Virus record (IMG/VR): IMGVR_UViG_2537561979_000009
Span: 1-41,073 of that record
DNA length: 41,073 bases
Reading direction: 5' to 3' (one strand)
Origin: a virus
Taxonomy: Duplodnaviria > Heunggongvirae > Uroviricota > Caudoviricetes
Part shown: piece by piece, positions 1 through 41,073 of the stretch
Position numbering within the stretch: position 1 is the first letter of the stretch
How the letters are laid out: each line of letters begins with the position of its first letter
Made by a program: the position numbers and the translations under genes
The notes under the pieces: model-generated
What the model was told of the DNA's origin: nothing
The model's database searches: none
Seen by the model: the letters and a program-made list of their open reading frames with translations, nothing else

Positions 1-588
1 CGTTCCACCTGTTTCACCTTTTGGTCCCTGTGGACCTGCCGGACCGCGTTCACCTGTTTCACCTTTTGGTCCCTGTGGACCTGCCGGGCCGCGTGCTCCT
101 GTTTCACCTTTTGGCCCCTGTGGCCCGGTAATGCCTCTTTCACCACGAGCGCCGGTATCCCCTTTCTCTCCTCGTGGTCCCCGGGCAGATGCTGCTCGTT
201 TCCGGGCTTCCTCCGCCTCAGATGCCGCGGACTCTGCTCTGTGCAGTATGGACTGCACCACAGCCTCCAGCTCTGACAACGCCTTCGGATAATAAGGAGC
301 ATCTTCCATCTCCATCAGAAATTTATTCAGTGTTCCCGGTGACGAATCCTCCCTGACCACGATATCTCCCACATACGAAGGACGGTAACCTTCTGTATTG
401 AGTGTCACCCTGTATATTCCTGGCTCCACATCCATACTGTAACTCCCCGTCTCTTCCGGCATGCCATAAGCCACTGTCGTGGCGATGACTGTCTCGCTGG
501 TTCTCTTCGCTTTCAGCTCAATAATGCATCCCGGTACCGGTTTTCCGGTTCCGTCCCTCAGCACGCCTGAAATTTTTACAGCCGCCAT
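1..588 (-). CDS. stf: Side tail fiber protein, N-terminal 196 codons only (ORF continues beyond position 1); collagen-like Gly-X-Y repeats
   Basis: Manual minus-strand translation from ATG at 586-588 gives [18 protein letters not shown]..., resembling the lambda Stf N-terminus, then [16 protein letters not shown] repeats; GGAG Shine-Dalgarno upstream; open to base 1. Confidence 0.75.
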
Positions 589-660
589 ACTCGCTCCATA
601 AAAAATAATCCCGCAAAATTGCGGGCGTCGTCATTCATTTACAATCGGGTGTTTTTATGA

Positions 661-906
661 TTACTTCACGCACGAAACTTTCGTAAACATATCTTCACTC
701 ACCCACTGACCATAAAATCTCGGAGCTGATACTTTATACACAGTGCCGCTTTTCGTTTCTATTTTCCCTGTAAGATCTACCGTATAAGCTCGCTGTAAAA
801 CCCCGGGACTCAGCACACCGGTGCACCGGACTCTCTCCGTAACGGAACTGTACCCCGCGCAACCTGATACAAGAAACAGCAAAAAAGTGCAGACGATTAT
901 TTTCAT
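661..906 (-). CDS. Small lipoprotein, Cor-like (possible superinfection exclusion), 81 aa
   Basis: Signal peptide plus lipobox (LVSGC); GAGGG Shine-Dalgarno 9 nt upstream; sits between the J module and the side tail fiber, where cor lies in phi80/N15/HK022-type phages. Assignment is by position and architecture, not verified homology. Confidence 0.45.
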   Translation of the reverse strand: MKIIVCTFLLFLVSGCAGYSSVTERVRCTGVLSPGVLQRAYTVDLTGKIETKSGTVYKVSAPRFYGQWVSEDMFTKVSCVK

Positions 907-927
907 TACATGCCCTCAACATAACTA

Positions 928-1590
928 TCAGTACGCATCATAAATTTCTGCATTTATGTAATAACAGAGGTTATTAACAACACCTGAATTATCATTGGGC
1001 GCCGCTACGTTATCTTCAGCAAAAGTTGACTGACGCCATAACTGTGAGTTTCTGGCATTAAAACTGGCGGTATACCAGTAATAACTCTCCCCTTCCTGAA
1101 CTGTCGTCCACTGGGTACACCCCGGCATTACGGCCACATCATGTCCCACACTGATCGGTACATCCTTTTCCCATATTCGCGTCATTTTTACTTCCAGTGG
1201 CAGCATTTCCGTGTTCCAGACCACCCTGCCATGACTGTCGCACAACTGTATTCCCCATTGCGGCCATACATTCACCATGTTGGCAAAAACATAAACAACA
1301 TATGTGCTGTCCTGTTCCATGCCCGGCTCCTGCCCTGTACCAGCGCTGAAAATGTCATACTGCCAGGTACCGTTAAGCTGAACCATTTCACCATGGAAGG
1401 ACTGATTACCGCTTATCTGTTTAATAAAAATCACGCAACGATAATTCGTCGGCACCCCGGTGTCGATAAACTGCATCACCGCATCACGCGCACTCAGTGT
1501 GAAATGAAAACGGCGCACAAGGTTCAGTGGCGGCGCAACAGGTGATATCCATTCTCTCCCCCGCTCATCAGTTAATTTAAGTGCAAACAT
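928..1590 (-). CDS. Hypothetical protein, 220 aa, in host-range module downstream of J
   Basis: Long ORF whose start overlaps the stop of the upstream 86-aa ORF; not recognised. Confidence 0.5.
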   Translation of the reverse strand: MFALKLTDERGREWISPVAPPLNLVRRFHFTLSARDAVMQFIDTGVPTNYRCVIFIKQISGNQSFHGEMVQLNGTWQYDIFSAGTGQEPGMEQDSTYVVYVFANMVNVWPQWGIQLCDSHGRVVWNTEMLPLEVKMTRIWEKDVPISVGHDVAVMPGCTQWTTVQEGESYYWYTASFNARNSQLWRQSTFAEDNVAAPNDNSGVVNNLCYYINAEIYDAY

Positions 1591-1850
1591 CAGATCCCCC
1601 TTATCATGACCAGCACGGGTCTTAACCAGCTTGTGTTGGCATAGTGCACTGTCCAGCCGGATACACTGGCACTGGTATGACTTCCCTGACCGTTAATCAG
1701 AATGGCCGGTGAACAGACTTCCAGACGCCAGCCCTGCAAAGGAGTATAAGAACGCTGCCCCGTCCCTTCAGTGATCACATCCAGCACCCCTGTTGGGTTT
1801 ATTTCATGTGTCACAAGGCGCCCTTTGCGCCATACCCGGACTCCGAACAT
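1590..1850 (-). CDS. Hypothetical protein, 86 aa, start overlapping the J stop
   Basis: Start overlaps J stop and its stop overlaps the next ORF start; not recognised. Confidence 0.45.
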   Translation of the reverse strand: MFGVRVWRKGRLVTHEINPTGVLDVITEGTGQRSYTPLQGWRLEVCSPAILINGQGSHTSASVSGWTVHYANTSWLRPVLVMIRGI

Positions 1851-4800
1851 TACAGTCTCCCCAGTCGTACTCTTAACACATTGTTATCGTCATATACGTC
1901 GATTCGCTCGCCATTGAAAAACAGGCGGCCTGCGCCGGGCCTTCCTGAGTTAATTTCAAGGCTGCCGTTTCTTGATAAACGCCACCCCGGACTACCGGAA
2001 TGAAAATTATCTGACCGGATATCTCCCGTCACTCTGGCAAAATCCACGGTCAGTTTTTTCATGAAAACATCATTCATGAACAGCTGATCACCCTGAGCCA
2101 CAAACAAAGGTGTTGTATTGCCATTTTCCGGGTTAATCATCGCAATACGATCTGCCTGCATCAGGATCTGACTCTGAATTCCGTCAGACGTATTTTCGAT
2201 TCCGGCACCAATACCTGCAATATAGAGACGTCCATCCCGTGTCTGCTGCAGCTTCACAGCCCACATGCTGTTCAGGTTCCGGCGCGTGTCCTCCTGAACT
2301 TTCTGTATCTGCTCAATGCTGGCATTCCAGGATCCCAGTTTTTTATCCGTGCTCTGTTTGATCTGACTTCCCTTATCATCAACATACTGTCTGATCTGCG
2401 CTATCTGTCGGCTGTTCTCCTCCGTGCTCCTGCTTACTGTCTGCCGGATTTCGCTTCCCATCCTGTCAACTTTTCTGTCAACTTCCGCAATGGCCATTGA
2501 CTGTTCAGCGCTCTTTTTCGCCACAACAGTACTTATTTGCGCACTTTTATCATCAACATACTGCCTGACCTGCGCTATCTGTCGGCTGTTCTCCTCCGTG
2601 CTCCTGCTCACTGTCTGCCGGATTTCACTGCTCACGCTGTCAACTTTCCTGTCGACTTTCGCAATGGCCAGCGACTGTTCACCGCTCTTTTTCGCCACCA
2701 GTTCCGTTATGCTGTTTTCAGACGCCGTGATTTTTTTCGTCACCCCGGCGATATCACGCTCCGCACGCTGCCTCACATCTTTCTCCAGCTGCGTCATTTC
2801 GCGGTTAATCTCATTCTCCAGTTGCTCAACTTCAGTGCGCCGTGCAGAGGCATCAATGCGTTCATTGATCTCCCGTCCCAGATGCGTTTTATTTATCGCC
2901 CCCCTGAAAAAATTAAGGTAAGCGGCAGGATCATTACTCGGTTGACCGACTGCCTCCACGAATGCCGATTTACCGACAGTGTTAACACTGCGGATATAAA
3001 AGTAATAATCATGACCAGGCTTAATATTCTGGCCGGAGACAAGCCACTGAGTTCCGGTACCAAGATAACGGGCTGTGGTTTCAACCTGCCTGATATCGGT
3101 AATCCGCTTTTCCGAAAACCAGAACTCAAACTGTACCGTCGGATCATAAACGGCAAGATGCGGCGTGGCGGTTATCTGAAAATAGCCCGGCGTCAGCTCA
3201 ATCCGCGACGGCGCTGCCGGTGCGGCAATCCGGAACGATACCGACGCCGGGTCTCCCTGCTGCCCCCGGGCATTTACTGCCCGGACTGTCAGCCTGTAGT
3301 TCCCCGGTGCCAGCTGCCTGAAGCGGTATGTGGTTTCCGTCGTCCGGGCCGTGCTGACCAGCCGCTCACTGCCGTCATCCGCTGCCACGGTCAGGCGAAG
3401 CATGAAACTCACGCCTTTCACCACCTTCGGCGTGTCCCAGCGGGCCAGTACCTGATACTCCCCGCTGTCTGCGGTGACTTCGACAGTCAGGTGCTGCACT
3501 GCTGGCGGCGTGACACCATTCACCGTGCCGCTCTGGTCACCGTCAAAGTGTGCCCCGTTATCCACGATGCCCTCTTTTTCCGGTACATGCTGCACGGCAG
3601 TGATGGCATACGTGCCGTCGTCGTTCTCACGGATACTCACGCAGCGGAACAGGCGCTGGCGCAGCGTCGGCAGCTTCAGCCCCCACACGCTGTACTCGGC
3701 AACGCCGTCAGGAACCCGGCTCACTTTTACCTTCACGCCGTCGGTGACGGACTGAACCTCCACGCTGACCGGATTGCCACTTCCGTCAACCAGACTTATC
3801 AGCGTGGTACCGGAGGATGGCAGCGTGATTTCACGGTCGAGCGTCAGCGTCCGGGTCTGGCTGTTCACCGCCAGCACACGACCACCGGTGCTGATACCGG
3901 CATAGTCATCATCACAGATTTCAATGACATCGCCCGGTACATGGCGAAGCCCTTCAGCACCCACGCTGAAATCCACGGTCTGCGTCTCCAGCAGTTCTGT
4001 TTTAATCAGCCACAGCCCGGCGCGGTGTGCCTGCCCCCGGCTGGTACAGCCAAAGGCATCCATCTTCGTGACGTTACGACCGTAACGGGCAATGGCCTGC
4101 GTGTCCTCCACAAGCTCTGTCGCCGTCTCCTGGCCGTTATCCGGGTCACTCCAGTTCACCTCAACGGCATTATGGCGGTCCTTCAGGGCGCTGAAGCTGT
4201 AGCGGAACGGCGCGCCATCATCCGGCATCACCACATTACTGCGGTTATAGGTCCACACCTTATCCGACGGCCGGTCCTGCACGAACGTCAGCGTCTGCCC
4301 GTTCCATACCGGCATACAGCGCATCGCCGAGCAGAAATCACTGAGCACATCCCACGCCTTGCGCTGTGTGGTCAGCCAGGCATTACAGGTGATGCGCGGC
4401 TCCGTGCCACCAGAGCCGTCCGGCACCGACTGGTCGCAGTACTGGCCGATAACATACAGCGCCCATTTGTCCACATCCGCTGCGCCAACACGTTTCCCCA
4501 TGCCGTAGCGCGGGTGGGTCAGCATATCCCACAGACACCAGGCCGGGTTATCGCTGTATGCCGGTTTAAACGTTCCGTCCCAGATACCGCTGTATTGCCG
4601 CGTCTGCGGGTTATAGTTCGACGGCACCTGCAGAATGCGCCCGCGAAAATGATAATTACGGCTCACCTGCTGGCTGCCGAACTGCTCCGAATCCACCTGC
4701 ACACCGACCAGTGCCGTGTTCGGGTAGCACTGTTTCACATCGATGATTTCGGTGTATGACGACCAGAGCGTTTTGTTCTGCAGCTGGTCTGTGGTGCTGT

Positions 4801-5359
4801 CCGGCGTCATCCTGCGCATCCGGATACTGAACGGGCGCGGAGGCAGGTTACCCACCACCACCGAGGCCAGATACTGCGAGGTGGTTTTGCCCTTAATGGT
4901 GATGTCTTTTTCCGTCACCCAGCCACCGTTACGCTGTATCTGAACCAGCAGGCGGACTTCCGACGGATTCCGGTCCCCCTTTGAGGTGGTTTCCACCAGT
5001 GCCTGCACACCGAAGGTCAGGCGCAGACGGTCGATGTTTGCCGACGTGATGGTCCGGGTAATCGGCGTGTCGTACTTCACTTCCGTACCCAGCACCGTCT
5101 CGGAGCCGGAGGATTCAAATCCCTCCGGCGGCGTCTGCTCCTGCTCACCTGACCGGAACACCACCGTGACGCCGGATATATTGGTATTCCCCTCACTGTC
5201 CAGCACCGGCGTACCGTTCAGCAGCACGCTTTTTAATCCATCCACCGGTCCTTGTATCGGCCCTTCGCTGATGACATCGATCACACTCAGCAACTGCGTG
5301 GACTTCAGGTTGTCCTTCGCTTCGCGCGGGGTATGCCCCTTACTGCTGCCTTTACCCAT
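1850..5359 (-). CDS. J: Tail tip host specificity protein J, 1169 aa, with a non-lambda C-terminal region
   Basis: N-terminus [24 protein letters not shown] and most of the length match lambda J as I recall it; the last ~300 aa diverge and contain an internal duplication. Confidence 0.93.
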
Positions 5360-5419
5360 TCGTCATGCTCCATAAACGACAAAACCGCCCGGAGGCGGTT
5401 TCACATAAAACATTTTGCA

Positions 5420-6067
5420 TCAGCGACCAATCACCACAACCCGGACGCCATCCCCCTCATCCGCTGTGCTGATCTCCTGCGAAATTACCAGTGACCCCAC
5501 GCGCATTTCACCGTACAGAACGGGCAGAGCATTCCCCTGGGCAACCATGTTTTCCAGTGAGGAGAAATAGGTGTTCTGTTTGCCGTTATCCGTGGCTGAT
5601 ACTCCGGGCATTCTGGCTTTCGGTGCCAGCATCTGCGCCACACCACCGAGCACCATACTGGCCCCTGCCGCATACATGCCCGATAAAGCCGCAGCCCCCA
5701 GCCAGCCTGCAGGGTTCCACCATGCCACCGCAATCAGCGCCGCGCCCAGCACTGCCTGAAACACACCACCACGTTTGGCTCCCGCCAGACGCGGCACGAT
5801 GTGGATCACGGCACCATTTGCCAGCGGTTCATTAAGACGGGCTGATAATTCGTTTTCGCCTGTATCACGCCCGGCAATACGCACCTGATACCAGCCGTCG
5901 CTCAGTTTCTGACGAAACGCCGGGAGCTGCGTGGCCAGCGCCCGGATGGCTTCGGCTCCCGTTTTCACACGAAGGTCGATGCGGCGGCCAAATCGTTGCA
6001 AATCCCCGTAAAGGCAGATGCGTGCCATGCCCGGTGACGCCAGAGGGAGTGTGTGCGTCGCTGCCAT
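5420..6067 (-). CDS. I: Tail tip assembly protein I
   Basis: 215-aa ORF in the lambda I position; overlaps K by 103 nt, the same overlap I recall for lambda K/I. Confidence 0.9.
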   Translation of the reverse strand: MAATHTLPLASPGMARICLYGDLQRFGRRIDLRVKTGAEAIRALATQLPAFRQKLSDGWYQVRIAGRDTGENELSARLNEPLANGAVIHIVPRLAGAKRGGVFQAVLGAALIAVAWWNPAGWLGAAALSGMYAAGASMVLGGVAQMLAPKARMPGVSATDNGKQNTYFSSLENMVAQGNALPVLYGEMRVGSLVISQEISTADEGDGVRVVVIGR

Positions 6068-6708
6068 TTGTCGGTATACCTCTCTCGTTTGCTCAGTTGT
6101 TCAGGAATATGGTGCAGCAGCCCGCCGTCGCCGCAGTAAATGGCGGCATGATTCGGCACCGATGAACCAAAACAGCACAGCAGCACGTCGCCGGGCTGCG
6201 CCTCTGTCAGTGCGACACGGTAAAAACCAGTCGCCTCCATATTGTCAAGATAGAGATTCTGACCTGATTTCCACCAGTCATCATATCGGTAAAAATCCGG
6301 CAAATCGATACCTGCAAGATGATAGGCATCGCGGAACAGCGTATAACAGTCCGTCACCCCGTGCTCAAAGCACCGCCCGGTGAGATGCGGCACACAGCGG
6401 AACTTGTGAATCGCCCCCCGGCAGACCAGCCACCACGGCAAATCACTCTGCACCTGCAGCCGCCGGTCGGCCTCACTCAGCCAGGGCAGACCACCGGGGT
6501 GACTGTGGACCAGTGCCACAATCTCACCCTGCATCTCTGCCTGCAGCCAGTCCTCCGGCGACATCCGGAAATACGCCTCCGGCTCACCGGAGATATTCAC
6601 GCAGGGGAAATATCTTTCCCCCTCCGGCGCTCTCACCACGAAGCCGCACGACTCCGCTGGCGCACATCGCCGGGCGTGCGCCAGAATCGCTGATTCTGTC
6701 TCTGTCAT
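5965..6708 (-). CDS. K: Tail tip assembly protein K (MPN/JAB plus NlpC/P60 domains)
   Basis: HSHPGG JAMM-like motif and a C-terminal Cys/His NlpC/P60-like region; start taken at MTETES just after the L stop. Lambda K is annotated shorter, so an internal start near 6564 (MSPEDW) is an alternative. Confidence 0.85.
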   Translation of the reverse strand: MTETESAILAHARRCAPAESCGFVVRAPEGERYFPCVNISGEPEAYFRMSPEDWLQAEMQGEIVALVHSHPGGLPWLSEADRRLQVQSDLPWWLVCRGAIHKFRCVPHLTGRCFEHGVTDCYTLFRDAYHLAGIDLPDFYRYDDWWKSGQNLYLDNMEATGFYRVALTEAQPGDVLLCCFGSSVPNHAAIYCGDGGLLHHIPEQLSKRERYTDKWQRRTHSLWRHRAWHASAFTGICNDLAAASTFV

Positions 6709-6712
6709 GGAA

Positions 6713-7411
6713 TTACTGCGAAAGTTTGTGAATGGAAAGGAAGCCGCCAAAGTTGCCGACGTTATTGCGGAACTTACAGCCGCTCAGGCATTTGCTGCAT
6801 TTATCCTTCGTGATATCGGACGTTGGCTGGTCATATTCATCCGCGACCGCCGGACCGCTATAACCGCACTCATCGCCGCGATAGGTCCAGGTGCAGGTGT
6901 TGGCCAGCATGATACGTCCCGGAAAAACAGCGCCGTCCGTTTCCGTCGGCGTGGCCAGTACAAAGGTCGCGCTGACCGCTGTCAAATCACTGCACTGCTC
7001 GATGCGCCAGCGGCTGATAACCTCCTGCTCCGGATCGGCGTCACTGTTTCCGTTGACGAAGTTCACCGCATCCAGAAAACGGGCATAAACCTTACGCCGG
7101 ACCACCGTTCCGCCGACCAGACTCTGCATATCTTCCACCATACCGGTGACCATACCGTACAGGTTAGAAACCGTCAGCGTGGGGCGCGTACTGGTGCCTT
7201 TGCCATTCAGTTCAAAACCACTCCCCTGAATGGGATACGGCTGATACTGCCGCTCCTGCCAGGTGACCGGCTCACCTTTTTCGTTCTGCTCATTACAGAA
7301 AAAATAACGTTCGCCACCGACCTCTGTCAGATCGATTTCCCAGAGCACCACGCTGGCCGACTGCTCCGCACGGGTGCATTCATTCAGTGTTTCCTGCCGG
7401 ATATCCTGCAT
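6713..7411 (-). CDS. L: Tail tip protein L
   Basis: 232 aa, MQDIRQETLNECTRAEQSASVVLWEIDL..., lambda L-like. Confidence 0.93.
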   Translation of the reverse strand: MQDIRQETLNECTRAEQSASVVLWEIDLTEVGGERYFFCNEQNEKGEPVTWQERQYQPYPIQGSGFELNGKGTSTRPTLTVSNLYGMVTGMVEDMQSLVGGTVVRRKVYARFLDAVNFVNGNSDADPEQEVISRWRIEQCSDLTAVSATFVLATPTETDGAVFPGRIMLANTCTWTYRGDECGYSGPAVADEYDQPTSDITKDKCSKCLSGCKFRNNVGNFGGFLSIHKLSQ

Positions 7412-7740
7412 CAGTTCACCACCTGTTCAAACTCTGCGCTGAACTCAACACGCAGCATACTGACCCGCGACGACCATTTTGCGCAGGTCACCTTTATCTG
7501 CCGCCACTCATAAGGCGGCGTCCACAGAAAGGATTTCCAGCCCCCGTGCTCAGCCAGAAACGACTCCAGCGCCGTGGCCTCCCAACGGGGGACAGAAAGC
7601 GTCACGCTGTACGTTTTCAGGTTGGCATTCAGCCCGGCAGGCGCTCGCTGGGAATAGCCATCACCAAAGCGCACCTTTCTTACGGAAGGGGCCGAAGCCA
7701 CATCCATACCGGGTTTCACTTTCCAGCGGAAGGTTTTCAT
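7411..7740 (-). CDS. M: Tail tip protein M
   Basis: 109 aa, same length and position as lambda M. Confidence 0.92.
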   Translation of the reverse strand: MKTFRWKVKPGMDVASAPSVRKVRFGDGYSQRAPAGLNANLKTYSVTLSVPRWEATALESFLAEHGGWKSFLWTPPYEWRQIKVTCAKWSSRVSMLRVEFSAEFEQVVN

Positions 7741-10316
7741 CGTCCACCTCCGGAGAACAGACCACCATCACGCATCTGTGTCTGAATTTCATCACGGGCA
7801 CCCTTGCGGGCCATGTCATACACCGCCTTCAGCATCTGTGGACCTGGCAGACCATTCGTACCGTCGTTCTGAATCACCACGTTGTTGTTCTGCTCAAACC
7901 TGATACCCTCTGAACGCCGCATTTGTGCCGGACTTCCGGTGCCACCGACATAACCACCAGTGGCATAGCCGCGCATCAGCCGGTAGAGATTTCCCACGCC
8001 AATCCGGCTGGTTGCCTCCTTCGTGAAGACAAACTCACCACGGTGAACAATCCCCGCTGGCTCATATTTGCCGCCGGTTCCCGTAAATCCCCCGGTCGCA
8101 AAATGGAATTTCGCCGCAGCGGCCTGAATGGCTGTACCGCCTGACGCGGATGCTCCACCACCGGCAGCACCGCCAATGGCGCTGCCGATACTCCCGACAA
8201 TCCCCACCATTGCCTGCTTAAGCAGAATTTCTGTCATCATGGACAGCACGGAACGGGTGAAGCTGCGCCAGTTCTGCTCACTGCCGGTCAGCATCGCCGC
8301 CATATTCTGTGCAATACCATCAAAGGTCTGCGTGGCTGCACTTTTAACCTGCGACATACTGTCCGTGGCGCTCTCTTCCCACTCACTCCAGCCGGACTTC
8401 AGGCCTGCCATCCAGCTCCCGCGAAGCTGGTCTTCAGCCGCCCAGGTCTTTTTCTGCTCTGACATGACGTTATTCAGCGCCAGCGGATTATCGCCATACT
8501 GTTCCTTCAGACGCTGTTCTGTGGCTTCCCGCGCTGCCTGCCGGTCAGTCAGCCCCCGGCTTTTCGCATCAATGGCGGCCCGTTTTGCCCGTTGCTGCTG
8601 TGCGAATTTATCCGCCTGCTGCGCCAGCGCGTTCAGGCGCTCCTGATACGTAACCTTGTCGCCAAGTGCAGCCAGCTGGCGTTTGTACTCCAGCGTCTCA
8701 TCTTTATGCGCCAGCAGGGATTTCTCCTGTGCGGACAGCTGGCGACGTTGTGCCGCCTCCTCCAGTACCGCGAACTGACTCTCCGCCTTCCACAAATCCC
8801 GGCGCTGCTGGCTGATTTTCTCATTCGCTCCGGCATGCTTCTCCAGCGTCCGGAGTTCAGCCTGAAGCGTCAGCAGGGCAGCATGAGCACTGTCTTCCTG
8901 ACGATCGCCCGCAGACACCTTCACGCCGGACTGTTTCGGCTTTTTCAGCGTCGCTTCATAGTCCTTTTTCGCCGCCGCCATCAGCGTGTTGTAATCTGCC
9001 TGCAGGATTTTCCCGTCTTTCAGTGCCTTGTTCAGTTCTTCCTGACGGGCGGTATATTTCTCCAGCGGCGTCTGCAGCCGTTCGTAAGCCTTCTGCGCCT
9101 CTTCGGTATATTTCAGCCGTGATGCCTCAGACTCGGCCCAGTCCTTTGCTGCCATCTCTCTGGCCTTTTCAAGATCGGCCTGCAACGTGGCGGCTGAAAG
9201 CCCAAGTTGCGCATTCGCTCTGTCCTCCCATGCTCCCCGGAGATTGGCAAGAAATGCTGAGGTTTTACCGCGCCGGTGGCTCCGGCTCTGATACCACTGC
9301 CATTTTTTATCCGCTTCATCAAAAGCCTTTTCAGCTTTGGCGAGCATATCTGCAGAGGAGTCCGGACGACCAATATCCAGCACCGAATCCCACATGGATT
9401 TGAATGCCCGTGCTGTCCTGTCTGCCCAGGTCTCCAGCGTGCCCATGTTCTCTTTCAGGCGGCGGGTCTGGTCATCAAACCCTTTCGTTGCGGCCTCGTT
9501 CGCCGCCTGCAATGCCCCGGCTTCATCTCCGGAACGCTGCAACTGAGCAACATACGCAATCTGCTCCGCCGTCACGTTATGGAACTGACGTGCCATCGCT
9601 GTCAGTCCCGACGTCGGGTCTGTGGTCAGCTTCCCGAAGGCTTCAGCGACCTTGTCCACCTCCACGCCGGATGCAGAGGAGAAACGCGCCACACTCTGGC
9701 TGATGGATGCAATCTGAGCCTCACCGCTTACTCCCGCCTTAACCAGTGCGCTGAGTGACTCGCTGGTCTGGTTAAACGTCAGCCCTGCCGCCTGCCCGGC
9801 TCTGGACAGGACCAGCATACGATCTGCCGTCAGTCCCGACTGATTGCCGGAAAGGACCAGCGTTTTGTTGAAATCGGACAGGGTTGAGTTGCCCTGATAC
9901 CAGGCATACGCCAGCGCACCGGTTGCCACCGCCAGCGAGGTGGCCCCGACCATCGGCAGGGTGATCGCACCGGCAAGCCCCCTGAACATGGGGATCATCC
10001 CGCCGAAGGAGTCCTTCACCTGACCACCCTGTTGCAGCAGGATCAGCCACGGGTTCTGCCCGCCTGCAAGCTGCGTGGCCACGTCAGTGAACTGTGCAGG
10101 CAGCATACGCATGGCGGCTTTATACTGCCCGACGGAAATCCCCGCTTTCTGTGCAGCCAGCGCCTGTCGGCTCAGCGACTGTTCAACGACTGCCGCTGTT
10201 TTTTTCGCATCACTTTCCGTACCGGAAAAATGACGCCTGACTCTGGCCATCTGCTCGTCAAATCTGGCCGCATCCAGACTTAAATCAACGACCAGATCGC
10301 CTACCGGTTCAGCCAT
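7737..10316 (-). CDS. H: Tail tape measure protein H
   Basis: 859 aa, coiled-coil rich, lambda H-like order and length. Confidence 0.93.
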   Translation of the reverse strand: MAEPVGDLVVDLSLDAARFDEQMARVRRHFSGTESDAKKTAAVVEQSLSRQALAAQKAGISVGQYKAAMRMLPAQFTDVATQLAGGQNPWLILLQQGGQVKDSFGGMIPMFRGLAGAITLPMVGATSLAVATGALAYAWYQGNSTLSDFNKTLVLSGNQSGLTADRMLVLSRAGQAAGLTFNQTSESLSALVKAGVSGEAQIASISQSVARFSSASGVEVDKVAEAFGKLTTDPTSGLTAMARQFHNVTAEQIAYVAQLQRSGDEAGALQAANEAATKGFDDQTRRLKENMGTLETWADRTARAFKSMWDSVLDIGRPDSSADMLAKAEKAFDEADKKWQWYQSRSHRRGKTSAFLANLRGAWEDRANAQLGLSAATLQADLEKAREMAAKDWAESEASRLKYTEEAQKAYERLQTPLEKYTARQEELNKALKDGKILQADYNTLMAAAKKDYEATLKKPKQSGVKVSAGDRQEDSAHAALLTLQAELRTLEKHAGANEKISQQRRDLWKAESQFAVLEEAAQRRQLSAQEKSLLAHKDETLEYKRQLAALGDKVTYQERLNALAQQADKFAQQQRAKRAAIDAKSRGLTDRQAAREATEQRLKEQYGDNPLALNNVMSEQKKTWAAEDQLRGSWMAGLKSGWSEWEESATDSMSQVKSAATQTFDGIAQNMAAMLTGSEQNWRSFTRSVLSMMTEILLKQAMVGIVGSIGSAIGGAAGGGASASGGTAIQAAAAKFHFATGGFTGTGGKYEPAGIVHRGEFVFTKEATSRIGVGNLYRLMRGYATGGYVGGTGSPAQMRRSEGIRFEQNNNVVIQNDGTNGLPGPQMLKAVYDMARKGARDEIQTQMRDGGLFSGGGR

Positions 10317-10749
10317 ACCGGACTCCTCCTGCGATCCCTTCTGATACTGTCATCAGCATTACGTCATCCTCCGTCATGTCCGCCACATCCGGGGAAGCGG
10401 GGATAACTTCATTCCCGTCCGGGCCAAAGCGGACGCCTCCGGCAAGCCCTGCCGCTTTCTGCATCAGCACATCATCTTCAGGCTCTTCGTCAGCCTCGCG
10501 CCGGTTAAGCAGACTGAAATCCAGCGGATGCATATCCGGATCGCTGAAAAACAGGCTGAGCACGGTGTACGTCAGCCCGGAAAAATGCATATCCAGCAGA
10601 ACATCATGAAAATAATGGGTACTGTAAAAGCGGTGCCAGTCGGCATACTCCGTGGATGACATCCCGGCAAGCATGGCGCGCCAGTCGGGTCGCCCCATCT
10701 CACGCGCCAGTTTCAGGGCAAAACTCAGCTCACCGTCGAACACTTTCCC
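10309..10749 (-). CDS. T: T portion of the tail assembly chaperone GT fusion, reached by -1 frameshift from G
   Basis: 144-aa ORF in the -1 frame relative to G, overlapping the G 3' end; slippery heptamer present. Confidence 0.85.
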   Translation of the reverse strand, partial: GKVFDGELSFALKLAREMGRPDWRAMLAGMSSTEYADWHRFYSTHYFHDVLLDMHFSGLTYTVLSLFFSDPDMHPLDFSLLNRREADEEPEDDVLMQKAAGLAGGVRFGPDGNEVIPASPDVADMTEDDVMLMTVSEGIAGGVRYG

Positions 10750-11147
10750 GCAGAAACAGGCTCTGCAGGCCCGGCGTCATCTGCCTGTTCAGGAGCATCA
10801 TTCACCACAAACTCATACATACCAGACAGCCGGTACACCACGTTTTCAGCATGAGAAATTGCCTCCGTGGGCCAGGTGGTAAGCACTTCCTGCTCAATCT
10901 GTTTAACGGCTTCATTCATGGACGGCATCTGCGTCTTCTGCGGATGGTTATGCCACAGGGACATCGCCACCAGAAACGCGCCGGTTCTGATGGCGTCTTC
11001 CACAGTAAACTTCCGGTTGCTGTCTGACTCCGCCTGTTCTGCCTGCCGTTTCATCAGGGCGAGATGCTCAATACGCTGCAGGGCTGACAGTTCAGAAAGC
11101 GTGACGGTCACGCCGTTATGTTCAAATGATTCGGTTTTCAGGAACAT
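10725..11147 (-). CDS. G: Tail assembly chaperone G
   Basis: 140 aa, lambda G-like. Confidence 0.92.
   Translation of the reverse strand: MFLKTESFEHNGVTVTLSELSALQRIEHLALMKRQAEQAESDSNRKFTVEDAIRTGAFLVAMSLWHNHPQKTQMPSMNEAVKQIEQEVLTTWPTEAISHAENVVYRLSGMYEFVVNDAPEQADDAGPAEPVSAGKCSTVS
10743..10749 (-). other. Programmed -1 ribosomal frameshift slippery heptamer GGGAAAG (minus strand)
   Basis: Plus strand reads CTTTCCC at about 10743-10749 inside the G/T overlap; same heptamer as lambda G-T. Confidence 0.8.
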
Positions 11148-11162
11148 CGCTGACTCTCCGGA

Positions 11163-11903
11163 TTAACTGGCGGTGACGGTAATTTCTGCAACCGCAGCAA
11201 GTTCACCATTACCGGATACGACCGGAATGTTGACCCTGCCTGCAGCAACGCCCTTCACGGTGATGGTCATACCACTGACCGACACGGTGGCTTTTGTTTT
11301 ATCCGCAGACACCGCACGGAAGCTCTTGTCTGTTGCGCCTTCCGGCTGGAATGCCACGGTCAGCGTGGTGCTCTGCCCTTTCACCACCGAGGTGCTGGCA
11401 GGCGTCACGGTCATGCCGGTTGCCGCTGTTAGCGTGCTGCGATCTTCTGCCATCGACGGACGTCCCACGTTGGTGACTTTCACCGTGCGGGTGATCACTT
11501 CCTTCGCCGTCACCGCCTTACCGATGCTGCTGACCCAGCCGCGGAACACATCGACCGTGCCGTTCGGGAAGCGGATTTTATAGGCACGGGTATCCCCTTC
11601 ATTAAACCACGCCAGCAGCGCCTGCTGCCCCTGCTCTCCGGGCATCCACGCCAGCGTGAAGCTGGTATCTCCGGCGGATTTCTGCCCCTGTCCGGTCGCG
11701 GCCCAGTCCGCATCTTCATCATCGAGATAACTGTCGTCATAGGACTCAGCGGTCAGTTCGCCGGGCGTCAGGTCTTTAACTTTAGCCAGACGCGACCAGT
11801 CAACGTCTGAAAGCGGGTTCGCATAAGGGTCACCGTTCCCCTTATAAACCCACAGTGTGGTCCCGGCCCCTTTCACCGGTGCCAGAGGATTTGGTGTTGG
11901 CAT
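11163..11903 (-). CDS. V: Major tail tube protein V
   Basis: [22 protein letters not shown]..., lambda V-like; start chosen at the internal Met matching lambda V rather than the longer ORF start at 11933. Confidence 0.93.
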
Positions 11904-11910
11904 ATCGTCC

Positions 11911-12306
11911 TCACATTTCATAGGTAATGACATAAGTCAGATCGGCTGAACTCCACAGGCCCGCATCATCGTCGCGCCGGTAGTCATAGCCACTGGCCAC
12001 CATACTGGTGATCAAATCTGACAGTGCCGGGATATCGCTCATCACCGGATAAATCCGGGACTCCATCCACGAATCCAGCTCTGAATCCGGCACCTGAGCA
12101 GGCAGGAAAACTTCAATATGCAGCTCCGCCTGCCAGGTATCGCTGTCCAGCTCTTCGCCCGTGTATTCAGCGCCGGTGAGATAAACGGCAATTGCCGGAA
12201 AATCCGCCTCATCAAAAACAGCGGGGCGACCATCAAAAAGCGTCGCCCCGGTGTCATGTTTTTCCAGTGCATCCAGTACGGCTGTACGGATATCAGTATT
12301 TTTCAT
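11911..12306 (-). CDS. U: Tail terminator protein U
   Basis: 131 aa, lambda U-like. Confidence 0.93.
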
Positions 12307-12878
12307 CGCTTTATCACAATCCTCAGTTGTTGTTTCAGCGCATAGCTCAGTTCTTTTGGCAGACGTTCGCGTCGGATACGGTTAACGTTCTCATCAAAAG
12401 CCTGTTTCAGTGGGGCCGACATCGGAATTTTCACCACCTGAATGGGAAGACGATTACGCTTTTTCCTTCCCTTATCGTCATTGCCCTTCGCATACCTGGC
12501 TTCTGGCAGACGTTGCATAACATGCCAGCGCCCATTATTCAGTCGCTGGATGAATGCCCGCTGATAACGATGCTGACCGGCTTTGAGTATGCTGTTCGGG
12601 CGACGTCCCAGCATCCTGATCCCCAGCTTAATCACAGGAAGATCGCCGCGGTTAACGATAATTTTTGCGTTCGGATTTCTGACCGTAGCCCGTTTCAGTC
12701 TGGATCGCTCTTTAACAAGTTTTCTCGGCACCCGGGTTTCACGGGCGACCTGAGACGAAGACTGATTAATCGCCGTTGTGGCCACGCGGTTAATGGCCAT
12801 TGCTGACGCACCGGGCACCGCCGTTCTGCTGATACGGCTGAGGTTTTCAACGGCCTGCTCAAGACCCTGTATGGCCAT
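12303..12878 (-). CDS. Z: Tail completion protein Z
   Basis: 191 aa in the lambda Z position; start overlaps U stop. Confidence 0.9.
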   Translation of the reverse strand: MAIQGLEQAVENLSRISRTAVPGASAMAINRVATTAINQSSSQVARETRVPRKLVKERSRLKRATVRNPNAKIIVNRGDLPVIKLGIRMLGRRPNSILKAGQHRYQRAFIQRLNNGRWHVMQRLPEARYAKGNDDKGRKKRNRLPIQVVKIPMSAPLKQAFDENVNRIRRERLPKELSYALKQQLRIVIKR

Positions 12879-12889
12879 ACATCCCCCTT

Positions 12890-13252
12890 TCAGCGGCGAC
12901 GATTAACGGCAGGCGGTACGCCCCGCCCAAGCCAGAGATGACAGCTTCCGCCATCATCCGGCGAAACCCGGTCTATCCAGAAGTTTTCCTCACCGATGGT
13001 CAGCGTGTCTCCACGCCGCAGTTGCCGCACATCATCAGTCCGGACAAACAGGGACGGGCTGGAGCCTTCAACGCGCACGCCCTGTCCGGCATAGCTGATA
13101 TTTTCAGGGTCATCAAAAACACCACGTATTACTGCGCCGGGCTGCTCACCGGATGTAATGGTGGCTGACGTTCCCATATGCCCGCGTATCGTTTCATCAG
13201 CCCGGGCAATGGCTGTATCAAAACCGTTATCCCTGATATTAATAACTTTCAT
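12890..13252 (-). CDS. FII: Head-tail connector protein FII
   Basis: C-terminal ~100 aa match lambda FII; start at MKVINIRDNG chosen over the longer ORF start at 13288. Confidence 0.88.
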   Translation of the reverse strand: MKVINIRDNGFDTAIARADETIRGHMGTSATITSGEQPGAVIRGVFDDPENISYAGQGVRVEGSSPSLFVRTDDVRQLRRGDTLTIGEENFWIDRVSPDDGGSCHLWLGRGVPPAVNRRR

Positions 13253-13601
13253 CTGTAACAAGCCCCTCCAGGACAAGTTCCGCAACATTCACTGGATCAA
13301 CTCTGACAGTCATACCTGTAACAACAATCTCCATATCACTGTCATCATGCGGATGTTTTCCCGCCACATGCAGGGTTTTGAGTACACGAACAGTGCTCAT
13401 TTCATCCCCGCCAGTGGAGTAGCTATACGTCATCAAATGCCTTTCGTTCTCATCACTCGCCTGGTTTTTGTCCTCTGCTTCCTCTTCCCATTCCGCCACC
13501 CGCTGCGCTATCTCTGCGGCACTCCCGGATATATCCGGCTCACGCCCCAGAATCCGGGCCAGTTCATCAAGCCGTTTCAGATTTTGCTCTTTCGTTGCCA
13601 T
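13239..13601 (-). CDS. DNA packaging / head completion protein in the FI position (sequence not lambda FI-like)
   Basis: Acidic ~120-aa ORF between E and FII, as FI is in lambda; start at MATKEQNL chosen over the longer ORF start at 13649. Confidence 0.7.
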   Translation of the reverse strand: MATKEQNLKRLDELARILGREPDISGSAAEIAQRVAEWEEEAEDKNQASDENERHLMTYSYSTGGDEMSTVRVLKTLHVAGKHPHDDSDMEIVVTGMTVRVDPVNVAELVLEGLVTDESY

Positions 13602-13652
13602 ATCAGGCCTCTGTGAAAAAAGACACGGGGGCATTTCGCCCCCGCTCACGGA

Positions 13653-14681
13653 TTATTTCACCTGTACCACCACAAACTCATCCGGGTCCGGCAACACCAT
13701 CAGCGGCGCGGACTGCGTCATGGTAAATTCACGGGCGGGATCCCCCACCGTCAGCCAGTGTTTCGGATAACGGGAAGAGGCCACCACGCCTTCAGACAAC
13801 GCCTGTGCATCCTGAATGGCACCGTAACAACGGATCCCATCTGCAGCAGTATTCCCCAGGACCAGCGTGCCGTCTGGCAGATAACGTTTTTCGGTACCGT
13901 CCTCTGCCACATAAGACGTTTTCGCCACCACAATGGCCAGATCACCGTAATACCCTTTGAAAGACACCACCGCCCCCAGGTCTTTCACTGCCGTTTCGAG
14001 TTGCGAATTTGAACCGCGACGGGTATCCAGTTTTTCGCGGAACAGCTTAAAACCATTCAGCAGACGCCAGACGATACCGTCCATAATGGCAATATTCACA
14101 AGGCCGCTGGCCTGGTCGCAGTAGAGGTCAATATCATGCGCAGGATCGAACGTGTCACGATCGTGCTCAGACCATTTTTTACCACTGGCCTGCGTAATGT
14201 TATTCGCCGGCGATCTGCCAAAATCGACCTCAATTTTCTCGAACTGGTCTCCTTCCATGGTGTATTTGCCATACAGCACGGCATTTACCGCCTGCATTTC
14301 TTCCACCTGGACAATCGCGTACTCTTCCTGTTTGAGGTTATCGGTAATGATACGCAGACGGCGGTAAGCCGGATCGTTCAGTTGAGCCGGATCTTCACCA
14401 GGAAGGCGCTCAACCGCCTGCCGGGAATTAAATTCGTGTTTCGGCTTGACGTAGCCCGGACGCAACACGCGGGTTTCACCACCACGATGACGCAGCACTT
14501 TTCCTTCAACAACCGGGGAGACATAGGCCGCCACCGGCGTTTTTCCGGTAATTTTGTCCAGCATCACCTCTTCGGTATGGAAATTCACCGTACGGCGGAA
14601 AAACAGCTCCAGAAACAGCGCACGAAATTTCACTTTTTGTTCGGTATAACCGAGTAACTGGCGGGTCGTAAACAATCCCAT
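13653..14681 (-). CDS. E: Major capsid protein E
   Basis: 342 aa, lambda E-like (HK97 fold family). Confidence 0.92.
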   Translation of the reverse strand: MGLFTTRQLLGYTEQKVKFRALFLELFFRRTVNFHTEEVMLDKITGKTPVAAYVSPVVEGKVLRHRGGETRVLRPGYVKPKHEFNSRQAVERLPGEDPAQLNDPAYRRLRIITDNLKQEEYAIVQVEEMQAVNAVLYGKYTMEGDQFEKIEVDFGRSPANNITQASGKKWSEHDRDTFDPAHDIDLYCDQASGLVNIAIMDGIVWRLLNGFKLFREKLDTRRGSNSQLETAVKDLGAVVSFKGYYGDLAIVVAKTSYVAEDGTEKRYLPDGTLVLGNTAADGIRCYGAIQDAQALSEGVVASSRYPKHWLTVGDPAREFTMTQSAPLMVLPDPDEFVVVQVK

Positions 14682-14738
14682 AAATCAGTTCCTTTCATTC
14701 AGAAATCAGTCAGGCCACCGCGGTGGCCTGATAACGTG

Positions 14739-15086
14739 TTACGGCAGCGCCGCGTGACTCAGGACACTGCCTGCAAAGGCGTTGGCCTTTTTGTGTTCAT
14801 CCACACTGTCAGGCCAGCGGATTGCCTCCGTCGCAAAGGTTCCCGACTTGTAATACGTCAGCGCCGTCTCTGTGCCTTCAAGCGGCAGTACCAGTATGCC
14901 AACCGCACTACCGGCTTTCTGTCCGTCCCAGACCACCAGTTTCCCGGTGGCTTCATCCAGCATCAGGGGCGTCAGTGCCGGTGTTGCCGAGGAAATCCCG
15001 CTGCTGCCTGTGGCGGTGTGAGCCGGATCATTACCGGCAAAAATACGTACTTCCGCACGCTGTTCAGTGATGGTTTTCGTTACCAT
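14739..15086 (-). CDS. D: Head decoration protein D
   Basis: 115 aa, ...DPAHTATG...TPLMLD...WDG...KSGTF..., lambda D-like. Confidence 0.9.
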   Translation of the reverse strand: MVTKTITEQRAEVRIFAGNDPAHTATGSSGISSATPALTPLMLDEATGKLVVWDGQKAGSAVGILVLPLEGTETALTYYKSGTFATEAIRWPDSVDEHKKANAFAGSVLSHAALP

Positions 15087-15122
15087 ATTGTCAAAACCTC
15101 CTATTGATGGTCAGCACTGGCT

Positions 15123-16628
15123 TCATGGCATGGCCATGAGCATTTTCACGTCCGCATCACCGTCTGCTGACGTCTGTGGCACGCCACCCTGTACCGCTGC
15201 CGGTGAATGGTTCGCCATGAAATGTTCAAACATGGCGGTTGTGGATGCAGAGACCGGTTCTGCCTTACCTGATCCCGCAGCCAGCACAGCCCGGGCGTTC
15301 TCCACGGTCATTCCCGGGCAGGCAGCCAGCTGTTCAGCCTGCGCCTCAGCCCCTTTTGCCTCATCCAGGGCCATGATCTGATCACGGAGTGATGGTCCGG
15401 CATCCGCCTGCGGTGAAGCTGCCAGGATCGGGCGGGCTTTTTCCACCGTCATCTCCGGCATCGCCGCCAGCGTTGCCGCCAGTTGTTCACGACCTTTCGC
15501 CTCTTCACACGCCATAATGCGATCGGCTTCACTCTGCGCGGATGCCACCGGCTGCTGTGGTGCCGCCGCGGCCAGGATCTCCCGGGCCTGTTCAACGCTC
15601 ATGCCCTGTTGTCCCGCCAGCATCGTGGCAAGCTGTTCACGTCCTTTCGCTTCCTTACTCGTCAGGATCCCCATCACTCGCTGGTTCTCCTGCGCGGCGG
15701 CTTCCGTTGCAGTTAATTGCGGCATAGTGCCTCCTGTATCATGTGTGTACAGCGCCGTGGTCATCACACTGATGGCATCCGACGCATTGACTAATTCATC
15801 CGCCAGCCCGGCCTCAATGCCGGACTGACCTTCAAAAACGGCGGCCTCTGTTCCCGTGACCACATCCACAGACAGCCCGGTATACATCGCCACTTTTTCG
15901 GCAAACATCCGGTGTGCCGCATCAATGCGCTGCTGCATGTCCTGACGCACCTCTTCCGGTAAGGCTTCAAACTGATTGCCATCCACCTTGTGCGCCCCGG
16001 CATAAATCAGCGTGATATCCACACCGGCCTGCGCCAGATGACCGGCATAGCTGAGATGGCTCATCATCACGCCAATGGAGCCGATACGGGATGTCTGGGT
16101 AACCAGCCGTCGGGAGCAGGCCGACGCCAGCAGCATGGCTGCAGAACAGGCCGTGTCATTGCACAGTGCCCAGACCGGCTTCTGCTGACGGAGGCGGTAA
16201 ATCATGTCAGCACAGTCAAACGCGCCTGCGGCCTGCCCGCCCGGACTGTCAATGTCCAGCAGTACGCCCCGGACAGCGGTGTCCGCCATTGCCTGCTGAA
16301 GACAGGCGACAATGCCGTCATAGCCTGTCATTCCGGAAAATGGCCGCATACCACCCAGCCGGTGCACCAGCATGCCGGTCACCGGCAGTACAGCAATACC
16401 GTTCACCACCCGGTAAACACGGGCCGGTCGTTTACCTCCGGCCATGTACTCGTCCGTTTCAGCCAGCATTCCGGGAGCATCAAGCTGTACCTGCTGTTGT
16501 GGTACCGAAAGACTTGCTGCCCCCATCTCGCGCCCGAGCGCGCAAAAGAAAACCCGCGCATAGGCGGGCTCCAGAAGCAGCGGTTCATTGAATGCTGCGG
16601 CAATAATGTGTGAAAGATTACGTCTCAC
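15123..16628 (-). CDS. C: Capsid assembly protease C with in-frame scaffold (Nu3-type) C-terminal region containing three tandem repeats
   Basis: 501 aa, N-terminal S49 peptidase-like region matching lambda C; C-terminal EAKGREQLA...ARxILAA motif three times. Confidence 0.9.
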   Translation of the reverse strand: MRRNLSHIIAAAFNEPLLLEPAYARVFFCALGREMGAASLSVPQQQVQLDAPGMLAETDEYMAGGKRPARVYRVVNGIAVLPVTGMLVHRLGGMRPFSGMTGYDGIVACLQQAMADTAVRGVLLDIDSPGGQAAGAFDCADMIYRLRQQKPVWALCNDTACSAAMLLASACSRRLVTQTSRIGSIGVMMSHLSYAGHLAQAGVDITLIYAGAHKVDGNQFEALPEEVRQDMQQRIDAAHRMFAEKVAMYTGLSVDVVTGTEAAVFEGQSGIEAGLADELVNASDAISVMTTALYTHDTGGTMPQLTATEAAAQENQRVMGILTSKEAKGREQLATMLAGQQGMSVEQAREILAAAAPQQPVASAQSEADRIMACEEAKGREQLAATLAAMPEMTVEKARPILAASPQADAGPSLRDQIMALDEAKGAEAQAEQLAACPGMTVENARAVLAAGSGKAEPVSASTTAMFEHFMANHSPAAVQGGVPQTSADGDADVKMLMAMP

Positions 16629-18210
16629 GTGGTGTTGTCTCCTCTTCCGGCCTGCGACTCGCCGCTATCTGCTGCTGATACGCCTGCGCTATCCACACCG
16701 GACGTGAGAGTCCGGCTTTTTCCCGCTCTGCAGATTCCCTGACCTGCTGGCGGAAAATGTCCTGATAATCCTCACCCATCAGCGCCAGCTCTTTCTCATA
16801 CGTGCTCAGTCCGGCCTCAATGCGCATCACCGATTCCTGGACCTCCTTGAGCCCGTCAATGGCCATTCTTCCGGCTCCAATCCACTCTGCCCGTGACCAG
16901 GATGAACGCGCCTGATAAAAATCAAAACGCGCCCGTGGCGGACGAATAATCCCCCGCAGAAGAGCCTCTTCCAGCCAGCAGGAAAACATCTGCGTGGCCA
17001 GCCGGGCCGCAATAAATTTTCGCCGCCCCATAAAATAGCGCCACGACTCATTGGCGGAGGCGCGGGCACTTGAATAACTGACCTTCGAGTAATCACGGGA
17101 CAACTGTTCGTAGGAAACGCCAAGACCGGCGGCGATATACCGCAGCAGCGCCTGTTCAAGCGCAGAAAATCCATTGTCTGAATCCTGCGCAGTCTGTAGT
17201 TTCAGATCATCACCGGGGAAAAGGTGCGGAATTTTGACACCGCCCAGTGTCACGTTATTCGTGTCATACCAGCTGGAGAACTTCTCCAGAATATTAATAA
17301 GCGGATTATCCTTCTGCCCCTCCGGCGCACCGGCGATATATTCAAAGGCCTTTTCGGTATCAAGTTCACTTTCAATCGTCGCTGCATACATCGCCTTCAC
17401 TATGGCTGACTGAAGCTGTGTTGCCTGCAGGGAATCGAGCATTTTCAGCCGTTCCATGACGCTGTAAAACTGATTAGCCCCACGGGTCTGCCCGTCCTCA
17501 ACCGGCTCGAAAATATGCAGCATGGCCGGACGCCCGGTGGGAAGTTCACGCGGGATCCGTTCCCATCGTCCACTACCAGAGAGCGGAAAATCATCCTCAC
17601 AGATATGGTACGCAACGGCCCGTCCATGCCGATCGACCTCCACCCCGGCCCGCAGAAAGCGGTTCCCCAAACCGTATCCTGGCGTGTCCACCCGTTTCGG
17701 ACTCACGGCTTTAAAACGCGTACGAAACAGCTGCGTAGTCTCCGCATCCCAGACCGGCTGCACAAAGATTTCGCCGTTAAACGCATGAACGCCCACGCCT
17801 TCCCGGATAAATTCCGTGAACGTGCGTTTTCCTTCCACGTCGATCTCGCCAGACATCCCTTCGGCGTATTCCGACCAGGCCGCCTCCACCTCATCGACAA
17901 AGCTTTTTGCTGCGGTCTCCCGCATCCCCAGCCAGCGCCAGTTCGGACGGTAGCTGATCAGAAACATATGCCCGACTATGTGATCCTTATGCAGGGCCAC
18001 CGCATTAGCCGCTATTCCGTTATTGCGCACCAGATCATCTGCCCGGGCATTCCCCAGACGCAACGCGGGCAGCAGGGCCGCATCGACACTCTGCGCCGGT
18101 GGCAACCACTCCGCCATTTGCCCGCCAAATCCTGCGCCGCCCCCGTTGTAGCTGAGACTCTCACGAAGCGGAACGCCGTTCACATCAATCAGGACAGGCG
18201 TTCTTTTCAT
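16618..18210 (-). CDS. B: Portal protein B
   Basis: 530 aa, lambda B-like. Confidence 0.93.
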   Translation of the reverse strand: MKRTPVLIDVNGVPLRESLSYNGGGAGFGGQMAEWLPPAQSVDAALLPALRLGNARADDLVRNNGIAANAVALHKDHIVGHMFLISYRPNWRWLGMRETAAKSFVDEVEAAWSEYAEGMSGEIDVEGKRTFTEFIREGVGVHAFNGEIFVQPVWDAETTQLFRTRFKAVSPKRVDTPGYGLGNRFLRAGVEVDRHGRAVAYHICEDDFPLSGSGRWERIPRELPTGRPAMLHIFEPVEDGQTRGANQFYSVMERLKMLDSLQATQLQSAIVKAMYAATIESELDTEKAFEYIAGAPEGQKDNPLINILEKFSSWYDTNNVTLGGVKIPHLFPGDDLKLQTAQDSDNGFSALEQALLRYIAAGLGVSYEQLSRDYSKVSYSSARASANESWRYFMGRRKFIAARLATQMFSCWLEEALLRGIIRPPRARFDFYQARSSWSRAEWIGAGRMAIDGLKEVQESVMRIEAGLSTYEKELALMGEDYQDIFRQQVRESAEREKAGLSRPVWIAQAYQQQIAASRRPEEETTPRET

Positions 18211-18413
18211 AACCTCACTCCCAGCGGACGACGGCGACGTCGGGTTGTCCCCAGTACCGACTCCGCATCATTGATCGCCCGGTTAAGCTCATCCAGAGAA
18301 GCCGCCGTATATTCAATTCTGCGACCATCTTTCTGGACAGACACCACCCGTTTACCGGTTAATAAATCAAGGCGCGCCTGACGCAGCGCCTGCAGTTCAG
18401 CGACTGTAACCAT
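18207..18413 (-). CDS. W: Head-tail joining protein W
   Basis: 68 aa, ...LTGKRVVSVQKDGRRIEYTAASL..., lambda W-like. Confidence 0.9.
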   Translation of the reverse strand: MVTVAELQALRQARLDLLTGKRVVSVQKDGRRIEYTAASLDELNRAINDAESVLGTTRRRRRPLGVRL

Positions 18414-20325
18414 TCACTCCTCCGGACAGCTTCGCTGCCAGTTCTTTAAGGGTTGGCCGGGTCGTCTCTTCTTCCCGGGATTTTGCCAGTACAGCCAGAT
18501 CAAGCTGCCAGCGTTGCACGGACACACGTAATGCCGCGTAGGCATACACCAGGCAGTCCAGCGCTTCGTTACGCCGCTTTTTGTTATCCCACAGCAGACG
18601 CATCTTTCCTTTTTCCCACTTCTCCACAAGCTCTTCCGCGACCAGTTGCTGCGCCTCTGTCTGCGAAAAAATCTCCGGATCATCAGGAAAACGGATGGCA
18701 TACGACGTGGATTCATCCGCAGGCGTGGGAGCGGCTTTCATACGGGCATAGAGAATTTCTTTTGCGGTGTCCGTGCCCACTTCACACAGATACACGCCCC
18801 GCTGATTGCGGGTTTTTGGCATGGTGATCACCGGCTTGCCATAGACAGATGCGCCTTTTACCGGCAGCACCCGGAAAACACCGTGTTTTTTTGACCTCTG
18901 ATAAACGATTTCGCCATCGATCCCCCCGATGTCCCAGCAGACACGGGAAATGGTCATTTCGGTTCCGTCTGCATGGCGGTATTTTTTGTTGATCGCCGCA
19001 TCCACACGTAACAGCGTCTCTTCCTCATCGGGACGTCCCATAATGATGATTTTATCCACCAGAAAGGCTTCCTCTCCCGGAGCCCATCCCCAGACATACA
19101 TCTCAAAACGGTTTCGCTGCGAGTCAATGCCCGCCGTCAGATAAACCACCCGGGCAGGCACCGCCGCCGTGTAACGCACAACCTTATCCATCAGTACCTG
19201 GTGATCGAGTTTTTCGCCCACGGCCTCTTCCCAGGTCTCGCCCAGCGTGGTGTTCACAAAGGTTTTCAGGCCGTTGGGATCTTTCAGTGCATCCAGCCAG
19301 TCATAGACTATCTGTACCCAGGTGGTGAACGGACTGTACGCCGTCCAGATATGGAAAGTGATGGAGCGCGGCGGCGGAATTTCATCACCCCGGGCGCTGA
19401 AAAACATCAGGCCGTCACGGGTCCACATGCCCGTGTTTTCACAGATCCACCGCCCGTTACTCTGGTCAAGCTCAGACTGATGGATCACACAGCCATGATG
19501 CTCACAAAGGTAGAAAACGCTTTCGGGGCTGTCCTTCTCCCATTTAAGGCCAAAAGGCGTGGATTCATCGCCAAATTTCAGATACTGCTCCTCCCCACAG
19601 TGCGGGCAGGGCACATAAAAACGCATGAAATGTGCCGACTCGTTAGCGGCTTTTTCGATCTGGCAGGAGCCTTTGATTTTAGGCGTCGAGCCGCGAATGG
19701 ATTTTGGCCATACAGAGCCCTCAATACGCTTATCCCCCAGCAGGGTTGGCGAGCCCTCTTTTTCAACATCCGGTTCGAACGAGGAAAGCTCGTCATAGCA
19801 GACCACGTCCACGGATTTTTCACGGTAGTTTTTTGCTGCCGCACCACCCAGGCACCAGAAACCGACGCCCGATGAAAAGCGTTTCAGCGTGAGAGTATTG
19901 TCACGATGTTTACGCCCCAGCCATGGAGAAAGGTCTTTCAGACATGGCACATCCCGAATCGTCGCCTCCACGTGAGACTTCATAAAATCTTCAGCGGCAG
20001 AATCCGTGGGCTGAAAAAGCAGACTGTTTCGGGATTTATGCTCAATAAAATACCCGACCACCCCCAGCAACATCTTTGTATAACCAATACGGGCAGATTT
20101 AATCAGGTTAACAGTGCGAATCAGATCGTTGCCCATACAGTTCATGATGGCGATCTGGAACGGCAGCGTTTTCCATTCTCCCTCACCATATGAAGATTCT
20201 TTAGGCAGATAATAATTTTGATCAGCCCATTCAACTGGCGTCACCGGCAATGCCCTTATCAGGGGCTGTAATGCTGTTGTGACAGCACTGATCATATTAT
20301 TCAGTTGTTGCTCTGATATATTCAT
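18397..20325 (-). CDS. A: Terminase large subunit A
   Basis: MNISEQQLNN... then strong lambda gpA-like sequence; start at internal MNIS chosen over the longer ORF start at 20382. Confidence 0.93.
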   Translation of the reverse strand: MNISEQQLNNMISAVTTALQPLIRALPVTPVEWADQNYYLPKESSYGEGEWKTLPFQIAIMNCMGNDLIRTVNLIKSARIGYTKMLLGVVGYFIEHKSRNSLLFQPTDSAAEDFMKSHVEATIRDVPCLKDLSPWLGRKHRDNTLTLKRFSSGVGFWCLGGAAAKNYREKSVDVVCYDELSSFEPDVEKEGSPTLLGDKRIEGSVWPKSIRGSTPKIKGSCQIEKAANESAHFMRFYVPCPHCGEEQYLKFGDESTPFGLKWEKDSPESVFYLCEHHGCVIHQSELDQSNGRWICENTGMWTRDGLMFFSARGDEIPPPRSITFHIWTAYSPFTTWVQIVYDWLDALKDPNGLKTFVNTTLGETWEEAVGEKLDHQVLMDKVVRYTAAVPARVVYLTAGIDSQRNRFEMYVWGWAPGEEAFLVDKIIIMGRPDEEETLLRVDAAINKKYRHADGTEMTISRVCWDIGGIDGEIVYQRSKKHGVFRVLPVKGASVYGKPVITMPKTRNQRGVYLCEVGTDTAKEILYARMKAAPTPADESTSYAIRFPDDPEIFSQTEAQQLVAEELVEKWEKGKMRLLWDNKKRRNEALDCLVYAYAALRVSVQRWQLDLAVLAKSREEETTRPTLKELAAKLSGGVNGYSR

Positions 20326-20806
20326 CGAGTAAATCCGGTAATTTATCCCCTGCCCGCGCACACTGATTTGCCCCCTTCGCAATAAGGGTTTTCAGATGGT
20401 CAAGATGGCGCGGTGTTAAATCAGGAAACTGTCGTTGCATGGATAAAGGGATGGAATCAAGCGTACTGGATAACGCCATTGCCAGCTTGCTGAGGGCAAA
20501 AATACAGAACCCGGTGTCAATAAGTTTTCCTTTTGACACCTCATTTTTTAACTGCTGTGTAACAGCCTGTTCTGCTGTCAGTTCCCATCTGGCAATAAGC
20601 AATTTCTCCTCATAGTCGTCTTCGCTATCGCCATCAGGCACATCGTTTTTACTTCTTCTCAGATACGATATGTAAAAATCACGCCAGGCATCCAGATCCA
20701 GTTGCCCTCGCTTATTCGATATCGGGGCACCCGGCAATTTCTGCAGTCTGCGAAGCTGGCGATCGGTCAGACTCAAATGCCTGGCAACTTCAGTCTGCGT
20801 AGCCAC
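20297..20806 (-). CDS. Nu1: Terminase small subunit Nu1
   Basis: 169 aa directly upstream of A and next to cosB; C-terminal half lambda Nu1-like. Confidence 0.85.
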   Translation of the reverse strand: MATQTEVARHLSLTDRQLRRLQKLPGAPISNKRGQLDLDAWRDFYISYLRRSKNDVPDGDSEDDYEEKLLIARWELTAEQAVTQQLKNEVSKGKLIDTGFCIFALSKLAMALSSTLDSIPLSMQRQFPDLTPRHLDHLKTLIAKGANQCARAGDKLPDLLDEYIRATTE

Positions 20807-20884
20807 TGTTCACCTCGCAAAAAATCTCCCCTCATGCGTTTTAAACATGCATCTTGCGAGCAACTTTATGCAAACGCACGCATA

Positions 20885-20980
20885 TGTCCGGTTTGTTTGT
20901 ACATTTTTTGCACATGTCCGGTTCGCAGAAAGCATGTTTTTATATTTTTCATATAGTTAACTTGCAGAGAAACCGGACAT
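20885..20980. repeat. cosB-like repeats: three copies of CATGTCCGGTT (two direct, one inverted) between Nu1 and cosN
   Basis: Seen at about 20883-20893, 20913-20923 and inverted at 20972-20982; the position matches terminase R sites. Confidence 0.6.
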
Positions 20981-21018
20981 GGATCCCGGAAAATTTTCAT
21001 AAATAGCGAAAAACCGCG

Positions 21019-21030
21019 AGGTCGCCGCCC
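21019..21030. other. cosN, 12-nt cohesive end (complement of GGGCGGCGACCT)
   Basis: Plus strand AGGTCGCCGCCC with flanking sequence that is the reverse complement of the lambda left end GGGCGGCGACCTCGCGGGTTTTCGCTATTTATGAAAATTTTCCGG as I recall it. Confidence 0.85.
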
Positions 21031-21229
21031 CGTAACGGGTCCACATGCCGGAAAGGACCCGCAAAATGATAATAATTATCATCTACATGTCACAACGTGC
21101 ATCTACGCCATCAAACCACGTCAAATAATAAATTATGACGCAGGTATCGTATTAATTGATCTGCATCAACTTAACGTAAAAACAACTTCAGACAATACAA
21201 ATCAGCGACACAGAATACGGGGCAACCTC

Positions 21230-21424
21230 ATGTCAACGAAGAACAAAACCCGCAGAACAACAACCCGCAACATCCGCTTTCCTAACCAAATGATTGAACA
21301 AATTAACATCGCTCTTGAGCAAAAAGGGTCCGGGAATTTCTCAGCCTGGGTCATTGAAGCCTGCCGTCGGAGACTAACGTCAGAAAAGAGAGCATATACA
21401 TCAATCCAAAGAGATGATGAATAA
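21230..21424 (+). CDS. Small protein, 64 aa, possibly ribbon-helix-helix; resembles the DLP12 YlcI family by size and position
   Basis: Only plus-strand ORF between cos and Rz; family assignment is from memory and unverified. Confidence 0.4.
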   Translation: MSTKNKTRRTTTRNIRFPNQMIEQINIALEQKGSGNFSAWVIEACRRRLTSEKRAYTSIQRDDE

Positions 21425-21686
21425 ACATCCCGGTTTCTTCCACCATCGCACCGGAAAAGCGACTATGAGGGTAACCCTGCGTCTGTCAGCACAGTAAAAC
21501 CCGGTGTGCATCGTTTTTGATTATTCCCGCACACTCGCGCAGAAGGAGTTCCCCGTCGGGCTACGGTCATGGTTAATGCGGGAATACAGCGACGATACAG
21601 CGCATGATGTGTCAGGCTTGAATACCTTTATCCGTTAAAAGGGATATCAGTTAAGTTATCCCGTACAGGGCATAAGCCATTATCAA

Positions 21687-21713
21687 AGCCACTCTGTAGG
21701 GAGTGGCTTTTGT
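21687..21713 (+). terminator. Rho-independent terminator candidate (AGCCACTC-TGTAGG-GAGTGGCT then TTTTGT)
   Basis: 8-bp perfect stem followed by a T-run on the plus strand. Confidence 0.5.
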
Positions 21714-21720
21714 AATGGCA

Positions 21721-21745
21721 ATAAAAAGCCCCGCGAATGCGAGGC
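21721..21745 (-). terminator. Rho-independent terminator candidate facing the previous one, downstream of Rz
   Basis: Minus strand GCCUCGC-AUUC-GCGGGGC followed by UUUUUAU. Confidence 0.45.
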
Positions 21746-21919
21746 TAAATCCAGGTATTTTTAATGACTGGCTCTTATTTCAACGCAGCCCCTTACCGCG
21801 CGCCAGATGCTCAACTTCAAGCATCAGCAATGAGATGTTTAATCTGGATTCACTCCAGAAGTGATCACCACCCTGTCTACAGAGCCAGATGTGAAGGATG
21901 ATGAGTAAAATTATCGCTA

Positions 21920-22402
21920 TCATCGAAGGCATTGCGTCCTGATATATTCCTGAAGCGTTCTCAGTGCTGTCTGGTCTCTGATGATTCCGTCCCGGATACC
22001 GAGAACGTTTCGTCCAGCAACTGGAGAGAGTTCGACGGTGGCATCATTGCCCATGCCGGAGGCGCTGGAGGTTTCGGCTGAGGATGGCACAGGGCATTTT
22101 CCTTTGACGAGCACCCGACCACCATTATCAAGCTTGCGCCGAAGAGCATCATTTTCAGCTTTCGCATCAGCCAACTCCTTCGTGTATTTAGCATCGAGTA
22201 CATCAGCAGCACGCTGGCGTTGCTGCATGTCAGTAATGGTGGCGGTCGCCTGCTTCAGCTCACTGACTTTTTTATCACGCTGTTCTTTGTAGGCGATGGC
22301 GTTATCACGGTAATGATTGACCGCCCACGACAGGCAGACGATAGTGCAGATAACCAGAGCATAAATAATCGCGGCGACTCTGCTCACTGATCTATCCCCC
22401 AA
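21920..22402 (-). CDS. Rz: Spanin inner-membrane subunit Rz
   Basis: N-terminal TM segment ([26 protein letters not shown]) and coiled coil, lambda Rz-like; start overlaps the endolysin 3' end. Confidence 0.88.
21961..22167 (-). CDS. Rz1: Spanin outer-membrane lipoprotein Rz1, embedded in the +1 frame of Rz
   Basis: [21 protein letters not shown] lipobox followed by a proline-rich [11 protein letters not shown] segment. Confidence 0.8.
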
Positions 22403-22917
22403 CAGGCTAATGCGCTTTCCTGGTCACGACGAATAACCTGCCCATAGCAGTTATTTGAACGTATGCGGCAATCGCGCCCACCATCTTTTATCCACCAGCG
22501 AATCGCCTCGCATGCACTCTTACGATCACCGGCATTCAGCCGCTTATAAAACGTCGACGGGAAACACTTACCGGGGCCAATGTTATAGGGACAAAATGAC
22601 GCTATACCCGCTTTCTGTGGTTCGGTCAGTGGTACTTTAATATTGCGCTCCACCCATGCCAGCGCCCTATCACGCTCAATGGCATTAACCTGAGCGCATT
22701 TTTCCTTCGACAGCTTCATTCCCGGTATGACGGGCTTACCATCCACCATTGTGGCACCACGACAGATGGTCCATATACCGGAACCATCGCGGTATGCCGT
22801 TGTGTGGTTACCTTCTTTTTCATCCAGAAACTGGTCGAGAATATCAGGCGCAGGCGCACCGATGGCAATCAACGCCAGAACGGCAGCCGACAGGCCATAT
22901 TTGATTTTGGTGTTCAT
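22384..22917 (-). CDS. R: Endolysin, lysozyme family, with N-terminal SAR (signal-anchor-release) domain
   Basis: Gly/Ala-rich weakly hydrophobic N-terminus ([16 protein letters not shown]) then lysozyme-like domain; resembles the phage 21 / DLP12 RrrD type. Confidence 0.85.
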
Positions 22918-23045
22918 GGATATTTATCAGGATTTATCGGTTCCGAATCCCTGGATATGTTAAATCTTCAGCCCGCCAGCGGTAGGACACTGGCGTTTTT
23001 CCTGATGGCTGAAATATATCTGACAATTTCAGTAGAGGATTAACC

Positions 23046-23360
23046 ATGCATAACGATCAACATAATTATGATTTATGCCTGCAAGCCATAAATGAGCGGG
23101 TAAAATCAGAGTGCCTCTTACTCCTCCCACAAGAACACGATGCAGTAAAATCCATTCAGGCTGAGCCGTATGGACATCTCACACCTGTGACTCTCGGCAT
23201 TATCGCCAGAGCATTAACACAGCCCATGCTTATGCGTATTAAGACCAATATAAATAACTGGTTGAATGAAGAATTAAGCTACCTTGATTGTGAGTGGGAC
23301 AATCATTACGCAAAAACACAAAAAGAACGCATCTTCAGTCGATTATCCAGCAACAGATAA
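23046..23360 (+). CDS. Hypothetical protein, 104 aa, antisense to the lysis operon
   Basis: GAGGAT Shine-Dalgarno 8 nt before ATG; convergent with the 268-aa ORF, ends 10 nt apart; not recognised. Confidence 0.55.
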   Translation: MHNDQHNYDLCLQAINERVKSECLLLLPQEHDAVKSIQAEPYGHLTPVTLGIIARALTQPMLMRIKTNINNWLNEELSYLDCEWDNHYAKTQKERIFSRLSSNR

Positions 23361-23369
23361 CGAGCCACC

Positions 23370-24176
23370 TTATATACGCCCTTTCAGATAAGTCATCCCC
23401 GGCTGCATCCAGTCAACAGGTGCTTTCTTAAAGGGCGTATTATCAAAATCACGCAGAAGAGCCTCCAGCACAACTGCATCATTGTCAGCACCACTGGCCA
23501 TCATTTCAATCTCAGCTGCTACCTGCAGATATCCCATGCAACGACCAATGCGCTTCATCAGCCCCTGCTTTTTATTGTTCTTCAGGTAATCAATGGCAAA
23601 TTCAATGAGCGCCTCACTATGCTGGTGCGATGGCGGTGTTAATTTCCCATTTTCTGAGATGGTTATTTTCCCGCCATCTCCGTATACAACAAAGGATGGC
23701 CGGTTACACTCCCATTCCTGATCTTTATCAGGTGCAGACGCAATAAAATAACGTTTATTTCCTTCCTCTCCGGCACTTTTAACCGTAATGGAGTACTCAG
23801 ACTGCAGACAAGACGCCTCTTTTTCTGACCGCAGTGTTGACGGCGGCATCTTCAGAGAACCAGTAATTCTTCCCGGTAGCTTTCCTTTGTAGGTTATCCA
23901 CACATTCTGCGCCTCTAAAATTATGGGGCGCTTTTCCGGCGACAGCTCATCCCCTTCACATAACCCGGCAGCAACATCCAGGAAGACCTGTCTGATGCTC
24001 CTTCTGGCTGCTGCCTCATAAAACTCCAGCGCGGCACCTTCAACACGGTCCAGCGAGATGTCCAGGTCAAAAATTTCACCGTCAAAGCGTTTTTTGTCCC
24101 GTAACGCTACAGTTACCGTAACTTTATTCTCAAAATTGCGGATCCCTTTCACAATCAGTTCATAGTTTTGAGTCAT
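23370..24176 (-). CDS. Hypothetical protein, 268 aa, inserted between holin and endolysin
   Basis: Start 4 nt after the holin stop, same strand as the lysis genes; no recognisable motif. Confidence 0.6.
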   Translation of the reverse strand: MTQNYELIVKGIRNFENKVTVTVALRDKKRFDGEIFDLDISLDRVEGAALEFYEAAARRSIRQVFLDVAAGLCEGDELSPEKRPIILEAQNVWITYKGKLPGRITGSLKMPPSTLRSEKEASCLQSEYSITVKSAGEEGNKRYFIASAPDKDQEWECNRPSFVVYGDGGKITISENGKLTPPSHQHSEALIEFAIDYLKNNKKQGLMKRIGRCMGYLQVAAEIEMMASGADNDAVVLEALLRDFDNTPFKKAPVDWMQPGMTYLKGRI

Positions 24177-24180
24177 TGAA

Positions 24181-24396
24181 TTACTCTCCCCGTGCAGCCT
24201 TGCGACGGTCCTCTTTTATCTTGAAGTACAGATTCGTCAGATAAGTCAGAAAGCCCAGTGCCAGACTCCCCAGCACACCAATAGCAGCCCACTGTGAAGG
24301 ACTGACCTGATCAATCCACTGCAAAAACCAGTACCCGGCACTACCTGCTGAGGTGCCATAGGCAACACCCGTTGTTAACTTATCCATGGATTTCAT
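24181..24396 (-). CDS. S: Class II holin (pinholin, S21-like) with dual start motif
   Basis: 71 aa, MKSMDK... with Met1 and Met4, two TM segments, charged C-terminus; GGAGG Shine-Dalgarno. Confidence 0.85.
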
Positions 24397-24726
24397 AGCA
24401 ACGCCTCCGCCAGTAACGGATTGCGTAGTTCTTGTATTAGGAAGGGGAAAAAGAAGGCCGCAGCATAATTGTCACTGATGAATTCACGACAGCCAGTGGC
24501 TACGGCTCGGTTTGGGTTGTGGTGGCTGGCGCAGGTCTCCGGCTTGCGGTTATTTCAGACTCTCACGGGCGTTTAATTGCCCCGCCGGACAGATCTTTTC
24601 CGCAATAGCTGCAATGTCTTTCGCGCATCAGCCTGAGCATTCACCACAACGATAAGAGCACTGCGCGGCACCTTTCACCAGTTCCGCGAGGTCTGCGGGT
24701 TCAGTGCTCTTACCTGTTGTGCAGAC

Positions 24727-24749
24727 AAAAAAAACCGCACGGCGGCGGG
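24727..24749 (-). terminator. tR'-like terminator of the late leader RNA (short GC hairpin plus U8 on the minus strand)
   Basis: Minus strand CCGCCGCCGUGCGG then UUUUUUUU, followed by GTCTGCACAACAGGTAAGAGCA..., which matches the lambda sequence just downstream of tR' as I recall it. Confidence 0.6.
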
Positions 24750-25200
24750 TTTAAGTTGTGTGGCGTAGGAACCACTCTTACCATGATATGCATACTTTTA
24801 CGATCGTAAAGTGTTTGTTCATACCCTGCATGCTGCATGATTCACCCCACAGACAATCTCTGGATTGTTGCGACGTTTGGCAAGATACAATTAAAGATTA
24901 TGCATTCATCTATGCACGTATTTTTCTTCAAAAGTAATGTCTTTATTAAGGTTATATAAATAACTCATAAACCCAAATAATTAAATATATTTAGCACTTC
25001 TAATAAAAAAGATTGATCTTAATTTTCTGAGTGAAAGATAGCCATCTATTTATTAGTTTGCATGACTTCTTATTTTGTGATAGTGGTCACATATAAAGAA
25101 TCGGACTCCTTAATTTTCCTTGTATACATTATACACAGAAATTAAATTTTCATCCTGATAGCATTTTGTCGTCCAATTAACTCCCACCAGAGGATAAAAA

Positions 25201-26307
25201 ATGAAAAATTTAACAGTGGCACTTTCTGCTGTAGCAGCATCAGTATTTCTGGCAACGTCTTCAAATGCAGCAGAAATATACAATAAAGATGCAAACAAAG
25301 TGGATTTATACGGTAAAGCAGTTGGTTTACATTATTTTTCTTCTGATAAGGACCAAAACGGAGATCAGACTTACGCACGCCTTGGATTCAGAGGTGAAAC
25401 CCAAATAAATAATTATATTACTGGTTTTGGTCAGTGGGAATATAATTTCCAGGGGAACAACCCTGAAGGGGATGGAGCTCAAACTGGAAACAAGACTCGC
25501 CTGGCATACGCTGGTCTGAAGCTTGCAGATGCTGGCTCTCTTGATTATGGTCGTAACTACGGCGTGGTGTACGACGCATTAAGCTACACTGACGTCTTCC
25601 CGGAGTTTGGACCTACCGCAGCGCAAGACGATAACTTCTTCGTTGGTCGTGTAGGCGGTGTTGCCACATACCGCAACACTGACTTTTTTGGACTGGTCGA
25701 TGGGCTTAGCTTTGCAATTCAGTATCTGGGAAAAAATGAACGCAAGGATAAACCAGATACTTCAAACGGAGAGGGTGTAGGTGGCTCTGTCAGCTATGAA
25801 TATGAAGGATTTGGTTTTGTCGCAGCATACGGCGCTGCTGATCGTACTAAAAATCAGAAAAAGGCTGAGCTTGGTAAAGGGAAAAAAGCTGAACAGTGGG
25901 CCACCGGGGTAAAATATGACGCAAATAATCTGTACCTGGCTGCCAGTTATGGTGAAACAAATAATACCCGTGCAATATCGTATGGTGATAATATTTCAGG
26001 AGTGGCGAATAAAACCGAAGATTTCACTGTTGTGGCACAATACCAGTTCGACTTTGGATTACGCCCGTCTCTTGCTTATACCCACTCTAAAGCAAAAAAC
26101 CTTTCATCCAGTACTGATATTAGTAAAAAACATGATGACGGATATATTGAAAAATTCGTTGAAGTCGGGGCTTCTTATTACTTCAACAAAAATATGTCTA
26201 CATACATAGATTACAAAATCAATATGCTCGATAAAAATAAATTCACTGAAAGAACAGGAGTATCAACCGACGATATTGTCGCTGTTGGTCTGGTTTATCA
26301 GTTCTGA
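25201..26307 (+). CDS. Outer membrane porin, OmpC/OmpF/PhoE family (prophage Lc/NmpC-like lysogenic conversion porin)
   Basis: 368 aa, signal peptide, ends in the beta-barrel motif ...VGLVYQF; AT-rich upstream region. Confidence 0.85.
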
Positions 26308-26451
26308 TTTGTTCTGTAAGAATATGCCGGGGGAGTGAGAACTTTTCTGGCATATAAAGTGGTGCCCTCATGCCACTGCAAAACGTTGGACAGTACTTAA
26401 CTTTTCCAACGAACTTTCTGTTATTTATTAACCTTTTTGGTTTTTATGCTT

Positions 26452-26478
26452 GGGCGCTTTGCGCCCATTTTTTATTTT
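26452..26478 (+). terminator. Rho-independent terminator (GGGCGC-TTT-GCGCCC then ATTTTTTATTTT)
   Basis: Perfect 6-bp GC stem and T-run on the plus strand, about 145 nt after the porin stop and just outside the Q 3' end. Confidence 0.7.
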
Positions 26479-26485
26479 GTACGCC

Positions 26486-26923
26486 TTATATCCCTGCCCT
26501 GGAGGACGCAGTTTTACGACGTATCGAATAATTTGTGCTCACATATCGATCCATCTCAAGGCGAACATCCAGCATCATCAACATGCCATCGATAACTCCT
26601 TCCGCTTTCTGCAGGCGCTTACCAACGCAAGTATCCGAACATCCATGTTTCCTTGCTAACTTCATGAACGTAATCCCATATACGTAGTAATCAACCAGCA
26701 TGTCATGCATATCGGCGTTGTTCTTTTTCAGGCGAGCCATACAACCACATATAATCATCGCGTCATCATCGGAACACTGCGATCGCGATTTTACTTTTGA
26801 CGGTATCAGCCCCTTAAATCCGGCGGCAATGCCTGACCATTCCACGTCTTCATGATTATTTGCGACCCATGCCCCCCAACGTTCAAGAACCATTTGAATA
26901 TCACGCATCAACTTTCTCCACAA
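26486..26923 (-). CDS. Q: Late gene antiterminator Q (QuuD/phage 21-type family)
   Basis: Cys-rich ~140-aa protein ([14 protein letters not shown]... [11 protein letters not shown]) between the nin-like region and lysis genes; alternative starts at Met6 and Met11. Confidence 0.65.
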
Positions 26924-26925
26924 AA

Positions 26926-27921
26926 TCAGGCCAGCACACCAGTTGCCAGCGCACGATCGATAAAACGAAATATCAGCTCCAGCTGGGAGCCATACTTCAC
27001 TTCAAATGCCACGGTATCCGCATGCAGCTCGTCGTGATGCTTTCTGCACAAAGGCAACACAAAGAGATCATGCGCTTTTTTACCCATTCCCCCCTGACCG
27101 TGGCCTATCAGATGGTGGGGATCATCAGCAGGCTTTCCACAACATGCACACGGCTGCGTCTTAACCCAGCGCGTGTACTTTTCATTAACCCAGCGGCGAC
27201 GTTTTGGGCGTAACATAAAAGACTCCGGCGACTCCGGATCCACTTTCAGCGCCAGCACCTTTTTCGCTTTATCCTGGATGATGCTGGTGGCAGGAACCGA
27301 AGGCACAAGGTCACTTTCCCGGGTGACAGATGGCACAACAGGCTTCGGTAATCTCAGTGCCTTACGGGCTGCACTTTCCGGTAAGGCATCCGCCAGATCA
27401 TTACGAACCAGCCACCAGCACAGTTCCGGCATTGTCACAACGTGACTGTCATCAAAACCGAGATCCCGACGCACGACAGACAACACCCAGCGGGCACAGT
27501 TATCCGTTGCCATTGATTCCAGCCGTTCCGTGAACTGATCGCGCAGCTGGTTATCGCAGTGCCAGCACAGACGGATTGCGCCCGGCGCGTGTCGCATTGT
27601 TGTCATGTTCTCGCTGTGCCAGTCGGAATGAGGCCACTGGCAGCCTTTTTCACGAAGTAACCAGCTTTCAAGACATTCCACGCCACCAGCACGACGGATC
27701 ACTGCCTCATTGCGGAACACGGCCCGAACGGCAGGATCATCCGCCAGCGGTTGTGATGCCGCCGGAACGGCACCACTGGCGAAAGATGAATAACGTTCCG
27801 GCTCAGGCTCCAGCAGGACACGCCCCTGCATAAACAGGGGCATCAGCTCTGAACCTGGCCTGAACAATACGATCCCCATACGCGGGGCAATTTCAGGGGT
27901 CAGTAGTGCTCTCACGGTCAC
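26926..27921 (-). CDS. DUF968-like prophage protein (YdfU-like), 331 aa
   Basis: C-terminal [21 protein letters not shown] ... [10 protein letters not shown] Cys/His cluster; position immediately upstream of Q. Confidence 0.45.
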
Positions 27922-27922
27922 C

Positions 27923-28750
27923 TCAATGAACGGTATCGAGCAGCTTTAACAGCTCAGGGAATCGGGATTCGAAGAAATGCGGCTGCGTCTCGCGCGGATT
28001 TGCGGGACTGGTGATGTTCTTGCCGAACATGCAACCTTTCGCTGTCAGCGACCAGAATTTTTTGATGTTGTTAATCGCGGTACGGCTGTATCGTTCGCGT
28101 TGTTCAACGATCCCCAGCTTCGCCATCTGGTGATATGCCTGATTAGCCGTAAGGCGGATACCATACTGTTTCAGCAGTGCACTCAGCGACAGCGTAGGGC
28201 GGCTTGAACCATCTGGCGCATCAGCAGGTGCATCAATGGCATAGATCGGCATAAGTTCAGGAAGACCAGCTACCTTTGATAATTTCTGGTATGCACCAAG
28301 TTTCGAGGAGTTTGACAGATTTAGAGTCTTTGCTGCTGATTCAAGCAGAATGACCCCGGATTTAATTTTGTCGGATGTGGTTTCTTCTGGTGATGAATTA
28401 TGAAGCGCATCAAAAGTACGTATCACTTTTAAGCTGAATGCCGGGCTGATCCACATTGCATATGCATAGACCAGCTCTTTACAGACATACGTCCCACCAT
28501 TGCGCCCCTGAATGGTGATGACAGGAATACTACGGGAATCTCCCGTAGTTTCTTCTTCCAATAATTCCACAAGAGCCTTCGTTTCAGGACGACGCATAAA
28601 CTCGTGAACTTCCAGCGAACGGGAGGAGCGATTCTCACCAGCGGCAAGAAGAGCAGCTTTCTGAAGGTCGTTAAGACAGTAGTTAGATTCGAAGTACTGG
28701 CGCACAGAAACGCCATCAATTACAAGCAACTGATTCATTGGTTTCTCCAC
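27923..28750 (-). CDS. KilA-N domain-like protein (putative antirepressor/Roi-like), 275 aa
   Basis: N-terminal region resembles KilA-N DNA-binding domains; assignment tentative. Confidence 0.4.
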   Translation of the reverse strand: MEKPMNQLLVIDGVSVRQYFESNYCLNDLQKAALLAAGENRSSRSLEVHEFMRRPETKALVELLEEETTGDSRSIPVITIQGRNGGTYVCKELVYAYAMWISPAFSLKVIRTFDALHNSSPEETTSDKIKSGVILLESAAKTLNLSNSSKLGAYQKLSKVAGLPELMPIYAIDAPADAPDGSSRPTLSLSALLKQYGIRLTANQAYHQMAKLGIVEQRERYSRTAINNIKKFWSLTAKGCMFGKNITSPANPRETQPHFFESRFPELLKLLDTVH

Positions 28751-28900
28751 AAATTTTTATCCACGAGCGGGACTGCACTCCCTTTTCGTTGATGCAGGAT
28801 GAACTTACTGCGATTTTTAATAGTTATCAAGGATACACTGTTCATAAATACAGTATCTTTAACGAGGTAATACCCAAATTTAGGGTGTTGCTCAATTCCG

Positions 28901-29296
28901 TTACCGAGTTGCTAATTTGCAACTCGCTTTTTCGTACTTACTGATAGTGATCTCGACCTTCCCCTCCGGGATAACCGGTCCCCACTCCACCAGCATTCTT
29001 TTCACCTGACTGTCGTCTTCCCACACCCCCGCGTGGGTCAGGGCGTCAAACAGCGCCTTGTTATAGTTGTCCAGATCGCGGATCCGGTTATCCGGAGGAA
29101 ACAACACGATCTCCACTGAAGCAGGTGCCGACGTTGGTTTCGGCAGACGACGTAACTGCTCAACTATTGCTGCGCACGCCGCGCTCTGAAATTTTCGCCC
29201 CGCCGCGCTTATCAGGCTCTTACCAGCAAATGCCCCTTTGTTGGGGTGTCGCCAGTACGTGTTCACGCTGGGCGGGAAAGGCAGGATCAGCTTCAT
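28901..29296 (-). CDS. rusA: Holliday junction resolvase RusA
   Basis: 131 aa, ...PPSVNTYWRH...DLDNYNKALFDALTHAGVWEDDSQV..., RusA family pattern. Confidence 0.8.
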   Translation of the reverse strand: MKLILPFPPSVNTYWRHPNKGAFAGKSLISAAGRKFQSAACAAIVEQLRRLPKPTSAPASVEIVLFPPDNRIRDLDNYNKALFDALTHAGVWEDDSQVKRMLVEWGPVIPEGKVEITISKYEKASCKLATR

Positions 29297-29619
29297 ACTT
29301 TCAGGCCTCTCTCATGTAACCAGTGGGTTGCACGCAGCCTGGCGTTTTCCTCACCGGCAAGCAGTGAGCGGATAATCCCGACCGCCTCGCTGTCGTCGTC
29401 CTTCACCGCGGTATGAAGAGTGATACCCCGGGCCACGCCACGCTTTATCGTGATGACGCCTTTTTTCTCCAGTGCGCGAAGATGTTCCACCGCTGCATTC
29501 ACTGAACGGTATCCCAGTATGGTTGCCACCTCCTGATTGGTTGGCGGGAAGCCACGTTCTTTCTGGTAAGAAATCAGCATATCCAGCACCTGCTGCTGGC
29601 ATTGAGTTAACGTCGTCAT
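29293..29619 (-). CDS. LexA N-terminal DNA-binding-domain-like protein with no peptidase domain, 108 aa
   Basis: LTQCQQQVLDMLISYQKERGFPPTNQEVATILGYRSVNAAVEHLRALEKKGVI closely parallels the LexA winged helix; no S24 domain follows. Confidence 0.6.
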   Translation of the reverse strand: MTTLTQCQQQVLDMLISYQKERGFPPTNQEVATILGYRSVNAAVEHLRALEKKGVITIKRGVARGITLHTAVKDDDSEAVGIIRSLLAGEENARLRATHWLHERGLKV

Positions 29620-30269
29620 GCCGCCATCTCCCTGACCAGTTTTTCCGCCTGCTGGCGAACCTGCGCCAGAAACGCCTCACCACATGCCTCAAGTTCATCA
29701 CGCCCGATGTAGCTGATTGCCGGTCCCTTCCAGGTCTTGTCGAAAACAGCAATAGCACCAGCGAAGAAAGCGCCTGTCGGCACCTGCTTCTCGTCCTTCG
29801 GTATAAACCAGGCAGGCAGTTCAAAACCAATACGCCCGCGAATAAAAGCAATATGATCTGCATCTTCCGGCCACCACACTTCGCTGGTGGCCGCTTTGAT
29901 CAGGAAAACATAGCGCCCGCCCTTATCACGCATGGCACTGGCATGTTTCATGATGTAACGCATGCCGGTGATGTATTGCCCCTCATGCTGACTGGCGCGG
30001 CTGTATGGAGGATTACCAAAGGCAGCACCTTTAAGCTCCGCAAGGCGTTCTGACCAGTCACGCGCCAGCGCGTTGTCTTCTGCCGTGTAATACGCGGCAC
30101 ATTTGGCGTTATCACCGTCAGTGAACAGATCCAGAACAAACGGGCCAAACAGGGTGTTAATTCCCCAGAAAATGTTGTCCGGCGTGCGCCACTGATCACC
30201 CACTTCCTTCAGTTCATGGGCTGGTTTGTTCCGCAGTTCCACCAGCTCCTGGCAATATTTATTACTCAT
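29616..30269 (-). CDS. Phage DNA N6-adenine methyltransferase (Dam-like)
   Basis: GNPPYS catalytic motif; start taken at MSNKYCQ (30269), abutting the upstream gene stop, rather than the ORF start at 30302. Confidence 0.7.
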   Translation of the reverse strand: MSNKYCQELVELRNKPAHELKEVGDQWRTPDNIFWGINTLFGPFVLDLFTDGDNAKCAAYYTAEDNALARDWSERLAELKGAAFGNPPYSRASQHEGQYITGMRYIMKHASAMRDKGGRYVFLIKAATSEVWWPEDADHIAFIRGRIGFELPAWFIPKDEKQVPTGAFFAGAIAVFDKTWKGPAISYIGRDELEACGEAFLAQVRQQAEKLVREMAA

Positions 30270-30763
30270 TAAGCCCCCACGTAATTCCTTGACAGATACC
30301 ACTCATCACCCGATACAGCTCGCTTGCTGCTTTTCCGTAAGCACTGCTCACGACGCGCCAGAAAATTGTTTCGTTCTGGCTGGGAGTGGCTTTCTCGGAA
30401 TGCCGCCATCCACACCGTTGCAGCACGACGGTATAAACCCCTGGACTCCAGCTCTTCAGCCTGGCGGGTCAGGCACAAAATCACCCGGGGATCGTTAGTG
30501 CCGACATAGAAATTGCGCACAGGTTTGGTTTCACGAACTGGTTGTGGTTCCGGCTCCTGCGCTCTCTCAGTCAGGCGTGGGAAATGTCTGCGTGTATCTC
30601 CTTCACAACGGTGAGCCACACGCCCACTCTGACGTAACTTGCTTGCTGACTGCAGAACGCGCTGCCGTGAGTAACCTGCAAAAGCATCCGCAATGTCTCC
30701 GGAAGTACACCCCGGATGGGCTTCAATGAATTTCTGAACTTCATTCAAAAGACTCATGATCAC
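30269..30763 (-). CDS. Putative PerC-family transcriptional regulator, 164 aa
   Basis: Motif ...LESRGLYRRAATVWMAAF... is reminiscent of PerC/Pch proteins; start overlaps the O-like gene stop. Tentative. Confidence 0.35.
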   Translation of the reverse strand: MIMSLLNEVQKFIEAHPGCTSGDIADAFAGYSRQRVLQSASKLRQSGRVAHRCEGDTRRHFPRLTERAQEPEPQPVRETKPVRNFYVGTNDPRVILCLTRQAEELESRGLYRRAATVWMAAFRESHSQPERNNFLARREQCLRKSSKRAVSGDEWYLSRNYVGA

Positions 30764-31578
30764 CCCCTGAATCCTGCCGGGATCTGGCTGTAGTCCACGT
30801 TGTCGTAACTGGCTTTGAAGTACGGGTCCTCACGTCTGGCTGCAGATACCGCAGGAACTTCCCAGGGTTCTTCGAAATGACGATCCGGACCAAAGAACGT
30901 GACAGCCTGTTTCACAAATTGTGTGCCGCTGTTACCCATCGCAGATACCCAGCCCGCGTAGCGTTTCACACCTTCCAGCATGGTTTCGGGGTTTACCCCC
31001 TCATTCAAACGGGCTTTCCAGGCTTTGAAGGCTGCAGATTTTGAATTGCCACCAGCACGTTTGGGATATGCCAGCCATGCCTGCTCAAACTCCGGAGAGT
31101 ATTCCGGTCGGTTTGAACGAACTCGCACAGACTCATCAGCAGATGCACCAACAGCTATTGGTTCATTGACTGGTTCTTTGACTGGTTCAAAAGAGTGACT
31201 GGTTCTGGGTGAATCTCCTGCACTACCCCCTGGTGCAACTCCTGCACTACATGGTGAATTTGCTGCACCAGATAGTGAATTATTTGCACTACCCCCTAGT
31301 GAATCTCCTGCACCATCCAGATGAAGGAGATAGATATTACTTGAGTTACCTTTTTCACCTTTCCGGGTGACTTTTTTTACCAGCCCGGACTCACAAAGGG
31401 CCGCAATATGATTCATCACAGAACGTTTGCTAATCTCGCACTGGTCAGCAATATGCTGGTAGCTGGGCCAGCACTCACCCTGATCGCTGGCATTATCAGC
31501 CAGCTTGATCAGAACCAGTTTTCGCAATGGATTACCCACTCGAATTTTCATCGCTTTAACCATCAGCTCCATACTCAT
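30760..31578 (-). CDS. Replication initiation protein (lambda O analogue) with internal iterons
   Basis: N-terminal winged-helix region (LRKLVLIKLADNASDQGECWPSYQHIADQCEISKRSVMNHIAALCESGLV), Gly/Ser/Ala linker encoded by iteron DNA; early-right operon position. Confidence 0.6.
   Translation of the reverse strand: MSMELMVKAMKIRVGNPLRKLVLIKLADNASDQGECWPSYQHIADQCEISKRSVMNHIAALCESGLVKKVTRKGEKGNSSNIYLLHLDGAGDSLGGSANNSLSGAANSPCSAGVAPGGSAGDSPRTSHSFEPVKEPVNEPIAVGASADESVRVRSNRPEYSPEFEQAWLAYPKRAGGNSKSAAFKAWKARLNEGVNPETMLEGVKRYAGWVSAMGNSGTQFVKQAVTFFGPDRHFEEPWEVPAVSAARREDPYFKASYDNVDYSQIPAGFRG
31209..31313. repeat. Five phased iterons GTGAATnnnnTGCAC (one variant), candidate replication origin
   Basis: Copies begin near 31209, 31233, 31254, 31275 and 31299 (spacing 24/21/21/24 bp); additional TGACTGGTTC x3 at about 31166-31205. 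Confidence 0.65.
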
Positions 31579-31799
31579 GCTGCACCTCCGAGATGCTTCA
31601 TGTTTTTTCCGGAGCGAAAGGCTATAAGCGGCATACTGATGCGGTAATTACGGCCCAGCGGTTCACAAATCACCTTCTGACATTCACGGTCAACCAGGCT
31701 AACACGTAGAACATGCCCTGCAGGCGTGGTGTACCACTGACCCGGACGAGGACAACGGAAAGTCTGATTGGTAAAACGTTTGAAAATATTCCGGATCAT
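31575..31799 (-). CDS. Hypothetical small protein, 74 aa
   Basis: Start overlaps the Rha stop and its stop overlaps the O-like start. Confidence 0.4.
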   Translation of the reverse strand: MIRNIFKRFTNQTFRCPRPGQWYTTPAGHVLRVSLVDRECQKVICEPLGRNYRISMPLIAFRSGKNMKHLGGAA

Positions 31800-32959
31800 T
31801 TGCGCCCCCTTACCTCTGAAGGGTTCAGCGACAAATTTATGAGGCAGGCCAGTGCCGAAGCATCATTAATATAGTCATATAAGCTAACAGCCAGCGGAGA
31901 TTCGGCTTTTGCCAACATAGGATAAAGCTGCTGCAGCCAGACCTGATGAATTGATGAAATGTAGGAACAGAGAACGCTGGCGTTATGTGCAACGTCGCTC
32001 GGTACAGCGGGCTTTGAAAGCTGTTTCTCCATCTGGTTAAAGGCATTGATGTATGCCTCTTTGAACTGGGCAGCACGTTTCCCCGTGAAACCCATAGCAA
32101 GAAACGCAAAGCCGTCGCGGGTTATTTGATAGCAAGGAAGTTTGCGAGTACCGCCGTTGGGCTGGCGTACCAAAATTGATGTCTCCGCAAAATTGCGGGC
32201 ACAAAACTCTGGAGAACAATCCAAAATGCGGATCTTTTTCAGAACATCGTCATGACGTTTAGAGAAGAAGTCAGCAACAGCCAAAGAAGATGTAACAGCC
32301 TGACCATCAACGATGGCAATTTCAGGTTGAGAGAGGGTTGGGAGAGTAGTCATGGTGACAGCCCCGGTAGTCAGTTTTTTAGAAAACTCACCACATGGGA
32401 CGCCAATCACAGAGGTGGTGAGACGTACAGGGTTGGCGTTACCGGAGACTACCGAACCCGGCCCGACCGAAGTCGGCCCTGTACGCCCCACCATAATTTG
32501 GGCGTAGCAATGCTCATGACACGAAAAAACCGCATGAGCGCGGTTATGCTCAGTAATCAATTTCAGGACGCCAATCCCGGCACCCGTTTTATAAGGTGCC
32601 TGAACAGTGTAACGTCCCGGAATGGCAGAATCAATGTGCTGGTGGTCCTTCACACTCAACAAAATCACGCCTGAATTTCCACAAAGGACTAAAGCACTCA
32701 TGCGGGTAGTCTTTGCGAAAATAGATAACGCGCTGTGTTTCTGGTTCCCAACGAATAACATGAACATAAAGTCCTCTTCCGTCACGAAACCAGCGGTTAA
32801 GTTCCTGCACAACTCGCCCCCCACAGTCAGGTAAAGTTCTCTGTGGTTACTTACAGCCAGGTGATTTGGTAATCTGCATTCATGCCGTAACAACAGGTGT
32901 TCAGCCACGCGGACCACCAGCTGTTGCGACCAACGGTTATTTGCCGTTAAACTGTTCAT
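31796..32959 (-). CDS. Rha family phage regulatory protein; Rha domain in the C-terminal 185 aa, N-terminal 202 codons of uncertain reality
   Basis: MTTLPTLSQPEIAIVDGQAVTSSLAVADFFSKRHDDVLKKIRILDCSPEFCARNF...MGFTG matches the Phage_pRha pattern and begins at an internal Met near 32353; the ORF stays open to 32959. Confidence 0.6.
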   Translation of the reverse strand: MNSLTANNRWSQQLVVRVAEHLLLRHECRLPNHLAVSNHRELYLTVGGELCRNLTAGFVTEEDFMFMLFVGNQKHSALSIFAKTTRMSALVLCGNSGVILLSVKDHQHIDSAIPGRYTVQAPYKTGAGIGVLKLITEHNRAHAVFSCHEHCYAQIMVGRTGPTSVGPGSVVSGNANPVRLTTSVIGVPCGEFSKKLTTGAVTMTTLPTLSQPEIAIVDGQAVTSSLAVADFFSKRHDDVLKKIRILDCSPEFCARNFAETSILVRQPNGGTRKLPCYQITRDGFAFLAMGFTGKRAAQFKEAYINAFNQMEKQLSKPAVPSDVAHNASVLCSYISSIHQVWLQQLYPMLAKAESPLAVSLYDYINDASALACLINLSLNPSEVRGRK

Positions 32960-33507
32960 GCGTTAGTTTCTCCACAGACACAAAACGCCACGACGCCCGG
33001 AGCTGCACACTCGCGGGCGTCACTCTTTTCTGGAACGCAGAAAATTTTGTAGACCAGTGCCGCATGTTCCTGGAGCTTCGAAATCGACAGATACAACTCA
33101 TCATTAATTGCTGTCTGCTCATGTGGCTCCACTACCCCGTCTTCGATTGCCGAACGAATCTGCTTTGAGTAACTCCCGATCTGTTCAATAACTTCCAGTA
33201 GACGTTGGTTGATATCAGCGTTCTCTACTTCCTCAATTTCTGGAAGTGATACAAACACCCCACCAGCAGACTGTGCGACAGCATCCGCAATGTAGTGAGT
33301 GCCAGCAGCACGCTGTAAAATCATTGCCCATCCCAGCGGGAAAATCTGATCGCCATCTGCACGAAGGCGGTTGAATAAAGCGTTCTCTGTTACATCCAGC
33401 CACTCAGCAGCTTCAGCGTAGCCCCCCGGCAACGCCGCGATAGTTTTTCTGACAGCTTTCACGTACCACTCAGGCTGTTTTTCCACTTTCCAGTGATGAT
33501 TACCCAC
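32956..33507 (-). CDS. Putative CII-like regulatory protein, 183 aa, GTG start
   Basis: Second gene of the rightward operon after cro; start overlaps cro stop; family guessed by position. Confidence 0.35.
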   Translation of the reverse strand: MGNHHWKVEKQPEWYVKAVRKTIAALPGGYAEAAEWLDVTENALFNRLRADGDQIFPLGWAMILQRAAGTHYIADAVAQSAGGVFVSLPEIEEVENADINQRLLEVIEQIGSYSKQIRSAIEDGVVEPHEQTAINDELYLSISKLQEHAALVYKIFCVPEKSDARECAAPGVVAFCVCGETNA

Positions 33508-33760
33508 AGCTTACCTCCTGTTCCTGTGGTTTAAACCCATTCTGATTTTGGCTAGATTGAAAACGTGCCGGATAAAGAATCTGCATTTCGCTGATTTCAC
33601 CCTTAAAAAAATTGGCCAGACGTTCTGCAAGATCGATAGATGGAATTTGTTCCAATCTTTCAATACGACTCAGCGTCGCTGGATTGACCTGAACGCCAGC
33701 AGCAACATGCTGCAAAGTAAATCCGTGCGCCTTACGCACATTCCGTAATGGTGATTGCAT
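33500..33760 (-). CDS. cro: Cro-like repressor (XRE-type HTH)
   Basis: 86 aa, first gene divergent from cI, HTH ...QHVAAGVQVNPATLSRIERL...; coordinates from the ORF track. Confidence 0.75.
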   Translation of the reverse strand: MQSPLRNVRKAHGFTLQHVAAGVQVNPATLSRIERLEQIPSIDLAERLANFFKGEISEMQILYPARFQSSQNQNGFKPQEQEVSCG

Positions 33761-33857
33761 ATGACCTCCACATATTGCGTGATGAGCATATTATTTCACG
33801 CAAATATTTTGCGCAAGTTGATTTGCTTAACGCGCAATAAAGAAATGTAATAAACGC
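33761..33857. promoter_or_regulatory. OR region: divergent cI/cro promoters with operator-like dyads (TTGC-N7-GCAA class)
   Basis: TTGCTTAACGCGCAA at about 33823-33837, palindromic TTGCGCAA at about 33809-33816, inverted TTGCGTGA...TCACGCAA. Confidence 0.55.
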
Positions 33858-34550
33858 ATGAACATAGGAAACCGAGTCAGACAACTTCGCCAGGCGAAGA
33901 ACATGAAAATCGCCGATCTCGCTGAAGCAATAGGAGTGGATGCGGCGAATATCTCACGCCTGGAAACAGGTAAGCAGAAACAATTCACTGAACAAGCCCT
34001 GAGTAATATTGCCAGGAGCTTAGGTGTTGATATTGCTGATCTCTTTACCTCAGACTTCAAAAGTAATACTGTATGTAAAAACAGTATTAGTGAGGATGTT
34101 GCGCAGGTGAAGGATGTATTCCGTATTGAAATGCTGGATGTCAGTGCCAGTGCGGGAAATGGCCTTATCCAGGGCGGTGATGTCATTGATGTGATTCATG
34201 CCATTGAATACAGAACTGATAATGCTGTATCGATGTTTGGCGGACGGCCAGCCAATCACATTAAAGTTATCAACGTTCGTGGGGACAGTATGTGTCCAAC
34301 CATTGAACCAGGAGATCTCATCTTCGTTGATGTCAGTATCAATCAGTTTGATGGAGATGGTATCTATGTATTTGGTTTTGATGATAAAATTTATGTCAAA
34401 CGACTGCAAATGATACCTGACAAACTACTGGTGATTTCTGATAACCAGATTTACCGTGAATGGGGAATTACCAGCGAAAATGAACACCGGTTTATGGTCT
34501 TTGGAAAGGTCTTAATCAGCCAGTCACAAACCCTTAAGCGACACAATTAA
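33858..34550 (+). CDS. cI: CI repressor: N-terminal HTH plus C-terminal S24 (LexA-like) autoproteolytic domain
   Basis: 230 aa; HTH (MKIADLAEAIGVDAANISRLETGKQ), C-terminal GDSM serine and KR lysine motifs. Confidence 0.85.
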   Translation: MNIGNRVRQLRQAKNMKIADLAEAIGVDAANISRLETGKQKQFTEQALSNIARSLGVDIADLFTSDFKSNTVCKNSISEDVAQVKDVFRIEMLDVSASAGNGLIQGGDVIDVIHAIEYRTDNAVSMFGGRPANHIKVINVRGDSMCPTIEPGDLIFVDVSINQFDGDGIYVFGFDDKIYVKRLQMIPDKLLVISDNQIYREWGITSENEHRFMVFGKVLISQSQTLKRHN

Positions 34551-34570
34551 CCCTTACCTCCTCATCAATT

Positions 34571-34595
34571 AGCCACCCGAAGGTGGCTTTTCATT
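34571..34595 (+). terminator. Terminator candidate after cI (AGCCACC-CGAA-GGTGGCT then TTTTCATT)
   Basis: 7-bp perfect stem with tetraloop, 20 nt after the cI stop; short U-tract. Confidence 0.5.
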
Positions 34596-34605
34596 ACCCA
34601 TTAAA

Positions 34606-34658
34606 TTGCATATCTCGCAACAAAAACACTTGCACAATGCGCAACTTCATTTTATCTT
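34606..34658 (+). promoter_or_regulatory. OL/pL candidate: two 15-bp operator-like sites with possible -35 TTGCAC and -10 TATCTT
   Basis: TTGCATATCTCGCAA at about 34606-34620 and TTGCACAATGCGCAA at about 34630-34644, same TTGC-N7-GCAA pattern as OR, 24 bp apart. Confidence 0.45.
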
Positions 34659-35070
34659 TCTTTCCAGACCAACAAACAAGGTACTAACAAAATTTGGTTG
34701 TAACACGGCGTATGGCACATGCGTCGTTAGCGGTCTGGGGACGTTAAAGGGGACAATCCACTCCTTGCTCGGGCAAACAAACCAGGTAACCGGAATGTGC
34801 AAGTCAATGATGATGCTGATAAGACGCCTAACCAGCGTGGCGATTCGGTTTGACGCCTGGGAAGAGACCAGGGTGCAACGATGAGGGCATTTATGGAACC
34901 GCGACAAAGTGTGGTGCCGTAACTGGCTAAGTGCTCTCAGCGTTGTGGTAATCCGCGAAATGGCGCGGCGGTAAGTATAGCGGGGTTACTCTTTCCCCGT
35001 TGAGGACACCGGATTGTCAGGTTGACCATACGCCTGAGTGACAACCCCACCACAACAGCCACTGCTTTGG

Positions 35071-35202
35071 CGGTACCAGTTTGTACCCTTGCTTCCGGCT
35101 GGTACCGTCCTTTTTACAAAACAGAGAAGAGCATCACCGGACGACGGGCTCATAACCCAATCCACCCGGGCGGCTGCCACCGCAGGTGTTCTTCTCTGTT
35201 TT
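35071..35202 (+). ncRNA. Structured RNA element in the early-left leader (nested long stems); function unknown
   Basis: CGGTACCAG...CTGGTACCG (9 bp, about 35071-35107) then TCCTTTTT; AAAACAGAGAAGA (35118-35130) pairs with TCTTCTCTGTTTT (35190-35202) around GC-rich internal hairpins. Confidence 0.4.
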
Positions 35203-35252
35203 GTGGAGAAACCAACCGGCCTTGCAGGGTCGATATGATGAGGAGCAGCAAA

Positions 35253-35615
35253 ATGGCTAGCGAACGCAGTACTGATGTGCAGGCATTTATCGGGGAGCTG
35301 GACGGCGGCGTATTTGAAGCCAAATACGGCGCAGTTCTCAGTGAAGTCGCTTCCGGTGCGATGAACACGAAGAACAAAGGTAAGGTCTCGCTCAACCTGG
35401 AAATCGAACCATTTGATGAGAACCGTGTGAAAATCAAACATAAACTCTCATATGTTCGCCCGACTAACCGCGGGAAAATTTCCGAAGAAGACACCACCGA
35501 AACGCTGATGTATGTCAATCGCGGTGGTCGCCTGACTATTCTGCAGGAAGACCAGGGACAATTACTGACTCTTGCCGGTGAACCTGACGGAAAACTTCGC
35601 GCAGCAGGTCATTAA
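35253..35615 (+). CDS. Early-left accessory protein, 120 aa (YfdP-like by size and position)
   Basis: GAGGAG Shine-Dalgarno 8 nt before ATG at 35253; upstream part of the 197-aa ORF is rejected as leader. Confidence 0.5.
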   Translation: MASERSTDVQAFIGELDGGVFEAKYGAVLSEVASGAMNTKNKGKVSLNLEIEPFDENRVKIKHKLSYVRPTNRGKISEEDTTETLMYVNRGGRLTILQEDQGQLLTLAGEPDGKLRAAGH

Positions 35616-35681
35616 TATCGTTCTTAATTAACCGATTATTTATCTCATCACTGAATTATCTTTATATAGTGAGGACTTATT

Positions 35682-36506
35682 ATGTCTCAGAACTTAGACG
35701 CAACCGCAATTGATCAAATCCATGCCCTTATTTCTGCTCAGGGGGTTAATGAAATTATCAGTAAGATTGGTGCCGATGCTGTGGCATTGCCTGAGAATTT
35801 CCGCATTCATGATCTGGAAAAATTTAATTTAAATCGCTTCCGTTTCCGTGGTGCGCTTTCCACTGCCAGCATCGATGACTTTACCCGTTATTCTAAAGAT
35901 CTTGCAGATGAAGGCACCCGCTGCTTTATCGATGCCGATAATATGCGAGCCGTCAGTGTGCTTAACCTGGGTACTATTGATGAACCAGGTCACGCAGATA
36001 ACACCGCCACTCTCAAACTGAAAAAGACAGCACCGTTCTCTGCCCTGTTGTCTGTTAACGGCGAGCGTAACTCCCAGAAATCACTGGCAGAATGGATTGA
36101 AGACTGGGCCGACTACCTTGTGGGCTTTGATGCTAATGGTGACGCCATTCAGGCAACAAAAGCTGCTGCGGCAGTCCGTAAAATCACGATTGAAGCAAAC
36201 CAGACCGCTGATTTTGAAGATAATGACTTCAGCGGTAAACGCTCCCTGATGGAATCTGTCGAAGCGAAGACCAAAGACATTATGCCAGTGGCATTTGAAT
36301 TTAAATGCGTTCCGTTTGAAGGTCTGAAAGAACGTCCGTTTAAATTACGCCTCAGCATTATCACTGGCGATCGTCCTGTACTGGTTCTGCGCATTATTCA
36401 GCTGGAAGCGGTGCAGGAAGATATGGCTAACGAATTTCGTGATCTGCTTGTTGAGAAATTCAAAGACAGCAAAGTAGAAACCTTTATTGGTACTTTCACC
36501 GCCTGA
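35682..36506 (+). CDS. Early-left accessory protein, 274 aa (YfdQ-like, DUF2303-type)
   Basis: Length and position match the CPS-53 yfdQ arrangement as I recall it; unverified. Confidence 0.5.
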
Positions 36507-36634
36507 TTTCATTACTGCAAATGCCCCTTCGGGGGCATTTATGGAAACGTAATTAACTCAATAATCGCCGGATGGTGAGGGCTTCCTTTTACCCGAATTC
36601 AGCGCGGTGCAGCGCATATAACGTGGAGAACAAA

Positions 36635-37171
36635 ATGTCATTTATTAAAACTTTTTCCGGGAAGCATTTTTATTATGACAGGATAAATAAAGACAACATC
36701 GATATTAACGATATCGCGGTTTCCCTTTCAAATATCTGTCGCTTTGCCGGTCATCTTTCACACTTCTACAGCGTCGCCCAACATGCGGTGCTTTGCAGCC
36801 AGCTGGTGCCGCAGGAATTTGCTTTTGAAGCGTTAATGCATGATGCAACAGAAGCGTATTGCCAGGACATCCCCGCGCCACTGAAACGCCTTCTTCCTGA
36901 CTATAAACGGATGGAAGAAAAAATAGACGCCGTAATCCGTGAGAAATACGGGTTACCTCCTGTTATGAGCACGCCAGTGAAATATGCCGATCTCATTATG
37001 CTGGCAACCGAACGCCGCGATCTCGGACTTGATGATGGCTCTTTCTGGCCTGTATTGGAAGGTATCCCGGCAACAGAGATGTTCAAAGTTATTCCACTGT
37101 CGCCAGGTCATGCCTACGGGATGTTTATGGAACGTTTTAACGAGTTATCGGAGTTACGCAAATGCGCATGA
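36635..37171 (+). CDS. HD-domain phosphohydrolase (YfdR-like 5'-deoxynucleotidase family)
   Basis: H...HD motif region (FAGHLSHFYSVAQHAV...LMHDATEAY); start at MSFIKTF with GGAGAA Shine-Dalgarno rather than the ORF start at 36572. Confidence 0.6.
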   Translation: MSFIKTFSGKHFYYDRINKDNIDINDIAVSLSNICRFAGHLSHFYSVAQHAVLCSQLVPQEFAFEALMHDATEAYCQDIPAPLKRLLPDYKRMEEKIDAVIREKYGLPPVMSTPVKYADLIMLATERRDLGLDDGSFWPVLEGIPATEMFKVIPLSPGHAYGMFMERFNELSELRKCA

Positions 37172-37524
37172 ATGTTTTCGAAATGGAAGGGTTTCTTCGC
37201 GGGAAATGTGTACCGCGAGATCTGAAAGTGAACGAAACAAATGCTGAGTACCTGGTACGTAAATTCGACGCGCTTGAAGCTAAATGTGCGGCACTGGAAA
37301 ACAAAATAATACCAGTGTCAGCTGAATTGCCACCTGCAAATGAAAGTGTTCTGTTATTTGATGCTAACGGAGAAGGCTGGCTGATTGGCTGGCGTTCTCT
37401 CTGGTACACCTGGGGACAAAAGGAAACCGGAGAATGGCAGTGGACATTTCAGGTCGGGGATCTTGAAAACGTCAATATCACTCACTGGGCAGTAATACCA
37501 AAGGCACCGGAGGCAGGGGCATAA
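37162..37524 (+). CDS. Hypothetical early-left protein, 120 aa
   Basis: Coupled to flanking genes by overlapping stop/start codons. Confidence 0.45.
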   Translation: MRMNVFEMEGFLRGKCVPRDLKVNETNAEYLVRKFDALEAKCAALENKIIPVSAELPPANESVLLFDANGEGWLIGWRSLWYTWGQKETGEWQWTFQVGDLENVNITHWAVIPKAPEAGA

Positions 37525-38144
37525 TGACCACATTTACCGACAAAGAACTGATTAAAGAAATCAAAGAGCGCATAGGCAGTCTGGATGTGCGAGACAATAT
37601 TGAGCGCCGTGCTTATGAAATTGCTTTGGTATCGCTGGAAGCAGAACCGGTGGCATGGCTGCATTCAGACAATGGCTTAGGTATTCCGGCAATAACACGG
37701 AGTAAAAACATTGCTGACAGCTGGTTATCAAAGGGCTGGTATGTTCAGCCGCTATATATAGCCAAGCCAGTGCCGGTGGTGCCAGATGTTCGTCCATCTT
37801 TAAATAATGGCATAGTCGGTTTTGATGAAGGCTGGAACGCCTGCCGCGCCGCCATGCTTCATAGTGCCGAACCTGTAAGCCAGACTTACAAGTTGAACGA
37901 GCTGTCGGGCAACTCTCCGGTAACTCCGGATGGTTGGATAAGCTGTAGTGAGCGAATGCCGAACGATAAACAGTATGTTTGGTGTTGGGGGAAGTCTTAC
38001 GGCTGGACTGAGTGCGATACCTTCGAAGGGTATTACGATTGGTCGAGAAACAAATGGTGGGCAATTACTGACGATGGGGAAAAACCGGCATCGAAAGTAA
38101 CCCACTGGATGCCGCTACCGGAACCGCCGCAGGAGGTGAAGTAA
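37524..38144 (+). CDS. DUF551-like protein, 206 aa
   Basis: C-terminal WISCSERMP...KVTHWMPLPEPP resembles DUF551. Confidence 0.45.
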   Translation: MTTFTDKELIKEIKERIGSLDVRDNIERRAYEIALVSLEAEPVAWLHSDNGLGIPAITRSKNIADSWLSKGWYVQPLYIAKPVPVVPDVRPSLNNGIVGFDEGWNACRAAMLHSAEPVSQTYKLNELSGNSPVTPDGWISCSERMPNDKQYVWCWGKSYGWTECDTFEGYYDWSRNKWWAITDDGEKPASKVTHWMPLPEPPQEVK

Positions 38145-38338
38145 TGAACAACTTAATGACAACAAAACAAGTCGCCGAATTCTGTGGCGTTTCAGTATCG
38201 ACGGTGCTTCGCTGGAACAGCGTAAACAGGAGAACTGGCCAGAAATACAGGCCTGATTTTCCAGATCCTGATATCAAATCCTGCCCAAATAAATGGGCAT
38301 CACGCAAAATATACAGATTTGCTGGAGTTATTGAGTAA
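38144..38338 (+). CDS. xis: Excisionase (AlpA/Xis-type HTH)
   Basis: 64 aa, MTTKQVAEFCGVSVSTVLRW HTH; last gene of the early-left operon, near int. Confidence 0.65.
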   Translation: MNNLMTTKQVAEFCGVSVSTVLRWNSVNRRTGQKYRPDFPDPDIKSCPNKWASRKIYRFAGVIE

Positions 38339-38716
38339 TGAGAGTTAGCCAAGAGGTGAGATAGTATCCATCTATGGCACAGAACTAAACATAATCTGAC
38401 TATATGCTCTGTGCCAAAAACAGATGTTATATCATGTATTGTATGCTCATCCTGCAAAATATAAATTCCGCAGATACCCCTTACCTCTGAATATTAATCC
38501 ACAATGGATGCGACAAAAAAGATTTTGAGTTGGTATCAAGCGAAATATTAATAATTATAATACCCCATACACAATGCCATCTGAGTCATCATATCCTGGT
38601 CTCTATCAATATTTATCTTGCCATCAGAAAAATCCAACACAAAGAAATGATGAAATTTCGGCGGAACAACTTTAGAGTAAAAGCAGAAATACTCATTATT
38701 CCTTTCATATTGAAAA

Positions 38717-39679
38717 TTAACGTATATTTTTTAATTTTTTATTTTCCACCAGGTCCATAAACATTTTATTTAAATCTGACCTTTTACTTTCCTTGTCATC
38801 ATCTTGAAGCTTAGGATCAAAGTAACGTATTAAGCAGTTTTCAATAATTCTCCCCTCATTATCAACATCAATTTCATCCAGTAGAGAATTTGAAATATTA
38901 AAGACCACATTACATTTATTATTCAGCGATATAATCCTTGGATTAAATATACTAAAACAAACAAAAAAATCATTATCGTCATTTGAAACGCTATACAGCA
39001 TCTTTGATAAGCCACGGTGAATAAAATCAACAGGGCGCCGATGCGGATGACGTGTATATCCTACGTAATGCACTTCTGTATGAATTCCTAAATCAATATA
39101 ATGTCCGTTTACGAAGTCATGAACTGACATCACACATAAATTGCCATTTTCATATTCAATGTAGAGAAACTTCTCAGTTACTCTAACATTTGGAGTTACC
39201 TTCACTACCCCATTCTGCGTAAACGTGCAAAAGGAATATTTTATCCGAAGCTTTCGCTCTTCTTTGCCAATCAACAGAGTGAATACTATATTTTTTGTGA
39301 ATGGGTTATACCTAGGCTGTTTCTTGGTTGAAAACCTTACTTTTTTTCTTGAACCTAAGAAATAAATAAATCTCTTTTCACAGCTTTCCCTCGTATATTT
39401 TTCCATAATTCTGAGATAGTTCTTTATTATCTTATTTGTTCTTATATCATCAGGAGGATTAATTATCATATCATACCAAATACAATCGGTGTTAATGAGA
39501 TCAATCCACAATGACTTATCGGCTTCTGAGAAAACCACGTTAGAGTTTATAAAATCAAAGTTTCCGCGAGTCATAAAACACTTCATCACATTAAAAATCA
39601 CCTGCACATAATAAATTAAGTAGCAGAAGGTTCGCAAACCCTTGCTTCTGTTTGTGCTATGATATTTTTCATAATTCAT
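38717..39679 (-). CDS. Hypothetical protein, 320 aa, AT-rich moron between xis and int
   Basis: Markedly lower GC than the flanking phage DNA, rich in Asn/Lys/Ile/Phe; no recognisable motif. Confidence 0.6.
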   Translation of the reverse strand: MNYEKYHSTNRSKGLRTFCYLIYYVQVIFNVMKCFMTRGNFDFINSNVVFSEADKSLWIDLINTDCIWYDMIINPPDDIRTNKIIKNYLRIMEKYTRESCEKRFIYFLGSRKKVRFSTKKQPRYNPFTKNIVFTLLIGKEERKLRIKYSFCTFTQNGVVKVTPNVRVTEKFLYIEYENGNLCVMSVHDFVNGHYIDLGIHTEVHYVGYTRHPHRRPVDFIHRGLSKMLYSVSNDDNDFFVCFSIFNPRIISLNNKCNVVFNISNSLLDEIDVDNEGRIIENCLIRYFDPKLQDDDKESKRSDLNKMFMDLVENKKLKNIR

Positions 39680-39837
39680 TGATTGGCATCCCTACATCCT
39701 TAGTCCCACAGTAACCCAATAAACCATCAAACTCCTGCCGACACCCCAAATACTGAAGCTACCGGTTAACGTAGTCTGGCTAAAAACCCAGTACACAAGG
39801 TATCCGCAGCGGACTGGCAGATATGATTACGCTCTGG

Positions 39838-41073
39838 CTACGCAAACTGTCCGTTGGAGATTAAGTCAGTACAAGTAACGATCGATTCAACCCTCTCCCA
39901 CCATGCCCAGTAAGCTTTACGCTGTTCTTCTAGATAATCGCTCTTATCATAAACTTGCCATACACCTGGCAGTTTATGACCGAGCATTATTTCAGCAATA
40001 TGAGGAGCAGTAAGATCAGAAAAGTTTGTTCGTGCTGTTCGTCTCAAATCATGAAGAGACCAATGAGGAAATTGATACCCCAAACGTCGCCATGCGAACT
40101 GCATTAAATTGTAAGGCAGCGACTGCAATGATGTCCGACCAACTGGCTCCCTGCTTCCTTCCTTAGTAAAAAGCATATCGGAACCGTTGTTCATAGAGAT
40201 AACGTATTTTATAAGCTCTTCAACCGGTTCAATAATGGGCCGCTTTAGCGGTTCGCCTGTTATGTCCCCAGTCTTATGTCGTTCTGGTGGTACAGTCCAT
40301 ACCTTATTTATGAAATCAAAATCATCCACCCTAGCAGTAATTAGCTCTGAACTACGGCAACCAAAATGCAGCAATAGTTTAATGAAGGCTCGGTATTTAG
40401 GAACCATTCGAGAACCATCGATCGCAGCATAAAGGATGTTAATTTCATCATGTGTCAGAAACCGTTTTTTCTGACCTTTACGGATATCCATATCTTTACC
40501 CGTGATATCCGACAGTGGGCGAGTTTCAATGAGCTTTCTCTTATACGCCCAGACATGGGCCTGCTTTGCGTTAATTAGCAATCGGTCTACTATTGCTGGA
40601 GTCTTGGTGCTAAGAGGCTCCAGGACTTCTAACCAATCATGCAATGTAGCTGCATCGTGAGGGATATTCCCGATTTTAGAGAACAGGTGCAGCTCAAACG
40701 AGCGGAGTATCTGTTCAGAACCTTTTTTATTTTTTACACAATATGCTTCATACCAGGCACGGATCACAGACTCTACCGTCATGGCTTCAGTAGCTTTTCG
40801 TTTTTCAGCCTGCTTGACTAATCGTGGATTGCGGTTTGACTCGAGTTCACCACGGAGACGGATAACTTCTTCTCTGGCCTCTTTTAATCCAGTTGCCGGG
40901 TAAGTTCCGATATCAAGGCGCTCACCTTTCCCTGCCCATTGATAACGATATTGGAACACTACGCGACCTTTCGGTGATACTCTGACAGACAGACCATCAC
41001 GATCGGATTTAACCAAAACCTTATCACGTTCCTTTCCAACGACTGAACGCAACCACGCATCAGACAGCGCCAT
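39838..41073 (-). CDS. int: Tyrosine integrase, P4-type with DUF4102-like N-terminus
   Basis: 411 aa; N-terminal ...LSVRVSPKGRVVFQYRYQWAGK arm-binding-like region and C-terminal R...HDLRRT...LGH...Y catalytic motifs; ATG occupies the last three bases of the window. Confidence 0.85.
   Translation of the reverse strand: MALSDAWLRSVVGKERDKVLVKSDRDGLSVRVSPKGRVVFQYRYQWAGKGERLDIGTYPATGLKEAREEVIRLRGELESNRNPRLVKQAEKRKATEAMTVESVIRAWYEAYCVKNKKGSEQILRSFELHLFSKIGNIPHDAATLHDWLEVLEPLSTKTPAIVDRLLINAKQAHVWAYKRKLIETRPLSDITGKDMDIRKGQKKRFLTHDEINILYAAIDGSRMVPKYRAFIKLLLHFGCRSSELITARVDDFDFINKVWTVPPERHKTGDITGEPLKRPIIEPVEELIKYVISMNNGSDMLFTKEGSREPVGRTSLQSLPYNLMQFAWRRLGYQFPHWSLHDLRRTARTNFSDLTAPHIAEIMLGHKLPGVWQVYDKSDYLEEQRKAYWAWWERVESIVTCTDLISNGQFA

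Follow-up and report, generated by a model that had tools for sequence, protein, structure and literature searches.

A yfdPQRS-DUF551 operon and a conserved structured leader RNA on the early-left side of a lambdoid prophage

The window, i.e. the entire 41,073-nucleotide stretch of the Caudoviricetes record IMGVR_UViG_2537561979_000009 analyzed here, comprises a gene for a cI-type repressor (HTH and Peptidase_S24 domains), which is followed by a leader, the genes yfdPQRS-DUF551 and an excisionase gene (xis). The early-left placement proposed by the first-pass annotation is borne out, as the operon is situated 3' of the repressor gene on the same strand and 5' of xis; likewise, five open reading frames upstream of xis were recovered on the plus strand at 35253-38144. 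The genes and the hairpin located between two of them are:

33858-34550: cI-type repressor gene
35253-35615, plus strand: yfdP orthologue, 120 aa, 95% identity to K-12 YfdP (phrog_204, E 2.8e-47)
35682-36506, plus strand: yfdQ orthologue, 274 aa, DUF2303, 99% identity to K-12 YfdQ (Pfam PF10065)
36520-36541, plus strand: GC-rich hairpin AAATGCCCC-TTCG-GGGGCATTT in the yfdQ-yfdR spacer (from the sequence)
36635-37171, plus strand: yfdR orthologue, 178 aa, HD-domain phosphohydrolase, 97% identity to K-12 YfdR (phrog_318, E 2e-111)
37162-37524, plus strand: yfdS orthologue, 120 aa, weak DUF551, 99% identity to K-12 YfdS (phrog_583, E 5e-82)
37524-38144, plus strand: gene 5, 206 aa, YfdT-like N-terminus and C-terminal DUF551 (profile search and alignment with K-12 YfdT)
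38144-38338, plus strand: excisionase-like HTH protein, 64 aa (phrog_1553 excisionase, E 1.3e-35), its start overlapping the gene 5 stop (TAATG)

The earlier assignments of these genes to YfdP, YfdQ/DUF2303, an HD-domain YfdR and DUF551 are correct according to identity to the K-12 proteins, Pfam and PHROG. Residues 7-272 of YfdQ cover positions 2-269 of the 269 positions in the PF10065 profile at 308.7 bits (cut-off 26.6), which confirms DUF2303 membership; a full-text literature search for DUF2303 did not return a functional study, and comparison of the YfdQ AlphaFold model (pLDDT 76.8) with the PDB gave no informative match. YfdR is identical to K-12 YfdR (b2361) at 172 of 178 residues without gaps and thus belongs to the YfdR orthologous group; its start is set at 36635 in RefSeq style, with an alternative reading of the ORF from 36572. 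The anticipated DUF551 domain (PF04448) was recovered in gene 5 (residues 137-203, 63.8 bits, cut-off 22), but the YfdS orthologue scores slightly under the same cut-off (20.7 bits). Since residues 1-42 of gene 5 are 88% identical to the N-terminus of K-12 YfdT, the gene is, as judged by alignment, a fusion of a YfdT-like N-terminus with a DUF551 domain. The YfdP orthologue yielded zero matches in Pfam, NCBIfam and PADLOC searches, and the protein encoded at 38144-38338 shows weak HTH_17 and excisionase-domain matches under the respective cut-offs.

The claim that all five genes are translationally coupled does not hold: the first two junctions are gapped (66 nt between yfdP and yfdQ; 128 nt, including the GC-rich hairpin, between yfdQ and yfdR), and overlaps are confined to the last three, namely yfdR/yfdS (10 nt), yfdS/gene 5 (TAATG) and gene 5/xis (TAATG). 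By sequence comparison the operon is already known, being a near-identical copy of the E. coli prophage genes yfdP-yfdQ-yfdR-yfdS-yfdT. Among 5426 complete E. coli genomes, 4041 harbor this DNA, and RefSeq names its genes there yfdP, YfdQ family, yfdR 5'-deoxynucleotidase and DUF551, and the same module is located 3' of cI in induced, sequenced phages (PhiR47_1). On its own, the operon therefore constitutes a further copy of a named and partly characterized gene set that roughly three in four complete E. coli genomes carry.

In YfdR, residues R36, H50, H69, D70, E73, D78 and D119 are invariant among 24 aligned family members. H69/D70/E73/D78 align with H68/D69/E72/D77 of the E. coli 5'-deoxynucleotidase YfbR (PDB 2paq), and H50 and D119 align with residues of Atu1052 (PDB 2gz4). 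The H...HD...D ligands identify YfdR as an HD-domain metal-dependent phosphohydrolase; the loss of HD catalytic residues, named beforehand as grounds for abandoning this reading, was not observed, as every catalytic and metal-binding residue is retained on alignment. YfbR, Atu1052 and YfdR belong to a common HD-domain fold family with the motif H..HD..E....D.P.P.K. Atu1052 matches YfdR residues 4-175 in a family-profile comparison (E 2.7e-17), whereas YfbR exhibits only 21% overall identity to YfdR and a profile match (E 0.09) confined to about 40 residues that surround the HD motif. Moreover, YfdR misses the cut-offs of the YfbR family (PF12917, 24.0 vs 25.9 bits; the NCBIfam equivalog NF003009, 19.6 vs 122). 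On these scores YfdR is a relative of YfbR and no equivalog, which probably still retains weak 5'-(deoxy)nucleotidase activity.

Just outside the interval covered by the first-pass annotation lies the nominally intergenic leader of 700 nt 5' of yfdP, which encompasses the following features:

34571-34588, plus strand: terminator-like hairpin AGCCACC-CGAA-GGTGGCT followed by TTTC, directly 3' of the cI-type gene (terminator scan, sequence)
34606-34620 and 34630-34644, plus strand: putative OL operators TTGCATATCTCGCAA and TTGCACAATGCGCAA, respectively (TTGC-N7-GCAA pattern)
34630-34635 and 34653-34658, plus strand: -35 (TTGCAC) and -10 (TATCTT) of a candidate pL promoter (predicted)
34699-34948, plus strand: conserved structured leader RNA, about 200-250 nt, pseudoknotted (covariance model, covariation)
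34953-35048, plus strand: non-coding segment with about 74% identity to phage P1 68739-68832 (blastn)
35069-35115, plus strand: intrinsic-terminator-like element between leader RNA and yfdP, a 13-bp hairpin (35069-35109) with U5 (35111-35115) (fold)
35111-35209, plus strand: long hairpin with an uninterrupted 25-bp stem, directly 5' of yfdP (folds)

Promoter, operators and transcript structure are predictions from sequence. In the interval from cI to cro, TTGC-N7-GCAA recurs at 33775 and 33823; the count of this pattern in the whole window is not above chance, and the operator reading rests on clustering and position. The matching interval of phage P1 overlaps the start of the annotated 'dicF-like region' (68791-68892) in the P1 ban operon leader; Rfam DicF was not found at 34953-35048. 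Further downstream, the segment 35055-35225 folds with a z-score of -4.9, and the 5' arm of the long hairpin takes up the U-run of the preceding one. This long hairpin, whose sequence is 97-98% identical 5' of the SfV and SfIV yfdP homologues, may serve as an RNase III-type processing site.

The most elaborate element of the leader is the structured RNA, which comprises, in order along the plus strand:

34706-34711 with 34721-34726: helix P1
34731-34737 with 34783-34792: helix P2, enclosing a variable hairpin
34792-34803: invariant GGAAUGUGCAAG
34803-34805 with 34839-34841: helix P3a
34824-34827 with 34835-34838: helix P3b
34830-34833 (AACC) with 34847-34850 (GGUU): pseudoknot
34856-34860 with 34868-34872: helix P4
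34930-34948: 3' motif AGUGCUCUCAGCGUUGUGG

The covariance model matches 34699-34899 at 150.9 bits, with one copy in the window. Covariation strongly supports the structure: across 29 pairs 98.6% of cells are paired, compared with 29-45% in slid controls, and 12 pairs show compensatory changes, the observed values being reached by none of 500 shuffles. At gathering thresholds no Rfam 15 family matches the RNA, a search of 34551-35260 at E up to 10 returned nothing beyond noise, and a literature search with the invariant motifs gave only irrelevant matches. A tRNA gene was sought in the leader and none was found; a small protein starting at the invariant ATG in GGAATGTGCAAG was likewise rejected, as the ORF varies from 6 to 96 aa in differing frames among homologues.

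The leader RNA is present in 1831 of the 5426 E. coli genomes, about a third, and resides directly 3' of diverse cI-type repressor genes in many Enterobacterales prophages. In addition, it occurs in Shiga-toxin phages and adjoins tRNA genes in phage P1 (ban operon) and in Uetakeviruses; nowhere in these places is it annotated. The K-12 prophages e14 and CPS-53 have no copy. As far as checked, the RNA, with its pseudoknot and a minimum of four helices, may represent an undescribed structured class acting in cis or in trans, a proposition to which we assign a little less than an even chance. If undescribed, it would be an abundant and strongly conserved RNA of E. coli, phage P1 and Shiga-toxin phages.

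With respect to the proteins, the operon is probably best explained as an early-left (pL-side) accessory module of a CPS-53/SfV-type lambdoid prophage, in which YfdR and its partners would damp initiation of the host chromosome. K-12 YfdR binds domain I of DnaA through Phe46 (PMC4776307; Noguchi and Katayama 2016) and competes moderately with DiaA and DnaB, while extra copies of yfdQ-yfdR together with yfdS or yfdT inhibit initiation at oriC (PMC4776307). From the 97-99% identity of YfdQ, YfdR and YfdS, DnaA binding and oriC inhibition are predicted for the window proteins as well. Upon induction and loss of the repressor, the promoter directly 3' of cI would open, the transcript would cross the structured leader RNA and the two hairpins, and the module would then be expressed, so that YfdR and its partners could damp chromosome initiation of the host during phage replication. 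A role in growth of the ancestral phage was proposed by the authors of PMC4776307 themselves. On the other hand, the DnaA effect is limited to multicopy expression, a yfdQRST deletion has no replication phenotype, and the same authors concede that the effect might be an artefact (PMC4776307).

The foremost alternative, which we regard as unlikely, holds that YfdR acts mainly as a 5'-deoxynucleotidase reshaping host dNMP/dNTP pools in early lytic growth, its neighbors being unrelated accessory genes. This notion draws on the complete conservation of the HD metal-binding and catalytic residues, which points to selection for enzymatic activity and which the DnaA model leaves unexplained, as well as on the label of the matching PHROG families (deoxyribonucleoside 5'-monophosphate phosphatase), the RefSeq gene name 5'-deoxynucleotidase and a CMP phosphatase activity that PMC10870394 cites for K-12 YfdR. 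However, deletion of yfdR in an engineered strain brought no gain in CMP yield, unlike the three other gene deletions (PMC10870394), YfdR scores under the curated YfbR-family cut-offs, and yfdR is genetically linked in function to yfdQ and yfdS/T (PMC4776307). In a passage of PMC4776307 the nucleotide affinity of K-12 YfdR is given as far below that of YfbR and its activity is described as weak. The role in nucleotide pools or defence suggested earlier is thus not favored by the published data on the 97%-identical K-12 YfdR, i.e. DnaA binding (PMC4776307), and PADLOC models found no defence-system match in any of the five operon proteins. The nucleotidase and DnaA readings are mutually compatible. 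A benefit to the lysogen, with low prophage expression raising host tolerance of oxidative or alkylation stress, is highly improbable: the module is extremely common across E. coli, and K-12 deletions are more sensitive to H2O2 (yfdQ or yfdS) or MMS (yfdQ) (Wang 2010 and Rooney 2009, both cited by PMC4776307), but these reported effects are weak and stem from a decayed prophage devoid of its immunity region, and in the window the genes follow a cI-type repressor, a terminator-like hairpin and a long leader, an arrangement that speaks for their being silent in the lysogen.

Regarding the leader RNA, our leading guess is that antitermination or processing is the means by which it acts on the early-left transcript. 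It occupies precisely the place in which lambdoid phages put antitermination signals. In cis, it may mediate put-like processive antitermination or anti-pausing, by analogy, or serve as a processing or stability element; in trans, it may be a stable RNA released by tRNA-processing enzymes. Since an N-like gene is absent between cI and yfdP in the window, the RNA would offer a handle on early-left terminator read-through in N-less lambdoid phages. Terminators 3' of the RNA were detected with a crude finder at 53 of 108 loci compared with 136 of 332 control windows. The difference does not amount to a clear enrichment, hence the count lends the antitermination idea no general support.

The closest counterparts of such an element are the antiterminator RNAs putL of HK022 and putL-like of HK639, which occupy the same genomic place on the early-left side, as the element that comes first 3' of the repressor gene. 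The terminator-like hairpin 3' of the leader RNA is a further put-like feature, and a short local motif resemblance exists, with ACGGCG...CAUGCGUCG and CGGCAAUG in put versus ACGGCG...CAUGCGUCG and CCGGAAUG in the leader RNA. Nevertheless, put comprises about 70 nt and two stems, whereas the leader RNA spans about 200-250 nt and combines a pseudoknot with at least four helices. It is single-copy in the window, where a second, putR-like site is absent, and, unlike put, is also found beside tRNA genes in P1 and Uetakeviruses. Membership in the put family was rejected, as covariance model and nhmmer both miss HK022 putL and the annotated putL-like RNA of HK639.

For the operon itself, the cryptic K-12 prophage CPS-53 (KpLE1) displays the order yfdP-yfdQ-yfdR-yfdS-yfdT-(ypdJ)-torI on the same strand as in the window, and both end with an excisionase-type gene. 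The window xis-like gene nevertheless differs from torI, and K-12 YfdT (101 aa) has only the first 42 residues in common with the 206-aa gene 5. Furthermore, CPS-53 has lost repressor and leader, with just 19 nt 5' of yfdP matching the window. In the Shigella phages SfV and SfIV, by contrast, the 185 nt directly 5' of yfdP (35068-35252) are 97-98% identical to the window; the listed matches start at 35068, so that the structured leader RNA falls outside them. Their early-left orf29-31 encode YfdQRST homologues (PMC4776307), and both are functional temperate phages that carry the same module.

The five genes at 35253-38144 constitute a real but ordinary finding, namely a prophage module that is already known and named and whose HD protein is intact, and the most interesting feature nearby is an unannotated structured leader RNA that lies just outside these coordinates. 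Five ORFs lie at 35253-38144 on the plus strand and a sixth comes after them, and Pfam and PHROG scans recovered DUF2303, HD and DUF551, as the first-pass annotation had correctly assigned:

35253-35615, plus strand: yfdP-like gene (phrog_204, no Pfam match)
35682-36506, plus strand: YfdQ-type gene, DUF2303 (308.7 bits against a cut-off of 26.6)
36520-36541, plus strand: GC-rich hairpin AAATGCCCC-TTCG-GGGGCATTT in the yfdQ-yfdR spacer
36572-37171, plus strand: HD-domain gene yfdR (phrog_318), coordinates of the longest ORF; RefSeq-style start at 36635
37162-37524, plus strand: yfdS, encoding a 120-aa protein (phrog_583; DUF551 at 20.7 bits, slightly below the cut-off of 22)
37524-38144, plus strand: gene 5, encoding a 206-aa protein with a clear C-terminal DUF551 (63.8 bits)
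38144-38338, plus strand: gene for an excisionase-like HTH protein (phrog_1553, E 1.3e-35)

Amino-acid identities to the K-12 prophage CPS-53 amount to 95% for YfdP, 99% for YfdQ, 97% for YfdR and 99% for YfdS, and the arrangement following cI is the same in induced, sequenced phages such as PhiR47_1; hence, the module represents the known yfdPQRST in an apparently intact prophage. Gene 5 shares only its first 42 residues (88% identity) with K-12 YfdT and then runs on into a DUF551 domain, which YfdT lacks. RefSeq labels the genes yfdP, YfdQ family protein, yfdR 5'-deoxynucleotidase, hypothetical protein and DUF551 protein. Matches to the DNA of 35000-38400 occur in 4041 of 5426 complete E. 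coli genomes; coverage is at least 80% in 469 of them, and the best matches reach 98.4% identity. Translational coupling of all five genes, as originally proposed, was overstated: the last three junctions overlap, by 10 nt between yfdR and yfdS and through a TAATG common to the yfdS/gene 5 and gene 5/xis junctions, whereas the first two are gapped by 66 nt (yfdP-yfdQ) and 128 nt (yfdQ-yfdR). The hairpin within the latter spacer may serve as an attenuator inside the operon or as an element affecting RNA stability.

All HD catalytic residues, whose absence would have contradicted the assignment, are present in YfdR: R36, H50, H69, D70, E73, D78 and D119 do not vary across 24 aligned family members with identities as low as 65%. 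H69, D70, E73 and D78 align with H68, D69, E72 and D77 of E. coli YfbR, a correspondence seen by direct alignment, PDB profile search and profile-profile comparison. Among solved structures, the closest is Atu1052 (2gz4; E 2.7e-17), in a near full-length alignment that includes the VAQH and KxAD motifs. The protein matches phrog_318, 'deoxyribonucleoside 5' monophosphate phosphatase', with E 2e-111 and Pfam YfbR-like with 24.0 bits, slightly below the cut-off of 25.9. Because identity to YfbR is only 21% and the scores fall below both curated cut-offs, YfdR is, judged by its sequence, a relative rather than an equivalog of YfbR.

With respect to function, a role in nucleotide pools or defences, as suggested initially, has weaker support than the link to DnaA in the literature. 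In K-12, supplying yfdQ-yfdR together with either yfdS or yfdT in extra copies suppresses over-initiation mutants and, in the wild type, inhibits initiation at oriC; binding of YfdR to DnaA depends on Phe46, and YfdR is a moderate competitor of DiaA and DnaB, while deletion of the K-12 genes causes no replication phenotype (PMC4776307). The same study describes YfdR as structurally homologous to YfbR and as having far lower affinities for nucleotides, gives SfV orf29-31 as homologues of the module genes and suggests, by analogy to lambda P, a past benefit to the ancestral phage (PMC4776307). From experiments on the K-12 orthologues, the best-supported activity is a DnaA-directed damping of host initiation once the prophage is induced, and a corresponding role in lytic growth of the present phage may be extrapolated from the K-12 multicopy genetics. 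In a paper on strain engineering, yfdR appears among the genes with reported phosphatase activity on CMP, though its deletion did not increase CMP yield (PMC10870394). The nucleotidase site is retained, with an activity that is probably weak. PADLOC defence-system models matched none of the five operon proteins, and a fold search with a YfdQ structure model returned no useful match. DUF551 has been described as a portable domain that also occurs in an Ea22 variant (PMC10834534).

Beyond the module, the following features were recorded in the window:

32411-32498, minus strand: C4 antisense RNA (Rfam, 82.3 bits, above the gathering score)
32523-32599, minus strand: isrK Hfq-binding RNA (Rfam, 60.1 bits, above the gathering score)
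39838-41073, minus strand: integrase gene, opposite in strand to xis and transcribed towards it

Both RNA matches lie in the early-right region 3' of a ymfL-like gene (32956-33507), a place where a Rha-family regulator gene comes next in a close E. coli prophage relative. The integrase start codon coincides exactly with the window end, and in a close E. coli prophage relative the element is inserted beside yjjG and rimI. Between xis and int resides a low-GC gene, frameshifted near 38723-38730, whose family comprises 48 clusters without Pfam or PDB sequence matches and whose modelled product bears nothing more than weak similarity to GIY-YIG nucleases.

The 702 nt that separate cI from yfdP contain no credible ORF and constitute a mosaic of conserved non-coding segments, each common to different phages:

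33858-34550: cI-type repressor gene, which precedes the 702 nt (product with HTH and Peptidase_S24 domains)
34571-34588, plus strand: terminator-like hairpin 3' of cI (terminator scan)
34606 and 34630, plus strand: two TTGC-N7-GCAA sites overlapping a plausible -35/-10 pair
about 34699-34948, plus strand: conserved structured element (leader RNA)
34953-35048, plus strand: non-coding segment like the P1 ban operon leader (~74% identical to P1 68739-68832)
35069-35115, plus strand: 13-bp hairpin followed by U5 (folding)
35111-35209, plus strand: 25-bp perfect-stem hairpin shortly before yfdP, its 5' arm holding the preceding U-run (z-score -4.9 for 35055-35225)

TTGC-N7-GCAA also occurs twice between cI and cro, and the sites and the -35/-10 pair are putative operators and promoter. 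P1 68739-68832 runs into the beginning of the 'dicF-like region' annotated in the ban operon leader, and Rfam DicF does not match at 34953-35048. The 35069-35209 segment, 97-98% conserved 5' of yfdP homologues in SfV and SfIV, could combine a terminator with an RNase III-type site.

The leader element is a conserved pseudoknotted structured RNA with strong covariation. From an alignment of 40 distinct sequences, RNAalifold yielded helices with compensatory changes, and a hand-written model comprises seven helices including a pseudoknot, in which loop CACC pairs with a downstream GGUG, both co-changing to AACC and GGUU in the window's lineage. Pairing holds in 98.6% of cells, compared with 29-45% for controls in which the 3' partners are shifted by one to three columns, changes on both sides occur at 12 of 29 pairs, and none of 500 shuffles reached the observed percentage paired, compensatory pairs, compensatory cells or covariation score. 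A small protein starting from an invariant ATG was rejected, since the ORF ranges from 6 to 96 aa and its frame shifts among homologues, so that the conservation is not protein-coding. ARAGORN found no tRNA in the leader, and Rfam 15 gave no family over a 710-nt stretch, even at E up to 10.

Homologues share 72-88% identity and occupy several contexts:

P1 71010-71194, directly 3' of trnI and 5' of ban; same in D6
phiV10, SPN1S, BUCT711 and Tyrion, directly 5' of a tRNA-Arg gene
mEp390 and a Klebsiella phage, 3' of repressor genes

Of the 30 distinct ORFs on the same strand whose ends fall no more than 300 nt 5' of the RNA, 21-22 encode HTH and Peptidase_S24 repressors, whose groups are only ~23% identical to each other and which end mostly ~110-165 nt before the RNA. 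In 18 P1-like loci, a tRNA-Ile(CAU) gene, labelled tRNA-Met by ARAGORN, is situated 10-11 nt 5' of the RNA, while 27 loci feature tRNA-Arg ~50-114 nt 3' of the conserved core. The two-motif pattern was found in at least 119 IMG/VR contigs and, in its exact form, in 23 contigs of species-representative genomes, all Enterobacterales except one short MAG contig. Of 5426 complete E. coli genomes, 1831 contain the RNA, which lies on plasmids in 554 places (P1-like plasmids among those listed) and is never covered by an annotated feature; it is missing from K-12 e14 and CPS-53. Single-copy in the window, it occurs twice on the same strand, ~800 nt apart, in an IMG/VR contig (L030, 3988-4158 and 4783-4962, minus strand). 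An AGTGCKCTYnnnGKTGTG-like motif is located 5' of the RNA (about 560-600 in L008, one of the loci with a copy) and 5' of the adjacent tRNA gene (about 800-826) in Uetakevirus-type loci, and also ends the RNA in the window (34930-34948); it might mark the edge of a cassette or serve as a signal for processing.

When likenesses to the put antiterminator RNAs of HK022 and HK639 are weighed against the differences, the foremost candidate function is a cis-acting element of the pL transcript, which may serve antitermination, anti-pausing or processing. Second, it may be a stable RNA that is freed by tRNA-processing enzymes and acts in trans; a mobile, non-coding cassette serving some different purpose ranks last. 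Membership in the put family itself was rejected, because the RNA is three times the size of put, carries extra helices and a pseudoknot, lacks a second copy in the window and also resides in tRNA-linked cassettes beyond early operons, because put sites are missed by both its covariance model and nhmmer, and because downstream terminators, located by a crude finder at 49% of its loci against 41% of control windows, are not clearly enriched. On the other hand, the window contains no N-like gene, the RNA is followed there by a terminator-like hairpin, and it is usually the first element 3' of the repressor gene, at the start of the early-left transcript, which is also the position of putL in HK022. 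Moreover, it has ACGGCG...CAUGCGUCG in common with HK022 putL and the annotated HK639 putL-like RNA, and resembles both in a short motif (CGGCAAUG against CCGGAAUG); in the published put structure, function depends critically on the U of that CAUG and on an A of AAUG (PMC9378689).

What the first reader, a model, noticed from the sequence alone, without database searches (positions are those of the whole stretch)
38339..39837. AT-rich 320-aa gene of unknown function between xis and int
The segment between xis and the 3' end of int has much lower GC than the surrounding phage DNA and holds one 320-aa ORF with no motif I recognise. The int-proximal end is a classic site for horizontally acquired cargo in prophages, so this is a candidate single-gene accessory or defence function. 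A 9-bp inverted repeat TGGCACAGA...TCTGTGCCA sits just after xis at about 38372-38423.
Basis: partly seen in the sequence, partly recalled or inferred. Interest (0 to 1): 0.7.

Follow-up and report, generated by a model that had tools for sequence, protein, structure and literature searches.

The report
Frameshifted cryptic GIY-YIG nuclease cargo gene
The AT-rich gene between xis and int is a horizontally acquired 1.4-kb cassette encoding an uncharacterised protein with a hidden GIY-YIG nuclease core; it sits in a prophage slot that holds known anti-phage genes in related prophages, but this copy is cut short by a frameshift.

Summary
The low-GC ORF is real: GC is 0.32 against 0.51 for the window, the lowest 1-kb stretch in 41 kb. 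The family starts at M36 of the 320-aa ORF, and the intact protein is 342 aa. The window copy has two 1-base deletions (A7-TT-A7 to A6-TT-A6, 38727-38740). These remove the last 64 residues, including conserved S301, H310 and F312. The allele is real: it occurs in four independent samples, while 58 of 58 complete E. coli genomes show no indel there.

The gene lies in a discrete cassette (38428-39809) that is also found on a Serratia conjugative plasmid. Related prophages carry Dsr1 or a dGTPase in the same slot, and distant homologs sit in defence islands.

Best reading: a new single-gene, nuclease-based anti-phage candidate that is probably inactive in this window. Function is untested.

The parts
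38428..39809 (.). Horizontally acquired cargo cassette (~1.4 kb): the gene plus ~235 bp upstream and ~120 bp downstream
   Evidence: Homology to same-int prophages with other cargo stops at 38412-38439 and resumes at 39808-39870. The Serratia liquefaciens conjugative plasmid shares window 39809->38428 as one block, 84% over 1402 nt. GC is about 0.32.
38548..39574 (-). Footprint of the intact 342-aa gene (family start M36 to the ancestral stop), interrupted in this window by two 1-base deletions
   Evidence: RefSeq CDS WP_225092812.1 in a 99.9% identical locus maps here. 41- and 101-member alignments all start at MxRG. The 57 downstream codons are still intact in the shifted frame.
38717..39574 (-). 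The ORF as it stands in this window from the true start: 285 aa, ending in the aberrant ...KKLKNIR*
   Evidence: Identical to WP_250143782.1 / P0202. The same allele occurs in 4 independent samples.
39575..39679 (-). Spurious 35-codon N-terminal extension of the 320-aa ORF
   Evidence: Not conserved in the family. pLDDT is below 50. The upstream frame is closed by a stop in the Serratia cassette. A promoter-like site lies inside it.
38727..38740 (-). Slippery tract: A6-TT-A6 on the coding strand, versus A7-TT-A7 in intact alleles. This is the site of both frameshifting deletions.
   Evidence: Indels at 38727 and 38735 against L001 and L002 and L018. 58 of 58 complete E. coli genomes have no indel here. 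Shigella dysenteriae has A7-TT-A8.
38789..39154 (-). Central divergent GIY-YIG-like nuclease domain (ORF residues ~176-297). In 342-aa numbering it carries H/Y152, Y170-V-G172, R180, H186, E245 and Q257.
38548..38716 (-). Out-of-frame remnant of the C-terminal domain (ancestral residues ~286-342, including conserved S301, H310, F312)
   Evidence: Frame-1 translation gives IYVNFQYERNNEY...GYYNY*, identical to the intact relatives. S301 is conserved in 91/101, H310 in 92/101 and F312 in 84/101 members.
39608..39637 (-). Promoter-like site TTGCGA-18-TATTAT, 34 nt upstream of the M36 ATG (candidate own promoter; weak evidence)
   Evidence: 9/12 match, but the count of such sites in the region is not above shuffles. 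The -35 hexamer is conserved in the Serratia cassette and the -10 only partly.
38375..38416 (.). 9-bp perfect inverted repeat with a 24-nt spacer, at the backbone/cargo junction. It is part of the conserved xis 3' flank, not of the cargo.
   Evidence: RNA hairpin of -23.7 kcal/mol, z -5.4, on the minus strand. No U-tract, so no terminator call. Homology with other-cargo prophages runs through it.
38144..38338 (+). xis (excisionase), convergent with the cargo gene; context only
   Evidence: phrog_1553 excisionase, E 1.3e-35; HTH_17.
39838..41073 (-). Tyrosine integrase, upstream of and co-oriented with the cargo gene; context only
   Evidence: Phage_integrase, Arm-DNA-bind_3 and Phage_int_M. 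In relatives it lies next to yjjG.

Best explanation
The segment is a discrete, horizontally acquired ~1.4-kb cassette (38428-39809) sitting in the variable cargo slot between the convergent xis and int genes of a lambdoid (KplE1/yfdPQR-type) prophage integrated next to yjjG. It encodes one stand-alone protein of an uncharacterised family (342 aa when intact).

The protein has three parts. The first is an N-terminal region with a conserved basic KRFIYF...R..VRF beta-hairpin. The second is a central, highly divergent GIY-YIG nuclease domain, with His or Tyr on the first strand, Y-V-G on the second, Arg +10, a Glu-bearing helix, and Gln in place of the usual Asn. The third is a small C-terminal beta domain with conserved Ser, His and Phe.

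The most likely function (inferred, not shown) is a single-gene anti-phage defence nuclease. The flanking domains would recognise a feature of invading DNA, such as a base modification, or a phage-made cue, and would then license the GIY-YIG core to cut DNA. There is no partner methyltransferase. This makes it analogous to CMoRE/PD-T4-3 and other type IV-like enzymes.

In this window the gene carries two 1-base deletions in adjacent A7 runs. These replace the last 64 residues, including the whole C-terminal domain, with 7 aberrant residues, so this copy is probably inactive.

Shown: the cassette boundaries, the GC anomaly, the frameshift and its recurrence, the GIY-YIG-like fold and motif conservation, the variable slot, and the defence-island neighbourhoods. 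Inferred: nuclease activity, the defence role, the sensing mechanism, and loss of function of the truncated allele.
For: Cassette and foreign origin. Every homolog is 6-26 GC points below its host flank.

Gene model.

Frameshift: A6-TT-A6 versus A7-TT-A7. Only 2 of 16 long homopolymers differ from the nearest relative, and both are in this gene. The same allele occurs in 4 independent samples whose flanks differ by about 1% and in RefSeq as WP_250143782.1. 58 of 58 complete E. coli genomes have no indel at the tract.

Defence context. The same slot holds Dsr1, a dGTPase (PADLOC E 9e-105), a TPR protein and other hypotheticals. Homologs lie next to Dcm/DUF4928/Vsr in a Salmonella ICE; between BrxR+BilABCD and two RTs in Robbsia; next to type I R-M, an RT and a ScoMcrA-HNH gene in Klebsiella; next to CTD6/MC2 in Proteus; next to CcdAB/PIN; and next to a methylase-PLD-helicase fusion, ATPase_2/DUF234 and DUF3375. 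No conserved partner gene appears across these contexts.

The family is small and has one architecture: 218 clusters at 50% identity among 1.84 billion representatives, all about 320-345 aa.
Against: There is no experimental evidence of nuclease or anti-phage activity for any member, and no paper in the searched library names the family.

There is no PADLOC hit for either the truncated or the intact protein. No Pfam or NCBIfam hit passes threshold for the window protein.

The 'GIY' half of the motif is not detectably aligned; Pfam alignments start at profile position 12-13. The canonical Asn is Gln in only 69/101 members.

Five of the twelve non-E. coli neighbourhoods are uninformative: Arcobacter, Budviciaceae, the P0042 contig, Psychrobium and the Serratia plasmid.

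The copy in this window is truncated, so whatever the family does, this locus may do nothing.

The truncated allele persists in several lineages. This could mean the truncation is tolerated or even functional rather than simply dead.
Confidence: 0.55

Rival explanations
1. It is a selfish, free-standing GIY-YIG homing-endonuclease-like gene. The cassette spreads by cutting a cognate empty site and being copied in by repair, with no benefit to the prophage or host.
For: It has a GIY-YIG-type core. It is AT-rich, free-standing and apparently carries its own upstream region. It moves as a sharply bounded 1.4-kb block between a prophage and a Serratia plasmid. The closest fold match is the homing endonuclease I-TevI.
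Against: Family members sit at unrelated loci with no shared flanking target gene: a prophage int-xis slot, an ICE, a plasmid and chromosomal defence islands. The E. coli slot is a generic cargo slot that also holds Dsr1 and a dGTPase. The nuclease domain is central rather than N-terminal, and no NUMOD, IENR1 or HTH DNA-binding module typical of GIY-YIG homing enzymes was detected. Only 1 of 50,697 phage records carries it.
Confidence: 0.12
2. It is a nuclease that serves the phage or acts as a toxin rather than as direct immunity. Examples are a host-DNA-degrading enzyme used after induction (T4 EndoII-like), a superinfection-exclusion factor against related temperate phages, or an abortive-infection toxin that kills the cell.
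For: T4 EndoII is among the best fold matches. There is no methyltransferase or antitoxin partner, so self-protection must come from regulation. Frameshift, IS1 and N-terminal disruptions in several lineages would fit a gene that is costly or toxic.
Against: The gene is transcribed opposite to the early-left operon and is not placed among lytic genes. Many homologs are chromosomal in defence islands with no phage around them. The intact allele is maintained without indels at the slippery tract in 58 of 58 complete E. coli genomes that carry it.
Confidence: 0.15
3. The GIY-YIG-like domain is catalytically dead, and the protein is a DNA-binding or structural accessory factor, such as a regulator or an integration/excision cofactor.
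For: The first-strand Tyr is usually His, and the final Asn is Gln or variable. No member reaches the Pfam gathering score. The gene lies between int and xis.
Against: The residues that matter most for GIY-YIG chemistry (second Tyr, Arg, Glu) are conserved in 87-88 of 101 members down to about 20% identity. There is no similarity to any recombination directionality factor or regulator family. Most prophages with the same int/xis lack the gene, so it is not needed for recombination.
Confidence: 0.06
4. The frameshift is a sequencing or assembly artefact, and the window really encodes the intact 342-aa protein.
For: Both changes are 1-base under-counts of A7 homopolymers, the classic error of pyrosequencing or nanopore reads. 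The window is identical to an early draft assembly, GCA_000190975.1.
Against: The same A6/A6 allele appears in three further samples assembled independently, two of them from raw read sets, with flanks differing by about 1%. 14 of the 16 other long homopolymers agree with the nearest relative. RefSeq lists the 285-aa product as a multi-species protein.
Confidence: 0.1

Closest known systems
CMoRE / PD-T4-3 (single-protein GIY-YIG type IV restriction enzyme; PDB 9u75; PMC12923530)
   Different: There is no sequence similarity: the PADLOC PD-T4-3 models do not hit. [quoted passage not shown] Here the nuclease is central, the first-strand residue is mostly His, and the flanking domains are unrelated. 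Modification dependence is untested.
Canonical GIY-YIG nucleases (I-TevI catalytic domain 1ln0, UvrC N-terminal domain 1ycz, T4 EndoII 2wsh, R.Eco29kI 3mx4; Pfam PF01541)
   Different: All members are below the Pfam gathering score (best 22.2 against 22.6 bits). The GIY strand is not alignable by sequence and carries His in 78/101 members. A ~25-residue beta-hairpin insertion lies between the Arg and Glu elements. Gln replaces Asn. The domain is embedded in the middle of a 342-aa protein.
Defence hotspots of temperate phages and satellites (P2/P4 hotspots, from general knowledge; here the int-xis slot of yjjG-site lambdoid prophages)
   Same: A fixed position bounded by conserved phage genes holds mutually exclusive, low-GC cargo, including known defence genes (Dsr1, dGTPase).
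   Different: This particular slot and this cargo family were not named in any paper I could find. About half of the alternative cargos sampled are also uncharacterised.
PHROG 7779
   Same: The window protein matches it at E 1.7e-203 over residues 36-319, so the family is already catalogued among prophage proteins.
   Different: The PHROG carries no functional annotation, so the match says nothing about mechanism.

Membership tests
GIY-YIG nuclease superfamily | Characteristic alpha/beta fold: a three-stranded sheet (beta1-beta2, then beta3) flanked by helices | tested here: met
GIY-YIG nuclease superfamily | 'YIG' motif: Tyr-[Ile/Val]-Gly on the second strand | tested here: met
   Y170 in 88/101, V/I171 in 98/101 and G172 in 92/101 members. 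It aligns to I-TevI Y17-V-G by hhalign and to PF01541 profile position ~13.
GIY-YIG nuclease superfamily | Catalytic Arg about 8-10 residues after the YIG Tyr | tested here: met
   R180 in 87/101 members, +10 from Y170. This is the same spacing as I-TevI Y17->R27 in the aligned pair.
GIY-YIG nuclease superfamily | 'GIY' Tyr on the first strand | tested here: inconclusive
   The best candidate position (152, at the end of the preceding strand) is His in 78 and Tyr in 15 of 101 members. However, Pfam and hhalign alignments do not extend into this strand, and I could not superpose coordinates.
GIY-YIG nuclease superfamily | Metal-binding Glu in the C-terminal helix, followed by a conserved Asn | tested here: inconclusive
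   E245 is present in 87/101 members and aligns to the Glu of the UvrC 'LLLE' helix. The residue at +12, where UvrC has Asn, is Gln in 69/101 members. So the Glu is met, but the Asn is replaced. The alignment probability is low (3.6%).
GIY-YIG nuclease superfamily | Sequence membership: Pfam PF01541 at the gathering score | tested here: not met
   The window protein has no hit. 9 of 101 members hit at E of 1 or less. The best is 22.2 bits against a cutoff of 22.6. By this criterion the family is a divergent relative, not an annotated member.
GIY-YIG nuclease superfamily | Metal-dependent phosphodiester cleavage | not testable with these tools
   This needs purified protein and active-site mutants.
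CMoRE / PD-T4-3 | Match to the PD-T4-3 profile; N-terminal GIYxY-YIG nuclease plus C-terminal 5hmC-sensing domain | tested here: not met
   There is no PADLOC hit for the truncated or the intact protein. The nuclease domain is central, and there is no GIYxY motif. It works like this family at most; it is not a member.
Type IV (modification-dependent) restriction enzymes | Cleavage only of DNA that carries a specific base modification; no cognate methyltransferase | not testable with these tools
   Absence of a conserved neighbouring methyltransferase is consistent with this. Modification dependence needs phage and biochemical assays.
Free-standing GIY-YIG homing endonucleases | N-terminal GIY-YIG domain, linker and C-terminal NUMOD/IENR1/HTH DNA-binding module; insertion at a conserved cognate site | tested here: not met
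   No such modules were found in any of the 101 members. The nuclease domain is central. The insertion sites differ between genomes.
Prophage defence hotspot cargo | Same backbone position occupied by different, mutually exclusive genes, including known defence genes; atypical GC | tested here: met
   Five alternative cargos were found at the same int/yjjG site, two of them known defence genes. The boundaries are sharp. GC is 0.32 against 0.51.
   No such hit in Pfam, PHROGs or NCBIfam. Most prophages with the same int and xis lack the gene.

The most novel reading that the evidence does not exclude
The intact family is a previously unrecognised single-protein anti-phage system. In it, two novel domains gate a cryptic GIY-YIG nuclease: a basic N-terminal beta-hairpin region and a C-terminal Ser/His-bearing beta domain. 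They would recognise a new kind of cue, either a DNA modification or a phage protein. The A7-TT-A7 tract just before the C-terminal domain would act as a recurrent on/off (or regulated/unregulated) switch, given that three different slip, IS or disruption alleles are already on record.
Probability: 0.3. Interest if true: 0.65.

Novelty: new variant of a known kind. Interest (0 to 1): 0.5.

Why it matters
If the intact protein is shown to defend, it adds a new single-gene nuclease system that current defence finders miss: PADLOC, Pfam and NCBIfam are all negative. Its GIY-YIG core is too divergent for sequence tools to see, and its flanking domains have no known relatives, so they could reveal a new way of telling foreign DNA from self.

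It also marks the int-xis junction of yjjG-site lambdoid prophages as a defence hotspot. About half of the cargos sampled there are still unannotated, which makes the slot a practical place to look for more systems.

For this specific window the lesson is more sober. The ORF as read is a truncated allele with a spurious N-terminal extension, so experiments should use the intact 342-aa version.

Tried and rejected
1. Sequence-family searches gave nothing usable for the window protein. This covers Pfam, NCBIfam, PADLOC and PDB sequences, with a single protein and with 41- and 101-member profiles. The NNH2 hit (E 0.049) is noise.

2. Foldseek of the whole model against the PDB gave no hit with E below 0.001 and TM of 0.12 or less. 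The afdb50 library was unavailable.

3. I tried to build a broad GIY-YIG profile from I-TevI with the search for homologous proteins. It returned only 9 close relatives, so a true profile-profile test was not possible. The single-sequence hhalign results fix the register only and are not significant.

5. The inverted repeat as an intrinsic terminator is rejected: there is no U-tract in either orientation. It also has no Rfam match. It is backbone, not cargo.

6. The 76-aa plus-strand ORF at 38530-38760 and the 130-aa minus-strand ORF at 38065-38457 are treated as spurious: the first has no family hit, and each overlaps a real gene or the frameshift remnant.

7. Literature. The ECOR13 mentions in Vassallo 2022 and in the membrane-nuclease preprint are unrelated. 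END nucleases are defined by an inactive EndoIII domain that is absent here. The DefensePredictor supplements contain neither the accessions nor sequence fragments.

8. General homopolymer sequencing error is rejected as the cause of the frameshift. It is kept as a low-probability rival.
Full report
**1. What is at the coordinates**

The window is a lambdoid prophage. Tail, head, lysis, Q, replication and cI/cro genes are followed by yfdP, yfdQ, yfdR, a DUF551 gene, xis, the finding and int. In near-identical E. coli loci int abuts yjjG.

Between xis (38144-38338, +) and int (39838-41073, -) there is one long ORF, 38717..39679 on the minus strand, 320 aa. It is convergent with xis and co-oriented with, and downstream of, int.

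GC falls to 0.27-0.37 across 38250-39750, against 0.43-0.50 on either side. The gene has GC 0.321 and the window 0.512. No other 1027-bp stretch of the 41 kb is lower, and this one is about 3 sd below the mean.

**2. The gene model is wrong at both ends**

*5' end.* All 41 close-to-moderate homologs and most of 101 diverse ones begin MxRG at the ORF's Met36. RefSeq starts there too. Residues 1-35 have pLDDT below 50. In the Serratia copy of the cassette the upstream ATG frame runs into a stop before M36.

*3' end.* Two loci that are 99.9% and 98.9% identical each carry one extra base at window 38727 and one at 38735. On the coding strand the window reads A6-TT-A6 where they read A7-TT-A7. Their product continues for 57 more codons, giving 342 aa in total. 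The window product instead ends ...KKLKNIR*. The 57 downstream codons are still intact in the shifted frame.

*Is the frameshift real?* Only 2 of 16 homopolymers of 6 or more bases differ from the nearest relative, and both lie in this gene. The exact 320-aa product is encoded in five contigs from at least four samples. One of them (GCA_000190975.1) is 100% identical to the window over 5.4 kb. The others differ by about 1% in the flanks yet share A6/A6. RefSeq lists the 285-aa product as WP_250143782.1.

Conversely, none of the 58 complete E. coli genomes with this segment has an indel in the tract. Other decayed alleles exist: A7-TT-A8 plus an N-terminal disruption in Shigella dysenteriae, and an IS1 at the 3' end in strain MMC-J-0091.

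The truncation removes S301, H310 and F312, which are conserved in 84-92 of 101 members. I infer loss of function; this is not shown.

**3. What the protein is**

Pfam, NCBIfam and PADLOC give nothing at threshold for the truncated or the intact protein. PHROG 7779, of unknown function, matches at E 1.7e-203.

An exhaustive profile search finds only 218 clusters (at 50% identity) among 1.84 billion representatives. All are about 320-345 aa with no fusions.

The conserved stretches HYVGYT..P..R....H.G and EG.IIE..LI.YF....Q looked like the YIG-Arg and Glu-helix elements of GIY-YIG nucleases. I treated that as a lead and tested it four ways.

- (c) Scanning 101 members one by one against Pfam, GIY-YIG (PF01541) is the family hit most often: 9 members, best E 1.8e-4. 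No other family recurs in more than 4. In P0082 the match is 22.2 bits against a cutoff of 22.6 and covers residues 168-220, profile positions 13-57. That is the YVG...R region.
- (d) hhalign of the family profile against I-TevI (sequence verified) and against E. coli UvrC gives weak local matches, but at exactly the predicted registers. YVG..R aligns on Y17..R27, and E245/Q257 align on the UvrC LLLE-helix Glu and its Asn, with the same +10 and +12 spacings.

Conservation across members down to about 20% identity: Y170 88, G172 92, R180 87, H186 85 and E245 87 of 101. The candidate first-strand position 152 is His in 78 and Tyr in 15.

I conclude that the fold is GIY-YIG-like and that the active site is probably competent. 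The family fails Pfam's membership threshold. The GIY strand could not be aligned, and the canonical Asn is usually Gln. It is a divergent relative, not an annotated member.

**4. The cassette and the slot**

blastn against five prophages that share the integrase but carry other cargo shows homology ending at 38412-38439 and resuming at 39808-39870. A Serratia liquefaciens 187-kb conjugative plasmid shares window 39809->38428 as a single 84%-identical block.

The unit that moves is therefore about 1.4 kb: the gene, ~235 bp upstream and ~120 bp downstream. The upstream part contains a promoter-like TTGCGA-18-TATTAT 34 nt before M36. Its -35 hexamer is conserved in Serratia, but such sites are not enriched over shuffles.

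About 700 of 5,426 complete E. coli genomes have this integrase family at the same site, and 58-61 carry the gene. In its place others carry:
- Dsr1;
- a dGTPase-family protein, PADLOC dGTPase E 9e-105;
- a 646-aa TPR protein;
- two small hypotheticals;
- a 345-aa hypothetical.

Only 1 of 50,697 phage records holds the gene: PhiR63_1 from ECOR13.

**5. Neighbourhoods elsewhere**

Six contexts contain defence or conflict genes:
- Salmonella Carmel: inside a conjugative element, next to Dcm-methylase/DUF4928/Vsr.
- Robbsia: between BrxR plus BilA-D and two reverse-transcriptase genes.
- Klebsiella variicola: next to type I R-M, a 1005-aa RT and a ScoMcrA-type HNH protein.
- Proteus: next to CTD6/MC2 conflict-system genes near smpB.
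- A Pseudomonadales MAG: next to CcdAB and PIN.
- A metagenome contig: next to a methylase-PLD-helicase fusion, ATPase_2/DUF234 and DUF3375.

Five contexts are uninformative. No neighbour is conserved across contexts, so the gene acts alone. Every homolog is 6-26 GC points below its flanks.

**6. Mechanism, with status**

*Shown.* The gene is foreign, discrete cargo in a variable slot that also holds known defence genes. The family has a single architecture with a GIY-YIG-like core and conserved catalytic-type residues. There is no partner gene. This copy is truncated.

*Inferred.* The protein is a DNA endonuclease whose flanking domains restrict its activity to invading DNA. They could do this by reading a base modification (type IV-like, as in CMoRE) or by responding to a phage cue. 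The C-terminal domain is needed, so the window allele is inactive.

I put about 0.85 on the GIY-YIG-like fold, about 0.55 on a defence role, and about 0.85 on the frameshift being real.

Rivals are a selfish homing-endonuclease-like cassette, a phage-serving or toxic nuclease, a catalytically dead DNA binder, and a sequencing artefact. They are laid out with their tests in the rivals section.

**7. The inverted repeat**

The repeat is real (38375-38383 and 38408-38416). It folds strongly, especially on the minus strand (-23.7 kcal/mol, z -5.4). It lacks a U-tract in either orientation, has no Rfam match, and lies in backbone shared by prophages with other cargo. It ends where the variable region begins. 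Its role is open: a 3' stabiliser or terminator of the early-left transcript, or a recombination boundary.

**8. Novelty**

No paper in the searchable library mentions the accessions, the PHROG or sequence fragments. Subscription-only literature was not searched. The general type, a stand-alone nuclease defence gene in a prophage hotspot, is well known. The family, its cryptic GIY-YIG core and its flanking domains are not described. I rate it a new variant of a known kind, of moderate interest, and I lower the score because this copy is a frameshifted allele and the function is untested.

Noticed in passing
window 25201-26307 (+), with a GC 0.30-0.35 stretch at 24700-25300: A 368-aa Gram-negative porin gene (Porin_1, E 2.9e-125) lies on the opposite strand to the surrounding late genes, between the Q antiterminator and the lysis genes. 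It is a second, classic lambdoid moron of the nmpC/lc type. It has no PADLOC hit.
   Followed up: partly
window 38375-38416: The inverted repeat sits exactly at the junction between the conserved xis-side backbone and the variable cargo. It forms a strong hairpin on the minus strand but has no U-tract. It could be a transcript 3' stabiliser or a recombination boundary for cargo exchange.
   Followed up: partly
window 38727-38740; also P0205 (Shigella dysenteriae) and L021 (E. coli MMC-J-0091): The A7-TT-A7 tract just before the C-terminal domain is hit independently: A6/A6 here and A7/A8 in S. dysenteriae. Both alleles end in the same ...NIR* frame. A third lineage has an IS1 insertion at the 3' end. 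This may be plain decay, selection against an active gene, or a crude switch.
   Followed up: partly
L014 2931-3907, L016 2849-3886, L017 1898-3838 (same int-xis slot in other E. coli): The alternative cargos include two small hypotheticals (160 and 150 aa), a 345-aa hypothetical and a 646-aa TPR protein. They have no PADLOC match or only a weak one (PDC-M02A, E 3.8e-6). These are further unannotated candidates in the same hotspot.
   Followed up: partly
L019 (Serratia liquefaciens plasmid NZ_CP068149.1) 7753-9150: The whole 1.4-kb cassette, flanks included, is present at 84% identity on a 187-kb MOBP/MPF_I conjugative plasmid. None of the prophage backbone is present there, so the cassette moves between a plasmid and a prophage by an unknown route. 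No flanking repeats or recombinase were looked for.
   Followed up: no
window 35656 and 36620; ORF 36572-37171: There are two non-homopolymer 1-base insertions relative to the closest E. coli relative, both in intergenic DNA. The second lies upstream of the annotated yfdR start. It makes the mechanical ORF 199 aa long, against 178 aa annotated in relatives.
   Followed up: no
L027 18-1118: In the metagenome defence island that holds homolog P0019, a separate 366-aa protein with a weak canonical GIY-YIG Pfam hit lies about 7 kb away. It is unrelated to the family studied here.
   Followed up: no
window 37162-37524 and 37524-38144: Two adjacent DUF551-type genes precede xis: a 120-aa one with a sub-threshold hit and a 206-aa one with a clear hit. 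Related prophages vary in how many DUF551 genes they carry at this position (L016 and L024 lack them).
   Followed up: no
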